DNA from: Bacillota bacterium
GTDB lineage: Bacteria; Bacillota; Sulfobacillia; RBS10-35; JAJYVN01
NCBI GenBank assembly: GCA_021803205.1
Contig: JAJZMB010000029.1
Location: 1,765 to 65,764, forward strand
Reading direction: 5' to 3'
DNA length: 64,000 bases
In this document: one piece after another, positions 1-64,000 of the stretch
Numbering within the stretch: the first letter of the stretch is position 1
Layout of the letters: each line of letters starts with the position of its first letter
Program-made: the position numbers and the translations under genes
The notes under the pieces: generated by a model
What the model was told of the DNA's origin: nothing
The model's database searches: none
The model's input: the letters and a program-made list of their open reading frames with translations, nothing else

Positions 1-625
<625 letters not shown>

Positions 626-755
626 TTATCCCCTTGCGTCCCGGGCGACCTCCGGGGCCGGCGCGAAAGCCCTCCTCCGCAGCCCCCCCCGGACAGCGGA
701 CCCCTCACCAGCCGGCCGGGCGCCAGGGGACAGACCGCGGCGGACGCCGCGCCGA

Positions 756-1082
756 CTAGTCCACGATCGCCAAAATGTCGCGTTCGCTGAGGATGAGGAC
801 CTCCTCGCCCTCGAGCTTGACCTCCGTGCCGGCGTACTTGGAAAAGATGATCGTGTCGCCCTCGTTCACATCGAGGGGCCGGCGCTCCTTGCTGTTCTCG
901 ATGAAGGCGCCCTTGCCGACAGCCAGAACCTTACCCTGCTGAGGCTTCTCCTTGGCTGTGTCGGGCAGGACGATGCCGGACTTGGTGCGCTGCTCTTCCT
1001 CCAGGGCCTTCACCACGATGCGGTCGCCCAGCGGTCGGATCTTCAGTTGGCTCTCCTCCTTCGGTCGAGGCATGCTGCTCAC
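756..1082 (-). CDS. groES: Co-chaperonin GroES
   Basis: ...[46 protein letters not shown]...[34 protein letters not shown] is typical GroES. The track start at 1127 lies inside the CIRCE operator. I prefer GTG at 1082 (AAAGGAGGG 10 nt upstream); ATG at 1073 is the alternative. Confidence 0.9.
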
Positions 1083-1116
1083 CGGACGGGACCCTCCTTT
1101 CCCCGGAACCTGGCTG

Positions 1117-1143
1117 TTAGCACTCACTGAAATCGAGTGCTAA
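1117..1143 (-). promoter_or_regulatory. CIRCE operator (HrcA binding site) of groESL
   Basis: Perfect TTAGCACTC-N9-GAGTGCTAA inverted repeat, located between the predicted promoter and the groES start. Confidence 0.9.
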
Positions 1144-1154
1144 CGCCCGGACGT

Positions 1155-1183
1155 ATGATATGAGGGCCGTCCGCTAGAGTCAA
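1155..1183 (-). promoter_or_regulatory. Sigma-A type promoter of groESL
   Basis: Minus strand reads TTGACT-17 nt-TATCAT, immediately upstream of CIRCE. Confidence 0.6.
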
Positions 1184-1388
1184 GGGCTTGCGGCACAGCT
1201 ATACGCCACCGGATTTCGGCGCCGGCCCCGGGGTGTCGCCACGCCATCACGGCGGGATGCCCGCTGCCGGTCCGTCCCAACAGTTGACCACCGCAGCATA
1301 CTGCAGGAAGGGGCCATCTATCCCGCACAGGCCGAAGGTGTTCCGACCCGGCGAGCGCGCCCGCCGGCAGCAGCCGGCGCATGCATGG

Positions 1389-1892
1389 TCAGCGAGGATG
1401 CCCCGCGCCGCACAGCATCGCGATGGCGTGGGGCAACACCGGCAGCAGGGCCGAGAGCCCGTCCCGGGCCCCGGCAGGACTGCCGGGAAGGTTGACGATC
1501 AGGGTCGTGCCGCGTATCGCGGCCCTCCCGCGCGACAAGGCCGCGAAGGCTGTCTTCTCCAGTCCGCGCAAGCGCAACAGTTCCGCCACGCCGGGCACGT
1601 CCCGCTCCCCAACATCCAGGGTAGCCTCCGGCGTCACATCGTCAGGGCCCAAACCGGTGCCGCCGGTGGTCAGGATGACGTCGACCGAACCCGAAGCCAC
1701 CCAACTTTGCAATAAATCGGCAATCCGACGGCGGTCGTCGCCGACAAGCGAGCGGACCACCACCTGACCGGCGGCCGCACGGACCCCCGCTTCCAAGGCA
1801 TCTCCTGACAGGTCGTCGGCCGGAGTGCGGGTCGAACTGCAGGTGAGCACCCCGAACCGCAGGCCAGTCAACGCGTCTTCGACTCCAGCCAT
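1389..1892 (-). CDS. moaB: Molybdenum cofactor biosynthesis protein MoaB/MogA family
   Basis: 167 aa with [21 protein letters not shown] and [10 protein letters not shown] motifs of the MoaB/Mog fold. It is the last gene of the moa cluster and overlaps the moaC stop. Confidence 0.85.
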
Positions 1893-2404
1893 GGCTGTTC
1901 CCCCTCACGACGGAAGTGCCCGGAGCGGCCGCCGGATTTGGACACCAGACGGATGTCGGAGATGATGTGGCCACGGCCATACGCCTTGGTCATGTCGTAT
2001 ATGGTCAGGAGCGCAGCGCCGACGGCGCACAGGGCCTCCATCTCCACCCCCGTCGGTCCGGTGCAGACAACGACCGTCTCGACCTCGACCCTGGGCTCGT
2101 CCAACCGGAAGCGCACCTCGACAGACGTCAAAAGCAGCGGATGACAGAGCGGGATCAGGTCCGAGGTGCGTTTCGCGCCGCCGATCCCGGCGATGCGCGC
2201 CACCCCGAGGACGTCACCCTTGGCGGCCGTTCCCGAGGTCACGGCCGCGAACGCCTCTGTGGAGAGCGTGATGGCGCCGCGGGCCACCGCGACCCGTTCG
2301 GTCTCGGGCTTGCCTCCGACATCGACCATCACCGCGCGGCCCCGCGCATCGAAATGCGGGGAACCCGGCAGAGATCGGTGGCTGCCGACCGTGTCGTCAG
2401 CCAC
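1868..2404 (-). CDS. moaC: Cyclic pyranopterin monophosphate synthase accessory protein MoaC
   Basis: [29 protein letters not shown]...[24 protein letters not shown] is canonical MoaC. Confidence 0.9.
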
Positions 2405-3374
2405 CGATCGTCCACATCCTCCTGCCGCTGGTCTCCTCCAGGTACTCTTCCATCAGATGGCGTTCCGGCTTGGCGCGAATGCCTTTGGCCACCAGCCGCC
2501 GCAATTGCTCGTCGGAGCTCCCCCCACGCAGGGGACCCTTCAGGTCCACCGCCAGCAGGGAGCCGAGGCAGGGCTGCAGTTCGCCGTCGGCCGTCAGCCG
2601 CACACGGTTACAGTTGTGGCAGAAGTTCTCGGTCATCGCGGTGATCACGCCCACCGTGCCGGCGAAGCCCGGCACCCGCGAATACTTGGCCGGGCCCCCG
2701 CCCTCCAGTTCAGCGGGGACCAGTTCGTACCGGTCCCCGATCCGCGCACGGATCTCTTCGGCAGAAAAAAGCCGCTGCCGCGCCCAGGGGTGGCTGGTAC
2801 CGAGCGGCATGAGTTCGATGAAGCGCACGTGCAGCGGACGCGACTCCGTGAGGGCCACGAAGTCGGCGATCTCGTCGTCGTTCTCTCCCCGAAGCACGAC
2901 GCAGTTCAGTTTGACGGGGTGCAGCCCGGCGGCGAGCGCGGACTCCACCCCGTTCCATACGGCGCCGAAGTCGCCGAAGTGCGTCAGGAACCGGAAGCGA
3001 TCCGGCCGCAGGCTGTCCAGGCTGATGTTGATCCGCCGCAGTCCGGCAGCGCGAAGTTCCTCCGCCAACCCGGCGAACGTCATCCCGTTGGTGGTCATCG
3101 ACACGTCTTCGATGCCTGGCGTAGCCGCGACCTGCCGCACAAAATCCACGATGCCCGGCCGGGTCGTGGGCTCACCGCCGGTGACTCGGATGCGCCGGAC
3201 GCCCAGGGAGGCCGCGGCGCGGACCACCCGCAGCATCTCGTCCCAGGTCAGGATGTCGCCCTGGTCCTTAAAGCGCACGCCGTCTGTGGGCATGCAGTAG
3301 CGGCAGCGGAGGTTGCAGCGGTCAGTGACGGATACGCGAAGGTAGGTGACCACGCGACCGTAGAGATCCTGCAC
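2397..3374 (-). CDS. moaA: GTP 3',8-cyclase MoaA (radical SAM)
   Basis: [19 protein letters not shown] radical-SAM CxxxCxxC motif and a C-terminal [21 protein letters not shown] cluster. The track start at 3461 overlaps moeA by 60 nt. I prefer GTG at 3374 (GGGGGAG 9 nt upstream), giving [15 protein letters not shown]. Confidence 0.9.
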
Positions 3375-3400
3375 GGAAGACCACTCCCCCGCCGCCGATT

Positions 3401-4585
3401 CTAATCCAGCAGCGCCACGGCCACCCGCGTCCCGGCCTCCAGGATGTGGCCGGCTGGGCAACGGACCAGCCCGTCCGCACGGGCGAGGTTGCCCACGGTG
3501 GCGGAGGCGCCCTGCAGCGGGACGGCCCTGCCGTCTTCCAGCCGCACCCGCAACAAGAGGTCCCGGTCCATCGGGGCACGCACAGCTTCGGCCAGCGTCG
3601 CGGGCGCCGCGCCACGCGGCCGCGGGGAAGTCTCACCGCCCGACCGCAGCACCGCCTCCCGAACAAGGAGTTCGTAGACGACCAGTGCCGACACCGCGTG
3701 ACCGGGCAGAGCCACAGCCCACCGGTCCCCGGCGACGAAGGCGGCCGTAGGCCGCCCCGGACGGATGGAGATGCCGGAGAACAGCGGCGGCACACCCAGA
3801 ACTTCCTGCAGGGCCACCCCGACGTAGTCCCGCTCCCCGACCGAACTGCCGCCGGTGCAAAGGAGCGCGTCGCATTGGAGCCCCCGCCGGACCGCCTCCA
3901 CCACCGCCCCACGCCGGTCGGCCGCGATGCCCAGCATGACGGGGTCCGCCCCGTCCCGACGGAGCGCCGCGCAGAGGGCAGGCCCGTTGCTGTCGGGCAC
4001 CTGCCCGGGCCCAGGCACGCGATCCGCGGGCACCAGTTCGTCGCCCGTCGAGAGCACCGCGATACGCGGCTTGCGCCGCACCTCGACCCAGGTCGCACCG
4101 GCCGTGGCCAGCATGGCCATCTCCGGCGGTCGCAGGCGCCTGCCGGCCGGCACCACGACAACGCCGCCACGGGCATCCGCCCCGCGGCGCACAATGTTCT
4201 GCTCGGGAACGGGGGTGCGCCCGATGTGGACCCATCCGCCGACGACCGTGACGTCTTCCTGCATCACTACGGCGTCGGCTCCAGGCGGAAGCATCCCGCC
4301 CGTGGGTACGGCCACCGCGCAGTCGCGCCCGGGCAGGGGATCCGCGGCGCGCCCCATGGTCACTTCCCCGGCCAGCCGCACCCGCTCCGGGCACCCGCAC
4401 CACACGGCGTAGCCGTCGACCAGCGACCGGTCGAACGCCGGAAGGTCCGTCGGCGCCAGCACCGCCACCGCGGTGACGCGCGACAGGCACAGCGGCAACG
4501 CCAGAGACTCGACATCGCCCGCCGGCCCAGGAAGCGCTTCCAGCAGCTTTTCGCACGCAGCCTCGATGGTGACGGGCCGCACCAC
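3401..4585 (-). CDS. moeA: Molybdopterin molybdenumtransferase MoeA
   Basis: 394 aa with PAFDRSLVDGYAV, GADAVVMQEDV and LLCTGGSSVGERDYV, typical MoeA. GAGAGGGGG RBS upstream. Confidence 0.9.
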   Translation of the reverse strand: MVRPVTIEAACEKLLEALPGPAGDVESLALPLCLSRVTAVAVLAPTDLPAFDRSLVDGYAVWCGCPERVRLAGEVTMGRAADPLPGRDCAVAVPTGGMLPPGADAVVMQEDVTVVGGWVHIGRTPVPEQNIVRRGADARGGVVVVPAGRRLRPPEMAMLATAGATWVEVRRKPRIAVLSTGDELVPADRVPGPGQVPDSNGPALCAALRRDGADPVMLGIAADRRGAVVEAVRRGLQCDALLCTGGSSVGERDYVGVALQEVLGVPPLFSGISIRPGRPTAAFVAGDRWAVALPGHAVSALVVYELLVREAVLRSGGETSPRPRGAAPATLAEAVRAPMDRDLLLRVRLEDGRAVPLQGASATVGNLARADGLVRCPAGHILEAGTRVAVALLD

Positions 4586-4633
4586 CTAACAGCCCCCTCT
4601 CGGGGACACTCTACCACGCGGGGGTGCAGGGGC

Positions 4634-5869
4634 GTGGAGACTTGGCGGCGCTGGTCCGCACAAACGGTGGCCTGGCTCCGCGAGGGAATCCAGCGGAGTC
4701 GCGCGCTGTGCGGTGGGTCCCGGCCCCTGTCCGGTGACGCGGCCGGCGGCGCTCGGCGGGGCTTGGCCCGGTTGGCCGGCCTCTTCGGCCTGCGCGGCTG
4801 GCGCGCCGGAGTCGCCGTCACTACCAGCGCGCTGGCGCTTGTCCTTGTGGTGGGCATGAGCCTGGGCATGTGGCGCGGCGCGCGGCGGATGCCCGGCGGT
4901 AACCCGCCCAAGGTCATCGGCTTCTACCAGAACGGCTGGAGCGCGATTTACAGGAGTTCCTTCCCCAGCGTGCGCCAGCACTACACCACCCTCAACACGG
5001 TGCTCGCCTTCTGGTACAGCATCGACGGCAGCGGCCAGATCCACGCCCACCAACCGAGCCCCGGTGTGACCCAATGGATCGAAAGCCACCAGATGCACAT
5101 GGGCGTCCTGATCAACAACATCGCGGGATCCTCGGGCAACAACGCCGGGATGCTCACCGATCCCGCGGCGCGCGCGGCAGCGGTGAAGAACATCGTCACC
5201 CTCGTCCGGCAAAAGCACTACCAGGAGGTCAACATCGACTTCGAACTTCTTCACCCCAGTGCGCGACAGGGCCTCGTCACCTTCATGCAGGATCTGCGTA
5301 CGGCCCTGCCCAAAGGCGTGGTGCTCTCCGAATCTGTGTTCCCCCGGTTGGGCGTGCCGAGCCAACTCAACGGCGCCTACGACTACCCGGCCCTGGCCAA
5401 AGTCGTGGACTATCTGGTGGTTATGCTCTATGACAAGCACTCCAACGGCGGTCCGGCCGGACCGGTCTCCCCCTACAGTTGGGTGGTCGAGAACATGAAC
5501 TGGCTCTTGCACACGGCCAGGATTCCTGCGGACAAGCTCGTCATCGCCGCCGGCGTCTATGGATACGACTGGCAGGTCGGGAGCACCACAGCCACGGAGA
5601 TGCCCCTGACCGAAATTCAGGCCAAGATCAAGACGCTGGGCGTGACGCCGAGGATGGACGCCTCCTCGGAGAACCCATATTTCTATTACACGGACAGCAG
5701 TGGGAACCGGCATGTGGTCTGGTACCAGAACCAGGTCACCGTCCAGCAGCGGCTGCAGTTGGCGGAAAAGCTCGGGCTGCGGGGCATGGCCATCTGGGCG
5801 CTCGGAGAGGAGACGCCCGCGGTGTGGAGCGTCATCGAGCAGACCTGGACCGCCAAGAAGGGAGCATGA
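4634..5869 (+). CDS. Membrane-anchored glycoside hydrolase family 18 protein (YaaH/YdhD-like spore peptidoglycan hydrolase or chitinase-like)
   Basis: C-terminal two-thirds of track ORF 3446..5869. It has one TM segment (VAVTTSALALVLVVGMSLGMW), then KVIGFYQNGW, YQEVNIDFELL (GH18 DxE catalytic-type motif) and GMAIWALGEE. The part upstream of 4586 is antisense to moeA. The start (GTG 4634) is uncertain. Confidence 0.75.
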   Translation: METWRRWSAQTVAWLREGIQRSRALCGGSRPLSGDAAGGARRGLARLAGLFGLRGWRAGVAVTTSALALVLVVGMSLGMWRGARRMPGGNPPKVIGFYQNGWSAIYRSSFPSVRQHYTTLNTVLAFWYSIDGSGQIHAHQPSPGVTQWIESHQMHMGVLINNIAGSSGNNAGMLTDPAARAAAVKNIVTLVRQKHYQEVNIDFELLHPSARQGLVTFMQDLRTALPKGVVLSESVFPRLGVPSQLNGAYDYPALAKVVDYLVVMLYDKHSNGGPAGPVSPYSWVVENMNWLLHTARIPADKLVIAAGVYGYDWQVGSTTATEMPLTEIQAKIKTLGVTPRMDASSENPYFYYTDSSGNRHVVWYQNQVTVQQRLQLAEKLGLRGMAIWALGEETPAVWSVIEQTWTAKKGA

Positions 5870-6213
5870 GGACATGGGGAACCGCTGCCGGATCCTCTTT
5901 GGCGAGGCCCCTGCTTCCATGACCCGACGTCCCGGCCAGCGCCCCCTGGCGGCAATTTCCCGGTCATCCGCACCCAGTCTTTCGAGACGTTCATCCCGCT
6001 GGCTCTTGCCAGGGTGCCTGTTACCTGACTAAGGAGCCGCCACCGAACAAGGTAGGCCTGCTTGACAAGTAGGCACACCCGCTCCGCACGATTTGCCGGG
6101 GTTGTATCGCCGAGATCCGAGGTCACATCTCGCGAGACCAACAGGCACAGCCCTGTGACGCTCGATTGCACAGTCACGACGCCTGGCGCCAGGACTCCCG
6201 CGCGCCCCGCCCG

Positions 6214-6329
6214 AGGAAAAGTCGTTTCATGGCCGCTCCTGACCATCCTCTTGCAGCGCAACCCTCTGGCGACCAACCAGGTCACTGAGTGGGTCCCGAT
6301 AAGTGGGAAACTCCCCTCAGGACGGCGCC
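6214..6329 (+). repeat. Degenerate or partial copy of the 91-nt intergenic repeat family
   Basis: Starts GGAAAAGTCGTTTCATGG (compare GCAAAAGTCGGTTTCTGC) and keeps CTGACCA and ACCCT islands of the core. The rest has diverged. Confidence 0.35.
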
Positions 6330-6420
6330 GCAAAAGTCGGTTTCTGCACTGACCACGAATCGTGGACCCTTGAGGGACAAGGAATACCGGAGCAGTGGCC
6401 TCGCAAAAGCGGACTTTTGC
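6330..6420 (+). repeat. 91-nt intergenic repeat, copy U1
   Basis: GCAAAAGTCGGTTTCTGCAC...CGTGGACCCTTGAGGGACAAGG...CCGGAGC...GCAAAAGCGGACTTTTGC. Both ends are small hairpins. 66 of 91 positions match copy U7 (reverse complement) in an ungapped hand alignment. Ends 9 nt from the guaB stop codon. Confidence 0.85.
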
Positions 6421-6429
6421 GCCGGCCAA

Positions 6430-9338
<2,909 letters not shown>

Positions 9339-9471
9339 GGATAGGCAGCGGCCCCCGCACAAACGGCGGCTGCCGCAACGGCGACGGGTACCCTGTCCGA
9401 CCCGTAGGCCACTGCCGGCGCGCTGGCCCCCGCAATGCGCGCCCGGCCGCACCGGCGCCGCCGCGACGCGC

Positions 9472-10926
9472 CTACCGCCCCAGGCCGGAGACCTCGCTTG
9501 CGCGGCACGCGCCTTCCTGCAACTTCCGGGCCAGGGCGTGGGCCACCGTCGTGATGCTGCCGGCACCCATCACCAAAATCAGGTCGCCTTCGCTACACTG
9601 GGACAGGCAGGCTGCCACCAACTCGCGGGCATCGGGCACATAGCGCACCGGCACCCCGCTGCCGCGTCCGACCATGTCGGCAAAGGCGGCGCCGCTCACA
9701 CCCGGCAGGGGGGCCTCCCCGGCGGGGGCATAGATGTCGGTGAGCAGCAGTATGTCACAGCCTCGGAAGGCCGTGGCGAATCCGTCCCACAACTGGGCCG
9801 TGCGCTGATAACGATGGGGCTGGAAGACCGCGACCACGCGTCCCTCGGATCTCTGCCGCGCCGCCGCGATGGCCGCAGCCACCTTGGTGGGGTTGTGCGC
9901 GTAGTCGTCGACCACCGTGACTCCACGTGCGCGACAGAGCACCTCGAACCGGCGCACCGCGCCAGAGAATCCGGAAAAGGCCCGGGCGACGGAGGCGAGG
10001 TCGCAGTGGAGGCGGAAAGCGACGCCGATCGCCGCCAGGGCGTTGGCCACGTTGTGCCGCCCCGGGACGCGCAGGCGGAAGGTTCCAAGATGTTCTCCCC
10101 GGTAGACTGCGCGGAAACGGGTCTCGGTGCGGTCGTACACCGCATCCGCCGCCGTCAGTTCGGCATCCGGACCAAGCCCGTACCAGATCCGTTCGGGCCA
10201 AGAGGCTTCGGCCGCCATGAGCGCGCGCAATCGCGCGTCGTCGGCGCAGAGGACGGCCAGACCGCCAGTGCGCAACCCGGTCAGGAATTTCCGGTAGGCG
10301 TCCAGTACACGGCCGAAGTCGCCGCCGTAATGCTCCAGATGTTCAGGCTCCGCGCCAGTGACCACGGCGATGTCGGGATGGTAGCGCAGGAAGGACCCGT
10401 CGCTCTCGTCGGCCTCCACCACGACCGGACCCGCCCCCAGGCGAAAGTTCCCCCCCTCCAGGTAAGGGACGTCCGCCCCGACGAACACGGTGGGATCGAG
10501 ACCCGCAGCCACTGCGGCCAACCCGCAGAGCGCTGTCGTGCTCGACTTGCCGTGCGTTCCGGTCACGGCAACGGCCCTGGCTCCCGCCGTACGCAGAAAC
10601 CAGTCGAGCACGACCGACCGGTGCGCTACCTGCAGACCGCGTGCGGCCGCCGCCGTCAGTTCCGCATTGCCGGCGGGCACATCTGTACTGCACACCACCA
10701 GGGCATCCGGCGGCAAAACCGCGACGGCATCGGCCGAGTGGCCAAGCCGGACGCGCACACCCCACGCCGCCACGCGATCCGTGCGGGGGGAGGCCGCCAC
10801 GTCGGAACCGCTGACCGCTACGCCCAGCCGGGACAGGGCGGCGGCGAGACCGCTCATGCTGTGCCCGCCGACACCCACAAAGTGGACCGCGGACCAGGGG
10901 GCGGAACCGGCACGGACCGAGGCCAT
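9472..10926 (-). CDS. murC: UDP-N-acetylmuramate--L-alanine ligase
   Basis: HFVGVGGHSMSGLA, VTGTHGKSSTT and DDYAHNPTK are Mur ligase / MurC signatures. 484 aa. Confidence 0.9.
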   Translation of the reverse strand: MASVRAGSAPWSAVHFVGVGGHSMSGLAAALSRLGVAVSGSDVAASPRTDRVAAWGVRVRLGHSADAVAVLPPDALVVCSTDVPAGNAELTAAAARGLQVAHRSVVLDWFLRTAGARAVAVTGTHGKSSTTALCGLAAVAAGLDPTVFVGADVPYLEGGNFRLGAGPVVVEADESDGSFLRYHPDIAVVTGAEPEHLEHYGGDFGRVLDAYRKFLTGLRTGGLAVLCADDARLRALMAAEASWPERIWYGLGPDAELTAADAVYDRTETRFRAVYRGEHLGTFRLRVPGRHNVANALAAIGVAFRLHCDLASVARAFSGFSGAVRRFEVLCRARGVTVVDDYAHNPTKVAAAIAAARQRSEGRVVAVFQPHRYQRTAQLWDGFATAFRGCDILLLTDIYAPAGEAPLPGVSGAAFADMVGRGSGVPVRYVPDARELVAACLSQCSEGDLILVMGAGSITTVAHALARKLQEGACRASEVSGLGR

Positions 10927-11069
10927 GTGTGCACCCCTTCACCGGCGCATTGCTGCAGCCGCAGTCTACGGTGCGGTGCGGCCGCCGGTAACCGGGCAGG
11001 TCCGTGTCCGCCCGCCCGGATGCCAATCGCACGGCGTACAGCCGGCGGTTATCTCGCCGGAGACGCCCA

Positions 11070-12086
11070 TTATTCGCCAAAGCCCAGTGCCGAGAGGCTG
11101 CCGGGACGATCGCGCCAGCCCTCCTTGACCTTCACCCACACATCCAGATAGACCGGCACGGCGAGGCGGCGCACAATCTCCACGCGCGCCGCAAGACCGA
11201 TGGCACGCAGCATCGCCCCACCTCGCCCGATGACGATACCCCGATGCGTCTCGCGCTCCACGTACAGCGTCACGCCGATGTAAAGGATGCCGCTGTCCCG
11301 CACCTTCCACTCCTCGACGGTCACGGCGACGCCGTGCGGCACCTCGTCGCGCAAGCGCGCCAGGGCCTGTTCGCGGACCAGTTCCGCAACGAGGACCTGT
11401 TCCGGCTGGTCGGTGAGGACGGTGTCCGGGAAGTAGGCCGGACCGGGGGGCATGTGCGGGAGCAGGGCCCCCAGCAAGGCATCCAGCCCCGCGCCGGTCA
11501 CCGCCGAAACCGCCAGGACCGCAGCGAAGGGACGATCCGCCGGTGCCAGACCGCCATAGGCGGCCACCCGCGCCGGCATCTCCCGTTCGGCGACCAGGTC
11601 GCACTTGTTGAGCAACAGCAGGCGCGGACATTCGGCGGCAAGCACGTGTTCCGCCGCCCTCCGATCGTTCTGTCCCGGTTCAGGCGCGGAGGCGTCGACG
11701 ACCAGACACGCCACTTCCACTCCCGTCAGGGCCGAGCGGGCAGAGGCCACCATCTGGCGCCCGAGCCGGTGCCGGGGCCTGTGGACACCCGGTGTATCCA
11801 CCAAGACGATCTGGACGCCCGGAAGGTGCAGCACGGCCAGGATGCGGCGACGCGTCGTCTGCGGCTTGTCAGAGACGATGGCCACCTTGTCCCCGACAAG
11901 CCGATTGCAGAGGCTCGATTTCCCCACGTTGGGCCGGCCAACCAGCGCCACAAACCCGGAGCGAAAAGGCGTATCCGCGCGATCGTCCCCGGAAGGGCCG
12001 GATGGAACCGCGGCGTCCGGCCGGGGCCGACGCGGCAGCCGCCCGTCGCCGCCGGAGGAACGAACCGTGAATCGCCTGCCGGTCAC
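11070..12086 (-). CDS. era: GTPase Era
   Basis: FVALVGRPNVGKSSL (G1), DKPQTTR, VDTPG, LLLNKCD and a C-terminal KH domain (VERETHRGIVIGRGGAMLR). The start is set at a GTG that overlaps the dgkA stop (GTGA). The track start at 12671 is an artefact. Confidence 0.9.
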   Translation of the reverse strand: MTGRRFTVRSSGGDGRLPRRPRPDAAVPSGPSGDDRADTPFRSGFVALVGRPNVGKSSLCNRLVGDKVAIVSDKPQTTRRRILAVLHLPGVQIVLVDTPGVHRPRHRLGRQMVASARSALTGVEVACLVVDASAPEPGQNDRRAAEHVLAAECPRLLLLNKCDLVAEREMPARVAAYGGLAPADRPFAAVLAVSAVTGAGLDALLGALLPHMPPGPAYFPDTVLTDQPEQVLVAELVREQALARLRDEVPHGVAVTVEEWKVRDSGILYIGVTLYVERETHRGIVIGRGGAMLRAIGLAARVEIVRRLAVPVYLDVWVKVKEGWRDRPGSLSALGFGE

Positions 12087-12583
12087 TCTGGGCCGTTCCC
12101 CCTTGCACCGCAACTCCGCCCCGGAAGTCGGGCCGCCGCGGCCCCCGCCAATGCCGCCAGGACCACCAATCCCAGAGCCGCCCGCGCCGGGTGGGCGGCC
12201 GCGCCCGCCAACAGGGCCCGCGTGTACGGGCCGACGGGCCAAAAGACCGCCGCTCCCGCCCCCAACGCCCCGAGCGACATCGCCAGCACGGCTCCGGCCG
12301 CCAGGTCCTTGGCGGCCGCCGCGAGGGGGTGGGGGCCAGGGGCTGCCAGATCCACCAGCGTCTCCAGCGCCGAATTCATGATCTCCGCAGACAGGACCGC
12401 CGACACAAGGGCGAGGAGCACCGCGACGCGAGCGGCCGGCAGGCGGCAGAACCATGCGGCCGAGAGCGCCGCCCACGCTACGCACGCCTGAACGCGTAGA
12501 TTGCGTTCGGCGCGCCAGGCGCGGCGCAGGCCCGCACCCGCAAAGACGAAGCTGCGCCACCACACGCCGGCCGGGAAACGCAA
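12083..12583 (-). CDS. dgkA: Diacylglycerol/undecaprenol kinase DgkA family, with an extra C-terminal hydrophobic tail
   Basis: RAERNLRVQ...SAEIMNSALETLVDLAAPGPHPLAAAAKDLAAGAVL matches the DgkA core. Synteny is ybeY-dgkA-era. The start is uncertain: TTG 12583 by comparison with the B. subtilis N-terminus, or GTG 12658 in the track. Confidence 0.7.
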   Translation of the reverse strand: MRFPAGVWWRSFVFAGAGLRRAWRAERNLRVQACVAWAALSAAWFCRLPAARVAVLLALVSAVLSAEIMNSALETLVDLAAPGPHPLAAAAKDLAAGAVLAMSLGALGAGAAVFWPVGPYTRALLAGAAAHPARAALGLVVLAALAGAAAARLPGRSCGARGNGPE

Positions 12584-12691
12584 CCCGGACTCGGCACCGC
12601 AGCCCCCTCTCCGGGGGCTCCCGCCTCCACCCACCCGCAGCCCCCCCGGCCCGTCCACGCCCGGGGCGCATCCGCCCCGGGCGGCACCCGC

Positions 12692-13150
12692 CTAACGTCC
12701 CACCCCGAGGGCTGCGAGCACCGCTTCCGCCTTCGCCGCCATGACGGCCTCGCCCGCGGCGTCGGCGTCATCGTAGCCGAGGAGGTGGAGCGTACCATGC
12801 ACCGCGAGATAGCAGAACTCTCGGCGCTCGCTGTGACCGAAGTGCTCGGCCTGGGCCCGCACCCGCTCCCGGGAGATCACCACATCGCCGAGCGGCCCTG
12901 CCGCCGCAGCCGCCCCCTGGTCCGTCAGGAGAAACGAAAGGACGTCCGTAGGCCGGTCGACCCCCCGATACGTGCGATTGAGTGTGTGCAGCAGGGCGTC
13001 ATCGGCCACGTGCACCGATACCACTTCGGCCGCAGCGCCCTCCGCGGCGAGCACGTGATCCACCGCGGCGGCGATGAGCTCGGCATCCGTCGCGGAGAGT
13101 GGCGGTACAGCGTCTGCGTACGTAAGCTCCGCGGGCAACCCTGCACACAC
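12692..13150 (-). CDS. ybeY: rRNA maturation endoribonuclease YbeY
   Basis: HGTLHLLGYDD zinc-binding motif and TDVLSF. 152 aa. Confidence 0.9.
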   Translation of the reverse strand: MCAGLPAELTYADAVPPLSATDAELIAAAVDHVLAAEGAAAEVVSVHVADDALLHTLNRTYRGVDRPTDVLSFLLTDQGAAAAAGPLGDVVISRERVRAQAEHFGHSERREFCYLAVHGTLHLLGYDDADAAGEAVMAAKAEAVLAALGVGR

Positions 13151-13422
13151 CTTGCTTCCAGCGCGGAGGCGATCGGCAACGTCTCTATTCTAACCCTGGA
13201 ACCACCGCGATGGGACCCGCCATCGGAATGCGGAGCGGGAGTTCGCGCGGGCCATCCGATGGCGCGCGGGCGATGCACCCCACACCGCGCGCCGTGGGGA
13301 CCCGGCCGCGTTCCCGCGGCCGGCGCAACCCCGCACTCTACCGGGAACGACTGCCCGGAATCGGTTCCATTTCCGGAGCATCGCCACGCACCGGCGTGCG
13401 CGCAGCGACGCGGAGGTCGCCG

Positions 13423-15723
13423 CTACAGGTCGGGCCCCGCGGCGCCGGGATCCTGCGGCAGGGGCAGGTGCAGCAGACTGCTCGCGGTACTCCCGACCAC
13501 CTGCTCTGCCAGCTGCTCCGGATACTCGATCCGGGCGTGATAGGCCCCAACCAGAATCCGGCGGAAGGTGATCGAGATCGCATTGACGTCTCGCAGCGTC
13601 AGGGCGGCGGCGTCCAGTTGCCCGTCCTGCAGGCGGTCGGCCACGATCTTACGAATCATCTCCTCGATCTGTTCGACCGTCGGCTGCTTGAGAGAGCGCA
13701 CCGCCGCCTCGATGCTGTCCGCCAGCATGAGAATGGCCGCCTCCCGCGTCTCAGGTAGGGGGCCCTCGTAACGGAAGTCCTGCTCCGATACGGCCGGCGC
13801 GGCATGGGATCCCCCCGTGGCCGCCCGGTCGGCCGCCGCCCGGGCGGCATGGTAGAAATAGCGCACAAGCGTTGTGCCATGGTGCGTGCGGATGAAGGTC
13901 ACCAGTTCCTCCGGCAGGCGCGCCCGGTGCGCCATCTCCACACCATCGCGCACATGGCTGGTGATCACCATGGCCGACAGTTGCGGCGAGAGCTTGTCGT
14001 GGGGGTTCTCACCACCCATCTGGTTCTCCACGAAGAAAGCCGGACGCTTCAGTTTGCCGATGTCGTGATAATAGGCAGCGGCCCGGACGAGCAGGGCATC
14101 CCCGCCCACAGCCTGGCACGCGGCCTCGCCGAGATTCGCCACCATGATGCTGTGATGGTAGGTGCCGGGGGCCTCCACCGACAGCCGGTGCAACAGGGGC
14201 TGGCGCGCGTCAGCCAGTTCCAGCAGGCGAAAGGGCGTCAGGACCCCGAGCGCCTCCGCCAAGGGCAGGGTGCCAATGGCCAGGACAGCGGAGAGGAGCC
14301 CGGTGGCAGCGGAGGCGATCACCTCCCGCAGCAGGGAGCCGGACAGCGACGTCTGGGGCAGCAGGGACGCGCCAAGTGATAGATTCTGCCCGAGGAGGGG
14401 ACCGACGACCAGCGCCGTCACCGCGGCCCCGACCACAGCAGAGTAAACGCCGGCTCGGATGAAATCGGTGCGCTGCACCAATCGCCGGAGGGTGAACACC
14501 GCCGTCCAGGCCCCGGCACAGGCAGACACCGCCACCGCCAGACTGCCGTTGAGCACGCCGACGGAGAGGGCGCCCACGCCCGCGATGAACAGGGCCACCC
14601 CCGGCCCGAAGGCGGCGGAACCCAGCATCGCCGCCCATGCCACCGGGGCCAGGAAGGGCGAGATCACCATGCCGAAGCGAGACGCCCCCAGCGTCAGCAC
14701 CAGCACCGCGCCGAACAGCACCAACTGCACCTCGTCGCGTAGGGGTCGAGGATGGAACTGCGTCAGGTAGGCCCAGCACAGGGCAGCCAGCAACACGGCC
14801 AGGACCAGGGCTCCCGCCACCAGACCGAATGCCCCACCCGGCCGCAGCAGCCCGGCGGTCTGTAGGTTGATGATCTGGTTCGCGGTGACCGGGTTGCCGG
14901 CCGTTACGATCACCTGACCCCGGGCGATCTTGATCGGCTGCACCGCGTTCGCCTGCAGTTTCTTCGCCGCGGCGGTCGCCGCGGGATCCTGTTCGCGGTT
15001 TGGCACCAACTCCTGGGCCGCCAGCGCCGCCAGCAGGGCGGTGACACTGGCGGGGGCATGCATCTGCCGTATCTGCGCGGCCAACCTCTGCCGGTCACGG
15101 GCAATGTCCTGCCGGAGCACGCCGGCCGAAAGCATGCTGTTCAGATCCTGGCCGGCCTGCTGCTCTGCGGTCTGCAGGGTGCCGGCGTCGGTCAGCAGCA
15201 CCGCCTGGTAGTCCGCCGCCGGCAGCAGGGTGGTCAGACCCAGGTTTTCGCGCAGCGTGGAGACCGCCAGGGCCAGCCGAACCGCCGTGGAGTCGACGGA
15301 GGACGAAGCCGCAGACGATGCGGAGGAGGAGGCCGCCGATGGCACCGCGCGACCCGGCGGGGATGCGGGCGCGGCGAGTTCCTGCCGCACTTGCGCGATC
15401 TCGGCCGCGGCGGCCAAAAAGGCGTGCATGGCAGTGCTGGTGATGCTGCCATCGGTGATGAACACGGGCTGCACACTGTTGGCGGCGGCCTGCCGGACGC
15501 GGTCAGTTGCCGGGATGTTCACGATGGTCCGGGGAGAATAGATTGTGCGAGGAGCGATCTCGTTCACCTTGAGGTGAACTTCCTGCGGCAGGCTGACCGA
15601 GGCGTAGATGGCCGTCGTCGCCGCCACCAGAAGCAGGGCCCACACAGCCCGGCGGACCCCGGCGGCGCGCGCGATCGCCGCTGGCCAGCGTCCGGAGCAA
15701 GACAGCCATTCCCCAATGCTCAT
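13423..15723 (-). CDS. pgpH: 7TM-HD membrane phosphodiesterase PgpH/YqfF (cyclic-di-AMP phosphodiesterase family)
   Basis: N-terminal extracellular region, a 7-TM block, then an HD domain (YHHSIMVANL...YYHDIGK...THHG). The start is set at ATG 15723 (MSIGEWLS..., preceding the first TM). The 109 upstream codons in the track look non-coding. Confidence 0.85.
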   Translation of the reverse strand: MSIGEWLSCSGRWPAAIARAAGVRRAVWALLLVAATTAIYASVSLPQEVHLKVNEIAPRTIYSPRTIVNIPATDRVRQAAANSVQPVFITDGSITSTAMHAFLAAAAEIAQVRQELAAPASPPGRAVPSAASSSASSAASSSVDSTAVRLALAVSTLRENLGLTTLLPAADYQAVLLTDAGTLQTAEQQAGQDLNSMLSAGVLRQDIARDRQRLAAQIRQMHAPASVTALLAALAAQELVPNREQDPAATAAAKKLQANAVQPIKIARGQVIVTAGNPVTANQIINLQTAGLLRPGGAFGLVAGALVLAVLLAALCWAYLTQFHPRPLRDEVQLVLFGAVLVLTLGASRFGMVISPFLAPVAWAAMLGSAAFGPGVALFIAGVGALSVGVLNGSLAVAVSACAGAWTAVFTLRRLVQRTDFIRAGVYSAVVGAAVTALVVGPLLGQNLSLGASLLPQTSLSGSLLREVIASAATGLLSAVLAIGTLPLAEALGVLTPFRLLELADARQPLLHRLSVEAPGTYHHSIMVANLGEAACQAVGGDALLVRAAAYYHDIGKLKRPAFFVENQMGGENPHDKLSPQLSAMVITSHVRDGVEMAHRARLPEELVTFIRTHHGTTLVRYFYHAARAAADRAATGGSHAAPAVSEQDFRYEGPLPETREAAILMLADSIEAAVRSLKQPTVEQIEEMIRKIVADRLQDGQLDAAALTLRDVNAISITFRRILVGAYHARIEYPEQLAEQVVGSTASSLLHLPLPQDPGAAGPDL

Positions 15724-16157
15724 CCTCCAACGGCGCCTCCCTCCACCCCGGGGTGTCGGCACGCATGACAGACACGGCCGCAACGGCGACTCCGGCGACC
15801 GTGCCCTGGCCCGCCCCATCTGCCGCGGCCGGACGGATGCTCCCTGCATCGAGGATCCTCTGTGCCTGAACGCGGGCGCCCGGATAGGCGGTCGGTCCGG
15901 CAAGATCGACGGCGGCAGAGGCCACCCGGCGGCTGCCGGGGCGGATGCCCGGCTCTGGTGCCGCCCGCCGCACCAGCACTGATCCGGAACGGCGCTCAGC
16001 GGTCCGAAGCGGCGGGGCAGAGCCAGACGGCCCCAGGCCCGCCCGCGCATGCCGCATCACAATGACAGGTGGCCCGGCGGGGAATCATGCACCACGCCCA
16101 ACCGTCCGGGTGGTGGATCCCCCGGCGGGACCGCAGCGGCGCCCGCGGAACGGCTGA

Positions 16158-17189
16158 CTACCGCCCCGCCTCCCGTGCGGGAACCCGCCCGGCATCGTGC
16201 CGCTCGTAGGCCTTGATGATCGCCTGCACCAAGGGGTGGCGCACCACGTCATCCTCATTCAGGTGAATGAACGCAATCCCGGGAACATCGGCCAGGACCG
16301 AGCGTACGTGGGTCAGGCCGGAGGAACGCTCGACGGGAAGGTCGACCTGCGTGACGTCGCCGGTCACCACCGCGCGGCTGCCGAAGCCGAGGCGGGTCAG
16401 AAACATCTTCATCTGCTCTGGGGTCGTGTTCTGCGCCTCATCAAGGATGACGAATGCGTCATCCAGGGTGCGCCCGCGCATATAGGCCAAGGGGGCGACC
16501 TCGATCGCGCCCCGCTGCATATGACGCTCGTAGGCCTCCACGCCCATGATGTCGTAAAGCGCGTCGTAAAGCGGACGCAGGTACGGGTCCACCTTTTCCT
16601 GGAGATCCCCCGGCAAGAAGCCCAACTTTTCCCCCGCCTCGACAGCCGGCCGGGTCAGGACGATCCGGTTGACCTCGCGGTTCTTGAAAGCGGCGATGGC
16701 CATGGCCATCGCCAGGTACGTCTTGCCCGTACCGGCCGGGCCGATGCAGAAGACCAGGGCCCCGTGGCGCATGGCCTCCACGTAGCGCTGCTGACCCAGC
16801 GTCTTGGCGCGGATGCTCCTGCCGCGCACCGTTACGCAGACCACGTCCTGCCAAAGGCCGTCGAGGCTGTCGCCCTCGCCCCGCCGTGTCACTTCGACCG
16901 CATACTGCACGTCGCGCGCACCGAGTTCGCGTCCGGTGCCGGCCAAGCGGAGGAGACGCTCCAGCAATGCGACCGTCCGCTCCGTGGCCTCCCGTTCCCC
17001 GGAAATCAGCAGTTCGTTCCCGCGCGCCAGGATGCGCACTCCCAAACCGTTTTCCAGGGCCCGCAGGTTCTCCTCCTGCTTGCCGTACAACTGAACCGCG
17101 CTATCGTTGTCCGGCACGGCGAACCGCCTGGGCTCGGCCTCTGCAACGGGCAATCGGCCACCCCACTTCCGTCCGGGCGGTAGGAGCAC
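16158..17189 (-). CDS. phoH: PhoH family ATPase
   Basis: GPAGTGKTYLAMAMA Walker A, LTRPAVEAGEKLGFLPGDLQEKVDPYLRPLYDAL and MRGRTLDDAFVILDEAQNTT. TTG 17153 is an alternative start. Confidence 0.9.
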   Translation of the reverse strand: MLLPPGRKWGGRLPVAEAEPRRFAVPDNDSAVQLYGKQEENLRALENGLGVRILARGNELLISGEREATERTVALLERLLRLAGTGRELGARDVQYAVEVTRRGEGDSLDGLWQDVVCVTVRGRSIRAKTLGQQRYVEAMRHGALVFCIGPAGTGKTYLAMAMAIAAFKNREVNRIVLTRPAVEAGEKLGFLPGDLQEKVDPYLRPLYDALYDIMGVEAYERHMQRGAIEVAPLAYMRGRTLDDAFVILDEAQNTTPEQMKMFLTRLGFGSRAVVTGDVTQVDLPVERSSGLTHVRSVLADVPGIAFIHLNEDDVVRHPLVQAIIKAYERHDAGRVPAREAGR

Positions 17190-17212
17190 GGCCGGAGACC
17201 TCAGCCGAAGCT

Positions 17213-18469
17213 TCAGCTCTCCCCTGCCGCACCGGGCGCCGGAGCAACCGGTGCGGCAGGGGCGGCCGGTCGGAACACGCCGATATTGTCCTCGCTTTCC
17301 ACCTGCAATTCAACGCCCGCGCGATTGCCCGGCAGGGAGAATACGCGCTGCCGCTCCTCGACGATGCGCGCCTGCGGCGGCAGGTGCGGAATCAGGAACA
17401 TGCGGACCTCGGCCGCCGCCATATCCCCGGCGGCTTCCAGCGACAGCCGCCGCAAGTGGTATGTCACTTCTGCATACCGTGTGGTCACCAGTTCGACGGG
17501 TAGGAGAATATTCCTCCATTGCATCGGTTTCGACACGTGCCGCCGCAGGGTGTAGGCACCGAAGGGGACGCCGCGGAAGCCTTGCAGGTTCACGCGGAAG
17601 CGGCCGATGAGCAGAGACCGGCGGACGTACACGCGGCCGGTGGGAACACCGATGGAGAGCACCCGAGACGCCTCCGCGTAGGCGGAATACCAGCGCCGCG
17701 CGATCACGACGCCGGCGGCATGGACGGGCAACTCTCGAACCGACGCCCCCCCCAGCCGCGAAACCGGCATGGGCACCACACCCCGGATCAACACCTGCCC
17801 CGCATGAACGGTGGCGCCGGGCGATACGACCGCCCGTCCCACGCTTACGGTCATACCCGTGACGATGCCGGCGTGGGCGGCCACTATGTCGCCCGGCACC
17901 GTGGCCTGTTCATACGCCGGGCGCGGCCGGTGCCGCTCGACCACCTGGATGGTGGCCAGTGTGCCGTGCAGCGTGACCCCGGCCCAAGTGAGGTCGGGAA
18001 CCGCCACCGGCAGACGCGACGCGATCGCAGCAGCGTCGATGGCGGCACGCCGTACACCGGGACGGAGACCGAGCGCCGCCGCCTCATGCAGGATCTCTGC
18101 GGGATCGACGCCGTCGGTCCCCCGTACCTGCACAAACCAGATGGAGCCGGAGAGGACATACAGGACCGCGCCGGCAAGTACCGCCGCGCCCACCAGGAAC
18201 GGTCGTCGCCGCACACGGCCGAGCAGGAACGGGGCCCCCAGGCGGCGCGCGATCCGCACACGGGCGCGGCTGCGAAAGACGACCTTGCGGATGCGACGAA
18301 AATCACGCAGGAGTATCCGCAGGCGCAGGTCCTGCGGTGGGCCGCCGGCACGGCGAAAGCCGATTCCGGCACTCAGCAGGCCCGTCAGGAAGCCGGCGGC
18401 GTCCCGGACGGATGCCTGGAGCTCCAGTTCACCCCGTAACCAGCGCCCCAGGGATAAGGGCCATGGCAC
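17213..18469 (-). CDS. yqfD: Sporulation protein YqfD
   Basis: Position after yqfC, with RWLRGELELQ matching the B. subtilis YqfD N-terminus (FFSGKVQLEL), a central TM and a long C-terminal domain. I prefer GTG 18469 (GGGGAGG 8 nt upstream); the track start is 18517. Confidence 0.8.
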   Translation of the reverse strand: MPWPLSLGRWLRGELELQASVRDAAGFLTGLLSAGIGFRRAGGPPQDLRLRILLRDFRRIRKVVFRSRARVRIARRLGAPFLLGRVRRRPFLVGAAVLAGAVLYVLSGSIWFVQVRGTDGVDPAEILHEAAALGLRPGVRRAAIDAAAIASRLPVAVPDLTWAGVTLHGTLATIQVVERHRPRPAYEQATVPGDIVAAHAGIVTGMTVSVGRAVVSPGATVHAGQVLIRGVVPMPVSRLGGASVRELPVHAAGVVIARRWYSAYAEASRVLSIGVPTGRVYVRRSLLIGRFRVNLQGFRGVPFGAYTLRRHVSKPMQWRNILLPVELVTTRYAEVTYHLRRLSLEAAGDMAAAEVRMFLIPHLPPQARIVEERQRVFSLPGNRAGVELQVESEDNIGVFRPAAPAAPVAPAPGAAGES

Positions 18470-18518
18470 GCCTCCCGCCTCCCCGGCCTTTTTGCCCCGG
18501 ACCCCAGACAAAGCCACA

Positions 18519-18803
18519 TCAGGGTCCCGCGCCGGGTCGCTCGAAGCGCACCTCTGTCAACAGGCCGGTGACGGTGATCTCTCCATCGCGCACGACGCCG
18601 AGCCGGAGGTCGCGCCCGAGCACCACCAACAGCCCGTCGCGGGTGCCGATGGCCACGCGCTCCGGAAGGAACTCCAACAGACCGCGGTGATTCTCCACAG
18701 TGAGCTGCAACTGGCCGAGCAAGGTGATCCGCGGTAGATCAAAGACGATCTCCCCGGGGAGGTCCAGCCCTTCGATCAGCGCCCCGCGCAGTCGCGCGTT
18801 CAA
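18519..18803 (-). CDS. yqfC: Sporulation protein YqfC
   Basis: LDLPGEIVFDLPRITLLGQLQLTVENHRGLLEF is the YqfC signature. Only the last 94 codons of track ORF 18519..19283 are plausible. TTG 18803 is proposed as the start, with a weak RBS. Confidence 0.7.
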   Translation of the reverse strand: MNARLRGALIEGLDLPGEIVFDLPRITLLGQLQLTVENHRGLLEFLPERVAIGTRDGLLVVLGRDLRLGVVRDGEITVTGLLTEVRFERPGAGP

Positions 18804-19122
18804 ACCCGCTGGAACCGGGGCACCGCCGCCCGTCCCGCCCGGCCCGATGGCGTGCCTCCGCCCCCCGACCGGCTGCGGCAAGCACCTCGGCCTCCCTTCG
18901 GGCGAGTCTATGTGCACCGCTCCGCCGGCTAGAAGCGGGCGCGCGCCGCGCCGTTCCGCGACGAGGAGATCGGCTCGCGGCGGGCGGGCCCGACGGCGCG
19001 GCGCACCACCCCATGGCGTCCTCTGCGGATCTGTGCGCGGCCTGCATGCCGGCCACACTCCGCTGGGCACTCTGGATCCGGGCCCCCCAGACAAGGGGCG
19101 GCTCTGGGAGGTCATCCAGGAA

Positions 19123-19377
19123 ATGGCCAATGTGGTCAATGTCATCGAACTGGTCGCCGACGCCGAGACCGGCTGGGTAGACGCAGTGCAAAACGCCGTA
19201 CGTGAGGCCGCCCACACAGTCCGGCACATCACCGGCGTCGAGGTGACCAATCTCACGGCGACAGTCGAAGACGGGCGGATCAAGAGCTACCGCGCCAACG
19301 TCAGTCTGGCCTTCAGCGTCGAATCCGAGGACCAGCGGGCTCAGGCACGGCCAGCGGCGCAGCAGGCGCGCATGTAA
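19123..19377 (+). CDS. Dodecin family flavin-binding protein
   Basis: MANVVNVIELVADAETGWVDAVQNAVREAAHTVRHITGVEVTNLTATVEDGRIKSYRANVSLAFSVE fits the dodecin pattern. GGGAGG lies upstream of ATG 19123. The earlier part of track ORF 18700..19377 is not coding. Confidence 0.75.
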   Translation: MANVVNVIELVADAETGWVDAVQNAVREAAHTVRHITGVEVTNLTATVEDGRIKSYRANVSLAFSVESEDQRAQARPAAQQARM

Positions 19378-19461
19378 TCGGGGCGCGACCGTGCGCGTTG
19401 CACAGGCCCGCATCGCGCGCCAGGTGGTCGGAAGCAGCAGGGCGCGCGGGGGCGCTTATGA

Positions 19462-19480
19462 GCCGCAACGACGTTGCGGC
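19462..19480 (+). terminator. Possible terminator hairpin downstream of the dodecin gene
   Basis: GCCGCAAC-gac-GTTGCGGC, a perfect 8-bp stem with no U-tract. Confidence 0.3.
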
Positions 19481-19794
19481 CAAAGACACGCTCCCCCCCG
19501 GCCTCTGCCACGTTCGGCCAGCCGTTGCTCACCTGGGCACCGCCCACTCGGCCCAGGGCTCTCGGTCTGGTGTCCGACGCTCCTCCGGGCTCTGGCATGA
19601 TCCGAGAGTCGCTGCGCGTCAGCCCGGCCGCCCGGTGACCGAAGTGAGCATTCCCGTTGGCGAGACCACACCCCTCAAGACCCCTGCGCCGGCGCCGCGG
19701 CCCGTCGCAGCCTTCGGCGCTCTGTCAGATGTTCGCGTGCCTTGGCCCCCAGGCGCCGTGGCCGCCGCGCCGCCATCCGGAATTCTCCGGCGGG

Positions 19795-20136
19795 TCAGCC
19801 CGGCGGCCAGGTCATGCCCCGTCCACCCAGCAGATGCAGGTGCAGGTGACCGACCGTCTGCCCGCCGTCGGCGCCGCTATTGACGACGACGCGATACCCC
19901 GCAGACAGACCAAGCCGGACGGCCAGTGTGCGACAGACAGCGAGTAGGCGACCCAAGGTCGCCTCCGCGTCGGCTGGCACCGCATCAAGCCCGGACCAGT
20001 GCGTACGCGGGATCACCAGCACGTGCACCGGCGCCTGCGGGTTGAGGTCACGGAATGCGAGCAGGTCGGCATCTTGGTGGATGACATCCGCCGGCAGTTC
20101 CCCGGCTGCGATCTTACAAAAGATGCAATCAGCCAC
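19795..20136 (-). CDS. HIT family (histidine triad) nucleotide-binding protein
   Basis: MADCIFCKIAAGELPADVIHQD...HLHLHLLGG histidine-triad motif. 113 aa. Confidence 0.9.
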   Translation of the reverse strand: MADCIFCKIAAGELPADVIHQDADLLAFRDLNPQAPVHVLVIPRTHWSGLDAVPADAEATLGRLLAVCRTLAVRLGLSAGYRVVVNSGADGGQTVGHLHLHLLGGRGMTWPPG

Positions 20137-20224
20137 GGATTGTCCCCCTTATTCCCGACGCGAGCGGGAAGCAGCCGCGGACCCGAGCGTGAGGTGGCTG
20201 CGCAGGGCGGACCGGCACGGCGCC

Positions 20225-21343
20225 TCACCGGCCACCCCGTTCAAGCGCCAGGTCGATCAGGCGGCTCAGCAGGCAACGATACGAGACGCCGCTCGCCTCC
20301 CACAGGCGGGGATACATCGAGGTGGCGGTGAAGCCCGGGATGGTATTCACCTCGTTGACCAGAACACGGTGCGAACCCCTCTCCACAAAGAAGTCTACCC
20401 GCGCCATCCCGGCACAGTCGAGCACCCGGAACGCCGCCAAGGCCATCGAGCGCACCTCGGCGGCGACCTCCGCTGGAAGTTCCGCCGGCACGACAAGATC
20501 CGCGCCGCGTTCGCCATATTTGGCCTTGTAGTCGTAGAACTCCCGCCGTGGCAGAACCTCGCCCAGCACCGAGGCCTCCGGGCGTTCGTTGCCCAAAATA
20601 CCGCATTCAATCTCACGGCAGTTGGCCACGGCGCGCTCACAGATGAGGCGCCGGTCGAGCGCCGCCGCCGCTGCCAGCCCCTCGACCAGGTCTTGGTCGG
20701 TGGACGCCTTGGTGACGCCGACACTGCTGCCCAGATTCGCAGGCTTGACGAAACAGGGAAGCCCCAGGCGCGCGGCGACTGCGGTGGCGGTCCCCGCCGG
20801 GTCCTGCTGCCACTGGTGACGGAGCACAGCAACGTAATCGGTGACGGGTAGGCCATGCCGGGTGAGCAAATCCTTCTGGGTGATCTTGTCCATGCCGAGC
20901 GCCGACCCGAGCACTCCGGCGCCGACGTACGGCAAGCCGCACAATTCGAGGAACCCCTGCAGTGTGCCGTCCTCACCGTTGGGTCCGTGCAGGACCGGGA
21001 AGACGACGTCGAGACGGGAAAGCAGTGCCGGTGTGGCGGCGCCGTTCCCCGTCGGCACAAGGCGGCGCTCGGCGCCGGGGACCACGGCCAAAGAGACGCC
21101 GGGCGCCGTCTCAGGTTCCCCCCGCAGCGCGCGCGCTGCGTCCTGTGGCAGTAGCCAGCGGCCCTCCCGCGTTATGCAGAAGGGCACCGCCTCGAAGCGC
21201 TGCGGATCCAGGGCCGCCAGCACCGACTGCGCGGACAGCAGCGAAACATCGTGCTCACCGGAGCGCCCACCGAAGATCACACCCACCCTGATCTTGCCCG
21301 TCGTCCAGTCGCCCCCGTTCCCCGTGGGCAGATGCCCCCGCAC
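20225..21343 (-). CDS. ddl: D-alanine--D-alanine ligase
   Basis: [50 protein letters not shown] and [10 protein letters not shown]. Confidence 0.9.
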
Positions 21344-21430
21344 GGCGACAGGGCCGGCGGCCGCTCGCCGGCCGGCACCGTCTCGCGTTCAGCCACTCTA
21401 TGCGCCGCGATCGCGCCCTGCGGCCCGGCC

Positions 21431-22198
21431 TCACCCGCCGGCCGGCTGTCCCAATGCGCCGCAACCGGCCAGCACAAGGGTCAGAGCGGCGATAGCCGCC
21501 GTCTCCACCCGCAGGATGCGGGAACCGAGGGAGAGCAGCCGGGCTCCGGCGGATACGGCGGCATCCACCTCCCGCGGCGTGAAACCGCCTTCCGGACCGA
21601 CGGCCACCAGCACGGCACGCGGCGGCGACCACGTCGGCGCGGGTTGGTCGCCCGCCACCGCAGTCAGCAATTCCCTCAACGGACGGGCTTCACCCCCAGG
21701 GTGCGCGACGAGGCACGGTCCAGTGAAGTCCCGCAGGGACGAGACGAGGTCGGACGGCGGCAGGACGGGGGGAATGCAGCGCCGTCCGGATTGTTCCGCC
21801 GCTGCCTGCGCCAGGCGCTCCCAGCGGGCAACCCGACCCGGATGCACCTGCCCACCCAGGGGCGAGCGCTCTGTGTGCAGGGGGACCAGGGAAGCGGCCC
21901 CCAGTTCAACAGCCTTCTCGACCAACCAATCCATGCGCTCGCCGCGCGGCACGGCCACGGCCAGCGTCATGCGGGTGTCCGGTTCTGGCCACGGCTCTGG
22001 GGATCGGCCCAGAACACGGGCCCGACCCGACCCCATCCACGCCAGGGCCCAGGTCGTTCCATCCGGCGCCACGCCCAGCACCGGCATGCCGGGGGTGAGG
22101 CGCAACACATTCCCGAGATGGTGAGCCGCCGCGCCGGGCAGGGTGATCACCTCCCCGGAAGCCACGGCGCCGTTGAGAAAAACCCGAGGCAGCCTCAT
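21431..22198 (-). CDS. rsmE: 16S rRNA (uracil1498-N3)-methyltransferase RsmE
   Basis: [10 protein letters not shown]...[11 protein letters not shown]...C-terminal [19 protein letters not shown] 22198 overlaps the prmA stop (ATGA). The upstream 180 track codons are an artefact. Confidence 0.85.
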
Positions 22199-23067
22199 CT
22201 CTGGCGCGCCCAGACAGCAATCCAGTCGTCCAGGCGCACCTCGCGGCTCGGGCGCAATCCCGCCAGTTGGAGGGCGCTCTGCACCGCCGGCACCCCCGGT
22301 CCGACCATTCCCGAGGCGACGAGCGTCCCGCCGGGCAGGAGTGCCCGGCCGAGATCGGGCGCGACTTCGGCGAGGATGTCCGCCGTCAGGTTGGCGACAC
22401 AAAGCTGAACAGGCGCAAGCCCAGTGGTCAGCAGGTCGCGCACCTCCGCGTAGTGCACATGGACCCGGTCCTCCACGCCATTGACCACAACATTCTGACG
22501 GGCGATGCGCACCGCCAGGGGATCGATATCCAGCGCGGTCACGGCACCCGCGCCGAGCATCGCCGCCGCCACGGCAAGGATGCCGGATCCGGTGCCGACG
22601 TCGAGCACCGTACACCCCGGACGGATCAGTTCCTCCAGCGCACGCAGGCAGAGAACCGTCGAGGCATGGGTGCCGGTACCGAAAGCCATTCCGGGATCCA
22701 GACGCAGGACCAACTCGCCCGAACGCGGCTGCACCGCCTCCCATGTCGGCGCCACCAGAAGGCGCCGGCCGATGCGCATCGGGTGAAAGTGCTCCCGCCA
22801 GGCGTTTGCCCAGTCCTCATCAGCGACGAAGCGCTCGGTCTGGCGCAACTCGCTCATGCCCGGGAAAAAAGCTACGAGGTCCTCCAACTCCTGCCGCAAC
22901 GCGGCGAGCCTCCGGCTGAGCCGCTCGTCCCGGGGCAGATAGGCGCGGACCTCGCCCCGGGATTCATCGTCGATGACGACCCCGCCCGTACCCGCCTTGT
23001 GGAGGAGATGGGTGACGGCCTCCAGCGCATCCGGAGGGACCACGAGGCAGATCTCGCAGTATTCCAT
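22195..23067 (-). CDS. prmA: Ribosomal protein L11 methyltransferase
   Basis: MEYCEICLVVPPDALEAV...DWANAWREHFHP...VLDVGTGSGILAVAAAMLGA...DIDPLAV. ATG 23067. Confidence 0.85.
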   Translation of the reverse strand: MEYCEICLVVPPDALEAVTHLLHKAGTGGVVIDDESRGEVRAYLPRDERLSRRLAALRQELEDLVAFFPGMSELRQTERFVADEDWANAWREHFHPMRIGRRLLVAPTWEAVQPRSGELVLRLDPGMAFGTGTHASTVLCLRALEELIRPGCTVLDVGTGSGILAVAAAMLGAGAVTALDIDPLAVRIARQNVVVNGVEDRVHVHYAEVRDLLTTGLAPVQLCVANLTADILAEVAPDLGRALLPGGTLVASGMVGPGVPAVQSALQLAGLRPSREVRLDDWIAVWARQR

Positions 23068-23251
23068 GTCACTCAGGGGTTCCTTTCGGCCGGGAGAGAG
23101 GGGCACAGCCGGCCAGTCACCCTCTCCCCCTCGGCGTGCCGGGAGGCCCGCGCAGTTCGGGACCTTGCTGCAGGACCGTCGCGGGGGCGGCGGCAGCGGT
23201 GGAACCAGCACCGGTCCGGACCGGGGCAGAGAATTGCCGCGCTGCACTCGC

Positions 23252-24388
23252 CTACCGCCCGAGCACCCGGCGGAAAGGACCAGGCGCGGCCCCGGCCACC
23301 CGCTCCCCCCGGGCCTCCGCGTATTTGTGCAGGGCGTGTCGTTCGGCTGGCGCCAACTGGCGTGGCACCTCGACCCGGATGACGACGCGGTGGTCACCGC
23401 GCGCGCGACCGCCGACGGCGACGATCCCCTTGCCGCGCAGGCGGAGCACTTCGCCGGATTGGGTACCTTCCGGTACGCGCAGGGGGACCTTGCCCTCGAT
23501 GGTCTCGATCTCCAATTCCGTCCCGAGCGCCGCCTGAGCCAGACCGACCACCGCATCGCTCACCACGTCCTGCCCCTCGCGACGAAAGCGGGGATGGGCC
23601 GCGACGGCCACATCGACATACAGATCACCCGCCGGCCCACCGTGCTCGCCGGCCTCCCCCTCACCCGTCAGGCGTAGCCGCTGGCCGTCCTCGATCCCCG
23701 CCGGCACATGCACCGAGAGCGTCCGCCGCCGCCGCACCCGTCCATGCCCCTGGCACTCGGCGCACGGCTTCTCCAAGACCGTACCCCGCCCGCCACAGGT
23801 CGCGCAGGGCTGCACACTCACGAATTGCCCGAACGGCGTGGCCCGCCCCACCCGCACCTGGCCGGAACCGGCGCACGCGGAGCAGGCCTTCGGTCGGCTG
23901 CCCGGTGCCGCTCCAGTCCCTGAGCACACCGCGCACGCTTCCGTCCGGGGAACCGTGATCTCCTTGGTAGTCCCGAATGCCGCCTGCTCAAAGGTCACCT
24001 GCACCGCCACGCGCAGATCGGCGCCCCGGGCGGGACCACTGCGGCGCCGGCCGGTCCGCCCCCCAAAGAAGGCCTCACCGAGCACGCTTTCGAACAGGTC
24101 CTCGAACCCCATCCCTCCGAAACCCTGGGAGAACCCGCCCGGCGCCCCGCCGCTTTCCGCCTGGGTGAAGGCGGCATGCCCCAACTGATCGTATTTCGCC
24201 CGCTTCTCCGCATCACTCAGCACCGAATAGGCCAAGCCGATCTCCTTGAACTTCTCAGCGGCCTGCGGATCACCGGGGTTCGCATCGGGATGGTACTTAC
24301 GCGCCAACTGGCGGAAGGCACGCTTGATCTCCGCCTCGTTCGCGTCGCGACCGACGCCGAGCACCTCATAGAAATTACCGGTGGGCAC
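23252..24388 (-). CDS. dnaJ: Molecular chaperone DnaJ
   Basis: J-domain (FYEVLGV...[10 protein letters not shown]), G/F region and four CxxCxGxG zinc motifs. GGGGGGAGGG RBS. Confidence 0.95.
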
Positions 24389-24519
24389 GCGCCCGCCCTC
24401 CCCCCATCCGCACCCGGCGGCACCAGGTACGACACCACCTTACACCGCGGTCGTAGTCGCGGAACCACCCGGCGGACACCGGCGCGCGCGGGCCAGGCGG
24501 CGCGACCCACAACGACACT

Positions 24520-24609
24520 GCAAGAGTCGGTCCTCGCGTCTGACCGGAGCCAACGAGCATGGGGGACAAGAGGCATCGGACCGTTGCCCCTGCAACAACG
24601 GCGTGTTGC
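24520..24609 (+). repeat. Intergenic repeat, copy U5 (90 nt) in the dnaK-dnaJ spacer
   Basis: GCAAGAGTCGGTCCTCGCG...CATGGGGGACAAGAGGCATCGGACC...GCAACAACGGCGTGTTGC aligns along its whole length with U1. Confidence 0.75.
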
Positions 24610-24692
24610 GGTGATGACCCGGGAGGACGCTGCGCAAGTCCGCTCGGCGCGCTTGCATCGCCCCGAGCCATCCGCACTCCACGCCCCGTGGG

Positions 24693-24783
24693 GTCGCCAG
24701 CCGTTCTTGCAGCTCCCTCAAACTCCGGTTTCTTGTCCCCCGACGTTTCCGAAGACGAGCACATCGCGAGCAGCGGGTTTTGC
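24693..24783 (-). repeat. Intergenic repeat, copy U6, convergent with U5
   Basis: Reverse complement reads GCAAAACCCGCTGCTCGCG...CGTCGGGGGACAAGAAACCGGAG...GCAAGAACGG. It starts 10 nt after the dnaK stop. A solo end-type hairpin (GCAAGTCCGCTCGGCGCGCTTGC, about 24633-24655) lies between U5 and U6. Confidence 0.7.
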
Positions 24784-24792
24784 AACGTCGTA

Positions 24793-26685
24793 CTAGGCCC
24801 CGCCCTTGACATCGTAGTCGGCATCCACGACCTTCTCACCGCCGGAGGCGGCGTCGCCGGCCGGACCGTCCGGGGCACCCGCGGCACCGGTCTTCTGGTA
24901 CATGGCGGCTCCGACTTCGAGGAGCAACCGCTGCAGGGCGTCCGACTCGCGGCGCATCTCCTCTGGGTCGTCACGGGTGGCGGCCAAGCGCACCTTCTCG
25001 GCCTGTTCCTTCACGGCGGCGGCCTTGCCGCCATCGACCTTATCGCCGAGCTCCTTCAGCGTCTTCTCCGCATTGTACACAAGAGCGTCCGAGGCGTTGC
25101 GGGCCTCGATGAGCTCCTGCCGCTTCTTGTCTTCCTCCGCGTGCGCCTCCGCCTCGCGCACCATGCGCTGAATCTCCTGTTCCGCAAGCCCACCGTGGCC
25201 CTGGATCGTGATCTTCTGCGACTTGCCCGTCGCTTCGTCCTTGGCCGAGACGTTCAGGATCCCGTTGACGTCGATATCGAAGGTGACCTGGATGTGCGGA
25301 GCACCGCGCGGCGCGGGCGGGATGCCGTCCAGGATAAAGCGGCCGAGCGACTTGTTGTCCGTGGCCATGGGCCGCTCACCCTGGAGGACGTGCACCTCAA
25401 CCTGCGTCTGGCCGTCGGCGGCCGTGGAAAAGGTCTGCGAGCGCGACGTCGGAATGGTGGTGTTGCGCTCGATGATGCGGGTGAACACTCCGCCGAGGGT
25501 CTCGATGCCGAGGGAGAGCGGGGTGACGTCGAGCAGCAGGACGTCCTTCACCTCGCCGCCAAGGACACCGGCCTGCACCGCCGCGCCCAGGGCGACCACC
25601 TCGTCCGGATTGATGCCCTTGAACGGCTCCTTGCCAAACAGGCGTTTGCAGGCATCCTGCACCGCGGGGATCCGGGTGCTGCCGCCCACCAGCAGGATCT
25701 TGTCGATCTTGGACGCATCGCACCCGGCGTCCTCCATCGCCCGTCGGGAAGGCCCCATGGTGGCCTCAACCAGATCGGCCGTCAACTCGTTGAAACGGGC
25801 GCGCGTCAATGTCATGTCCAGGTGTTTGGGCCCCTGGGCGTCGGCGGTGATGAACGGAAGGTTGATGTTTGTCTGCAGGACGCTGGACAACTCGATCTTA
25901 GCCTTCTCGGCCGCCTCCTTGAGCCGCTGCAGCGCCATGCGGTCCTTGCGCAAATCGATCCCCTGCTCACGCCGGAACTCCTCGGCGATATGGTCCATCA
26001 CGCGCTGATCAAAATCGTCGCCGCCCAGATGGTTGTTCCCGGAAGTCGCCTTGACCTCGAAGACACCGTCGCCGAGTTCGAGGAGTGAGACATCGAAAGT
26101 ACCTCCGCCGAGATCGAAGACCAGCACCGTGTGGTCCTCGCCCTTGTCGACCCCGTAGGCCAGCGCCGAAGCCGTCGGTTCATTGATGATGCGCAGGACC
26201 TCAAGGCCGGCGATGCGACCAGCGTCCTTGGTCGCCTGGCGCTGGGCGTCGTTGAAATACGCCGGGACAGTGATCACGGCCTGTTCGACCTTCTCACCGA
26301 GGTAGGCCTCGGCATCGGCCTTCAGTTTCCCGAGGATCATCGCTGAAATCTCCTCGGGCGAGTACTGCTTGTCGCGAACCGAGACGCGCGCCATGCCGTC
26401 CCGGCCAGCCACCACCCGGTAGGGGACGCGCCCGGCTTCCTGGGTGACCTCGCTCTCGCGCCGACCCATGAAGCGTTTGATGGAGAAGATGGTGTTTTCG
26501 GGGTTGGTGATGGCCTGCCGCTTGGCGACCTGCCCGACCAGCCGCTCGCCATCCTTGGTGAAGGCGACAACCGAAGGCGTCAGGCGGCTGCCCTCCGCGT
26601 TCGCAATGACGACGGGCTCGCCGCCTTCCATCACCGCCACCACGGAATTGGTCGTTCCGAGGTCGATTCCGATGATCTTGCCCAT
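24793..26685 (-). CDS. dnaK: Molecular chaperone DnaK (Hsp70)
   Basis: [18 protein letters not shown]..., [10 protein letters not shown] and [14 protein letters not shown]. 630 aa. Confidence 0.97.
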
Positions 26686-27275
26686 CAGCGCTCCCCTTCT
26701 TTCGCCGCGTCCACCGCTGCTCCAACTCCGTCGGCTCCGGCGGGCGGCTCGGATGCCTCCGCCGCGACCCGGACCATGGCGGGACGCAACACCTGGTCAC
26801 GCAACAGATATCCTTTCCGGTATTCCTCCACCACCGTCCCCGGAGCGGCATCCGCCGCCGGCCCCCTCGCCACGGCCTCGTGGCGGGCGGGATCGAAGGC
26901 TTGCCCGAGGGAGGTCATGGCCGTCACGCCGGCACCACCGAGCACCGTTCCGAACTGCCGCAGCGTCATCTCCACGCCCTGGCGCACGGCGACCGCGTCT
27001 CCCGCCGCAACCATGGCGCGTTCCAGGTTATCCACCACCGGCAGCAGTTGCACGATGAAGGCGGCGACGGCGGCCTCACCCCAGCGCGCCTGATCCTGCA
27101 CCGTCCGACGGCGATAGTTGTCGAAGTCAGCCTTGAGGCGGATGAGGTTCTGCAGGTATTCCTCCGCCTTGCCCGTCTCCTGCCGCTCGCTCCCGAGCGC
27201 GTCCTTCCCGTTGCCCTCCGCGGGCGGTTCCACCTCCGTCCGCTCGGCCTCCCCTGCAGTCTGCTCTTCGTTCAT
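26685..27275 (-). CDS. grpE: Nucleotide exchange factor GrpE
   Basis: [12 protein letters not shown]...C-terminal [23 protein letters not shown]. The stop overlaps the dnaK start. Confidence 0.9.
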
Positions 27276-27383
27276 GGCAGCCTCCCCAAAGCCGTGCCGC
27301 GGTCCGGGCCTCCTCCCGCGTTCCGGACGCCCCCCGTCCGGCCGAATGCCGCCGAGGCATACCAGGACCGCTGGAATATTGTA

Positions 27384-28613
27384 TCAGCGGACCGGCTCCG
27401 CCCTGCCCTTGCCCCGTACCCGGCGTACTCGCCGCCCGCCCCCCCCGCGCACGGACGGGAGGGCATCGGGTTCCGGCGCGACCTGCCCGGCTTCGGACCC
27501 GGCATCGGCCGGAGACGGAGCGGCGGCGGCCGGAGCATCGGTCTCGCCCGGGGACGGCGGGGCGCTGAAGCCCGGAAAGACGGAAGACTCGGCGGCATCC
27601 CGGCCGAGCGCGCTCGTCACCGCACCGGCGACACCCTCGACCACGCGCATCACCCGCGCGTAATCCATGCGGCGCGGCCCGAGGACGCCGATACGGCCCA
27701 GGACGCCGCCGGGTGCCGCATAGACCGCGGTGACGAGGCTGCAGTTGGCCATCTCCTCGATCTGCATCTCCCGTCCGATGGCAACCTCGACACCGGCCAG
27801 CCGGTGCTTGGGCACCCCAAGCATCTCCTCCAGGAGCTGCTCGCCCTCCAAGGCCTGCAAAACCACCTTGGCCTTGGCCACCTCGCGGAACTCCGGCTGT
27901 TTCAGCAGGTTCGTCGCCCCGCCGACCACCAGCCGTTCGGGGGGCTCCGTGCCGTCTCCGAGCAGGGCCTTGACCTGGTCGACAATCTCACCGAGTTGCC
28001 CGATCTCGGCCGCGATCGCCCGCAGGGATCCCTGGCCCAACTCTCGCAGGGGTATCCCCGCCAAGCGGTCGGACAGGGCGCGACCGATACGCTCCAGGTC
28101 GTGCGCGGACGGCGTGTGCGCGAACTCCACAAGTTTGGTCCGCACGCGTCCATCGTCGGCGACCAGGATGATCACCGCCTGCGACCCGCGCACCGGCACG
28201 ACCTGCAGGGCCGCGAGGCGTTCCTCCGGTCCGGACGGTTGGCTGGCCAACGCCAGGAAATTGGTCGTCTCCGCCAGGAGATGCGCAGCCTGGCGCACCA
28301 CGTCCTCGATACGATCCGCCCTGACGGCCAGGACCTGGCGCACGGCCTCCGCGTCCAGCCCCGCACGCTCGTGCTCACCCACAAGCGTGTCGACATAATA
28401 CCGGTAGCCTTTATCGGAGGGCACACGCCCCGCCGACGTGTGCGGCTGCTCCAAATAGCCCATGTCCTCGAGGTCGGCCATCTCATTGCGAATGGTGGCC
28501 GGGCTGACACCGAGGTTGTACTTACGGGCGACGGTGCGCGACCCCACCGGCTCCGCCGTGTGGATGTAGTCGTCGACGATGGCCTGCAGCACCCGACGCT
28601 TCCGCTCGTCCAT
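27384..28613 (-). CDS. hrcA: Heat-inducible transcription repressor HrcA, with a low-complexity C-terminal extension of about 65 aa
   Basis: MDERKRRVLQAIVDDYIHTAEPVGSRTVARKYNLGVSPATIRNEMADLE from ATG 28613, just downstream of CIRCE. The track ORF upstream of this point is an artefact. Confidence 0.9.
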   Translation of the reverse strand: MDERKRRVLQAIVDDYIHTAEPVGSRTVARKYNLGVSPATIRNEMADLEDMGYLEQPHTSAGRVPSDKGYRYYVDTLVGEHERAGLDAEAVRQVLAVRADRIEDVVRQAAHLLAETTNFLALASQPSGPEERLAALQVVPVRGSQAVIILVADDGRVRTKLVEFAHTPSAHDLERIGRALSDRLAGIPLRELGQGSLRAIAAEIGQLGEIVDQVKALLGDGTEPPERLVVGGATNLLKQPEFREVAKAKVVLQALEGEQLLEEMLGVPKHRLAGVEVAIGREMQIEEMANCSLVTAVYAAPGGVLGRIGVLGPRRMDYARVMRVVEGVAGAVTSALGRDAAESSVFPGFSAPPSPGETDAPAAAAPSPADAGSEAGQVAPEPDALPSVRGGGGRRVRRVRGKGRAEPVR

Positions 28614-28642
28614 CGGTCCACCCCCTCCGCCCCCGGCGGATG

Positions 28643-28669
28643 TTAGCACTCCAATGCGATGAGTGCTAA
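28643..28669 (-). promoter_or_regulatory. CIRCE operator of the hrcA-grpE-dnaK-dnaJ operon
   Basis: Perfect TTAGCACTC-N9-GAGTGCTAA, 30 nt upstream of the hrcA start. Confidence 0.9.
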
Positions 28670-28679
28670 CAGCGGCTGG

Positions 28680-28709
28680 AACATACCATTCCCCACCGGA
28701 AAGTGTCAA
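28680..28709 (-). promoter_or_regulatory. Sigma-A type promoter of the hrcA operon
   Basis: Minus strand reads TTGACA-18 nt-TATGTT, directly upstream of CIRCE. Confidence 0.6.
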
Positions 28710-28907
28710 TCGCACCCCGCCGGAGCAGCAGCGGCGTGCCGCGAAACAGCACGAATGGCCTTCGACACCGTCGGACGTATTGTCCGCGGCGCCCGGGACA
28801 TACTCGCCTGGATCCACCCTCGTCACCGGGCCGAGGCCGGATGCCCGGAGCCGCATGTACGGCCCGCCGGGAGCGCGCAGCTGCGACCCGGGTCGGGGCG
28901 ATCCGGG

Positions 28908-29528
28908 ATGGATCAGCCGGCGAGACGGGCCGGCGCGCCTCTTGGAGGCGAGAGCCCCTTGGAACGAACCGGAGGTGGACGGGCCTTGCGTGTCACGGCT
29001 GTTCTGGCCTGGACCCTGGTGGGCGTGATCTTGGCCGGCTGCGTACAGTGGGTGCAGGACGGCGCACCGGTTCTCGCCGCTCGGCTGCCCGGCTGGGCGC
29101 TCCCACTCCTGCCCGTGGCGGCCTTTCTCATTTTCGGGGCGTTCCTGGTAACCGCCTACGGAGGCTCCCCCGGCATGGGTCAAGGCATCCTCGGCGCCGT
29201 CGCCGCGCTGCTGGTCGCAGGCCTGCCGCTGACCTATGCCTACGGCCTCGCCCAGCGTCACGGCCTCCCGGTGAACGCCGGACCGATCGGCGCGCTTCTC
29301 GCCGGCTCGTATGCACGTGGAGCCGCCACCCTCTGGCTCCCGACGGCCATAGCGGCGGCACTGCGGAAACCGCGCGTCGCGATCGCCCGTCCGGGCCGTC
29401 CGACCGCGGGGGAGGCCGTATTCACCCAGGCGGACGCGCCCCCCTTCTGGACCCCGGCGACCGCCACCTCGCCGGGAGCGGATGCGTCGCAGGTCGCCTA
29501 CACGCCGGGCGAGGGTGAGCGCGCATAG
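28908..29528 (+). CDS. Hypothetical integral membrane protein (about 4 TM)
   Basis: Strong third-position GC bias and TM segments (VLAWTLVGVILAG, ALPLLPVAAFLIFGAFLV, ILGAVAALLVAGLPL, IGALLAGSY). The start is uncertain (ATG 28908 or 28755); the track start at 28659 lies inside CIRCE. Confidence 0.5.
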   Translation: MDQPARRAGAPLGGESPLERTGGGRALRVTAVLAWTLVGVILAGCVQWVQDGAPVLAARLPGWALPLLPVAAFLIFGAFLVTAYGGSPGMGQGILGAVAALLVAGLPLTYAYGLAQRHGLPVNAGPIGALLAGSYARGAATLWLPTAIAAALRKPRVAIARPGRPTAGEAVFTQADAPPFWTPATATSPGADASQVAYTPGEGERA

Positions 29529-29818
29529 ACCACCCGGCCCTCCTGCAGCGCGCCGGCAACAAGTTCGGTGCCTGCGGCCAGGGCCGCCAGTTCGTCCTCG
29601 GTGTAGGCGAGCATATCGCACGGCAGAACCGGTCGGGTAACCGCGTACAGCCGGCCGAGTCGCTCCACGAACGTGGCGCCGTCCGGGGGTACGACGACCA
29701 GGAGATCGAGATCGGATGCCGGCCCCACATCGCCGCGGGCGAACGAACCGTACACAATCACCCGCAGGGCCCCGTCCGCCGCCAGAACACGCACCAGACG
29801 GTCGAGTTCCTGGGCCAA
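29498..29818 (-). CDS. Nucleotidyltransferase domain protein (Pol-beta superfamily, MNT-like)
   Basis: VIVYGSFARGDVGPASDLDLLVVVP is the GS-X9-DxD nucleotidyltransferase motif. The start is unresolved (TTG 29818 proposed, no good RBS). The 3' end overlaps the convergent membrane-protein gene by about 30 nt. Confidence 0.5.
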   Translation of the reverse strand: MAQELDRLVRVLAADGALRVIVYGSFARGDVGPASDLDLLVVVPPDGATFVERLGRLYAVTRPVLPCDMLAYTEDELAALAAGTELVAGALQEGRVVYARSPSPGV

Positions 29819-30273
29819 CGCCGTATGCCGTTGTGCGGCGACGGAACTAGCCGTGGTCGTCCTCGCCTCCCAGCCCGGCGCCCGGGCGGTGCAATCCAAG
29901 AAGGGAGGGACGGGCGGGGACAGCGAATGCTCCAGACGTACCGCGTCCCACACAACACACGACCAATAGATGTGGTATGCGGGCCGCACACCGGGGTGGA
30001 TCTTCGCCCCACACCGGCGCATCCCCTGCCCCGGCGCGGCCATCAAACGATGGGGCGCCATTCCGGGGGGCCTTCGGCCGGAAGGCTTGGCGGCCGCTGC
30101 GGCGCCCGCTGGCCCGACGGCACCCTCACCTGCGCGACACGGATTCCCGTCCCCGGGGCCCGGGCGGCGCTGACGCTGGCCATCGACGGTCGTGCGCCGT
30201 CATTTCTGCTGGCTGCTGCCTTGGCCTGACGGCCAGGGCCGCTGCCGGAGGGCCGCGCGACCCTGGCCCGTCC

Positions 30274-31434
30274 TCAGACGAAGGCCGAGAACGCGAGGTT
30301 GCCAACCAGCACGGCGTCGGGCCGGAGCGCCAGACGATCGTCCGTGCGCCGACAGAGACCTTGCTCCACCAACCGGGCGGGGATGCCGGGAAACGCCGCA
30401 TCCAGGGTCTGACCATGGCGGGCGGCATAGGCGCGAAGATCGACGCCCTCCAGCAGGCGCAACCCGAGAAAGGCCGTTTCGCTCCGCTCGCGCGCCGCAT
30501 CGGCGGGCTGGTGTTCGGCGATCCAGGTGCCGGCACCGGCGGCGATCCCGTCCCGGTATGCCGCCAGCCGGACTGTGTTCGCCCATCGCTGCAGTCGCCA
30601 GTGGGAATGGGCACCGATACCGAGGCCGAGGTAGTCCGCGTTCTCCCAATATAGAAGGTTGTGCCTACAGCGCCGATCCGGCGCGGCGAAGTTGCTGATC
30701 TCGTAGTGCTCCAGTCCCGCCTGGGCACAGAGCCGGCACGCGCAGTCGAACTGCTCCGCCGCCACCTCGTCGCTGGGCAGCGCCAGCGTTCCGTGGGAGG
30801 CGCGGAGATGGAAGGGCGTCCCCTCCTCTATCTGCAGCGCGTACACCGACAGATGCTCCGGCCGGAGTTCCAGCACCCGGCACACACTCTCTTCGAAATC
30901 CGCACACGACTGTTGCGGCAATCCGTACATCAGATCGACGTTGAGATTGCCAAAACCCGCCTCGCGGGCGGCGGTGAAGGCCTCCCGGAACGCGGCAAAG
31001 GTATGCCGTCGCCCGAGCGCCGTCAGCAGCCGGTCCTGTACCGCCTGCAGGCCGATGGAGAGCCGGTTGATCCCCGCCCGGCGCAGGACGGCCAAACCTG
31101 CGTGCCGCACCGTGCCGGGGTTGCACTCGATCGTCACCTCCCCCTCCGGCGGCAGTCGGAAGCGGGCCGCGAGCGCGCGGTGCAGCGAGGCCAGATCATC
31201 GGCCGGCAGCACCGTGGGCGTGCCGCCGCCGTAGAATGCCGAAACCGGTGGCTCAGGGCGCAGCCGGCCGACCCAGTACTCCCCCTCGGCGCGCACCGCG
31301 GCCACGTACGGGCCGTGCCACAGCGCGACGCGCCGACCGCCACCAACCGCGACGAAGTCACAGTAGTCGCACTTATAGGGGCAGAAGGGGATGTGGACGT
31401 ACAGTCCCCAGGGAAGGGACGCGGCCGCGTCCAA
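30274..31434 (-). CDS. hemW: Radical SAM heme chaperone HemW (HemN-like, oxygen-independent coproporphyrinogen oxidase family)
   Basis: LYVHIPFCPYKCDYCDF radical-SAM motif, then GGGTPT. lepA-hemW-hrcA synteny matches Bacillus. Confidence 0.9.
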   Translation of the reverse strand: MDAAASLPWGLYVHIPFCPYKCDYCDFVAVGGGRRVALWHGPYVAAVRAEGEYWVGRLRPEPPVSAFYGGGTPTVLPADDLASLHRALAARFRLPPEGEVTIECNPGTVRHAGLAVLRRAGINRLSIGLQAVQDRLLTALGRRHTFAAFREAFTAAREAGFGNLNVDLMYGLPQQSCADFEESVCRVLELRPEHLSVYALQIEEGTPFHLRASHGTLALPSDEVAAEQFDCACRLCAQAGLEHYEISNFAAPDRRCRHNLLYWENADYLGLGIGAHSHWRLQRWANTVRLAAYRDGIAAGAGTWIAEHQPADAARERSETAFLGLRLLEGVDLRAYAARHGQTLDAAFPGIPARLVEQGLCRRTDDRLALRPDAVLVGNLAFSAFV

Positions 31435-31611
31435 CGGAGGCCCTCCTCACCATGGCCCAGGCTGGCGGGGCGGCGTGCTGCGGGATGCCCTGCGCGCACC
31501 GCGTCTCCCCTGCCTGCCATCCGCTCCTTGGAAGCTTACACCCTCTCCGGCGCCGGGAACAGGGGACCGGAGCCTGTGGGCGCTGCGCCACAGGAGTCCG
31601 ACGGCGTTCGC

Positions 31612-31956
31612 CTACCTCGGGCTGCGGCCCACCAGCCCTCTGGTGAGCAAGGCGTCATGAAAGAAGTATTCGGCCACGGCGACCGCCGCGCCGATGCCGA
31701 GCAGCGCCCAGGACGGACCGGCGCCCACCACCACCCCGACCGCCGCCATACCAAGGATCAGGTCGGCCGGGCACGCTGCGGCCGGTCCGGCCGCCGGCAG
31801 CACCGCGAGGTCCACCGTCAGGAAGGAAACCACCCAGAACAGGACGGCAGCGTCCACAACACTGAACAGCGAGACCCGGTGTACCAGCGGCAGCAGCAGA
31901 CCGAACAGGGAGAGTTGCAGGGCGAACTTGATACCGAGGGGCAGTGCGAACCGCAT
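31612..31956 (-). CDS. Small membrane protein, DUF2512/YndM-like (paralogue of 39214..39564)
   Basis: MRFALPLGIKFALQLSLFGLLLPL... 114 aa with about 4 TM. GGGGGGAGGA lies 7 nt upstream of ATG 31956. The C-terminal AVAEYFFHDALL resembles ATAEIVYHQYLL in the paralogue. Confidence 0.6.
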   Translation of the reverse strand: MRFALPLGIKFALQLSLFGLLLPLVHRVSLFSVVDAAVLFWVVSFLTVDLAVLPAAGPAAACPADLILGMAAVGVVVGAGPSWALLGIGAAVAVAEYFFHDALLTRGLVGRSPR

Positions 31957-32255
31957 GCGCCGATCCTCCCCCCGCGACACCCCGGCAACCGGCCCGCACG
32001 GGTCGCCGAGCCGCCAGCGCCGGCAACAAGGCCGTCACGGGACGCCGGTCACCCGCCCCGGGCACACCCGGACCACCGGCGGGGCACCCCGAGCGGGATC
32101 GTGCCCCGCAGCGCCTCCAGGCACGCAGGCACAGCCGGCATGCGCCGGCCCGACCGGCACGATCGGCGACAACCGCGACCGCTGGAAGACCAAGCACGGG
32201 CAGGAGATACGGGGCAGGGCCCCCGGTCCGGCGCCAGCCTGCCCCGTGCCTCCGT

Positions 32256-32486
32256 CTACGGGTTCCGCGGGCCCGGGGCGCCGGCCAGGCGTTGCTCGGC
32301 CAGTTCAATCATCCGTCGCACCATGTGACCGCCGACGGCACCACACTGACGCGATGGCATGTCACCCCAATAGCCGTCCGCCGGGGGAGTCACGCCGATT
32401 TCCTGCGCGATCTCGTATTTGAACTGGTCCAGCGCCTGTTCCGCTCCGCGCACTAACGCCCGATGCGACGACGAACCGTTTGCCAT
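32256..32486 (-). CDS. Alpha/beta-type small acid-soluble spore protein
   Basis: MANGSSSHRALVRGAEQALDQFKYEIAQEIGV...GDMPSRQCGAVGGHMVRRMIELAEQRL. 76 aa with a GGGAGG RBS. The track ORF is over-extended. Confidence 0.9.
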   Translation of the reverse strand: MANGSSSHRALVRGAEQALDQFKYEIAQEIGVTPPADGYWGDMPSRQCGAVGGHMVRRMIELAEQRLAGAPGPRNP

Positions 32487-32858
32487 CTCCGACCTGCCTC
32501 CCTGTGGGGTGCCGGCAACAGTTTGGCCGGACGGTCCGGAAGATATCCCCGGCCGACCTGAAACTGCGTCCGCTGCCAGGGGCGGCCGCCGCGGAAGCCC
32601 TCTGCGCGCGGCACGGCCCGCGTGGTTCCTGCGTCCGGGCAGCGGGCACCGGCCGTGGTGGGGGGGCAACGCGCGTGGTACCGCGTCATGCCAGGATGAG
32701 ACCTGCGCCGCGGCGAGCCGGGAGCCCCCAGGCTTACCTGCTCGGGATCGACTTTGCCAGCCTCCTCCCAACCGGACCGCCGCCCCTGTGGATGAGCGAC
32801 GGCCCGCATTGTGAACGGAAAGCGGCGGCCCCGAGGACCGGCCGGCAGGCTTCCGCCT

Positions 32859-34667
32859 TCAGTCCTCAGCCACCTTGAGCACAGCCATGAACGCCTCCTG
32901 GGGAATGTCGACCGCCCCGACGGCCTTCATGCGCTTTTTGCCTTCCTTCTGCTTTTCCAACAGCTTGCGCTTGCGGGTGATGTCGCCGCCGTAGCATTTT
33001 GCCAGCACGTCCTTGCGCATCGGAGGAATGTTCTCCCGGGCGATGATCTTCCCGCCGATGGCGGCCTGAAGCGCCACCTCAAACTGTTGCCGGGGGATCA
33101 ACGCCCGCAGGCGTTCGATCAGCTTTCTGCCTCGCACTGCGGCCGTGCCGCGATGGACGATGCAGGAAAGGGCGTCGACCACGTCGCCTGCCACCAGGAT
33201 GTCAACCTTGACCATGTCGGCCGCTTCGTAACCCAGAAGTTCGTAGTCGAACGTGGCGTACCCTCGACTGCGGGATTTTAACTGGTCGAAAAAGTCGAAC
33301 ATGATCTCCATCAGGGGCAGGCGGTACTCCAGCCGAACCCGCGTCGGGTCCAGGTACTCCATCGCGGTCTGATCCCCGCGACGCTCCCGACAGAGTTCGA
33401 GCAGTGGTCCGAGGTGCTCCGCCGGGGTGAAGATCGACGCCCGGACGACGGGTTCCGCTATTTCAGTGATCACCGACCGGTCTGGGAGTTCGGCGGGGTT
33501 GTCGACATCGAGCACGGTTCCGTCCGTCCTGGTGACCCGGTAACACACCGACGGCGCGGTGGTGATCAGCAAGAGCCGGTATTCCCGCTCCAGCCGTTCC
33601 TGCACCACGTCCATGTGCAGCAGTCCGAGAAAGCCGCAGCGGAACCCAAACCCCAGGGCCGCTGACGTCTCCGCCGCGAAGGACAGGGCCGCGTCGTTGA
33701 GTTGCAGCTTCTCCAGGGCTTCGCGCAAGCGGCCGAAGTCGGCCGAGTCAATGGGGTAGACGCCGGCGAAGACCATCGGCTTAGCCGGGCGGTACCCGGG
33801 CAAGGGCTCGGCGGCGGGGCGCTGAGCAGAGGTGACGGTGTCCCCGACACGGCAGTCGGACACGTCACGCATCGCCGCAGCCAGATACCCCACCGCCCCT
33901 TGGGAGAGTTCCGCGATGGCGGCGCGCGCCGGCCGGAAGACGCCGAGTTCGGTAACGTCGAACGTACGGCCGGTGGCCATCAACCGAATGCGCTCACCCG
34001 CCCGGAGTATCCCGTCTAGGACGCGCACATAGGCGACCACGCCCTTATAGGCGTCGAAGGCCGAATCGAACACCAGCGCCCGCAGGGGTGCCGCCGCATC
34101 ACCCCGAGGGGGCGGCACCCGCTCCACAACCGCCTCCAGCAGTTCCTCGATCCCAATGCCCTCCTTGGCGGAGACGGCCAGAACCTCCTCGGCCAGGAAG
34201 CCGAGCCCCTCCAACTGGCTCCTCACCCGGGGGAGGTCGGCCGAGGGTAGATCGATCTTGTTGATGACCGGGAGGATGGCCAGACCCGCGTCGAGGGCGA
34301 GATAGAGGTTGGCGAGGGACTGCGCTTCCACCCCCTGCGTCGCATCCACGACGAGGATGGCCCCCTCGCAGGCGGCGAGGGAGCGGGACACCTCGTAATG
34401 GAAGTCGACGTGCCCGGGCGTGTCGATCAGGTTCAGGATGTAGGTGGGCCCGCTGCGCGCGGCATACTCCAGACGCACGGCCTGCGCCTTGATCGTGATG
34501 CCGCGCTCGCGTTCCAGCTCCATGGAGTCCAGCACCTGGTCCGCCATGTCCCGCTTGGCGATCGCGCCGGTGCGCTCGATCAGCCGGTCGGCAAGCGTGG
34601 ACTTGCCGTGGTCGATGTGGGCGATGATGCAGAAGTTGCGGATGCGGCTCTGGTGGTCGTCAGACAA
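32859..34667 (-). CDS. lepA: Elongation factor 4 (LepA)
   Basis: [35 protein letters not shown] and the LepA-specific C-terminus. The start is set at TTG 34667 (GGAG 7 nt upstream). The 36 upstream track codons have poor third-position GC. Confidence 0.95.
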
Positions 34668-34787
34668 GTTGTTGCTCCAGCCCTCCACGCGTCGGACCCG
34701 GCAAGGCCGGCTCGAATGGCTCCCGAGTCGTGGCGTACACGCCACGGACGCTGCAGAACAGACGATGCCGTCCACACGCCGGCTTGA

Positions 34788-34816
34788 AGTTTAGAGATCG
34801 GACACATGCTGCACAA
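34788..34816 (-). promoter_or_regulatory. Candidate sigma-A promoter upstream of lepA
   Basis: Minus strand reads TTGTGC-17 nt-TAAACT in a locally AT-richer patch. Confidence 0.35.
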
Positions 34817-35304
34817 TCCCAGAAAAGGGCGGACAGGCTGAAAGAGGTTCGCCGTCTCCCGGGATCGGCCGCTCGCCGTGTCAGGCTCGCGCCCCCCGAA
34901 CCGCGATCCGCACACGCCGCGAGTCGCCGGCCATGTATGGAAGCGGGTGCTCGCAACGCGGTTCCCAGACCGCATCATACCCTGTCCGTCAGCAGGGCGG
35001 GGCCGCGCACGGCAGGCGTGTTGTGCGGCCGTGGCCGACCGGCCCCCCCAGCCCCGTCGCTGTCACGCTCCCGACCACATGCCCTTCCGGTAGCGGCCCT
35101 CCCGGAACCCGACCCCGGTACCGACCGAGCGCGGCGGTCCGCGCGGCGCCGCAGCACGTCATGGCCGCACATCCCCTGCCGGCGCTGCCGCTACCCTTCC
35201 CCCGCCGACGGGCTCGGCGACCGTCCATCCAGCGCCCGTGGACGCGGCGGAAATGGACCGCATGCTCTCCCGCCCGTCGCCACGGAGCCGCCCCTTCGGC
35301 GGAG

Positions 35305-35655
35305 TTACTCCGCCGCCGCCCCAGCCTGGACAGAACCGGGGGCGGCCCCTTCCACACGCAGCCCGGGGAATGCGGCCGCCACGACCCCATCCGGGGACGC
35401 CGCGTAACCCGCGACGATCTGCACCACGGCCCGCACAACCGCAGGCACCCGCAGCCCCGAACCGGCGGGAGGGGTCGGTCCGGAGGGCCCCACCCGGATG
35501 AAGGCCCAAGCGGGTGGCGACGGCGGGGCGGCATACCCGTCGAGCGGGGCAAGGGCGCTCACCGCCGGACCGTTGCCACGCCGTACGGCCAGCGCCACCC
35601 CGGCGGCCACGGCCAATGCATACGCCGCCAGCGCCAGCCAGCCCCGCGACCGCAT
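35305..35655 (-). CDS. Hypothetical N-terminally anchored protein (position equivalent to yqxA upstream of lepA)
   Basis: MRSRGWLALAAYALAVAAGVALAV signal/anchor, then a soluble domain of about 90 aa. The family call rests on synteny only. Confidence 0.4.
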   Translation of the reverse strand: MRSRGWLALAAYALAVAAGVALAVRRGNGPAVSALAPLDGYAAPPSPPAWAFIRVGPSGPTPPAGSGLRVPAVVRAVVQIVAGYAASPDGVVAAAFPGLRVEGAAPGSVQAGAAAE

Positions 35656-35737
35656 ACCCTCGCCCCCGGGACTGAGGGTATGCGGTCGCACACCGCCGCT
35701 TGCCCGGACTCGCCGACCGCGACGAGCGGCACTGTTT

Positions 35738-36064
35738 TCAGCGCAGTTCGCTCGGGACAAAGGCGTCAATGACGCCGATGACCAGGGAGGCCAAGAGCGC
35801 GCCCACCACGGTGACATGCATGCTCACGACCAAGAACTGCACGCCGTAGATCACCGCCGCCCCCGCCAGGAAGCCGATCAGGCCGCGCCCGTATGGGGAT
35901 ACACGGTGTCCGAAGAGCGCCTCCGCGAGCCAGCCGATCGCGGCGATGGCCACCGCGGCGAACATCGCGTTCCAAAAGCCGACCACGTGGAATCCCGGAA
36001 GCAGGAATCCGAGGAACAGGATCACCAGCGCGGAAACGACGAAGCGGATGATCAGACCGAGCAT
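35738..36064 (-). CDS. Phage holin family 4 / DUF360 (YvlD-like) membrane protein
   Basis: MLGLIIRFVVSALVILFLGFLLPGFHVVGFWNAMFAAVAIAAIGWL... 108 aa. GGGGGAGTGG lies 4 nt upstream of ATG 36064. Confidence 0.7.
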   Translation of the reverse strand: MLGLIIRFVVSALVILFLGFLLPGFHVVGFWNAMFAAVAIAAIGWLAEALFGHRVSPYGRGLIGFLAGAAVIYGVQFLVVSMHVTVVGALLASLVIGVIDAFVPSELR

Positions 36065-36505
36065 ACGCCCACTCCCCCGTCGCAGACCGGCGCCCTGGAC
36101 GCCTTGTACGGCGCTGGAGCGGCCTGCCACATCTGCCCGCAGTCTTCCCCGCGCGGGCGCCGCCAGATGCGCCCGGGACGTATCCGCGCCCCTCGTCGTA
36201 CCCAGAGATGCATGTTCATGCATTCCGCCGCCGGCCACGGCCCAGGTGGCGCCGGGCGGTGTCTGATCGCCACACAATCTGTCGCAGAAGGTCCAGCAAG
36301 GTCCAGCCAAGACAAGCAGGCGGCCTTGAAGTTTGCATAAAAACGCGTACGATGGGCGCGGGTCCACGCACAGCGCGGTGGTGCTCGTCTCGCGCCGGCC
36401 CGCAACGGGGCTTGCTTCTCACGGAGTGTGCGGGCGTGCCCCCCGGTTGGCGCTTCCCGCGCCGGTCGGGATGCCAGTATAATCGGCGGGAAAGGGGTGA
36501 CCCCC

Positions 36506-38266
36506 ATGCGCTCCGAGTTAGTGTGGAAGGTGGGCGGCGAACAGGGATCGGGGATCGAGAAGCCGGGCTCGATCTTCCTGGACGCGTGCAGCCGCCTCGG
36601 CTACTACTCCTTTGGGTACCGGCACTTCATGTCCCGCATCATGGGCGGGCACACGAACTATCAGGTGCGGATCTCGCACAAGCCGGTGTTCGCGATGGGC
36701 GATCACACCGACGTGATGCTCATCGACAGCAAGGGCGCGCAGGAAGCCATCGACATGAACATCGGCGAGATGGCAGCGGACGGCGTGATCATCGCCGACG
36801 CGGGCATGAAGGCCGAGATGCCTGCGGGCAGCCAGGTGCGGCTGTTCAAGGTACCTTTTCACGGCATAGCCGGCGAGATCGGTTCAGACCTCTACTGGAA
36901 CATGGTGGCCATGGGCGCGAGTTGCGCCGTGACGGGGCTCGACCGCCAGGCCCTGCGGGACATGGTGTATGCCACCTTTGCCCGTAAGGGTGAGAAGATC
37001 GTGCAGGCCAACTACGACGCGATCGACCGCGGGTATGCCTACGTGATCGAACATTACGGAGAACTCCCGCATCTGAAGGTCGCCCCCGTTCCCAGGCCCG
37101 TGCGCCGGTTGACGATGGAGGGCGACAACGCGGCGGCATTCGGCGCGTTGGCTGGCGGCTGCCGTTTCCTCGCCGCCTACCCGATCACGCCGGCATCGAT
37201 GGTGATGGAGTGGATGGCCAAGGAGGCACCCAAGGTCGGCGGCATCGTCGTGCAGGCGGAGGACGAGATGTCGGCAGTGCTCATGGCCATCGGCGCCAAC
37301 TACGCCGGGGCGCGCGGCATGACCTCCACCTCCGGGCCCGGCTTCAGCCTGATGCAGGAGGCGCTCGGGCTCTCCGGCCTCACGGAGACGCCGGTCGTCA
37401 TTGTGGACGTGCAGCGCGGCGGCCCGGCCACCGGCCTGCCGACGAAGCCCGAGCAGGGCGACATCAATGAGATGATCTACGGCTCCCATGGCGAGATCCC
37501 GCGCGTGGTCATCGCGCCCGGGACCTACGCCGAATGTTTCTACGACACCGCAGAAGCGTTTAACCTCGCAGACCGGCACCAGTGCCCGGTGATCGTGGCC
37601 ATGGATCTGACGCTGGGCATGGGCAAGGGTACGGTGGAACGGCTGGACTGGAGCCGACTGCGCATCGACCGCGGCAAGATTCTGACCGCCGCGGACATCG
37701 CTAGGCTCGGCGGCGAATACGAGCGCTTCGCCAACACCGAAGACGGCATCTCCCCGCGCGCCCTGCCGGGAACGCCCGGGGGGATCCACCTGAACACGGC
37801 GGATGAACACACCTTTTCGGGCCGGATCACGGAGAATCAGGAACAGCGCCGGGTCATCCACGACAAGCGCCTGCGGAAGACCGACCACGTCGACTTCCCC
37901 GGACTGGCGGTGCGCGGCGACCTGCCGGCCGATCTGGTCTTGGTGGGCTTCGGCTCTGTCACCGGTCCGATGTGGGAGGCGGCAGAGCGGCTCGTGGCAG
38001 AGGGGCGGCATGTGGCGGTCTGTCAACTGCGCCGCCTGTGGCCCTTCCCAACCGAAGAATTTCTGCGGGTGCTCTCCCAGGCGGAGGCCGCCCTGGTCTG
38101 CGAACACAACGCCACCGGCCAACTCGCCCACCTGATCCGGGCGCAGTGCGGCGGCGACCTGCTGCCGGGACTGCGCAAGTATGACGGCGACCCGTTCCGG
38201 CCCGCGGAAGTCGTCGCCCGCGCGAAAGAGGTGATGGCGGATGTCGGCAGTGCTCGTATCGCCTAA
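36506..38266 (+). CDS. korA: 2-oxoacid:ferredoxin oxidoreductase, alpha subunit
   Basis: MRSELVWKVGGEQGSGIE...AYPITPAS...GGPATGLPTKPEQGD. ATG 36506 has a GAAAGGGGTGA RBS. Confidence 0.9.
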   Translation: MRSELVWKVGGEQGSGIEKPGSIFLDACSRLGYYSFGYRHFMSRIMGGHTNYQVRISHKPVFAMGDHTDVMLIDSKGAQEAIDMNIGEMAADGVIIADAGMKAEMPAGSQVRLFKVPFHGIAGEIGSDLYWNMVAMGASCAVTGLDRQALRDMVYATFARKGEKIVQANYDAIDRGYAYVIEHYGELPHLKVAPVPRPVRRLTMEGDNAAAFGALAGGCRFLAAYPITPASMVMEWMAKEAPKVGGIVVQAEDEMSAVLMAIGANYAGARGMTSTSGPGFSLMQEALGLSGLTETPVVIVDVQRGGPATGLPTKPEQGDINEMIYGSHGEIPRVVIAPGTYAECFYDTAEAFNLADRHQCPVIVAMDLTLGMGKGTVERLDWSRLRIDRGKILTAADIARLGGEYERFANTEDGISPRALPGTPGGIHLNTADEHTFSGRITENQEQRRVIHDKRLRKTDHVDFPGLAVRGDLPADLVLVGFGSVTGPMWEAAERLVAEGRHVAVCQLRRLWPFPTEEFLRVLSQAEAALVCEHNATGQLAHLIRAQCGGDLLPGLRKYDGDPFRPAEVVARAKEVMADVGSARIA

Positions 38267-39137
38267 GACCTTCGTGAGCGAGTTCCCGACATGGTGTCCG
38301 GGATGCGGCGATTTTGGCGTCCTGCGGGCGCTGCAGAACGCGGCGGCGAAGCTCGGCCTGCAACCCCATGACATCTGCCTCGTCACCGGCATCGGCTGTT
38401 CTGGCAAGATCAACAGTTATTTCAACGCTTACGGCCTGCATACGTTGCACGGACGTTCGCTGCCGGTGGCCCAGGGTGTGAAATTGGCCAATCCCAATCT
38501 CACGGTGATCGCCTCCGGCGGCGACGGGGACGGCTACGGCATCGGCGCCGGCCACTTCATGCATGCGGTCCGGCGCAATGTCGACATGACATATATCGTG
38601 ATGGACAACCAGGTGTACGGATTGACCAAGGGCCAGACCAGCCCGACATCGCCAACGGGCTTCACAAGCCACACGACGCCGTACGGCTCGGCCGAGGGCC
38701 CGGTCCGGCCGTTGCGGGTGGCCCTGGCCAACGGCTGCTCGTTCATCGCGCAGGGCTTCTCCGCCGACCTCAAGCAACTGGTGGACCTGATCATCCAGGC
38801 CATCCAACACAAGGGCTTTTCGCTCCTGAACGTCCAGAGCCCCTGTGTGACGTGGCGCGAGACGATCCTGGAGGACGACCAGAAGATCGGCGTCTACGAA
38901 TGGTGGAAGAAGCACCTGCACAACCTGGACGCAGACCCGGATTACGATCGTCACAACCAGGCCGCCGCCTTCGCCAAGCTCATGGAGTACGACGACATTG
39001 TCACAGGCGTGGTCTACCAGGAGGACCGGCCGTCGTACCAGCAATACCTGAGGGGCTATACCGACAGGCCCATGTCCGAGATGGCCAGCCCGCTCGACGA
39101 CGCCGTCTTGGAACAATTCGCCGAGCAGTTCAAGTAG
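38241..39137 (+). CDS. korB: 2-oxoacid:ferredoxin oxidoreductase, beta subunit (TPP-binding)
   Basis: FPTWCPGCGDFGVL, SGGDGDGYGIG and MDNQVYGLTKGQ. Overlaps the korA end by 26 nt. Confidence 0.9.
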   Translation: MSAVLVSPKTFVSEFPTWCPGCGDFGVLRALQNAAAKLGLQPHDICLVTGIGCSGKINSYFNAYGLHTLHGRSLPVAQGVKLANPNLTVIASGGDGDGYGIGAGHFMHAVRRNVDMTYIVMDNQVYGLTKGQTSPTSPTGFTSHTTPYGSAEGPVRPLRVALANGCSFIAQGFSADLKQLVDLIIQAIQHKGFSLLNVQSPCVTWRETILEDDQKIGVYEWWKKHLHNLDADPDYDRHNQAAAFAKLMEYDDIVTGVVYQEDRPSYQQYLRGYTDRPMSEMASPLDDAVLEQFAEQFK

Positions 39138-39153
39138 TCTGCAGCGGTGCAGG

Positions 39154-39179
39154 GGGCGGGGGACGTCGATCCCCCGCCC
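39154..39179. terminator. Bidirectional terminator-like hairpin between korB and the convergent DUF2512 gene
   Basis: GGGCGGGGGA-cgtcga-TCCCCCGCCC, a perfect 10-bp GC stem. Confidence 0.5.
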
Positions 39180-39213
39180 TCTGCCTGTGTCGGCGCCAGT
39201 GGCGGATAGTGTT

Positions 39214-39564
39214 TCAGCGCACTCCGACGCCACGTTCGAGCAGGTATTGGTGGTACACGATCTCGGCCGTCGCGACCGCCCCGGCCGCCGTCAGCGCCCC
39301 GCCGAATCCCAGCCGGACGCCTGGGACATAGAACGGCGCCAGCCAGAACAGAGCGAGCGCGAGGGCGAAGTCCACCCCGACGGCGCCAGCATTGCCCATG
39401 GCCGGCAGCGCCAGTCGGTCCCCGAAATAGGTGGCGACGGTGACAACCGCAGCCGGCAGGAGCGCCGCAGCCCAGCCGACCCGTCCCACGGCCGGCAGGA
39501 TGAGCACCGACAGAGCGGCGACAACCATATACTTGACGGCCAATGTACCCAAAACAGTGCGCAC
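39214..39564 (-). CDS. Small membrane protein, DUF2512/YndM-like (paralogue of 31612..31956)
   Basis: GTG 39564 (GGAGGG 8 nt upstream) gives (M)RTVLGTLAVKYMVVAALSVLILPAV..., about 116 aa and 4 TM. Confidence 0.6.
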   Translation of the reverse strand: MRTVLGTLAVKYMVVAALSVLILPAVGRVGWAAALLPAAVVTVATYFGDRLALPAMGNAGAVGVDFALALALFWLAPFYVPGVRLGFGGALTAAGAVATAEIVYHQYLLERGVGVR

Positions 39565-39930
39565 GTGCCCATCCCTCCGGCGAGGCGTACGTCCGCAGTC
39601 TGTCCGCGCGCCGCCCGGACTATAGCCCGGATGGCCGTCTGCTGAGCGCTGACACGGGGAGCGACCCCTCGCAGCCACCGGTCGACAAAAACCCGTCGGT
39701 CGGTGAGGCGCATCTCAACTCCCGTCCGACAGCCAGCTGGCACGGGTATACCGCCGCCACCATCCGCCTCCGGCGCGGATGGCGGCAGTAGCCCCCCGCC
39801 TTACCGAAGCCCGCAGCAGGTTCCGGACGGACGTACGCCGGCGGGGTTCGCACCACGCCCGTACGCCTGCACTGCCAGGGGGCGCGGCGGCCCTGCGCAC
39901 ACGGGAACCGGGGCAGCCCGAGGCACGGAC

Positions 39931-40149
39931 TCAGCCGTCGCCAGGGGGACGGTCTGCAGCGCCAACGCGCAGGCGCCGCAGGAGCGTGAAGACGGCGAAA
40001 GTGGATGCCGCCAGCGATGCCGCCCGGAAGAAGCCGTGCAGCGCATAGGCTGATCCGACGGCAGTGGCCGACACCACGGCGACCCAACCCCAGGACACGG
40101 CCACGGTGGGGCGGCTTGCAGCGCGGGTGCGGCGTTTTGACCCGGGCAC
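39931..40149 (-). CDS. Hypothetical small membrane protein (72 aa, 2 TM)
   Basis: GTG 40149 with GGGAGGG 8 nt upstream gives (M)PGSKRRTRAASRPTVAVSWGWVAVVSATAVGSAYALHGFFRAASLAASTFAVFTLL. Third-position GC is mostly high. Confidence 0.4.
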   Translation of the reverse strand: MPGSKRRTRAASRPTVAVSWGWVAVVSATAVGSAYALHGFFRAASLAASTFAVFTLLRRLRVGAADRPPGDG

Positions 40150-40467
40150 GGAGCCATCCCTCCCGTCACCGCGTGGAGACCAGTGGCAACGCGCGTTCGT
40201 CCGCCCATCAGTCTTCCGGAAACCGGACCGCAGATACATGGAATCCACCGCTGCACGACACGCGGCCGGAGAATGCCCTCAGCAATGACCCCGCGCCGCC
40301 AGCGTCGTGCCGCGCGTCCTCATTCCCCCCAGAGCCCCCACCTTGACCACACAAGCCCGAGTGCAATAGTCTGCATTCGAGAAGGCTTTCCGTGCGGTTT
40401 CCCATCGGCTTGCCGCAGCCGTGCCGGTCCGGGGGACATCCCCATTCCCCGCCGGAGGCGAGGAAAT

Positions 40468-41730
40468 ATGAGGGCGCAGGGTTCCTCGCTTCGGAGCCAT
40501 CCACCCCGCGTCTCCGGTTGGGCGCGATTGTCAGCCTTCAGCCGCCGATGGCCCGGGCTGTTCGCCAATGCCCACCGCGTCGCCCTCTATCTGTTGCCCG
40601 TCGAACTGCTGACAGGTGCCGCTCTGTATTTCCCACGCCTGCATACGGACCTGATCGCCTGGCTCCCGCTGATCGAGGGTATCCATGTCTGGGCGGGCAT
40701 CGCCTTCTGCGGTCTTCTGCCCATGCCCGTTCTGTTCCCGCTCGGGAAGCGCCTGCTGGCCACGGTCGACTGGGTGGCCTCGTTCTGGTTTGTGGCTGGC
40801 CTCGGCGTCACAGGGCTGGCCCTGTGGACAGCCCCGGGGTCCGCATCGCTCTTACGCACTGGCGCTTTCGGCCTCCACGGGATCCTTGCTGTGGCCTTCG
40901 CCGTCTGGGCGCTCTACCATGGTCTGGTGCGCCTGGAGACGGCGCTGCGCGGGCGCGATCCCGAGCGGCAGGCCGAACACCGCGACCGCGCCAGTCGACG
41001 GACTATGCTCGCCAGCCTGGGGCGGGCCGTTCTGGGGAGCATTGCCGGCACGGCGGTATTCGGCTGGTTGGGAGGGGCCTTTGCGGCGTTGGCGCGCGGC
41101 GCGGCCGCGCCGATGGGCGGAGGTGCGCCCGCGGCTGGCGGAGCGACACAGGCGGGCGACAACCAACCCCTTCCCGGATTCCAGATCTACACGGTCACCG
41201 GGGGATTCCCGTCGTACGATGCGCGCACGTACCGCCTTGAGATCGGCGGCATGGTGCACGCACCGGCCAGCCTCAGCCTGGCGGACGTGCGGAAGCTCCC
41301 GCAGGTGACGGAGACGCGAGCCTTCCATTGCGTCACGGGGTGGGTCGTGGCGGGGGTCGTCTGGCAGGGCGTGCGCATCTCCGACCTGCTGCGGCTGGTG
41401 CAGCCGCAATCGGGTGCAGCATGGATCACCTTCGCTTCGTTCGACGGCGTCTACACCGACAGCCTCAGTCTGGCCCAGGCGACCGCCGAAGGCGTGCTCC
41501 TGGTGCATCAGGCCGACGGGCGCCCGCTGGCGACGGCGCAGGGCGCCCCGCTGCGCCTCTTTGTGCCGCAGATGTACGGCTACAAGTCGGTAAAGTGGGT
41601 CGGCCGCCTCCGTCTGGTTGCCTCACGGGAGATCGGTTACTGGGAACAGCGCGGATACGGCCCGGATGCCTATCTCGGAACGGTGAACGGCTGGACGTCC
41701 GGCGGGGGCCTGCGTTCCCTTCTCCCATAG
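40468..41730 (+). CDS. Fusion protein: b-type cytochrome-like membrane domain plus sulfite-oxidase-family molybdopterin oxidoreductase domain (MsrQ/MsrP- or YedZ/YedY-like)
   Basis: N-terminal 4 TM with conserved His (AHRVALY, GIHVWAG, FGLHGILAV, LYHGLV). A twin-arginine-like SRRTMLASLG plus TM follows. The Mo domain then reads RTYRLEIGG..., FHCVTGW and LRLFVPQMYGYKSVKWVGRLRLV. ATG 40468 has a GGAGGCGAGGA RBS. Confidence 0.8.
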   Translation: MRAQGSSLRSHPPRVSGWARLSAFSRRWPGLFANAHRVALYLLPVELLTGAALYFPRLHTDLIAWLPLIEGIHVWAGIAFCGLLPMPVLFPLGKRLLATVDWVASFWFVAGLGVTGLALWTAPGSASLLRTGAFGLHGILAVAFAVWALYHGLVRLETALRGRDPERQAEHRDRASRRTMLASLGRAVLGSIAGTAVFGWLGGAFAALARGAAAPMGGGAPAAGGATQAGDNQPLPGFQIYTVTGGFPSYDARTYRLEIGGMVHAPASLSLADVRKLPQVTETRAFHCVTGWVVAGVVWQGVRISDLLRLVQPQSGAAWITFASFDGVYTDSLSLAQATAEGVLLVHQADGRPLATAQGAPLRLFVPQMYGYKSVKWVGRLRLVASREIGYWEQRGYGPDAYLGTVNGWTSGGGLRSLLP

Positions 41731-41790
41731 GCACACCTCCGCTGCTGCCGGAAGGGGTGACAGCCGCCCGCCGACGGGGGTGGCCACGAT

Positions 41791-42564
41791 ATGGCCTGGG
41801 ACGAGGAACTCTTCTCGCGCATCGGGGACCGCTACGACCTGATCTTTTCGGGCGAAGTGGTCCACACCGACTTTCAGGTGGACTTCGCCGTACGCGCCTG
41901 CGCGCTCCAACCGGGCCAGCGGGTGCTCGACCTCTGCTGCGGGCCGGGCCGGCACGCCGTTGCGCTGGCCCTGCGCGGCCTGATGGTCACCGCCGTGGAC
42001 CGTGACCCGCACTTTTTAGCCCTGGGGCGGGACCGGGCCCGGGCATCCGGCACCGGGGTCCGGTGGGTACAGAGCGACGTTCGCCGTCTGCCGCGGATCG
42101 GACCGTTTCACGCCGCCATCTGCCTCTTCGCCTCGTGGGGATACGCCCGCGATCCGAGCGAAGACGGGCTGATCCTGCTGGGCGTCGCCCAGCGTCTGCA
42201 ACCCGGGGGGCGGTTCCTCCTGGACATCCCTAACATGGAATGGCTCCGCGCACATCCCAGTGGGACCCGTTTCTCCGTCGTTGGCGGCCTCGGGGTGCGG
42301 GAGACCCGCCATTTCGATCCGGAGGCACGCGAACTCGCGGCACGCTGGTACGTCCATCCACCGGATCAAGCCGCCTGGCGGACAGAGATTCGCTACCGGG
42401 TGTATGCCTTGGCGGAATTGGAGTGGATGCTGGCCCGAGCCGGCCTGGTACTGGACGCGGCATACGGGGACTTCGACGGGAGCGCGCTGACCGCGGACAG
42501 CCCCCGCTGTCTGGCCCTGGCCCGACGTCCGCTCCTCCGTGCCCTGCCAGTGCGTTCAGGATAG
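41791..42564 (+). CDS. Class I SAM-dependent methyltransferase
   Basis: VLDLCCGPGRHAVALALRGLMVTAVD is the motif I glycine loop. 257 aa. Confidence 0.8.
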   Translation: MAWDEELFSRIGDRYDLIFSGEVVHTDFQVDFAVRACALQPGQRVLDLCCGPGRHAVALALRGLMVTAVDRDPHFLALGRDRARASGTGVRWVQSDVRRLPRIGPFHAAICLFASWGYARDPSEDGLILLGVAQRLQPGGRFLLDIPNMEWLRAHPSGTRFSVVGGLGVRETRHFDPEARELAARWYVHPPDQAAWRTEIRYRVYALAELEWMLARAGLVLDAAYGDFDGSALTADSPRCLALARRPLLRALPVRSG

Positions 42565-42905
42565 GGCAGGTCCGCGTCGTTGCCGGTGAATACGTTGATC
42601 CACAGACAATTGCGCCCGTACAGCGCGAAATCGCGGCGTGCGTCCACCAGAGAGTATCCGGGGGCTGGGGAGCCATGCGGGCCCCGCGGCGCAAGCCCGC
42701 ACGCCGCAAACGATTGTGCGGCCGCGGTCCGCCAAGTGCTGCATCGATCGGCACCCCGATTGCCTGGCCCTGGGACCGCAGGCTCCCCATCGCACTGCGC
42801 CACCCCGCGGCATGGGAGCAATCGGCAGGGCTTGTGGCCCGCCGCACCGAATGGCCGGCCATGGCCAAGCTGGCTCAGCGGGCGGAGGCGGGAGGGACCC
42901 AGGTC

Positions 42906-43973
42906 ATGGTTTCGTCCACAGCAGCACCCGCCGCGGCACCGCTCGGCGTCGCTCTGGTGGGTACAGGCCTCGCCGCGGCTATGCACACCGCAGCCCTCCG
43001 GCTGGTGCCGGGGGCGGAGATCCGCGGAGTGGTCGGCACCTCGGCCGGCAAGGCGGAGGCATGCGCACAGCGGTTGTCCCTGCCCAGGGCATACCGCGAC
43101 CTGGACGAATGCCTCGCCGACCCGCAGGTCCGAGTTGTCCACATCTGCACCCCGCCCCACACCCATCCGGACCTGGCGCAGCGCATCGCCGCCGCCGGTA
43201 GGAACATCCTGATCGACAAGCCGCTGGCCCGCACCGTGGCCGAAGCCGACAGGATCATCGCGGCCTGCGCCAGGTCGGGCGTGATGCTCTGTGGGCTGTT
43301 CCAGCACCGCAACATCCCGCTCTGCCGGTCCGTGAAGACGGCCGTGGACCAGGGGCGCCTCGGGCGGATCTACCTGGCTGACTGTTTCGTCAAGTGGTGG
43401 CGCACCGACGAGTACTACCGCGACAGTTCCTGGCGCGCGCGCCGCGCCACCGAAGGCGGCGGCGCCCTCATCAATCAGGCCATCCACTCCATCGACCTTC
43501 TGCAGTGGCTGGCCGGTCCGGTGGTGGAAGTGGCGGGATACACCACCACAGCCGCGCACGCCATCGAGACCGAGGATGTCGGGGTCGCCGTGCTGCGTCT
43601 GGCAGGTGGAGCGGTGGGCGTCCTGGAAGGGACGACAGCCGCGTATCCTGGCTTTCCGGAACGCATCGAGATTCACGGCACCGCCGGGAGCGTCGTTGTC
43701 GACGAAGGGCGCCGACGGGTCGAGTGGTACCTGCGCGGGCAGGAGCCGCGCATCGAGCAGGAGGGCGTGCAGCAGGGCAATGCGGCCGATCCCGCGGCCG
43801 TGTCGCCGGAAGCGCACGCGGCGGCTTTCGCCGACTTTCTCGACTCCGTGCGTACGGGCCGTCCCCCGACCGTCGACGGCCACGCCGCGCGCAAGGCCCT
43901 TGAGGTCGTGGAAGCAGTGTACCGGTCTTCCGCCCAGGGCGGCCGTCCTGTCTACCTGCCCCTGTCACCCTGA
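42906..43973 (+). CDS. Gfo/Idh/MocA family oxidoreductase
   Basis: LGVALVGTGLAAAMHTAAL Rossmann N-terminus, ILIDKPLA and GGGALINQAIHSIDLLQW. ATG 42906 has a GGGAGGGA RBS. Confidence 0.85.
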   Translation: MVSSTAAPAAAPLGVALVGTGLAAAMHTAALRLVPGAEIRGVVGTSAGKAEACAQRLSLPRAYRDLDECLADPQVRVVHICTPPHTHPDLAQRIAAAGRNILIDKPLARTVAEADRIIAACARSGVMLCGLFQHRNIPLCRSVKTAVDQGRLGRIYLADCFVKWWRTDEYYRDSSWRARRATEGGGALINQAIHSIDLLQWLAGPVVEVAGYTTTAAHAIETEDVGVAVLRLAGGAVGVLEGTTAAYPGFPERIEIHGTAGSVVVDEGRRRVEWYLRGQEPRIEQEGVQQGNAADPAAVSPEAHAAAFADFLDSVRTGRPPTVDGHAARKALEVVEAVYRSSAQGGRPVYLPLSP

Positions 43974-43998
43974 CGGCCCGTAAGGAGGCCCTGGCTCA

Positions 43999-44811
43999 AT
44001 GCCCTTCCCGATTGCCGCCCTGACCGACGAGATCGCGCCGGATCTCGTTGCGGCGCTGACCACCATGATCGGCGCCGGGATCACCGGCGCGGAACTGCGT
44101 ACGGTCTTGGGCAAGAATGTGCTGGAGTTGTCGGACACGGAGGCCCTCTCCACGTGGGAGACCATCGCGCAGGCTGGTCTATCGGTGTCCGGCATCGCCT
44201 CTCCGATCGGCAAAAGCCCCATCGGCAGCCCGCTGGCGGAGGAGGAGGCGCGCATCGAGCGCGCCTGCCAGTTGGCCCGGCTGTTGCACACAGACCGTAT
44301 CCGCATCTTCAGTTTCTATCCCCCCGAGGGCACGTCCGCCTCGGAGATGGAGAGTCTCGCCCCGGAGGTGATCAGGCGGCTGCGGACGTTCGCGCGCACG
44401 GCCGAGACTGCGGGCGTCACCCTGGTGCTGGAGAACGAGGTGGGCCTCTGGGGCGACATCCCGGACCGCTGCCGGAGGATCCTGGAGGCTGTGGCCTCCC
44501 CACGGTTGCGCTTTGCCTGGGACCCGGCGAACTTCCTCCGTTCGGGCGTTGCGCGGCCCTTCGACGAGGGCTGGCCGGCACTGCGGCAGTGGGTGGCCTG
44601 CGCCCACGTCAAGGATTGCCGCCTCGGCGGGGAGCACACCGTGGCCGGAGCTGGCGACGGTCAATGGCCGGAACTTCTGTCGGCACTGGCCATGCTCGGC
44701 GGCATGCCACTGGTCATGGAACCACACCTGCAGATCGCCGGCCACTCCGTGGGCTTCACCGGGCCTGAGCGCTTCCTCCAAGCGGTGGGTGCGGTGCGCG
44801 CCCTGATGTGA
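43999..44811 (+). CDS. Sugar phosphate isomerase/epimerase (xylose isomerase-like TIM barrel)
   Basis: 270 aa with RIRIFSF, VTLVLENE, FAWDPANF and HVKD, the spacing typical of the AP endonuclease 2 / TIM-barrel family. Confidence 0.8.
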   Translation: MPFPIAALTDEIAPDLVAALTTMIGAGITGAELRTVLGKNVLELSDTEALSTWETIAQAGLSVSGIASPIGKSPIGSPLAEEEARIERACQLARLLHTDRIRIFSFYPPEGTSASEMESLAPEVIRRLRTFARTAETAGVTLVLENEVGLWGDIPDRCRRILEAVASPRLRFAWDPANFLRSGVARPFDEGWPALRQWVACAHVKDCRLGGEHTVAGAGDGQWPELLSALAMLGGMPLVMEPHLQIAGHSVGFTGPERFLQAVGAVRALM

Positions 44812-45009
44812 ACACAGTCGTGGCGACGGGTGGACCTGCCCTGGAATCCGTGCCTGCAGCCCACCGCGAGAACGGTACCGTGCCCTGGGAGGCCGGACCG
44901 CCGCAGGAGTACGGCACTGCGGCACAGATGCGCTACAATGGACGCGTGTCTCTTCAACCCGGCCACGATGAGGTGAGCTTGCACGGGGAGCGCGGGTTAC
45001 CGGCCAGAG

Positions 45010-46818
45010 ATGCCGCTCATCGTCCAAAGCGATCACACCCTCTTGCTGGAGGTGGACAATCCCCACTTCGCCGCCGCCCGTGACGACCTGCTGGCCTTCG
45101 CGGAACTGGTGCGGAGTCCGGAACACGTTCACACTTACCGGTTGACGCCGCTGTCTCTATGGAACGCCGCCGCGGCCGGCGCCGGACCCGAAGACGTCCT
45201 GGCCGCCTTGGACCGCTGGGGAAAGTTCTCCACGCCGGACAACATCCGGACCACGGTCCAGGACCAAGCCCGCCGGTTCGGCCGCATCACACTGGTCGCC
45301 GACAGCGGGGATCTGTACCTGACGTCGGCCGAACCGCTCCTGCTCGACGAGGTCTGGAGCCATAAATCCGTCCGCCCGCATCTCGCCGCCCGCGTCGCTC
45401 CCGGCCGGATCCGCGTGCGCCCGTTGGCACGCGGACACGTCAAGCAGGCGTTGCTCAAGGTGGGCCACCCTGTGCTGGACCGTGCAGGGTACACGCCGGG
45501 CACACCTCTTCCGCTGCAGCTCCTCCCCGCCACCCGCGACGGGCAAGCCTGGTCCCTGCGCGCCTATCAGAGGGAGGCGGTCGAAGCCTTCTGGGGGGGC
45601 GGTGGGCCGGCGGGCGGCAGCGGCGTCATCGTCCTGCCCTGCGGCGCGGGGAAGACGCTTGTGGGCATCGGCGCCATGGGTCAGGCCCAGGCACAGACGT
45701 TGATCCTTTGCGCCAACACCACCTCGGTTCATCAATGGATGCAAGAGATTTTGCAGCGCACAAACCTCGGCCCGGATCAGGTGGGAGAATATACCGGCGC
45801 GGTCAAGGAAATCTATCCGGTGACCGTGGCCACCTATCAGATCCTCACCCACCGGACAAGGCGCCGCCGCGGTGCGGGGGATGAGGCGCCGTCCGGCCGG
45901 CGACCGCAACCGACGACGGCCGCTGAGGCCGAGGTCGAATTTCCCCACCTGCGGCTTTTTCAGGAGCGGAACTGGGGCCTGGTGATCTACGACGAGGTCC
46001 ACCTCCTCCCGGCGCCGGTGTTCCGCGTCACCGCCGACATCCAGGCCCGCCGGCGACTGGGCCTGACGGCTACTCTGCTGCGCGAGGACGGGCGCGAGGA
46101 GGACGTTTTCGCCCTGATCGGACCGAAGAAGTTCGAAGTGCCATGGCGCGTGCTCGAAGGGCAGGGCTGGATCGCCACCGCCGTCTGCCACGAATTGCGG
46201 GTCGACCTGCCCGCGGCGCTGCGCCCTGCCTATTCGGTCCTCGACGGGGCCGACAGGTTCCGCTTGGCCGCCGAAAATCCAGTGAAGATCGAATTGGTGC
46301 GCGAATTGCTCCTGCGTCACCCGGACGAACGCATCCTGGTGATCGGCCATTACATCGATCAGTTGGCCGCGCTGGCATCCGCCCTGCAGGCTCCACTGCT
46401 CACCGGGCAAACCCCGCAGCGCGAGCGTGAAAAGCTTTTCTCCGCCTTTCGTGCAGGGGAGATATCCGTGCTGATCGTCAGCCGGGTCGCCAATTTCGCG
46501 ATCGACCTTCCAGATGCGAGCGTGGCCATTGAAGTTTCTGGATTATATGGATCGCGGCAGGAAGAGGCGCAACGTCTCGGCCGGATCCTGCGTCCGAAGA
46601 CGGACGGGCGCCCCGCCACCTTTTACGCCCTCGTCAGCCGCGACACCGTCGAGCAGGACTTCGCGCACAAACGTCAGCTGTTTTTGACCGAGCAGGGCTA
46701 CCGCTACGTGATCCGCCATGCCGAGCGTGCGGCAGAGGACGAAGTGGCGACGCGGGGCGGAGATGCGGTCACCTCTGCCGGAGACAACGACGTGCCGCTG
46801 TGGCGCATCGGACGATGA
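45010..46818 (+). CDS. XPB/Ssl2 (ERCC3/RAD25)-type superfamily 2 DNA helicase
   Basis: N-terminal damage-recognition-like domain (MPLIVQSDHTLLLEV...HTYRLTPLSLWNA). Helicase motifs: LPCGAGKT (I), YDEVHLLPA (II, DEVH), GLTATLLRED (III) and SRVANFAIDLPDASV...GSRQEEAQRLGRILR (V/VI). Confidence 0.85.
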   Translation: MPLIVQSDHTLLLEVDNPHFAAARDDLLAFAELVRSPEHVHTYRLTPLSLWNAAAAGAGPEDVLAALDRWGKFSTPDNIRTTVQDQARRFGRITLVADSGDLYLTSAEPLLLDEVWSHKSVRPHLAARVAPGRIRVRPLARGHVKQALLKVGHPVLDRAGYTPGTPLPLQLLPATRDGQAWSLRAYQREAVEAFWGGGGPAGGSGVIVLPCGAGKTLVGIGAMGQAQAQTLILCANTTSVHQWMQEILQRTNLGPDQVGEYTGAVKEIYPVTVATYQILTHRTRRRRGAGDEAPSGRRPQPTTAAEAEVEFPHLRLFQERNWGLVIYDEVHLLPAPVFRVTADIQARRRLGLTATLLREDGREEDVFALIGPKKFEVPWRVLEGQGWIATAVCHELRVDLPAALRPAYSVLDGADRFRLAAENPVKIELVRELLLRHPDERILVIGHYIDQLAALASALQAPLLTGQTPQREREKLFSAFRAGEISVLIVSRVANFAIDLPDASVAIEVSGLYGSRQEEAQRLGRILRPKTDGRPATFYALVSRDTVEQDFAHKRQLFLTEQGYRYVIRHAERAAEDEVATRGGDAVTSAGDNDVPLWRIGR

Positions 46819-48878
46819 AGCTCGCGGACGCCCTGCGGGGCTTGCCCGAACGCTCGCTTGGCCCTTACCGGACCGTCGCGGGGTTGCCCGCGGCGGGGAT
46901 TGCGGAATTGGTCGCGCGTCTCTCCGATCCGGAACGGGTCGCTCACGCAGTGCATACCCTGCCTCCGGGCCCCCTACTTGCGCTGCGCATCCTGTGGTTT
47001 CATACCGCGCCGAACATGGCCCCGTGGCTGTTTCACACAGTATTCATCAGCAACGGCGGCGCCACTGGGGCCGACCGGGCAGTCGAGACCCTGGTGGAAC
47101 AGGCCATCCTGGTGCCCCCGCTCTCCGCGGGGGGACAATACGTCATCGCGGAGGAGATCCGCCCCACACTGCTCCAACTGGTCATGCGGGAATGGCTGCC
47201 CACCAGCGGCTTCTACCTCCCCGCCGGAGAGGTACCCCTGCAGATCCACGCGACAGACCCGGCCGCCGTCGTTTCGGACTTCGTGCGCGTGCTTGGCGTC
47301 CTACCTGCTGGCATACGCGTACGTCAGCAGGACATCCTGCCCTACCAGGCGGATCAGCGCCGCCTCTCCGCCGCCCTGGACCGTTCGGCCTTACCGGCCC
47401 TGCCCCCTCTGGTTCCCGGAGCCATTCCGTGGGAGGGCTACGCACCGGAGGTCGGACCATTGTTCTCGGTGGCCGTGGCCTTCGGCCTGGTGGAGGCGCG
47501 CGAGGGAGTCTGGACGGATTCTTCCCACGTCCTGGAGTGGGTGAATCTTCCTCCGGAGGTGCAGTGGTCGGGGCTGTTACAGGTCTGGGCCACCCTCTGC
47601 GCCACACACCTGGACGATCCGCTGGCCCGAGGCGTTTACGACTGCCTGCGCAGCGGGGTCTGGTGCAGGCCGGCCGCACTGGCAAGATGGTTGGCGCAGT
47701 TCACCACGTCGGGGCAGCACCGGCTGGTCGCCGCCGTACACAACGTGATCGTCGCCTTCGGGGTGCGGGTCGGCGCCCTGGAATGGGGTCACGCCGCCAG
47801 CGTGGCGGCACCTGCCTCCGCTGCCGACGGCGGTCGGCCGGAGCCCGTTCCGGCTCCTGAGGATTGTGCGGTGCGCCTGCGTCCGGAAGCGGCCCACGCC
47901 CTCGCCGGCAACATGACTCCGCTCGACTTTCCCCGGTTCGACGAGGCTCCGCTGGCGCAGGGAACCTTCGAAATCCTGACCGGACCCCGAACACCGCCAG
48001 CCCTCGTCTGGCTGCTGGAGTCATGGGCGGAACGCGAAGCCGTCGACCGTTTCACGACCTACCGGTTGACACGCCGCTCGGTCGGGGCCGCCGCACGCCG
48101 CGCCGGGTGCGCAGAGGATCTGTTGAACGCGCTGGCGGGCTCTCCGGGGGGCGTTCCGCAGAACGTTGATTTCAGTATCCGGGAATGGGCCGCCGAAGTT
48201 GTTCACCTGACGGCGGAACTCGCCCTGATCCTGCGCTGCGCGGATGAAACGGCTGCCGAGCGTGCCGCGCGCACCGGCGCGTTCAGGGGGTGTGAACGCC
48301 TGGGCCCCACGGCATGGCGGGTTCCGGCCGACCGAGCCGGCACCGTCTGGCGCGCCCTCACGGATGCCGGTTGCGATGTGGAGGGCAACCTGCAGGATTT
48401 CCGCGATCGACTTGCCGGTCGTCTGCACAGGCCCGTGCGTACCGACGCGCCCCCCCCCCAACTGCCCTGGCCCGGCGTACCGCACCTACCCCTGCCCACG
48501 CCAACGGCGCACAGACAGTCCGCGGCAGGGCACGGGATGGGCGAAAAGGCGCCGGCACAACCATCGGATGTCCGTCCACACACGCCGACCCGTACCGTTC
48601 CCCGCCCGGAGCCCGTGCGCAACGCTCCGCGGCTATCCCCCCGCTCTCTCGGGGATACCCTCCCGGTGGTCATGCGTCTCACACGACGCGAAGTCTGCCG
48701 TGCACTCCAGCGCGGAATGCGCCTCGGCCGCCCGGTCGGTTTGGCCGACACCGCCGGCGGCACCCATGTCCTGATCGTGCAGGACCTCACCGCCGATTCC
48801 GTGGCCGGCTACTGCACATGCTGCCATGAGGACCATCGACTGCCACTGCGCACAATCGCCGCCACCGTCCGGCCGTGA
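46815..48878 (+). CDS. Helicase-associated protein of unknown function (687 aa), containing a second XPB-N-terminal-like domain
   Basis: ATG 46815 overlaps the XPB stop (ATGA). Residues around TTYRLTRRSVGAAARRAGCAEDLLNALAG...VPQNVDFSIREWAAEV parallel XPB's HTYRLTPLSLWNAAAAGAGPEDVLAALDRW...TPDNIRTTVQDQARRF. No catalytic motif was recognised by eye. Confidence 0.7.
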   Translation: MKLADALRGLPERSLGPYRTVAGLPAAGIAELVARLSDPERVAHAVHTLPPGPLLALRILWFHTAPNMAPWLFHTVFISNGGATGADRAVETLVEQAILVPPLSAGGQYVIAEEIRPTLLQLVMREWLPTSGFYLPAGEVPLQIHATDPAAVVSDFVRVLGVLPAGIRVRQQDILPYQADQRRLSAALDRSALPALPPLVPGAIPWEGYAPEVGPLFSVAVAFGLVEAREGVWTDSSHVLEWVNLPPEVQWSGLLQVWATLCATHLDDPLARGVYDCLRSGVWCRPAALARWLAQFTTSGQHRLVAAVHNVIVAFGVRVGALEWGHAASVAAPASAADGGRPEPVPAPEDCAVRLRPEAAHALAGNMTPLDFPRFDEAPLAQGTFEILTGPRTPPALVWLLESWAEREAVDRFTTYRLTRRSVGAAARRAGCAEDLLNALAGSPGGVPQNVDFSIREWAAEVVHLTAELALILRCADETAAERAARTGAFRGCERLGPTAWRVPADRAGTVWRALTDAGCDVEGNLQDFRDRLAGRLHRPVRTDAPPPQLPWPGVPHLPLPTPTAHRQSAAGHGMGEKAPAQPSDVRPHTPTRTVPRPEPVRNAPRLSPRSLGDTLPVVMRLTRREVCRALQRGMRLGRPVGLADTAGGTHVLIVQDLTADSVAGYCTCCHEDHRLPLRTIAATVRP

Positions 48879-48924
48879 GGCCCCTGCGCCCCGCCCGCGG
48901 CAAGCCCAGAGGGCGACGCAACAC

Positions 48925-49488
48925 CTACTCCTGCATATGCCGCGCCAAGAATCCCGCCGCAGTCTGAGTCAGCTTCTGCTCCAGTTCTCCGAAAGACACC
49001 CCCGTCGTCGTGGTCGCCAAGAGGACGGCGCCCACCGGATCACCACCCACGACCACCGGCGCGACGACCTCGCTCTGGAAGGGGCATGGCGCCGTACCAG
49101 TCACGTCCAGCAGAGCCGGCCCCTGATGATTGTGGGCGCGCGGCGTGAAGGTCAGCGTCTCTCGGTTCTCCATGGCCCGCAGCACCGGTTGCCCGATGCG
49201 CTTGCCCAGGTATTGTCGCTCGGGGCCGCCGGCCACGGCGACGATCTCGTCTCGATCGCTGAGCAACGCGAGTTGCTGGGTGGTCTCATGCAGGGAATTG
49301 ACAATACCCTGTCCGAATGGACCGAGTTCGGCGATTGCGGAGTATTTCTTGAGGATCACTTCGCCGTTCTTATCCACGAAAATCTCCAGCGGGTCACCGT
49401 CGCGGATGTTCATGTCACGGCGGATCTCGATAGGGATAACGATTCTTCCCAGATCGTCGATGCGGCGCACAATGCCGGTGGCCTTCAA
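48925..49488 (-). CDS. spoVT: Stage V sporulation protein T (AbrB-family regulator with GAF-like C-terminal domain)
   Basis: (M)KATGIVRRIDDLGRIVIPIEIRRDMNIRDGDPLEIFVDKNGEVILKKY SpoVT/AbrB swapped-hairpin N-terminus. 187 aa. TTG start with a GAAGGGGTGA RBS. Confidence 0.9.
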   Translation of the reverse strand: MKATGIVRRIDDLGRIVIPIEIRRDMNIRDGDPLEIFVDKNGEVILKKYSAIAELGPFGQGIVNSLHETTQQLALLSDRDEIVAVAGGPERQYLGKRIGQPVLRAMENRETLTFTPRAHNHQGPALLDVTGTAPCPFQSEVVAPVVVGGDPVGAVLLATTTTGVSFGELEQKLTQTAAGFLARHMQE

Positions 49489-49525
49489 CCGCTGTCACCC
49501 CTTCGGCGATTGGGGTCTCCGGCGG

Positions 49526-49557
49526 TAGTAATGGCCCGATAGCGGCAACCGTTATAC
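49526..49557 (-). promoter_or_regulatory. Candidate forespore (sigma-G/F-like) promoter of spoVT
   Basis: Minus strand reads GTATA-19 nt-CATTACTA, about 35 nt upstream of the start. Same architecture as the promoter upstream of the SASP gene at 50479. Confidence 0.35.
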
Positions 49558-49734
49558 GGGCGAACGCAAAAAGGGCGACGCACCGCGTGCGGCGGACATC
49601 CGATGAATCAGGCGCGCCCGATCCGGGAGGGCCAACTGGCGCGGTTGGAATTGAAGAGGGGATGGATCAGCCGGGGGCCGCGCACAGGGAGCCGGGGACA
49701 GAGAATTGGCCGCTGGCGTGTCTGCCAGCCATGC

Positions 49735-50094
49735 TCAGGCGCGCCGACGCGCCGGTTCCTCTCCGGTCAACCGTGAGATATAGGTCCGCACCAGTTCCGC
49801 GATAATCTCATCCCGCTCCAGGCCGGTCATCAGGGCGCGGGCATTCTGGTAGCCGGTGATGTATGTCGGTTCTCCGGACAGCAGGTAGTGGGCGATCTGA
49901 CCGATGGGGTCATAGCCCTTCTCCTGCAGTGCCCGGTACACAGCCAGCAACACTTCCCGGCTCTCCGGCCGCGCCGACTCCGCGCCTGACCCCAAGGGCT
50001 CATTGCCGGTTTTGGGCACTCTCAGGCTGCGGGTCAGTCCCGCGTCGCCGCTGGACGGCGTCTCCTGGAATCGGCTCGCATCTTGATTGGACAT
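49735..50094 (-). CDS. ireB: IreB family regulatory phosphoprotein (UPF0297/DUF965)
   Basis: LLAVYRALQEKGYDPIGQIAHYLLSGEPTYITGYQNARALMTGLERDEIIAELVRTYI is the UPF0297 core. ATG 50094 has a GGGAGAGGCGAGG RBS. Confidence 0.75.
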   Translation of the reverse strand: MSNQDASRFQETPSSGDAGLTRSLRVPKTGNEPLGSGAESARPESREVLLAVYRALQEKGYDPIGQIAHYLLSGEPTYITGYQNARALMTGLERDEIIAELVRTYISRLTGEEPARRRA

Positions 50095-50205
50095 GGCCGC
50101 CTCGCCTCTCCCGGTCGGCCACGCCACAAAACGCCGGGTGGGCGCCCTGACCGGTACCCCAGTCACTTCGGCCCGGTGACGCCCGCTCCTTCCACGCAAG
50201 CGCCA

Positions 50206-50232
50206 GGGCCACGGGTCAAAAACCCGCGGCCC
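50206..50232 (-). terminator. Terminator-like hairpin downstream of the SASP gene
   Basis: GGGCCACGGG-tcaaaaa-CCCGCGGCCC, a 10-bp stem with one mismatch, 14 nt after the stop. Confidence 0.45.
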
Positions 50233-50245
50233 TGAACGCGGCTCG

Positions 50246-50479
50246 TCAGCGCGAGCGAAACTCCGACCGGCCGGCGAGCTGCTGCTCCGCCAACTCGATC
50301 ATGCGCCGGACCATGTGTCCCCCGACCGCGCCGTTCTGGCGCGAGGGGATGTCGCCGCCGTAACCTCCGTGCGCCTCGTAATTGACGCCGATCTCGCTGG
50401 CCGCCTCGAACTTCAACTGCTCGAGGGCCGCTTCGGCACCGCGCACGACGGTCCGATTGGACTGTTGACCCGTGGCCAC
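50246..50479 (-). CDS. Alpha/beta-type small acid-soluble spore protein
   Basis: (M)ATGQQSNRTVVRGAEAALEQLKFEAASEIGV...GDIPSRQNGAVGGHMVRRMIELAEQQL. 77 aa. GTG start with a GGAGGTGA RBS. Confidence 0.9.
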   Translation of the reverse strand: MATGQQSNRTVVRGAEAALEQLKFEAASEIGVNYEAHGGYGGDIPSRQNGAVGGHMVRRMIELAEQQLAGRSEFRSR

Positions 50480-50510
50480 CTCGCTGTCACCTCCCCGCCG
50501 GAAGTGGGCC

Positions 50511-50541
50511 TAGTATGGCGACGGCGCGGAGATGGCTATGC
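50511..50541 (-). promoter_or_regulatory. Candidate sigma-G type promoter of the SASP gene
   Basis: Minus strand reads GCATA-19 nt-CATACTA. CATACTA fits the CATxxTA -10 and GCATA the GHATR -35. The spacer is 1-2 nt longer than the B. subtilis norm. Confidence 0.45.
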
Positions 50542-50691
50542 CGCAAAAAGTTGGTGTGGCATCCGGGCGCGTTGCGCCGCAGGGCGGCGGCAGGCCTGCA
50601 CTGGGACAGCAACGAACGCCGAACTGCTCGCGCCAATAGTCCAGCCGACGGCGGTGCGCGCCGAGGGCGGCCATGGCAGTAGGAGTCCGTT

Positions 50692-50782
50692 GCCAAAGGC
50701 TCCTCTTGCGGCAGCCTCGGGCTCCAGAGCCTTGTCCCCTAAGGGATTCGAGATCGCGGGCGCCGCCGAAACCGACTTTTGC
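50692..50782 (-). repeat. 91-nt intergenic repeat, copy U2 (left member of a divergent inverted pair)
   Basis: Reverse complement reads GCAAAAGTCGGTTTCGGC...CCCTTAGGGGACAAGGCTCTGGAGCC...GCAAGAGGAGCCTTTGGC. Exactly 91 nt. Confidence 0.85.
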
Positions 50783-50789
50783 AGGGCCG

Positions 50790-50880
50790 TCACAGTGCGG
50801 TCTCCGCACCGGTCGCGAAGCGTGGAACCCCGGGGCGCAGAGATCTTCGAGCCAGCGGCCGCGCAAGAGCGGACTTTTGC
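50790..50880 (+). repeat. 91-nt intergenic repeat, copy U3 (right member of the inverted pair)
   Basis: ...GCGGTCTCCGCACCGGTCGCGAAGCGTGGAACCCC...GAGCCAGCGGCCGCGCAAGAGCGGACTTTTGC. The 3' half is almost identical to U1. Confidence 0.8.
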
Positions 50881-50963
50881 CGCGGCCACCTGGACCGATC
50901 CCCCGATACTGACGGCGGCGGACCTGGGATAGGCCGGGACGACCCGCCCTGCGCCGCCCCAGC

Positions 50964-53036
50964 CTATCCCGCCTGTGCCCGACTTTCCGGCTGTGCCAGC
51001 ACCGCCTCGGTAACAATGGCCACGCCCCGCTGCATCTCCGCGTCGGTAACCGTCAGCGGCGGCATCAGCCGCAAGACGGTCCCGGCCGTGCAGTTGACAA
51101 GCAGCCCCCGCGCGCGACAATCGGCCACGACCCGCGGACCAAGGGCGGAACCCCCGTCGAGTTCGATCCCGGTCATCAGCCCGAGGCCACGGATTTCCTT
51201 CACCGAAGGGCATCCCGCGAGAGCCTGTGCCAGCAATGACCGGAAGTGCGCACCCGCGGTCGCGCCGCGCTCTGCCAGACCCTCCGCGACCAGGACCTCC
51301 CAGGCAGCCAGCGCCGCCGCGGCCACTATGGGGTTGCCCCCGAACGTACTGGCGTGATCCCCCGGCTGCAGGGCTTCCGCCCACGGTTCCGCCGCCAGGA
51401 ACGCCCCCATCGGCAGGCCAGCCCCCAGGGCCTTGCCCAGCGTCAATACGTCGGGCCGGACCCCGTAGTGCTGAAAGGCGAAGAGCGCGCCAGCCCGCCC
51501 AAGCCCACACTGCACCTCGTCGAAGATGAGGCATGCCCCGTACCGGTCGCACAGATTCCGCAGCCGGCGTAGGAACGCCGCCGACGCCGGACGCACGCCG
51601 CCCTCCCCCTGGATGGGCTCGACGATCACGCCAGCCGTCTCTGGACCGATCGCAGACTCCAAGGCGTCCGCGTCGTTCCAGGGCAGTTCGCGGAAGCCGG
51701 GCAGCATGGGGCCGAAGCCCTCCTGGTAGCCCCGCGTCACGGCGAGCGCACCATAGGTGCGCCCGTGGAAGGAGTGATGGAAGGAGGCGATCTCGGTCGC
51801 CGGCGGCCGCCCGGCCGCGCGCGCCGCACGCCAGGCGGCCTTCCGCGCCAGTTTCAGCGCGCCCTCGGTCGCCTCGGCGCCGCTGTTGCAGAAGAACACG
51901 CGGCCCGGGAAGGCTGCTCCGGCAAGGGCTTCGGCCAGCCGCAATTGCGGCAGGGTATGGTACAGGTTGCTTGTGTGTCCAAGAAGGCCCGCCTGGCGCC
52001 GGATCGCCTCGACCACCTTCGGGTGGCAATGGCCGAGATTGGTCACGCTGATCCCGCAGAGGAAATCGAGGTACTCGCGACCCTCTGCGTCCCATACGCT
52101 ACTGCCGCTGCCGCGGATGAGCACCACGGGATTGCGGGCATAGGTGTGCATGACGTAAGCCCTGTCGGCGGCGAACACCTCGGCGGAATCAGGTTGGGCG
52201 GTCTCCGCAGACGACCGCCCAACCTCCGACACGAAGACCGTTCCCGCCGACTCCCGAGCAGCCACGGCATCCGCCACCGCACCCTCCCGCCGGCCGTCGA
52301 CGATCCAGGCCGAGCGCACCCCGCCCCGCAGGGCGCGCAGGCAGGCATCCACCTTCGGCCGCATACCGCCGGTGACAACTCCCTCCGCCATCAGGCGGAC
52401 GGCGGTCGCGGCGTCGCAGGTGGGCAGCGGCCCGTCGCGCCCCGGGACCAGCAACCCGGGAACGTCCGTAGCCAGGCACAGGCACTCGGCGCCAAGGGCG
52501 GCCGCGATGTCCGCGGCAGCGTCGTCGGCGTTGACATTGTATGGTACGCCGTCCCGACCCGCAGCCACGGGCGCCACGACCGGAAGGAAGCCAGCACGCC
52601 GCAGGCCGTCCAGAACCTCGGTCCGCACCCGCGTGATGGTGCCCACCTGCCCCAGGTCGAGGGGACGGCCGTCTTCGCCCGCCAGCGCCAGCGGCGCGGC
52701 CTCGAGGATGTGCGCGTCACGCCCGCCCACGCTCAGCGCCGTGGCCCCGGCATCCGTCAGGGCCCAGGCGATACCCTTACCCACCAGACCAAGCGCCATT
52801 TCGGCCAGCGCCACAGTATCGGGGTCGCTGTAGCGCAGACCGGCGACGAAGCGCGTCTGCAGCCCGGCCCGCTCGGACCAGCGCGTGATCTCCGGCCCGC
52901 CGCCGTGGACAATCACGACATTGCGACCTTCCCGCCAGAGCGCGATCACATCGCGGAGCGCAGGGAGGAGCCCGCCCCCAACCGCCACGGCGGCCCCGCC
53001 GATCTTGACGACGATGCTCCCAGGCTCCTGCGCCAC
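50964..53036 (-). CDS. argB-argD: Fused acetylglutamate kinase (ArgB, about aa 1-269) and acetylornithine aminotransferase (ArgD, about aa 289-690)
   Basis: One uninterrupted 690-codon frame. The N-terminal part has VVKIGG...VIVHGGGPEI...YNVNADDAAADIAAAL...TGGMRPKV. After the linker SEVGRSSAETAQPDSAEVFAA comes YVMHTYARNPVVLIRGSGSSVWDAEGREYLDF...CNSGAEATEGALKLAR...DEVQCGLGRAG...TLGKALG. GTG start with a GGGGGGAGTGA RBS. Confidence 0.85.
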   Translation of the reverse strand: MAQEPGSIVVKIGGAAVAVGGGLLPALRDVIALWREGRNVVIVHGGGPEITRWSERAGLQTRFVAGLRYSDPDTVALAEMALGLVGKGIAWALTDAGATALSVGGRDAHILEAAPLALAGEDGRPLDLGQVGTITRVRTEVLDGLRRAGFLPVVAPVAAGRDGVPYNVNADDAAADIAAALGAECLCLATDVPGLLVPGRDGPLPTCDAATAVRLMAEGVVTGGMRPKVDACLRALRGGVRSAWIVDGRREGAVADAVAARESAGTVFVSEVGRSSAETAQPDSAEVFAADRAYVMHTYARNPVVLIRGSGSSVWDAEGREYLDFLCGISVTNLGHCHPKVVEAIRRQAGLLGHTSNLYHTLPQLRLAEALAGAAFPGRVFFCNSGAEATEGALKLARKAAWRAARAAGRPPATEIASFHHSFHGRTYGALAVTRGYQEGFGPMLPGFRELPWNDADALESAIGPETAGVIVEPIQGEGGVRPASAAFLRRLRNLCDRYGACLIFDEVQCGLGRAGALFAFQHYGVRPDVLTLGKALGAGLPMGAFLAAEPWAEALQPGDHASTFGGNPIVAAAALAAWEVLVAEGLAERGATAGAHFRSLLAQALAGCPSVKEIRGLGLMTGIELDGGSALGPRVVADCRARGLLVNCTAGTVLRLMPPLTVTDAEMQRGVAIVTEAVLAQPESRAQAG

Positions 53037-53156
53037 GGAAGGTCACTCCCCCCGGCCCGCCCCGGGGCCAAGGCCGCGGGCAGAGCCACTTCGTATATTT
53101 ACCCGTTTCCTCTGCCGAAATCTATGCGCTCCGGAAGGCGGCATATCCATCGCTTA

Positions 53157-53170
53157 TGCATAGTTATACA
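53157..53170 (-). promoter_or_regulatory. ARG-box-like half-palindrome in an AT-rich island upstream of argB-argD
   Basis: Minus strand reads TGTATAACTATGCA, against the ArgR/AhrC core TGAAT-N4-ATTCA (10 of 14 by eye). It lies in the only markedly AT-rich stretch of the argC to argBD spacer. Confidence 0.25.
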
Positions 53171-53351
53171 ACATGGCGCCCGGGCCGGAAAGGGACTCCC
53201 AAGCGTGTCTCGCGCGGATGCGCCCGCCGCATGTCCGCGGGCGTTCGGACAACATGGCGGGCACGCGACCACTCTCGGTATCGGCGGCTCACGCCCGATG
53301 CGGGATCCGTTCGCCGCACCCGCCCAGGTGGCGCGGGACCAAGGCGGATGG

Positions 53352-54392
53352 CTACGGCAGCAGGCCGATCCGCGGCAGCCCGAGGGTCTCCTCCAACCCA
53401 AACATGCGATTGAGGTTCTGCACGGCCTGCCCGGCGGCCCCCTTGCCCAGGTTGTCGATCGCGGCGACGGCCACCAGAAGCCGCACCCGGGCATCCACCC
53501 GCACGGCGACCTGGACACAATTGGTGCCGAGCGTAGCCTTGGTTGCGGGCAACCCTTCCTGCAATACTTGGACGAACGGCTCGCCGGCAAAGGCCTCAAG
53601 ATAGCAGGCCAGCGCCTCAGCGGTTGTCCAGGGATGGCGCAGGCGGGCATAGCAGGTGGCGAGCAGCCCGCGCGCCATCGGCACCTGGTGGGGGCTGAAC
53701 GTCACCCTGACTGGTCCGTCCGCCGCCAGGGCCAGTTCCTGCTCGATCTCCGGAGTATGGCGGTGCTCCCCGGCGAGTTTGTACGGCCAGACGTTGTCGT
53801 CCGCCTCGGCGAAGTGCGTGGCCAAGCTGAGTTGGCGCCCGGCCCCCGTTACGCCGGACTTGGCGTCGATGATCAGATCCTCGGTCATGACCGCGCCCGC
53901 GGCCACGGCCGGTCGGAGCGCGAAGAGGGCGGCGGTCGGGTAGCACCCGGGATTGGCAACGAGGCGCGCGGTGGCGATCCCGTCCCGATGGAACTCGGTC
54001 AGCCCGTACACCGCATCCAGGAGCCATTCCGGCGCCGTGTGCGCCCCATCGTAATATTGCGCGTAGGCCCGCTCATCCCGGAGGCGGAAGTCCGCGCCGA
54101 AATCGACCACCCGCATTCCGCGCCGGAGCAACATAGGGGCCAGTTCCAGGCTCTTCCGGGCTGGGAGAGACAGTAGGGCAACCTCGGCGACGGCGGCGAT
54201 GGCCTCGGGATCCGGTGGCCCCATGTGCATCGCACCCACCGCGCCGAGGTGCGGGTAGACACTCCCGATGGCCTGCCCGGCCTGGCTGTATGAGGCGAGA
54301 TACGTCACAGCCGCGGCGGGATGCCCGGAGAGAAGGCGCAGCGCCTCCACCCCGGCATAACCGGTCGCGCCCACGATCGCCACCTTCACCAC
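53352..54392 (-). CDS. argC: N-acetyl-gamma-glutamyl-phosphate reductase
   Basis: MVKVAIVGATGYAGVEALRLL and VANPGCYPTAA (catalytic Cys). 346 aa. Confidence 0.92.
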   Translation of the reverse strand: MVKVAIVGATGYAGVEALRLLSGHPAAAVTYLASYSQAGQAIGSVYPHLGAVGAMHMGPPDPEAIAAVAEVALLSLPARKSLELAPMLLRRGMRVVDFGADFRLRDERAYAQYYDGAHTAPEWLLDAVYGLTEFHRDGIATARLVANPGCYPTAALFALRPAVAAGAVMTEDLIIDAKSGVTGAGRQLSLATHFAEADDNVWPYKLAGEHRHTPEIEQELALAADGPVRVTFSPHQVPMARGLLATCYARLRHPWTTAEALACYLEAFAGEPFVQVLQEGLPATKATLGTNCVQVAVRVDARVRLLVAVAAIDNLGKGAAGQAVQNLNRMFGLEETLGLPRIGLLP

Positions 54393-54485
54393 GCAGGTCC
54401 ACCCCTCACATCACCCAGCACCAAAACAGTCGATCACGCCCGCGCAGTGCAACGGCCCACCGCATCCGCACGGCGGCCGGATCGC

Positions 54486-54896
54486 TCATGGCGCGACTGC
54501 ACGCAATGCCTCCTGTACCTCGTTCTCCTCGATTCCACCCGGCAATCCTCGGGTGAACCGCCGGGTGAACCGCCCATCGGCATGGACGCACTGCACCAGA
54601 TGTTCACAGGCCAATTCCGGGTCTACCCGGCTACCACAAGTGAAGATGTCGAATGCGGCATAGCCGTGTTCAGGAAAGGTATGCACAGAGATGTGCGATT
54701 CCGCCAGGACCACCACGCCCGACAGCCCCTGCACCGGAAAACGGTGGAAGGTGCTGTCCACGACGCACGCCCCCGCGGCGGCCGCGGCACCGAGCATCGC
54801 TTCCTGCATGGACTCCAGATCGTTGAGGGTATCGGCGTCGACGCCCCAGACGTCTAGCAGGATGTGCCTTCCATGGGTCTGGTGCCATTCGGCCAT
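54486..54896 (-). CDS. speH: S-adenosylmethionine decarboxylase proenzyme (SpeH/SpeD, small bacterial type)
   Basis: GRHILLDVWG...GLSGVVVLAESHISVHTFPEHGYAAFDIFTCG, including the ES self-cleavage site. 136 aa. Confidence 0.9.
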   Translation of the reverse strand: MAEWHQTHGRHILLDVWGVDADTLNDLESMQEAMLGAAAAAGACVVDSTFHRFPVQGLSGVVVLAESHISVHTFPEHGYAAFDIFTCGSRVDPELACEHLVQCVHADGRFTRRFTRGLPGGIEENEVQEALRAVAP

Positions 54897-55009
54897 AAGA
54901 AAAATCCCCCTTCAGCCGCGATTCCGGCCCTTCCAGGCCGGACGGGACCGTCGTTTTCGCCACGGGGGATGAGCAGAGGGCGGCCGGACCGCCCTCACCC
55001 TTCTGGCGA

Positions 55010-55025
55010 AACTAGGTTCCTAGTT
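55010..55025. promoter_or_regulatory. Perfect 16-bp palindrome at the start of the speH leader (operator or 5' stem-loop)
   Basis: AACTAGGTTCCTAGTT, a few nt downstream of the predicted -10 element. Confidence 0.3.
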
Positions 55026-55035
55026 GTCAGCGCTG

Positions 55036-55064
55036 ATTTTAACGGCGCACCCCCCAAAGGTCAA
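55036..55064 (-). promoter_or_regulatory. Strong sigma-A type promoter of speH(-argC)
   Basis: Minus strand reads TTGACC-17 nt-TAAAAT. This leaves a leader of about 130 nt before the speH ATG. Confidence 0.6.
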
Positions 55065-55177
55065 TATCGGCGGGGTCTTCGTACCTGAGGCCATCTCCCG
55101 CACGGCTTTGGCCCCATCCTTCGTCTCGGGCGTCGGCCAGCCGCGGCGGCGAGGGACAGGGCCGCATGCCGCGCGCT

Positions 55178-55223
55178 GGAGAGACCTGCGGCGGCATGCC
55201 GACATGCCGCCGCAGGTCTCTCC
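55178..55223. terminator. Perfect 21-bp stem / 4-nt loop hairpin (terminator of the upstream lipoprotein gene)
   Basis: GGAGAGACCTGCGGCGGCATG-ccga-CATGCCGCCGCAGGTCTCTCC. It is flanked by a further GGACAGG/CCTGTCC pairing and has no U-tract. Confidence 0.6.
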
Positions 55224-55261
55224 CCTGTCCGCGGTTCAGCCGGCAGTGCTTGCCATCCAGG

Positions 55262-55834
55262 CTAATAGGCGCTGCTCTGGCTGCTGGCGGCCGCCGCACC
55301 CGAAGAAGCCGGCGCTGCGGACGTACCGGCCGCAGTGGCGGCCGCGTTCTGTACCGGCCCCAGATAATCCGAATCGACCCATCCGGTCAATGTCACCTTG
55401 GACGCAGGGTTGGAAAACCTGATCTCCGACCAGTTGCCCTGATTCGCCAGAACGTTAACCTGCGCGTTCTGCAGCAGCGTGCCCTTGACTGTGCCGGTGA
55501 GGCTGGGGTCGTCGCGCACGTTAAGCACGTCCGCCTCAACCACCGCGACGGGCAGGTCACTCTGGACCACGCCACTGGATGTGCTGCCAGCCGCGGCCGT
55601 GGCGCCCGTGGCGCCAGGTGCGGTGCCGGAAGCGGAAGCCGTGGTCCCCTGGCCCATGTTGGCCAGCGCCGCCTGGAGTTCACCCAATTGCGCGTCCATG
55701 CTGTCCACCCGGCTCGATAGTTGCGATAGCGTCGGCGATCCGCTGGAGGATGTGAACAATTGCCCACAACCGGAGGCCCCTGCCGCAAGCCCGACGGTCA
55801 GCAGCACACCCCCCAACCTGCTCCAACCGTTCAT
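55262..55834 (-). CDS. Lipoprotein with bacterial SH3 (SH3b) domain
   Basis: MNGWSRLGGVLLTVGLAAGASGC lipobox, a low-complexity S/T/A linker, then VVEADVLNVRDDPSLTGTVKGTLLQNAQVNVLANQGNWSEIRF...GWVDSDYL. ATG 55834 has a GGGGGGAGGG RBS. Confidence 0.7.
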   Translation of the reverse strand: MNGWSRLGGVLLTVGLAAGASGCGQLFTSSSGSPTLSQLSSRVDSMDAQLGELQAALANMGQGTTASASGTAPGATGATAAAGSTSSGVVQSDLPVAVVEADVLNVRDDPSLTGTVKGTLLQNAQVNVLANQGNWSEIRFSNPASKVTLTGWVDSDYLGPVQNAAATAAGTSAAPASSGAAAASSQSSAY

Positions 55835-55957
55835 CGCTCCGCCCTCCCCCCTTCCGGCCCGAAACATATGTCGGGCCGCAGGGGGTTATGTCCGAGGCAC
55901 TTGCCCCGCATCGGGCGCCGCCCGAGGGCAGGCCGATCCGCCCGCAACGGCGATGAC

Positions 55958-57532
55958 TCATCCCCGCCGCCCGCGCCGCCCGGCTGCACTCGTTGCCTGT
56001 GGCGGCGGGACCTCGGCGGCCCGCGGTCCCGAGCGGGGCAAGTCGATCCGGAATGTGCTGCCCTGGCCGACACGGCTCTCGACACTGATCGTACCGCCGT
56101 GGGCCCGGACAATCTCCCGGGCGATCGCCAGGCCGAGGCCCGTTCCCGCGTTCGGGCGCGAGCGCGAGCGGTCCACCGTGTAGAAGCGCTCGAAGATATG
56201 CTCCACATCCTCCGGCGCGATGCCCACTCCGGTGTCCTCGACCTCGAAGCGCACCCGCTCCCCGCCAGCCGGCGCTCCGGGCTCCCATCCCCGCGCTCGG
56301 AGCGTGATGCGGCCCTGCGCGGGGGTGAAGCGCAACGCATTCTGAACAAGATTGCTCAGGACCTGAAAGATCCGGTCGGGATCCGCCAGGAGTACGCCGG
56401 CGTCGCCAGCGACATCGAGGGCGATCACGGGCCCATCCCGCCCGATCAGGGCGCGGCCCCGCTCCGCCGCGGACTCCACCAACTCGGCCGCCGCGCACGG
56501 CAGCAAGCGCAGGGTGACCTGACCCGCCTCCAGCTTGGCGAGTTCGAAGAGATCCTCGATCAGGCGGCGGAGCCGGGCGATCTCCTCGTCGATGATCCCG
56601 TAGGTCCGCTCCACCGCTTCCTCATCCACCACACCGTCTCGCAACGCCTGGACGAATCCCTGGATGGAGGTGAGCGGGGTGCGCAATTCATGCGAAACGG
56701 CCGCCAGCAGGTCCCTCCTGGCGGCCAGCACGCGCTCCAGACGCCCGGCCATGCGGTTGAACGCCGCGGCGAGCAGCCCGATCTCGTCGCGCGGACCGGG
56801 CGGCACGCGATGGCGGAAGTCCCCCCGGCTGATGCCTTCGGCCGCCTGTGCCATGGCCCGCAAGGGCCGGGTGATACCCCCGGCCAGCACCAGACCGAGC
56901 AGGAGAGAGAGGGCGATGCCAAACATCCACGACTCGAAGAACACCTTCTGCGGGAACAGCGCCGCCGCCTGGACCTCGCGCACCGGACTGGCCAGCACCA
57001 CGGCTCCCACCGTCACGCCAGCGACGCGGATGGGGTATCCGCCCAGGACCGTCCGCACATGGAAGGGAGTCGGCAGGCCGCACCGTTTGGAAGGCATGGC
57101 GCACTGAACGTGCCCGACGCTGAGGACCTCACGGATGGCCGGGCCCATCGCCGTGACGTCTCGGCGGCGCGGGAAGCTGACCAGGACAACGCCGTCCTCG
57201 CCGGCGACCGCCACCACGGCACCGGTCGCCTCCGCGGCCACCACCACCACGTCATGCAGGCGGGTGTCGGCTGCGGCGGTGGCCGGGGCACCGGAGGCGT
57301 CGTACTGGAGCGTCCAGGTCCGGCCGAGCTGGCCGGCGATGCCGCGGGCCGTCGCCACCAACCGGGCGTGGCTCTGCACCTCCAGTGTGCGCAGCACCAC
57401 CCGCTGCCCGATGCCCGCGGCGAGTAGGGGCGCGACGACGCTGACCAGGACGAAGGCCCCGAAGACCTTCCAGCGCAGAGACCAGCCGCCGCTGCGCCGC
57501 TCCGCGCCCGAAACCGGAACCCGCGCGCTCAC
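55958..57532 (-). CDS. Sensor histidine kinase (2 TM, HAMP, HisKA, HATPase_c)
   Basis: HAMP (ITRPLRAMAQAAEGISRGDF...EIGLLAAAFNRMAGRLE), H-box SHELRTPLTSIQG, N-box NLVQNALRFT and G-boxes DTGVGI / GTGLGLAIA. The GTG 57532 start overlaps the response-regulator stop (GTGA). Confidence 0.85.
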   Translation of the reverse strand: MSARVPVSGAERRSGGWSLRWKVFGAFVLVSVVAPLLAAGIGQRVVLRTLEVQSHARLVATARGIAGQLGRTWTLQYDASGAPATAAADTRLHDVVVVAAEATGAVVAVAGEDGVVLVSFPRRRDVTAMGPAIREVLSVGHVQCAMPSKRCGLPTPFHVRTVLGGYPIRVAGVTVGAVVLASPVREVQAAALFPQKVFFESWMFGIALSLLLGLVLAGGITRPLRAMAQAAEGISRGDFRHRVPPGPRDEIGLLAAAFNRMAGRLERVLAARRDLLAAVSHELRTPLTSIQGFVQALRDGVVDEEAVERTYGIIDEEIARLRRLIEDLFELAKLEAGQVTLRLLPCAAAELVESAAERGRALIGRDGPVIALDVAGDAGVLLADPDRIFQVLSNLVQNALRFTPAQGRITLRARGWEPGAPAGGERVRFEVEDTGVGIAPEDVEHIFERFYTVDRSRSRPNAGTGLGLAIAREIVRAHGGTISVESRVGQGSTFRIDLPRSGPRAAEVPPPQATSAAGRRGRRG

Positions 57533-58236
57533 GGCAGATCGCGCCCCTGCTGCGGTCCCGGTTCGAACTTGTAGCCCATGCCCCACACGGTCAAGAGGTA
57601 CCGGGGTCGGGACGGTTCTGGCTCAAGTCGCTCCCGCAGGCGGTGGACGTGCACATCCACCGTACGCGCCTCAATGTATTCCTGGGTGCCCCACACCGCC
57701 TCAAGGAGCTGATCCCGGGTGTACACGCGGCGAGGATTGGAGGCCAGGAGCCAGAGCAGATCGAACTCCTTGGCCGGACACGGCGCAATCTGGCCCCGGA
57801 CCACCAATTCCCGGGCCGTCAGGTCCAGGGAAAAATCCGGAAATTGCAGCCTGTCGGGGGAGGCATCCGGCTCGCGGCTACGGCGCAGCAGCGCCCTGGC
57901 CCGCGCGACCAACTCCCTGGGCCCGAACGGTTTGGTCACGTAATCGTCGGCGCCGAGTTCCAGGCCCACGACGATGTCCGCTTCGTCGTCACGCGCGGTC
58001 AGCATCAGAATCGGGACGCGCCCCCGATGACGCAGTTCCCGGCACACCTGCCATCCATCCTTGCGCGGCAGGAGCACGTCGAGCACGACGAGGTCGACCG
58101 CCTGCGCGGATGCGAGGCGCAGCCCGGATTCCCCGTCCTCCGCCTCCAGCACCTCGAAACCCTCGCGACTGAGATACAGGCGCAGCAGTTCGCGAATGTG
58201 GGCCTCATCGTCGATGACCAGGACGCGTTGCGCCAT
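57529..58236 (-). CDS. OmpR/PhoB-family response regulator
   Basis: MAQRVLVIDDEAHIRELL...DLVVLDVLLP...ILMLTARD receiver domain, then a winged-helix domain ending YLLTVWGMGYKF. ATG 58236; the track ORF is over-extended. Confidence 0.9.
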   Translation of the reverse strand: MAQRVLVIDDEAHIRELLRLYLSREGFEVLEAEDGESGLRLASAQAVDLVVLDVLLPRKDGWQVCRELRHRGRVPILMLTARDDEADIVVGLELGADDYVTKPFGPRELVARARALLRRSREPDASPDRLQFPDFSLDLTARELVVRGQIAPCPAKEFDLLWLLASNPRRVYTRDQLLEAVWGTQEYIEARTVDVHVHRLRERLEPEPSRPRYLLTVWGMGYKFEPGPQQGRDLP

Positions 58237-58568
58237 GGCTCCCCGGTGACGGGCGGCACGCAGAGGCGGGACCGTCAGCGCCACCCGCCGGACCGGCTTT
58301 TCCTCCTTTCGGCCGCCCGTCGCCCCACGCAGGCCGCCACGGTGCCGGGGCGGTCTGTGCCGGGCCGGCGCCGCACTCCTGGCGCGCAGAAAACAGGCTT
58401 TGGGCAGTCCGCCCAACGGTGCGGGTTGCCACGACCACCGCTCCAGCGGTGCGCCGCCCGCTCCGCGTTGACATCTGGGTGCCCCGGGCCGGAGAATGGG
58501 TCGATTCCGCCGCCGACGGGCGCCGCCGCGGCCCCGGACGGACACGCGGCGGGCGGAGGTGCCCACGC

Positions 58569-59408
58569 TTGACGGACGTCGCGTTCCAGGGCGAGTTTGG
58601 CGCCTTCAGTGAGGAGGCCGTCCGCAGCGCATGCGGCCGCGATGCCACGCCCGTGCCCTGCAGAACCCTGCGGGACCTCTTCGACACCATCGAAGCCGGC
58701 CGGGCGGCCCTCGGCGTCATCCCGGTGGAGAATTCCCGGGCCGGCAGCATTCCTGAAAGCTACGACCTGCTGTTGCAACGCGCACTCGTCATCCGGGGCG
58801 AGGTGGCCGTGCGGGTCGAGCAGTGCCTCATGGCCATGCCCGGCACCGCAATCGCGGACGTGCGGCGGGTGTATTCCCACCCGCAGGCCTTGGCGCAATG
58901 CGAGGGCTACCTGCGCGCCATCGGTGCGGAGGCCGTCGCGGTATATGACACCGCCGGGGGCGCGCGTGCCCTGCAAGAGGGCGCCGAGCCGGGGGCAGCA
59001 GCCATCGCCTCGGCGCGGGCCGCCGAGATTTACGGCCTCGACCTCCTGGCACGGGGCATTCAGGACGATCCGGACAACACCACCCGCTTCTACGTGGTGG
59101 GCGCCCCCGGACCCGCGGTGCCGGACGGGCCGGGAGCACCACGAACGGTGATCGCGCTGGCGCTGCGGGACGACGATGCGCCCGGCGCCCTATTCTGGTC
59201 GCTCGGCACGCTCGCCTTCTGGAAGATCAACCTGCTGCGCATTGAGTCCCGTCCCAGCCGCAGGCGGCCGTGGCATTACCATTTCTATCTGGAACTCGAC
59301 ATCGCCGCGGACTCGTCGGCCTTTCGCGGCGCCCGCCGGGAACTGGAAGGTCGGACGGCCCTCATCTCGGTACTGGGATCCTTCCCCGCCGCCACTTTCC
59401 CGGCATAG
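58569..59408 (+). CDS. pheA: Prephenate dehydratase
   Basis: VAFQGEFGAFSEEA, GVIPVENSRAGSI, TRFYVVG and an ACT domain with ESRPSRRRPWHYHFYLELD. TTG 58569 (GGAGGT 8 nt upstream) is proposed as the start. Confidence 0.85.
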   Translation: MTDVAFQGEFGAFSEEAVRSACGRDATPVPCRTLRDLFDTIEAGRAALGVIPVENSRAGSIPESYDLLLQRALVIRGEVAVRVEQCLMAMPGTAIADVRRVYSHPQALAQCEGYLRAIGAEAVAVYDTAGGARALQEGAEPGAAAIASARAAEIYGLDLLARGIQDDPDNTTRFYVVGAPGPAVPDGPGAPRTVIALALRDDDAPGALFWSLGTLAFWKINLLRIESRPSRRRPWHYHFYLELDIAADSSAFRGARRELEGRTALISVLGSFPAATFPA

Positions 59409-59426
59409 TGGCGCGTCCATCAAGTT
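59409..59426 (+). repeat. Left arm of an 18-bp perfect inverted repeat
   Basis: TGGCGCGTCCATCAAGTT, starting the nucleotide after the pheA stop codon. Its exact reverse complement lies at 59572..59589. Confidence 0.9.
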
Positions 59427-59571
59427 TTGTCTCGCTGTGTTGAGCGCGGGCGACAGCATGCCGCTCAAGTCCTGGCGCCAATGGCGGATGCGCTGCCCTC
59501 CACCTGGGCCGTAACGGCCGCGACCGATGACCGCCACCCCGAGGCGGTGCCGTTGCGTTGGCGACGGTCAG

Positions 59572-59589
59572 AACTTGATGGACGCGCCA
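59572..59589 (-). repeat. Right arm of the 18-bp perfect inverted repeat
   Basis: AACTTGATGGACGCGCCA is the reverse complement of 59409..59426. The arms are 145 bp apart. Confidence 0.9.
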
Positions 59590-59683
59590 ATAGCCAGGCC
59601 GCAGCGCAGGGGATCCCTCGCTGCGACGCCGCATCCATCCAGGGCCGCGCGGACCCGGTCATCGGTGGTCCCGTGGCGGGCCA

Positions 59684-60523
59684 TCACGCGACCCGATGGT
59701 CGCCGGGTTCGGAGCCTGCGGCCGGTTCGCCGGAGGCCGGTGCACCCTCGGCGGGGGACGCCCCGGCGGGCTTGGCTCTGCTATCCTGAAGAAACACCGC
59801 CAACTTCTCACGCACCGAACTAGGATTGTCTCCGGCCTGGATCGAGAGCACGCCCTCCACGACCACCTCGGCGCGCACCGTTCCCGCACGGGCGTTCTGC
59901 TTCATCTTGTTCGCCAGCGGCAGCCAGAAGACGTTGGCGGTACTGATGCCGTAGAAGGTGGCAAGGAAGGCGGTGGCGATCGCCGGCCCCAGCTTGACCG
60001 CGTTTTGCAGGTTGGCCAGGACATGGATCAGGCCCATGACCGTCCCGATGATGCCCATCGTCGGCGCAAAACCGCCCGCCGATTCGAACAGTGCGGCCTG
60101 CCGCGTCGCCGCGCGCTGCCGCAGGACCATCTCAGTCTGCAGCACACCGCGGACCGCATCGGCGTCCGCGCCGTCGACCACCATCTGCAACCCGCGGCAG
60201 AGTAAGGGGTCGTCGATTCCGGCGATATCCTCCTCCAGCGACAGGAGTCCATTGCGCCGGGCTTTCAACGCCAGTTCGACCAAGCGCTCGATTTCCGCCG
60301 GTAGGTCGAACTTCGGAGGCCGGAACGCCGTCAGGACGAGTCTGGGTAGCGCCAGCATGTCCGTTACCTGATTGCTGATGGCCGTTGCACCAATTGTGCC
60401 CCCGATGACCAGCAGGGCCGCGGAGGGGTTGAGCAGACTGACCAAAGACCCGCCGTCGATCAGATCGGCGCCCAGGATCGCGGCAACGGCCAGCGCAAGA
60501 CCGACGACCACGCCAAAATCCAA
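59684..60523 (-). CDS. motA: MotA/TolQ/ExbB-family proton channel, flagellar stator MotA-like
   Basis: (M)DFGVVVGLALAVAAILGADLIDGGSL..., LLSLEEDI and FESAGGFAPTMGIIGTVMGLIHVL. 279 aa. TTG start with a GGGGGTGA RBS. No motB follows it. Confidence 0.8.
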   Translation of the reverse strand: MDFGVVVGLALAVAAILGADLIDGGSLVSLLNPSAALLVIGGTIGATAISNQVTDMLALPRLVLTAFRPPKFDLPAEIERLVELALKARRNGLLSLEEDIAGIDDPLLCRGLQMVVDGADADAVRGVLQTEMVLRQRAATRQAALFESAGGFAPTMGIIGTVMGLIHVLANLQNAVKLGPAIATAFLATFYGISTANVFWLPLANKMKQNARAGTVRAEVVVEGVLSIQAGDNPSSVREKLAVFLQDSRAKPAGASPAEGAPASGEPAAGSEPGDHRVA

Positions 60524-60696
60524 GCGCTCACCCCCGGTGATATGCCGTACGGCGTTCTCTATATCGGTGCGGGAGAAGCGCGGCGTGAGGGGATCAGACG
60601 TTCTGCGCCCGACGCCGATGGCGTGAGCGCTCGCCTAGGCGCCGCCCCCAGGATTCGGCCTCTGGCGCCTCAAAACCGCCGGCCCTGGAGGACGTT

Positions 60697-60787
60697 GCAA
60701 AAGGCGGTTTCCGCACCGGCCCAAAGCAGGAGACCCTCAGCAGTCCAGGGACATCGGGACCGCGGCTGCGCAACAGCGGAGTTTTGC
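60697..60787 (+). repeat. 91-nt intergenic repeat, copy U4
   Basis: GCAAAAGGCGGTTTCCGCACCGG...GACCCTCAGCAGTCCAGGGACATCGGGACC...GCGCAACAGCGGAGTTTTGC. Exactly 91 nt, between the thrB 3' end and the motA 5' region. Confidence 0.8.
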
Positions 60788-60910
60788 AACGCCCGGGTGG
60801 CGCCAGCACTGAAAGCGGGTTGAGCGGCGCCGGCCCCAAGCAAGGCGCGCAGCGGTGGCGACGACCCACCGCTGGGGCGGCGACGTCCCGGCAATACACC
60901 GCCGGCCGTC

Positions 60911-61882
60911 TCAGGCGTCCTCTCCCGGCAGGACGCCCGGCTCCACCCACGCGCCCCGCGCCGAGAGTTCCAACCGCCGCACAAGGCCGCCTCCCATCCC
61001 GCGTACCCCGCTCCCCAGGGCACGCGCGACAACCTCCGCATCCGGCCCGTCCCGGGGCACCAGGGCCAGAACAGAGGGCCCCGCGCCGCTGAGGAACGCG
61101 CCCAGTGCACCTGCCGCCAGGGCCCCCTGGATACAGGCGCCAAGCCCGGGCACCAGGCTGGCCCGATACGGCTGGTGCAGCCGGTCGACGGTCGCCTCGC
61201 CCAACACGTCCATCCGCCCGGCCGCGACGGCCGCCACCAGCAGAGCCACACGCTGCACGTTGGCGACCGCATCGCCGAAGGCCACTTGGTGCGGCAGGGC
61301 CTGGCGGGCGAGATGGGTGGGCAGGGGACGGTCGGGTATGGCCACGATCGCCGCCAGGGCCGGGGGTTCGAGGCGAACGGCGAGTACCCGCCGCTGCGCG
61401 CCGGCCGCCCCCTCGGCCGCCACGCAGGCGGCGCAGAATCCGCCCAGCAGGGCCGGCGCGACGTTGTCCGGATGGTCTTCGATGCATGTGCCCAACGCGA
61501 GCAGTTCATCCTGGGTAAGGGGATCCCCGAGCAAACGATTGGCGCCGACCAACCCGGCCGCCACCGCGGCCGCGCTGCTACCGAGCCCCCTGCCCACCGG
61601 CAGTGCCAGACGCTGCCGCAGGCGCAAGCCCAACCGCGGCATTCCGGCCGCCGTGAGCACCGCGCGCGCGGCGCGCACGGCAAGGTTGGCCTCGTTCCGT
61701 GGAACCTGCCCGGCCCCCGGACCGCTCACCCCCACATCCAGCCCACTGCGCTCCAATGCACAGTACACCGACTCGCGCCAGTCCAGCGCCAGTCCCAGGG
61801 CGTCGAAGCCGGGCCCCAGATTCGCCGACGTCGCCGGCGCGCTGGCCGCCACCCACAACCCGAAGCGGGGCGCCACGCTCAC
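60911..61882 (-). CDS. thrB: Homoserine kinase
   Basis: APATSANLGPGFDALG and PVGRGLGSSAAAVAAGL (GHMP kinase motif). GTG start with a GAAGGAGGG RBS. Confidence 0.9.
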   Translation of the reverse strand: MSVAPRFGLWVAASAPATSANLGPGFDALGLALDWRESVYCALERSGLDVGVSGPGAGQVPRNEANLAVRAARAVLTAAGMPRLGLRLRQRLALPVGRGLGSSAAAVAAGLVGANRLLGDPLTQDELLALGTCIEDHPDNVAPALLGGFCAACVAAEGAAGAQRRVLAVRLEPPALAAIVAIPDRPLPTHLARQALPHQVAFGDAVANVQRVALLVAAVAAGRMDVLGEATVDRLHQPYRASLVPGLGACIQGALAAGALGAFLSGAGPSVLALVPRDGPDAEVVARALGSGVRGMGGGLVRRLELSARGAWVEPGVLPGEDA

Positions 61883-62145
61883 ACCCGCCCTCCTTCAGGC
61901 CGACGGCCATGCGGGTCCGGGCGCCCGTCGGCTCGGCCGGCCGCGGCCGGCAGTGTACCGCCCAATCCCGTGCAACGACGGGCCCGCGCCGCCAGCAAGC
62001 CGCGTCAGAACCGGAACCTGCACTGGCCGTGAGCGCGGGTAGGCGCTTGACGCTTGTTCACGCCCCTTGGGGCCACCTTTCCGACCGATGAGCCGATATT
62101 CCGGACCATCGCCTCCGCCAATTACTACCACTGCGGAGGACGGTC

Positions 62146-63246
62146 TTAGATGCGCAGTTCCGGAGGCAGCGTGCGGGCCAGCGCCTCCGCGGTGGCTTCC
62201 GCCTCCATCGGCGGGTCGGATTCCGCCACGGCACGCTCCGGGTCCTTCAGGCCGTTGCCGGTCAGCACGCACACCACCCGCTGGCCGTCCCCGATCCATC
62301 CGGCGGCCCGCGCCGCCCAGAACCCGGCCAACGCCGCGGCCGACGCCGGTTCGCAAAAGATGCCTTCCTGGCGCGCCAGGAAGCGATAGGCCGCCAGAAT
62401 CTCGGCATCTTCGACCGCCACGAAACGACCGTCCGCCTCGGCCACGGCGGCCTGCGCCAGATGGGCGCTCGCCGGCCGTCCAATGCGGATCGCCGAGGCC
62501 AGAGTCTGCGGATTGTCGACGAAGGTGCCGGACACCAGCGGCGCGGCCCCGGCGGCCTGCGCCCCGATCAGACGTGGCACCCCCCGGCATCGGCCGGCCT
62601 GGCGGTATTCGCAGAATCCGCGCCAATAGGCACTGATGTTTCCGGCGTTGCCGACCGGGATGCACAGCCAGTCAGGGGCTTGCCCCAACTGTTCGATCAG
62701 TTCGAAGGCGCCGGTCTTCTGGCCCTCCAGGCGCAGCGGGTTCACCGAGTTGACCAGCGCCGCATCCGGCCGGAGCGCGGCAAGGGCGCGGACGGCGGCG
62801 AGGGCCTGATCAAAGTTGCCGTGCACCAGCACGAGCCTGGCCCCGAAGGCCAGAGCCTGCGCGAGTTTGCCCCTGGCGACGGCGCCGTCCCCGGCCGGTA
62901 CCGCAAGCAGGGCGGGCAGGCCGGCACGCGCCGCATAGGCCGCGGCGGCGGCCGATGTATTACCGGTGGAGGCGCACACCAGGAATCGGGCATCCTCGGC
63001 CAGCGCTCCGCTCACCGCAACAGCCATACCGCGATCCTTGAAGGAACCGGTCGGATTCTGCCCCTCGATCTTGAAATAAAGGTCCGCGCCCCTGCCGGCA
63101 CGCAGCGCCGGGACAAGCGGCGTATTCCCCTCGCGCAGTGAGATCGCCGGCGCACCAGCCGGAAGCGAGAGATAAGCGCGATACTCCTCGACGACGCCCC
63201 GCCAGGCGCCTTCCGGACGCAGGAGCGGCATTGACGTTGCAGGCAC
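62146..63246 (-). CDS. thrC: Threonine synthase
   Basis: SLREGNTPLV, FKIEGQNPTGSFKDRGM (PLP lysine) and ASTGNTSAAAAAYAA. 366 aa. Confidence 0.9.
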   Translation of the reverse strand: MPATSMPLLRPEGAWRGVVEEYRAYLSLPAGAPAISLREGNTPLVPALRAGRGADLYFKIEGQNPTGSFKDRGMAVAVSGALAEDARFLVCASTGNTSAAAAAYAARAGLPALLAVPAGDGAVARGKLAQALAFGARLVLVHGNFDQALAAVRALAALRPDAALVNSVNPLRLEGQKTGAFELIEQLGQAPDWLCIPVGNAGNISAYWRGFCEYRQAGRCRGVPRLIGAQAAGAAPLVSGTFVDNPQTLASAIRIGRPASAHLAQAAVAEADGRFVAVEDAEILAAYRFLARQEGIFCEPASAAALAGFWAARAAGWIGDGQRVVCVLTGNGLKDPERAVAESDPPMEAEATAEALARTLPPELRI

Positions 63247-63249
63247 AGC

Positions 63250-63756
63250 CTAAGCCCCGGCTTCCACTTCGATAGTCTTTTGTTCCTTCACCTTGGCGGG
63301 GTCGAAATAGACCAGCTTCTCCAGGAAGATCTCCAATTGCTCGCGATCCTCGCGCCGCTGCAGGGACTCGGCAAAAAACACCGGACGGGGGCGGAAGGTC
63401 GTCAGCAAACGCCCGCGCCGGAACACACCCACGACCGGACGTTGGCTGAAGTCACAGGTATGCACCGCGCTGCGGTGCGCCTCCCAGGATTCCAGATGCG
63501 ACCGCAGGTCGGAGGCCCTCACCACCGCCGCCCGCACTCGATCGGCGTGGTCCGCTGCCGCCGACGCCAGTACCCCGGCGAGGCGAAGGTCCTCGGAGGT
63601 ACCCTCGTCAAACAGCACCAGGGTCGTCAGGGGAGGGCCCACCTCCGTCGATCCCTCACCCGGCGGCTCCGAAGGCGTCAGCACCCTCGCGGTGAATTCC
63701 TCCGCGCTCCACCGCTCCAGGGTCTGCTTTCCTCTCACCTCTCCGCGCGCCCCCAC
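63250..63756 (-). CDS. Hypothetical thioredoxin-fold-like protein without CxxC (HyaE-like arrangement?)
   Basis: ...TTLVLFDEGTSEDLRLAGVL...RPVVGVFRRGRLLTTF...LEIFLEKLVYFDPAKVKEQ. The stop lies 3 nt before the thrC start. The track N-terminus (to 63933) runs into repeat copy U7, so the true start is downstream of 63854; GTG 63756 is a guess. Confidence 0.45.
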   Translation of the reverse strand: MGARGEVRGKQTLERWSAEEFTARVLTPSEPPGEGSTEVGPPLTTLVLFDEGTSEDLRLAGVLASAAADHADRVRAAVVRASDLRSHLESWEAHRSAVHTCDFSQRPVVGVFRRGRLLTTFRPRPVFFAESLQRREDREQLEIFLEKLVYFDPAKVKEQKTIEVEAGA

Positions 63757-63853
63757 TTCCCAGGCCAAAGGCCCGCACCTGTACTGCACAGGTCCCGGAA
63801 CCCGAGGCCTCCACCCGCGGACCACACCTGCCGTCGCGGCCCGGGCGGCTGCT

Positions 63854-63944
63854 GTAAAAGTCCGCCTCTGCGCGGCCATTGCTCTAAAGGCCCTTGTCTC
63901 CAAAGGGTCCACGGTTCTCGGCCGGTGCAGCAACCGCTTCTGGC
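63854..63944 (-). repeat. 91-nt intergenic repeat, copy U7
   Basis: Plus strand GTAAAAGTCCGCCTCTGCGCGGCC...CCCTTGTCTCCAAAGGGTCCACGGTTC...GTGCAGCAACCGCTTCTGGC matches the reverse complement of U1 at 66 of 91 positions (ungapped, counted by hand). Confidence 0.85.
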
Positions 63945-64000
63945 AACGCCATCCTAGACAGCCGCTCCGGAGCGCGGCTTCGGAGAAGCGGCAACGGCGA

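Follow-up and report, generated by a model that had tools for sequence, protein, structure and literature searches.

A GC-rich family of inverted-terminus repeats, probably decayed MITEs, in an uncultured, spore-forming Bacillota bacterium

Two head-to-head repeats in the argBD-SASP spacer and the repeat family of the window

Two repeat units, U2 on the minus strand and U3 on the plus strand, are arranged head to head in the intergenic region that is bounded by the promoter of a gene encoding an alpha/beta-type SASP (50246-50479, minus strand) and the stop codon of an argB-argD fusion gene (50964-53036, minus strand). Both units belong to a family that comprises seven copies and two remnants in the window, a term that is used here for the whole 64-kb stretch of DNA that was analyzed. 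The window has a G+C content of 69% and belongs to an uncultured Bacillota bacterium that forms spores. In addition to the SASP gene, it carries an hrcA-grpE-dnaK-dnaJ operon, with YabP and YqfD encoded nearby. The closest named homologs of the DnaK protein are those of Thermaerobacter, with 74-75% identity, and the host is a heat-loving spore-former. The DNA of the window recurs in metagenome assemblies of ENA, Logan and NCBI, for instance in GCA_027332015.1. The members of the repeat family were detected by nhmmer searches, with the exception of one terminal fragment that was found in a scan for terminal inverted repeats. They are listed here in the order of their coordinates:

~583..668, minus strand: nhmmer match to model positions 28-116 with E 0.013-0.017, located between groES and groEL; probably a relic copy
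6317..6433, plus strand: U1, extended unit, nhmmer with the extended model, core 6330-6420; with 83% identity to the consensus the best preserved among the copies of the window
24507..24622, plus strand: U5, extended unit in the dnaK-dnaJ spacer, nhmmer, core 24520-24609; 65% identical to the consensus
24623..24662, minus strand: terminal (3'-end) fragment of a further copy, adjoining U5; terminal-inverted-repeat scan with 5 mismatches
24692..24797, minus strand: U6, extended unit, very decayed, nhmmer, core 24693-24783; 55% identical to the consensus
50680..50795, minus strand: U2, extended unit of subfamily B, 84.5 bits with the extended model in nhmmer, core 50692-50782
50796..50894, plus strand: U3, subfamily A, nhmmer (68 bits, model positions 16-120 only), core 50790-50880
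60683..60798, plus strand: U4, between a GHMP-kinase gene and motA, nhmmer, core 60697-60787
63841..63958, minus strand: U7, extended unit, nhmmer, core 63854-63944; left flank CTAG at 63954-63957

The seven copies were recovered at the coordinates and on the strands given in the original prediction, with core lengths of 91 nt in six cases and of 90 nt in U5, and the ungapped alignment of U1 with U7 again yielded 66 matches at 91 positions. In a leave-one-out nhmmer analysis, the omitted copy was recovered with 59 bits in the case of U1, 41 bits for U7, 33 bits for U4, 32 bits for U2, 28.5 bits for U3 and 25 bits for U5, corresponding to E values between 1e-6 and 2e-17 for these six copies, and the 20-nt motif of the 5' end gave no chance match in 100 shuffles. 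The repeat family is therefore real and lies far beyond chance. U6 is a marginal member, as its recovery in this analysis amounted to no more than 9 bits (E 0.1). The terminal fragment next to U5 starts with GGAGGACGCTGCGCAAGTCCGCTC on the plus strand and gives a weak nhmmer match to model positions 83-115. An additional nhmmer match at 36673-36701 is located inside the coding region of a pyruvate:ferredoxin oxidoreductase and was treated as chance.

According to GC3-based gene calls, the units fall between genes, and no gene was predicted inside them. The initial description of all copies as intergenic holds for the cores, but the extended unit of U6 reaches into the stop codon of dnaK and that of U1 into the stop codon of guaB. 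Relative to the flanking genes, three of the seven copies of the window point, by our tally, in the sense direction and four in the antisense direction; as predicted, the pair at 50.7 kb is arranged head to head and the copies between dnaK and dnaJ tail to tail. The copies are moreover clustered, U2 overlapping or abutting U3 and 2.5 copies being located between dnaK and dnaJ. The identity among copies ranges from 42 to 83% and that of the copies to the consensus from 55 to 92%. Together with the copies from related organisms that are described below, the family can be divided into subfamily A, consisting of U1, U7, U3, U4, T1a, T1b, T25, R1 and T2, and subfamily B, consisting of U2 and M39 with a pairwise identity of 82%.

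At the flagged locus, members of the two subfamilies meet. U3 is truncated at its 5' terminus by ~15-20 nt, precisely at the place where U2 with its flank begins. When U2 was deleted in silico, the alignment of U3 started at model position 6 instead of position 16, with a gain of only 4 bits (224 trial deletions). It is thus merely plausible that U2 was inserted into the 5' end of U3, which would represent a nested insertion. The counterpart of U2 in a hot-spring-type metagenome contig from JGI (L039) is 82-85% identical to it, with 85% over 114 nt in blastn.

Occurrence of the repeats in related organisms and in orthologous spacers

The original prediction had named a confinement of the copies to the window as an argument against it; copies were detected on other contigs and in related organisms as well. 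Outside the window, they were found only in a few related uncultured Bacillota, the nearest named relative of which is Thermaerobacter. The copies T1a, T1b, T25 and T2 belong to the Bacillota MAG TL1-5.bin93 and to contigs encoding an identical CinA protein, the copies R1 and R2, the latter with an internal deletion, to a relative with 87% CinA identity, and M39 to a single organism that is represented in two JGI metagenomes by the contigs L039 and L041 and was the only one detected in the JGI scan. The copies of these relatives are located at differing loci (L001, L025, L121, L125 and L039). In the GTDB species representatives (~185,000 species), three scans with exact patterns detected the repeat only in the Bacillota MAG TL1-5.bin93, the remaining matches being due to chance. 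A match in Eggerthellales (L115) was rejected, since it agrees with the repeat at the specified positions of the pattern only. Neither a scan of viral contigs nor a blastn search of plasmids yielded a match, and the closest GTDB relative retrieved by a neighbouring-protein search (56% identical) is devoid of copies. As a separate observation, the ends of metagenome contigs coincide with repeats, and some contigs end near U7.

The spacer between argBD and the SASP gene was compared between the window and three relatives:

Window: 484 nt, U2 and U3 present
L093 (ArgBD 83% identical to that of the window): 456 nt, no copy
L094 (ArgBD 76% identical to that of the window): 88 nt, no copy
L097 (ArgBD 71% identical to that of the window): 146 nt, no copy

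The part shared by the spacers of the window and L094 is restricted to ~75 nt that represent the promoter and leader of the SASP gene. Likewise, the dnaK-dnaJ spacer, which measures 404 nt in the window, is 161 nt long in L116 (92% DnaK identity) and 99 nt long in L118 (86% DnaK identity), with no copy in either of them. The element is absent from the orthologous spacers compared in relatives at 71-92% protein identity, and the insertion sites are not common to different species. Among strains, no insertion polymorphism was observed, as all contigs with an identical SASP, DnaK or CinA carry the same copies. An exact pair of filled and empty alleles was not found, and two candidates for such pairs were rejected: an indel near T1a that distinguishes L121 from L123 turned out to be an unrelated replacement (562 nt versus 64 nt), and a 740-nt extra segment around R1 in L125 is composite. 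Judging from the pairwise identities of 42-83% and the unshared insertion sites, the family is old, with no sign of recent activity.

Structure of the unit and its predicted fold

The length of the unit is ~117 nt instead of the 91 nt assigned to it originally, since ~13 nt are conserved beyond the core on each side. The resulting consensus is CTAG-GACGGCGCT-(91-nt core)-AGCGGCCAC-CTAG, with terminal inverted repeats that read GGACGGCGCTGCAAAAGTCGG at the left end and GGTGGCCGCTGCAAAAGTCCG in the reverse complement of the right end. The proposal that each end is a small hairpin of its own applies to the 3' end, which has the option to form a 7-bp hairpin (GCAAAAG-CGGA-CTTTTGC) that is perfect in U1, T25 and M39, but only imperfectly to the 5' end (GCAAAAG-TCGG-TTTCYGC, with 1-2 mismatches). 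In the predicted folds, the 5' sequence GCAAAAGTC pairs mainly with the 3' sequence GACTTTTGC and the two ends thereby form a closing stem. The best-preserved copies are predicted to adopt a single long rod, representing an imperfect palindrome with the apex CCCTTG-GGGGA-CAAGGG, and this rod shape is found in both subfamilies despite their differing arms. The mean column identity of the apex CCCTTGGGGGACAAGGG is 0.81, which makes it as conserved as the termini (0.77-0.85). A fold distinctly more stable than that of shuffled sequences was predicted only for U1, T1a and M39 (free energies of -46 to -62 kcal/mol with z-scores of -1.8 to -3.4), and the folds of U2 to U7 are no better than those of shuffled sequences (z between -1.0 and +1.0).

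A fold of this kind could belong to a structured RNA under selection, either a cis-regulatory element by which transcripts of the chaperone operons and others would be stabilised, processed or subjected to attenuation, or a family of small RNA genes, the latter having been considered in the original prediction. The stable predicted fold of the well-preserved copies and the conserved apical hairpin point in this direction, as do the rod shape kept by subfamilies A and B and the presence of copies in the dnaK-dnaJ and probably the groES-groEL spacers, where co-transcription must occur. Nevertheless, we regard such a function as improbable. The Rfam search revealed no match at the gathering threshold in the whole window and, at E<=10, only chance-level matches at the flagged locus (E>1.5), so that the repeat corresponds to no family already described there. 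The RNAalifold consensus is weak, with -7.3 and -5.0 kcal/mol and a positive covariation term. When the U1 fold was imposed on 11 copies, 73.0% of the cells were paired in comparison with 72.1% in column shuffles, and 115 of 500 shuffles reached a value as high; for the T1a rod on 13 copies, the respective values were 68.4% and 67.7%, with 120 of 500 shuffles as high. The covariation scores of both folds were inside the shuffle range. The lack of a fold better than shuffles in U2 to U7, the unbiased orientation relative to transcription and the absence of the element from the same operons of relatives likewise argue against a structured RNA, and scans with promoter and terminator consensus sequences detected no such site inside the elements. 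The complementary pairs CACTG/CAGTG in U1 and CGGCGGC/GCTGCCG in U2, noted originally as an internal pairing that seems to change on both sides, are indeed present, but they reflect the two subfamilies A and B and not a position-wise compensation. The hairpin belongs to the founder sequences and is not maintained in the resident copies.

Insertion sites and origin of the repeats

Tetranucleotides resembling CTAG are found on both sides of the extended units. The following flanks, given as left/right, were observed:

T25: CTAG / CTAG
M39: CTAG / CTAG
U1: TCAG (6317-6320) / TCAG (6430-6433)
T1b: CTGG / CTGG
R1: CTGG / CTGG
T1a: CTGG / CTCG
T2: CCGA / CTGA

Unequal flanks are also present in U7, U2 and U5. 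A tally of the cases with non-palindromic flanks showed that 16 of 20 positions agree as direct repeats, compared with 5 of 20 as inverted repeats. The flanking tetranucleotides thus seem to behave as direct repeats, and the putative duplication could comprise 2, 3 or 4 bp. Since CTAG is palindromic, it could also be part of the element rather than of the target. The tetranucleotide CTAG is scarce in the window, where 15 sites were counted in comparison with 182 expected from the base composition, an approximately ten-fold under-representation, and the element ends account for two of these 15 sites. Several flanks coincide with the ends of genes: the left CTAG of U6 (24793-24796) contains the TAG stop codon of dnaK, the right TCAG of U1 contains the stop codon of guaB (TGA, minus strand, 6430-6432), and T1a adjoins the TAG stop codon of cinA. 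In the relative represented by L125, the cinA site is empty and the stop codon is followed by unrelated sequence. A duplication of the target would leave the stop codons of dnaK, guaB and cinA intact.

The ends of the element were also compared with those of the insertion sequence IS5 from E. coli K-12. The left end GGAAGGTGC-GAACAAGTC can be aligned with the IS5 ends GGACGGCGCTGCAAAAGTC in the pattern GGA.GG.GC.G.A.AAGTC, a modest likeness that is confined to ~19 nt (77 of 20000 shuffles score as well; p ~0.004, or 0.013 with the GG tip fixed). The likeness of the right end is weaker, as 556 of 20000 shuffles were equally good (p 0.03-0.08). Insertion of IS5 reportedly duplicates a Py-T-A-Pu tetranucleotide, which is CTAG most often (PMC5493358). 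Because the ends of the repeat resemble those of IS5 and IS5 targets CTAG, an IS5-type DDE transposase is possibly the likeliest mobiliser, which is to be taken as a lead and not as proof. The CTAG-like flanks of the repeat are in line with the target choice of IS5, from which it differs by the weaker likeness of its right end and by having no transposase gene of its own. Members of the IS630 family generate a TA duplication within CTAG, and such a duplication fits the flanks of the repeat equally well. Neither the window nor the ~0.4 Mb of examined loci from the lineage contain a transposase gene bounded by such ends, and the repeats have only housekeeping genes as neighbours. The scans of the GTDB, JGI, viral and plasmid collections likewise yielded short copies or no match at all.

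Taken together, the repeats probably represent degenerated copies of a non-autonomous transposon with terminal inverted repeats, that is, of a miniature element of the MITE type. The element would have a length of ~109 nt with a CTAG-like tetranucleotide on each side, imperfect inverted ends of ~22 nt (left end GACGGCGCTGCAAAAGTCGG, right end CGGACTTTTGCAGCGGCCAC) and the ability to fold into a rod over the entire unit. A transposase encoded elsewhere in the genome would have recognised both ends and inserted the element at rare CTAG-like sites, with duplication of 2-4 bp of the target. At a G+C content of ~70%, these sites would often coincide with a TAG or TGA stop codon, and copies would consequently come to lie directly behind genes, with the stop codon kept by the duplication. 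The activity apparently ended long ago, and the resident copies would since have been drifting neutrally. If the repeats still affect the host, for example through RNA hairpins in the transcripts of dnaK-dnaJ or argBD-SASP, this would be a side effect.

This interpretation is based on the agreement of the repeats with the published description of prokaryotic MITEs as intergenic elements of less than 500 bp with terminal inverted repeats of ~4-30 bp, direct repeats that fade with age, stable stem-loops and a tendency to cluster or to insert into one another (PMC10969869). The present repeats are short and non-coding, possess terminal inverted repeats and occur in dispersed copies that differ between related genomes. 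The initial comparison with REP/BIME elements or MITEs is supported by the inverted termini, the flanks resembling direct repeats, the occurrence in both orientations, the clustering, the empty orthologous sites and the species-specific insertion sites. RUP of Streptococcus pneumoniae (~107 bp), the Correia/NEMIS elements of Neisseria and ERIC are likewise non-coding repeats of ~100-200 bp with terminal inverted repeats and short direct repeats, which are found in intergenic positions, often at the 3' ends of genes, in both orientations, and which show stem-loops, clustering or nesting, and subfamilies (PMC10969869). The present family differs from them in that it has no sequence similarity to them, is GC-rich and not AT-rich, consists of old copies throughout and is so far restricted to a few uncultured Bacillota related to Thermaerobacter. 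A composition as GC-rich as that of the host speaks against the assignment, as MITEs are usually AT-rich. Further points on this side are the conservation of the apex to the same degree as the termini, which is not required by pure neutral decay, and the small number of direct repeats that are not palindromic (U1, T1b and R1), next to the unequal flanks of several copies.

The main rival of a MITE is an element of the REPIN/RAYT type, in which each terminus consists of a REP-like palindrome and a conserved tetranucleotide, the termini being inverted around a spacer, and in which the RAYT (Y1 HUH) protein moves a single-stranded hairpin without target duplication. We consider this origin unlikely, although several properties of the repeats are in agreement with it. 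A conserved CTAG precedes each end, similar to the GTAG in front of the REP sequences of E. coli. The copies are numerous, extragenic, clustered and present in both orientations, and the terminal fragment next to U5 could be a REP singlet, as is known from remnants of such elements. The inverted termini have hairpins of their own, perfect at the 3' end of U1, T25 and M39 and imperfect at the 5' end, and the hairpin formed by the whole unit, with ~117 nt and within an overall range of ~90-120 nt, is close in size to a described REPIN of 89 bp (PMC3337134). The spacer of REPINs, however, is conserved only in its potential to form a hairpin and not in sequence (PMC3337134), whereas the centre of the present element is conserved, with the value of 0.81 at the apex, and its flanks agree as direct and not as inverted repeats (16 of 20 versus 5 of 20 positions). 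Moreover, a study of RAYT genes detected abundant REP-like 16-mers only in Groups 2 and 3, for which Escherichia and Pseudomonas were the genera used, and no RAYT gene is present in the examined loci, which cover only a minor fraction of each genome concerned. Less likely still is a REPIN-like element that was moved by a domesticated Y1/RAYT protein or an unusual enzyme and whose apical hairpin serves as a protein-recognition site, or a set of hairpins that was co-opted by the host to stabilise or process mRNAs of chaperone operons.

A site-specific recombination site, either similar to the attC sites of integrons or representing an attachment repeat of a phage or integrative element, is very improbable, even though an imperfect palindrome of attC-like size is located directly after stop codons and a strain variant carries phage-like genes that start ~15 nt beyond U1. 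The junction of these phage-like genes lies within the 3' end of guaB and thus outside the U1 element. Sites of the attC type are characterized by RYYYAAC and GTTRRRY core sites and occur in cassette arrays in one orientation with an adjacent integrase. The termini GCAAAAG.../...CTTTTGC of the repeats contain no such core sites, both orientations are present, the repeats are surrounded by syntenic housekeeping genes and not by cassettes, and no integrase is encoded nearby. Palindromic elements derived from IS200/IS605 (PATE), as associated with IS608 and ISDra2, have subterminal hairpins on the same strand and no inverted termini, and they insert beside a fixed tetra- or pentanucleotide that is found at only one of their sides; the inverted-repeat ends and the same tetranucleotide on both sides of the present repeats do not agree with such elements.

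The repeats are most likely an ordinary kind of genomic parasite that was previously undescribed in this lineage, and not a new RNA gene. A GC-rich, MITE-like family is thereby documented in an uncultured clade of high-G+C, spore-forming Bacillota. If a REPIN-like origin were true instead, systems of the REPIN/RAYT type would be extended beyond Escherichia and Pseudomonas, the genera used in the RAYT study mentioned above. With regard to a MITE, a preference for CTAG-type targets in a genome that is nearly free of CTAG would funnel insertions onto stop codons. In the host genome, the repeats lengthen the dnaK-dnaJ and argBD-SASP intergenic spacers, and pipelines for motif discovery could mistake them for small RNAs or riboswitch-like leaders.

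The guaB gene and its 3' end

Window 6430-9291 (-): guaB, encoding IMP dehydrogenase (953 aa)
L111 and L113, 1-5445 (counterpart of window ~6448): phage-like genes (RecU, ParB_N, phage metallopeptidase)

The deduced guaB product is about twice as long as a usual IMP dehydrogenase, and weak matches to Hint or intein-splicing domains separate two halves of the IMPDH domain; therefore, the protein probably contains an intein. Among the assemblies of this species, some (contigs L111 and L113) have the phage-like genes in place of the guaB side; in these, identity to the window restarts 15-19 nt within the 3' end of guaB, immediately beside repeat copy U1. The phage-like segment is either a chimera of the assembly or a prophage or integrative element located at the 3' end of guaB.

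The argB-argD fusion and the putative SASP promoter region

Window 50964-53036 (-): fused acetylglutamate kinase (AA_kinase) and acetylornithine aminotransferase (Aminotran_3), 690 aa
Window 50480-50560 (-): sigma-G-type promoter-like sequence and leader of the SASP gene

The spacer containing copies U2 and U3 is flanked by a gene whose single protein joins both enzyme domains. About 20 relatives share the fused arrangement, at 59-83% identity; the remoter homologues consist of the aminotransferase alone. The promoter-like sequence of the SASP gene (GCATA-N17-CATACTA) and the leader are likewise kept in relatives, the remainder of the spacer being unrelated.

Repeat copies in related metagenome contigs

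L121 11306-11330: tandem doubling of the T1a terminus, AGGTGGCCGC
L121 11582-12143 (562 nt) versus L123 11582-11645 (64 nt): strain-level replacement
L125 ~15598-15790: different MITE-like element of ~190 nt

Several contigs of the same species (L108-L110) stop at most a few hundred bases from copy U7 (window ~63700-64300), and contigs with the adjoining PALP gene comprise just 2-4 kb, as would be expected if these repeats break short-read assemblies. Copy T1a of L121 displays a small terminal duplication, as its terminal 10-15 nt occur twice in tandem immediately 3' of the cinA stop codon. The strain-level replacement is located about 150 nt downstream of T1a, and the replaced segment is probably a gene remnant undergoing deletion, since a metallophosphoesterase gene occupies the matching position in the relative L125. 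The MITE-like element of L125 is separated by about 20 nt from repeat copy R1 and is characterized by perfect inverted ends of 12 bp (CAATACCGCTTA / TAAGCGGTATTG) and a direct repeat of 10 bp (GGTCTTCGCC), and it lies within an apparent remnant of an ECF-sigma gene; the window lacks this element.

Spacers of the chaperone operons

Window 551-755: groES-groEL spacer, ~205 nt

This unusually long spacer holds a probable relic copy of the repeat. Accordingly, these elements lie between cistrons in the dnaK-dnaJ operon and probably also in the groES-groEL operon.
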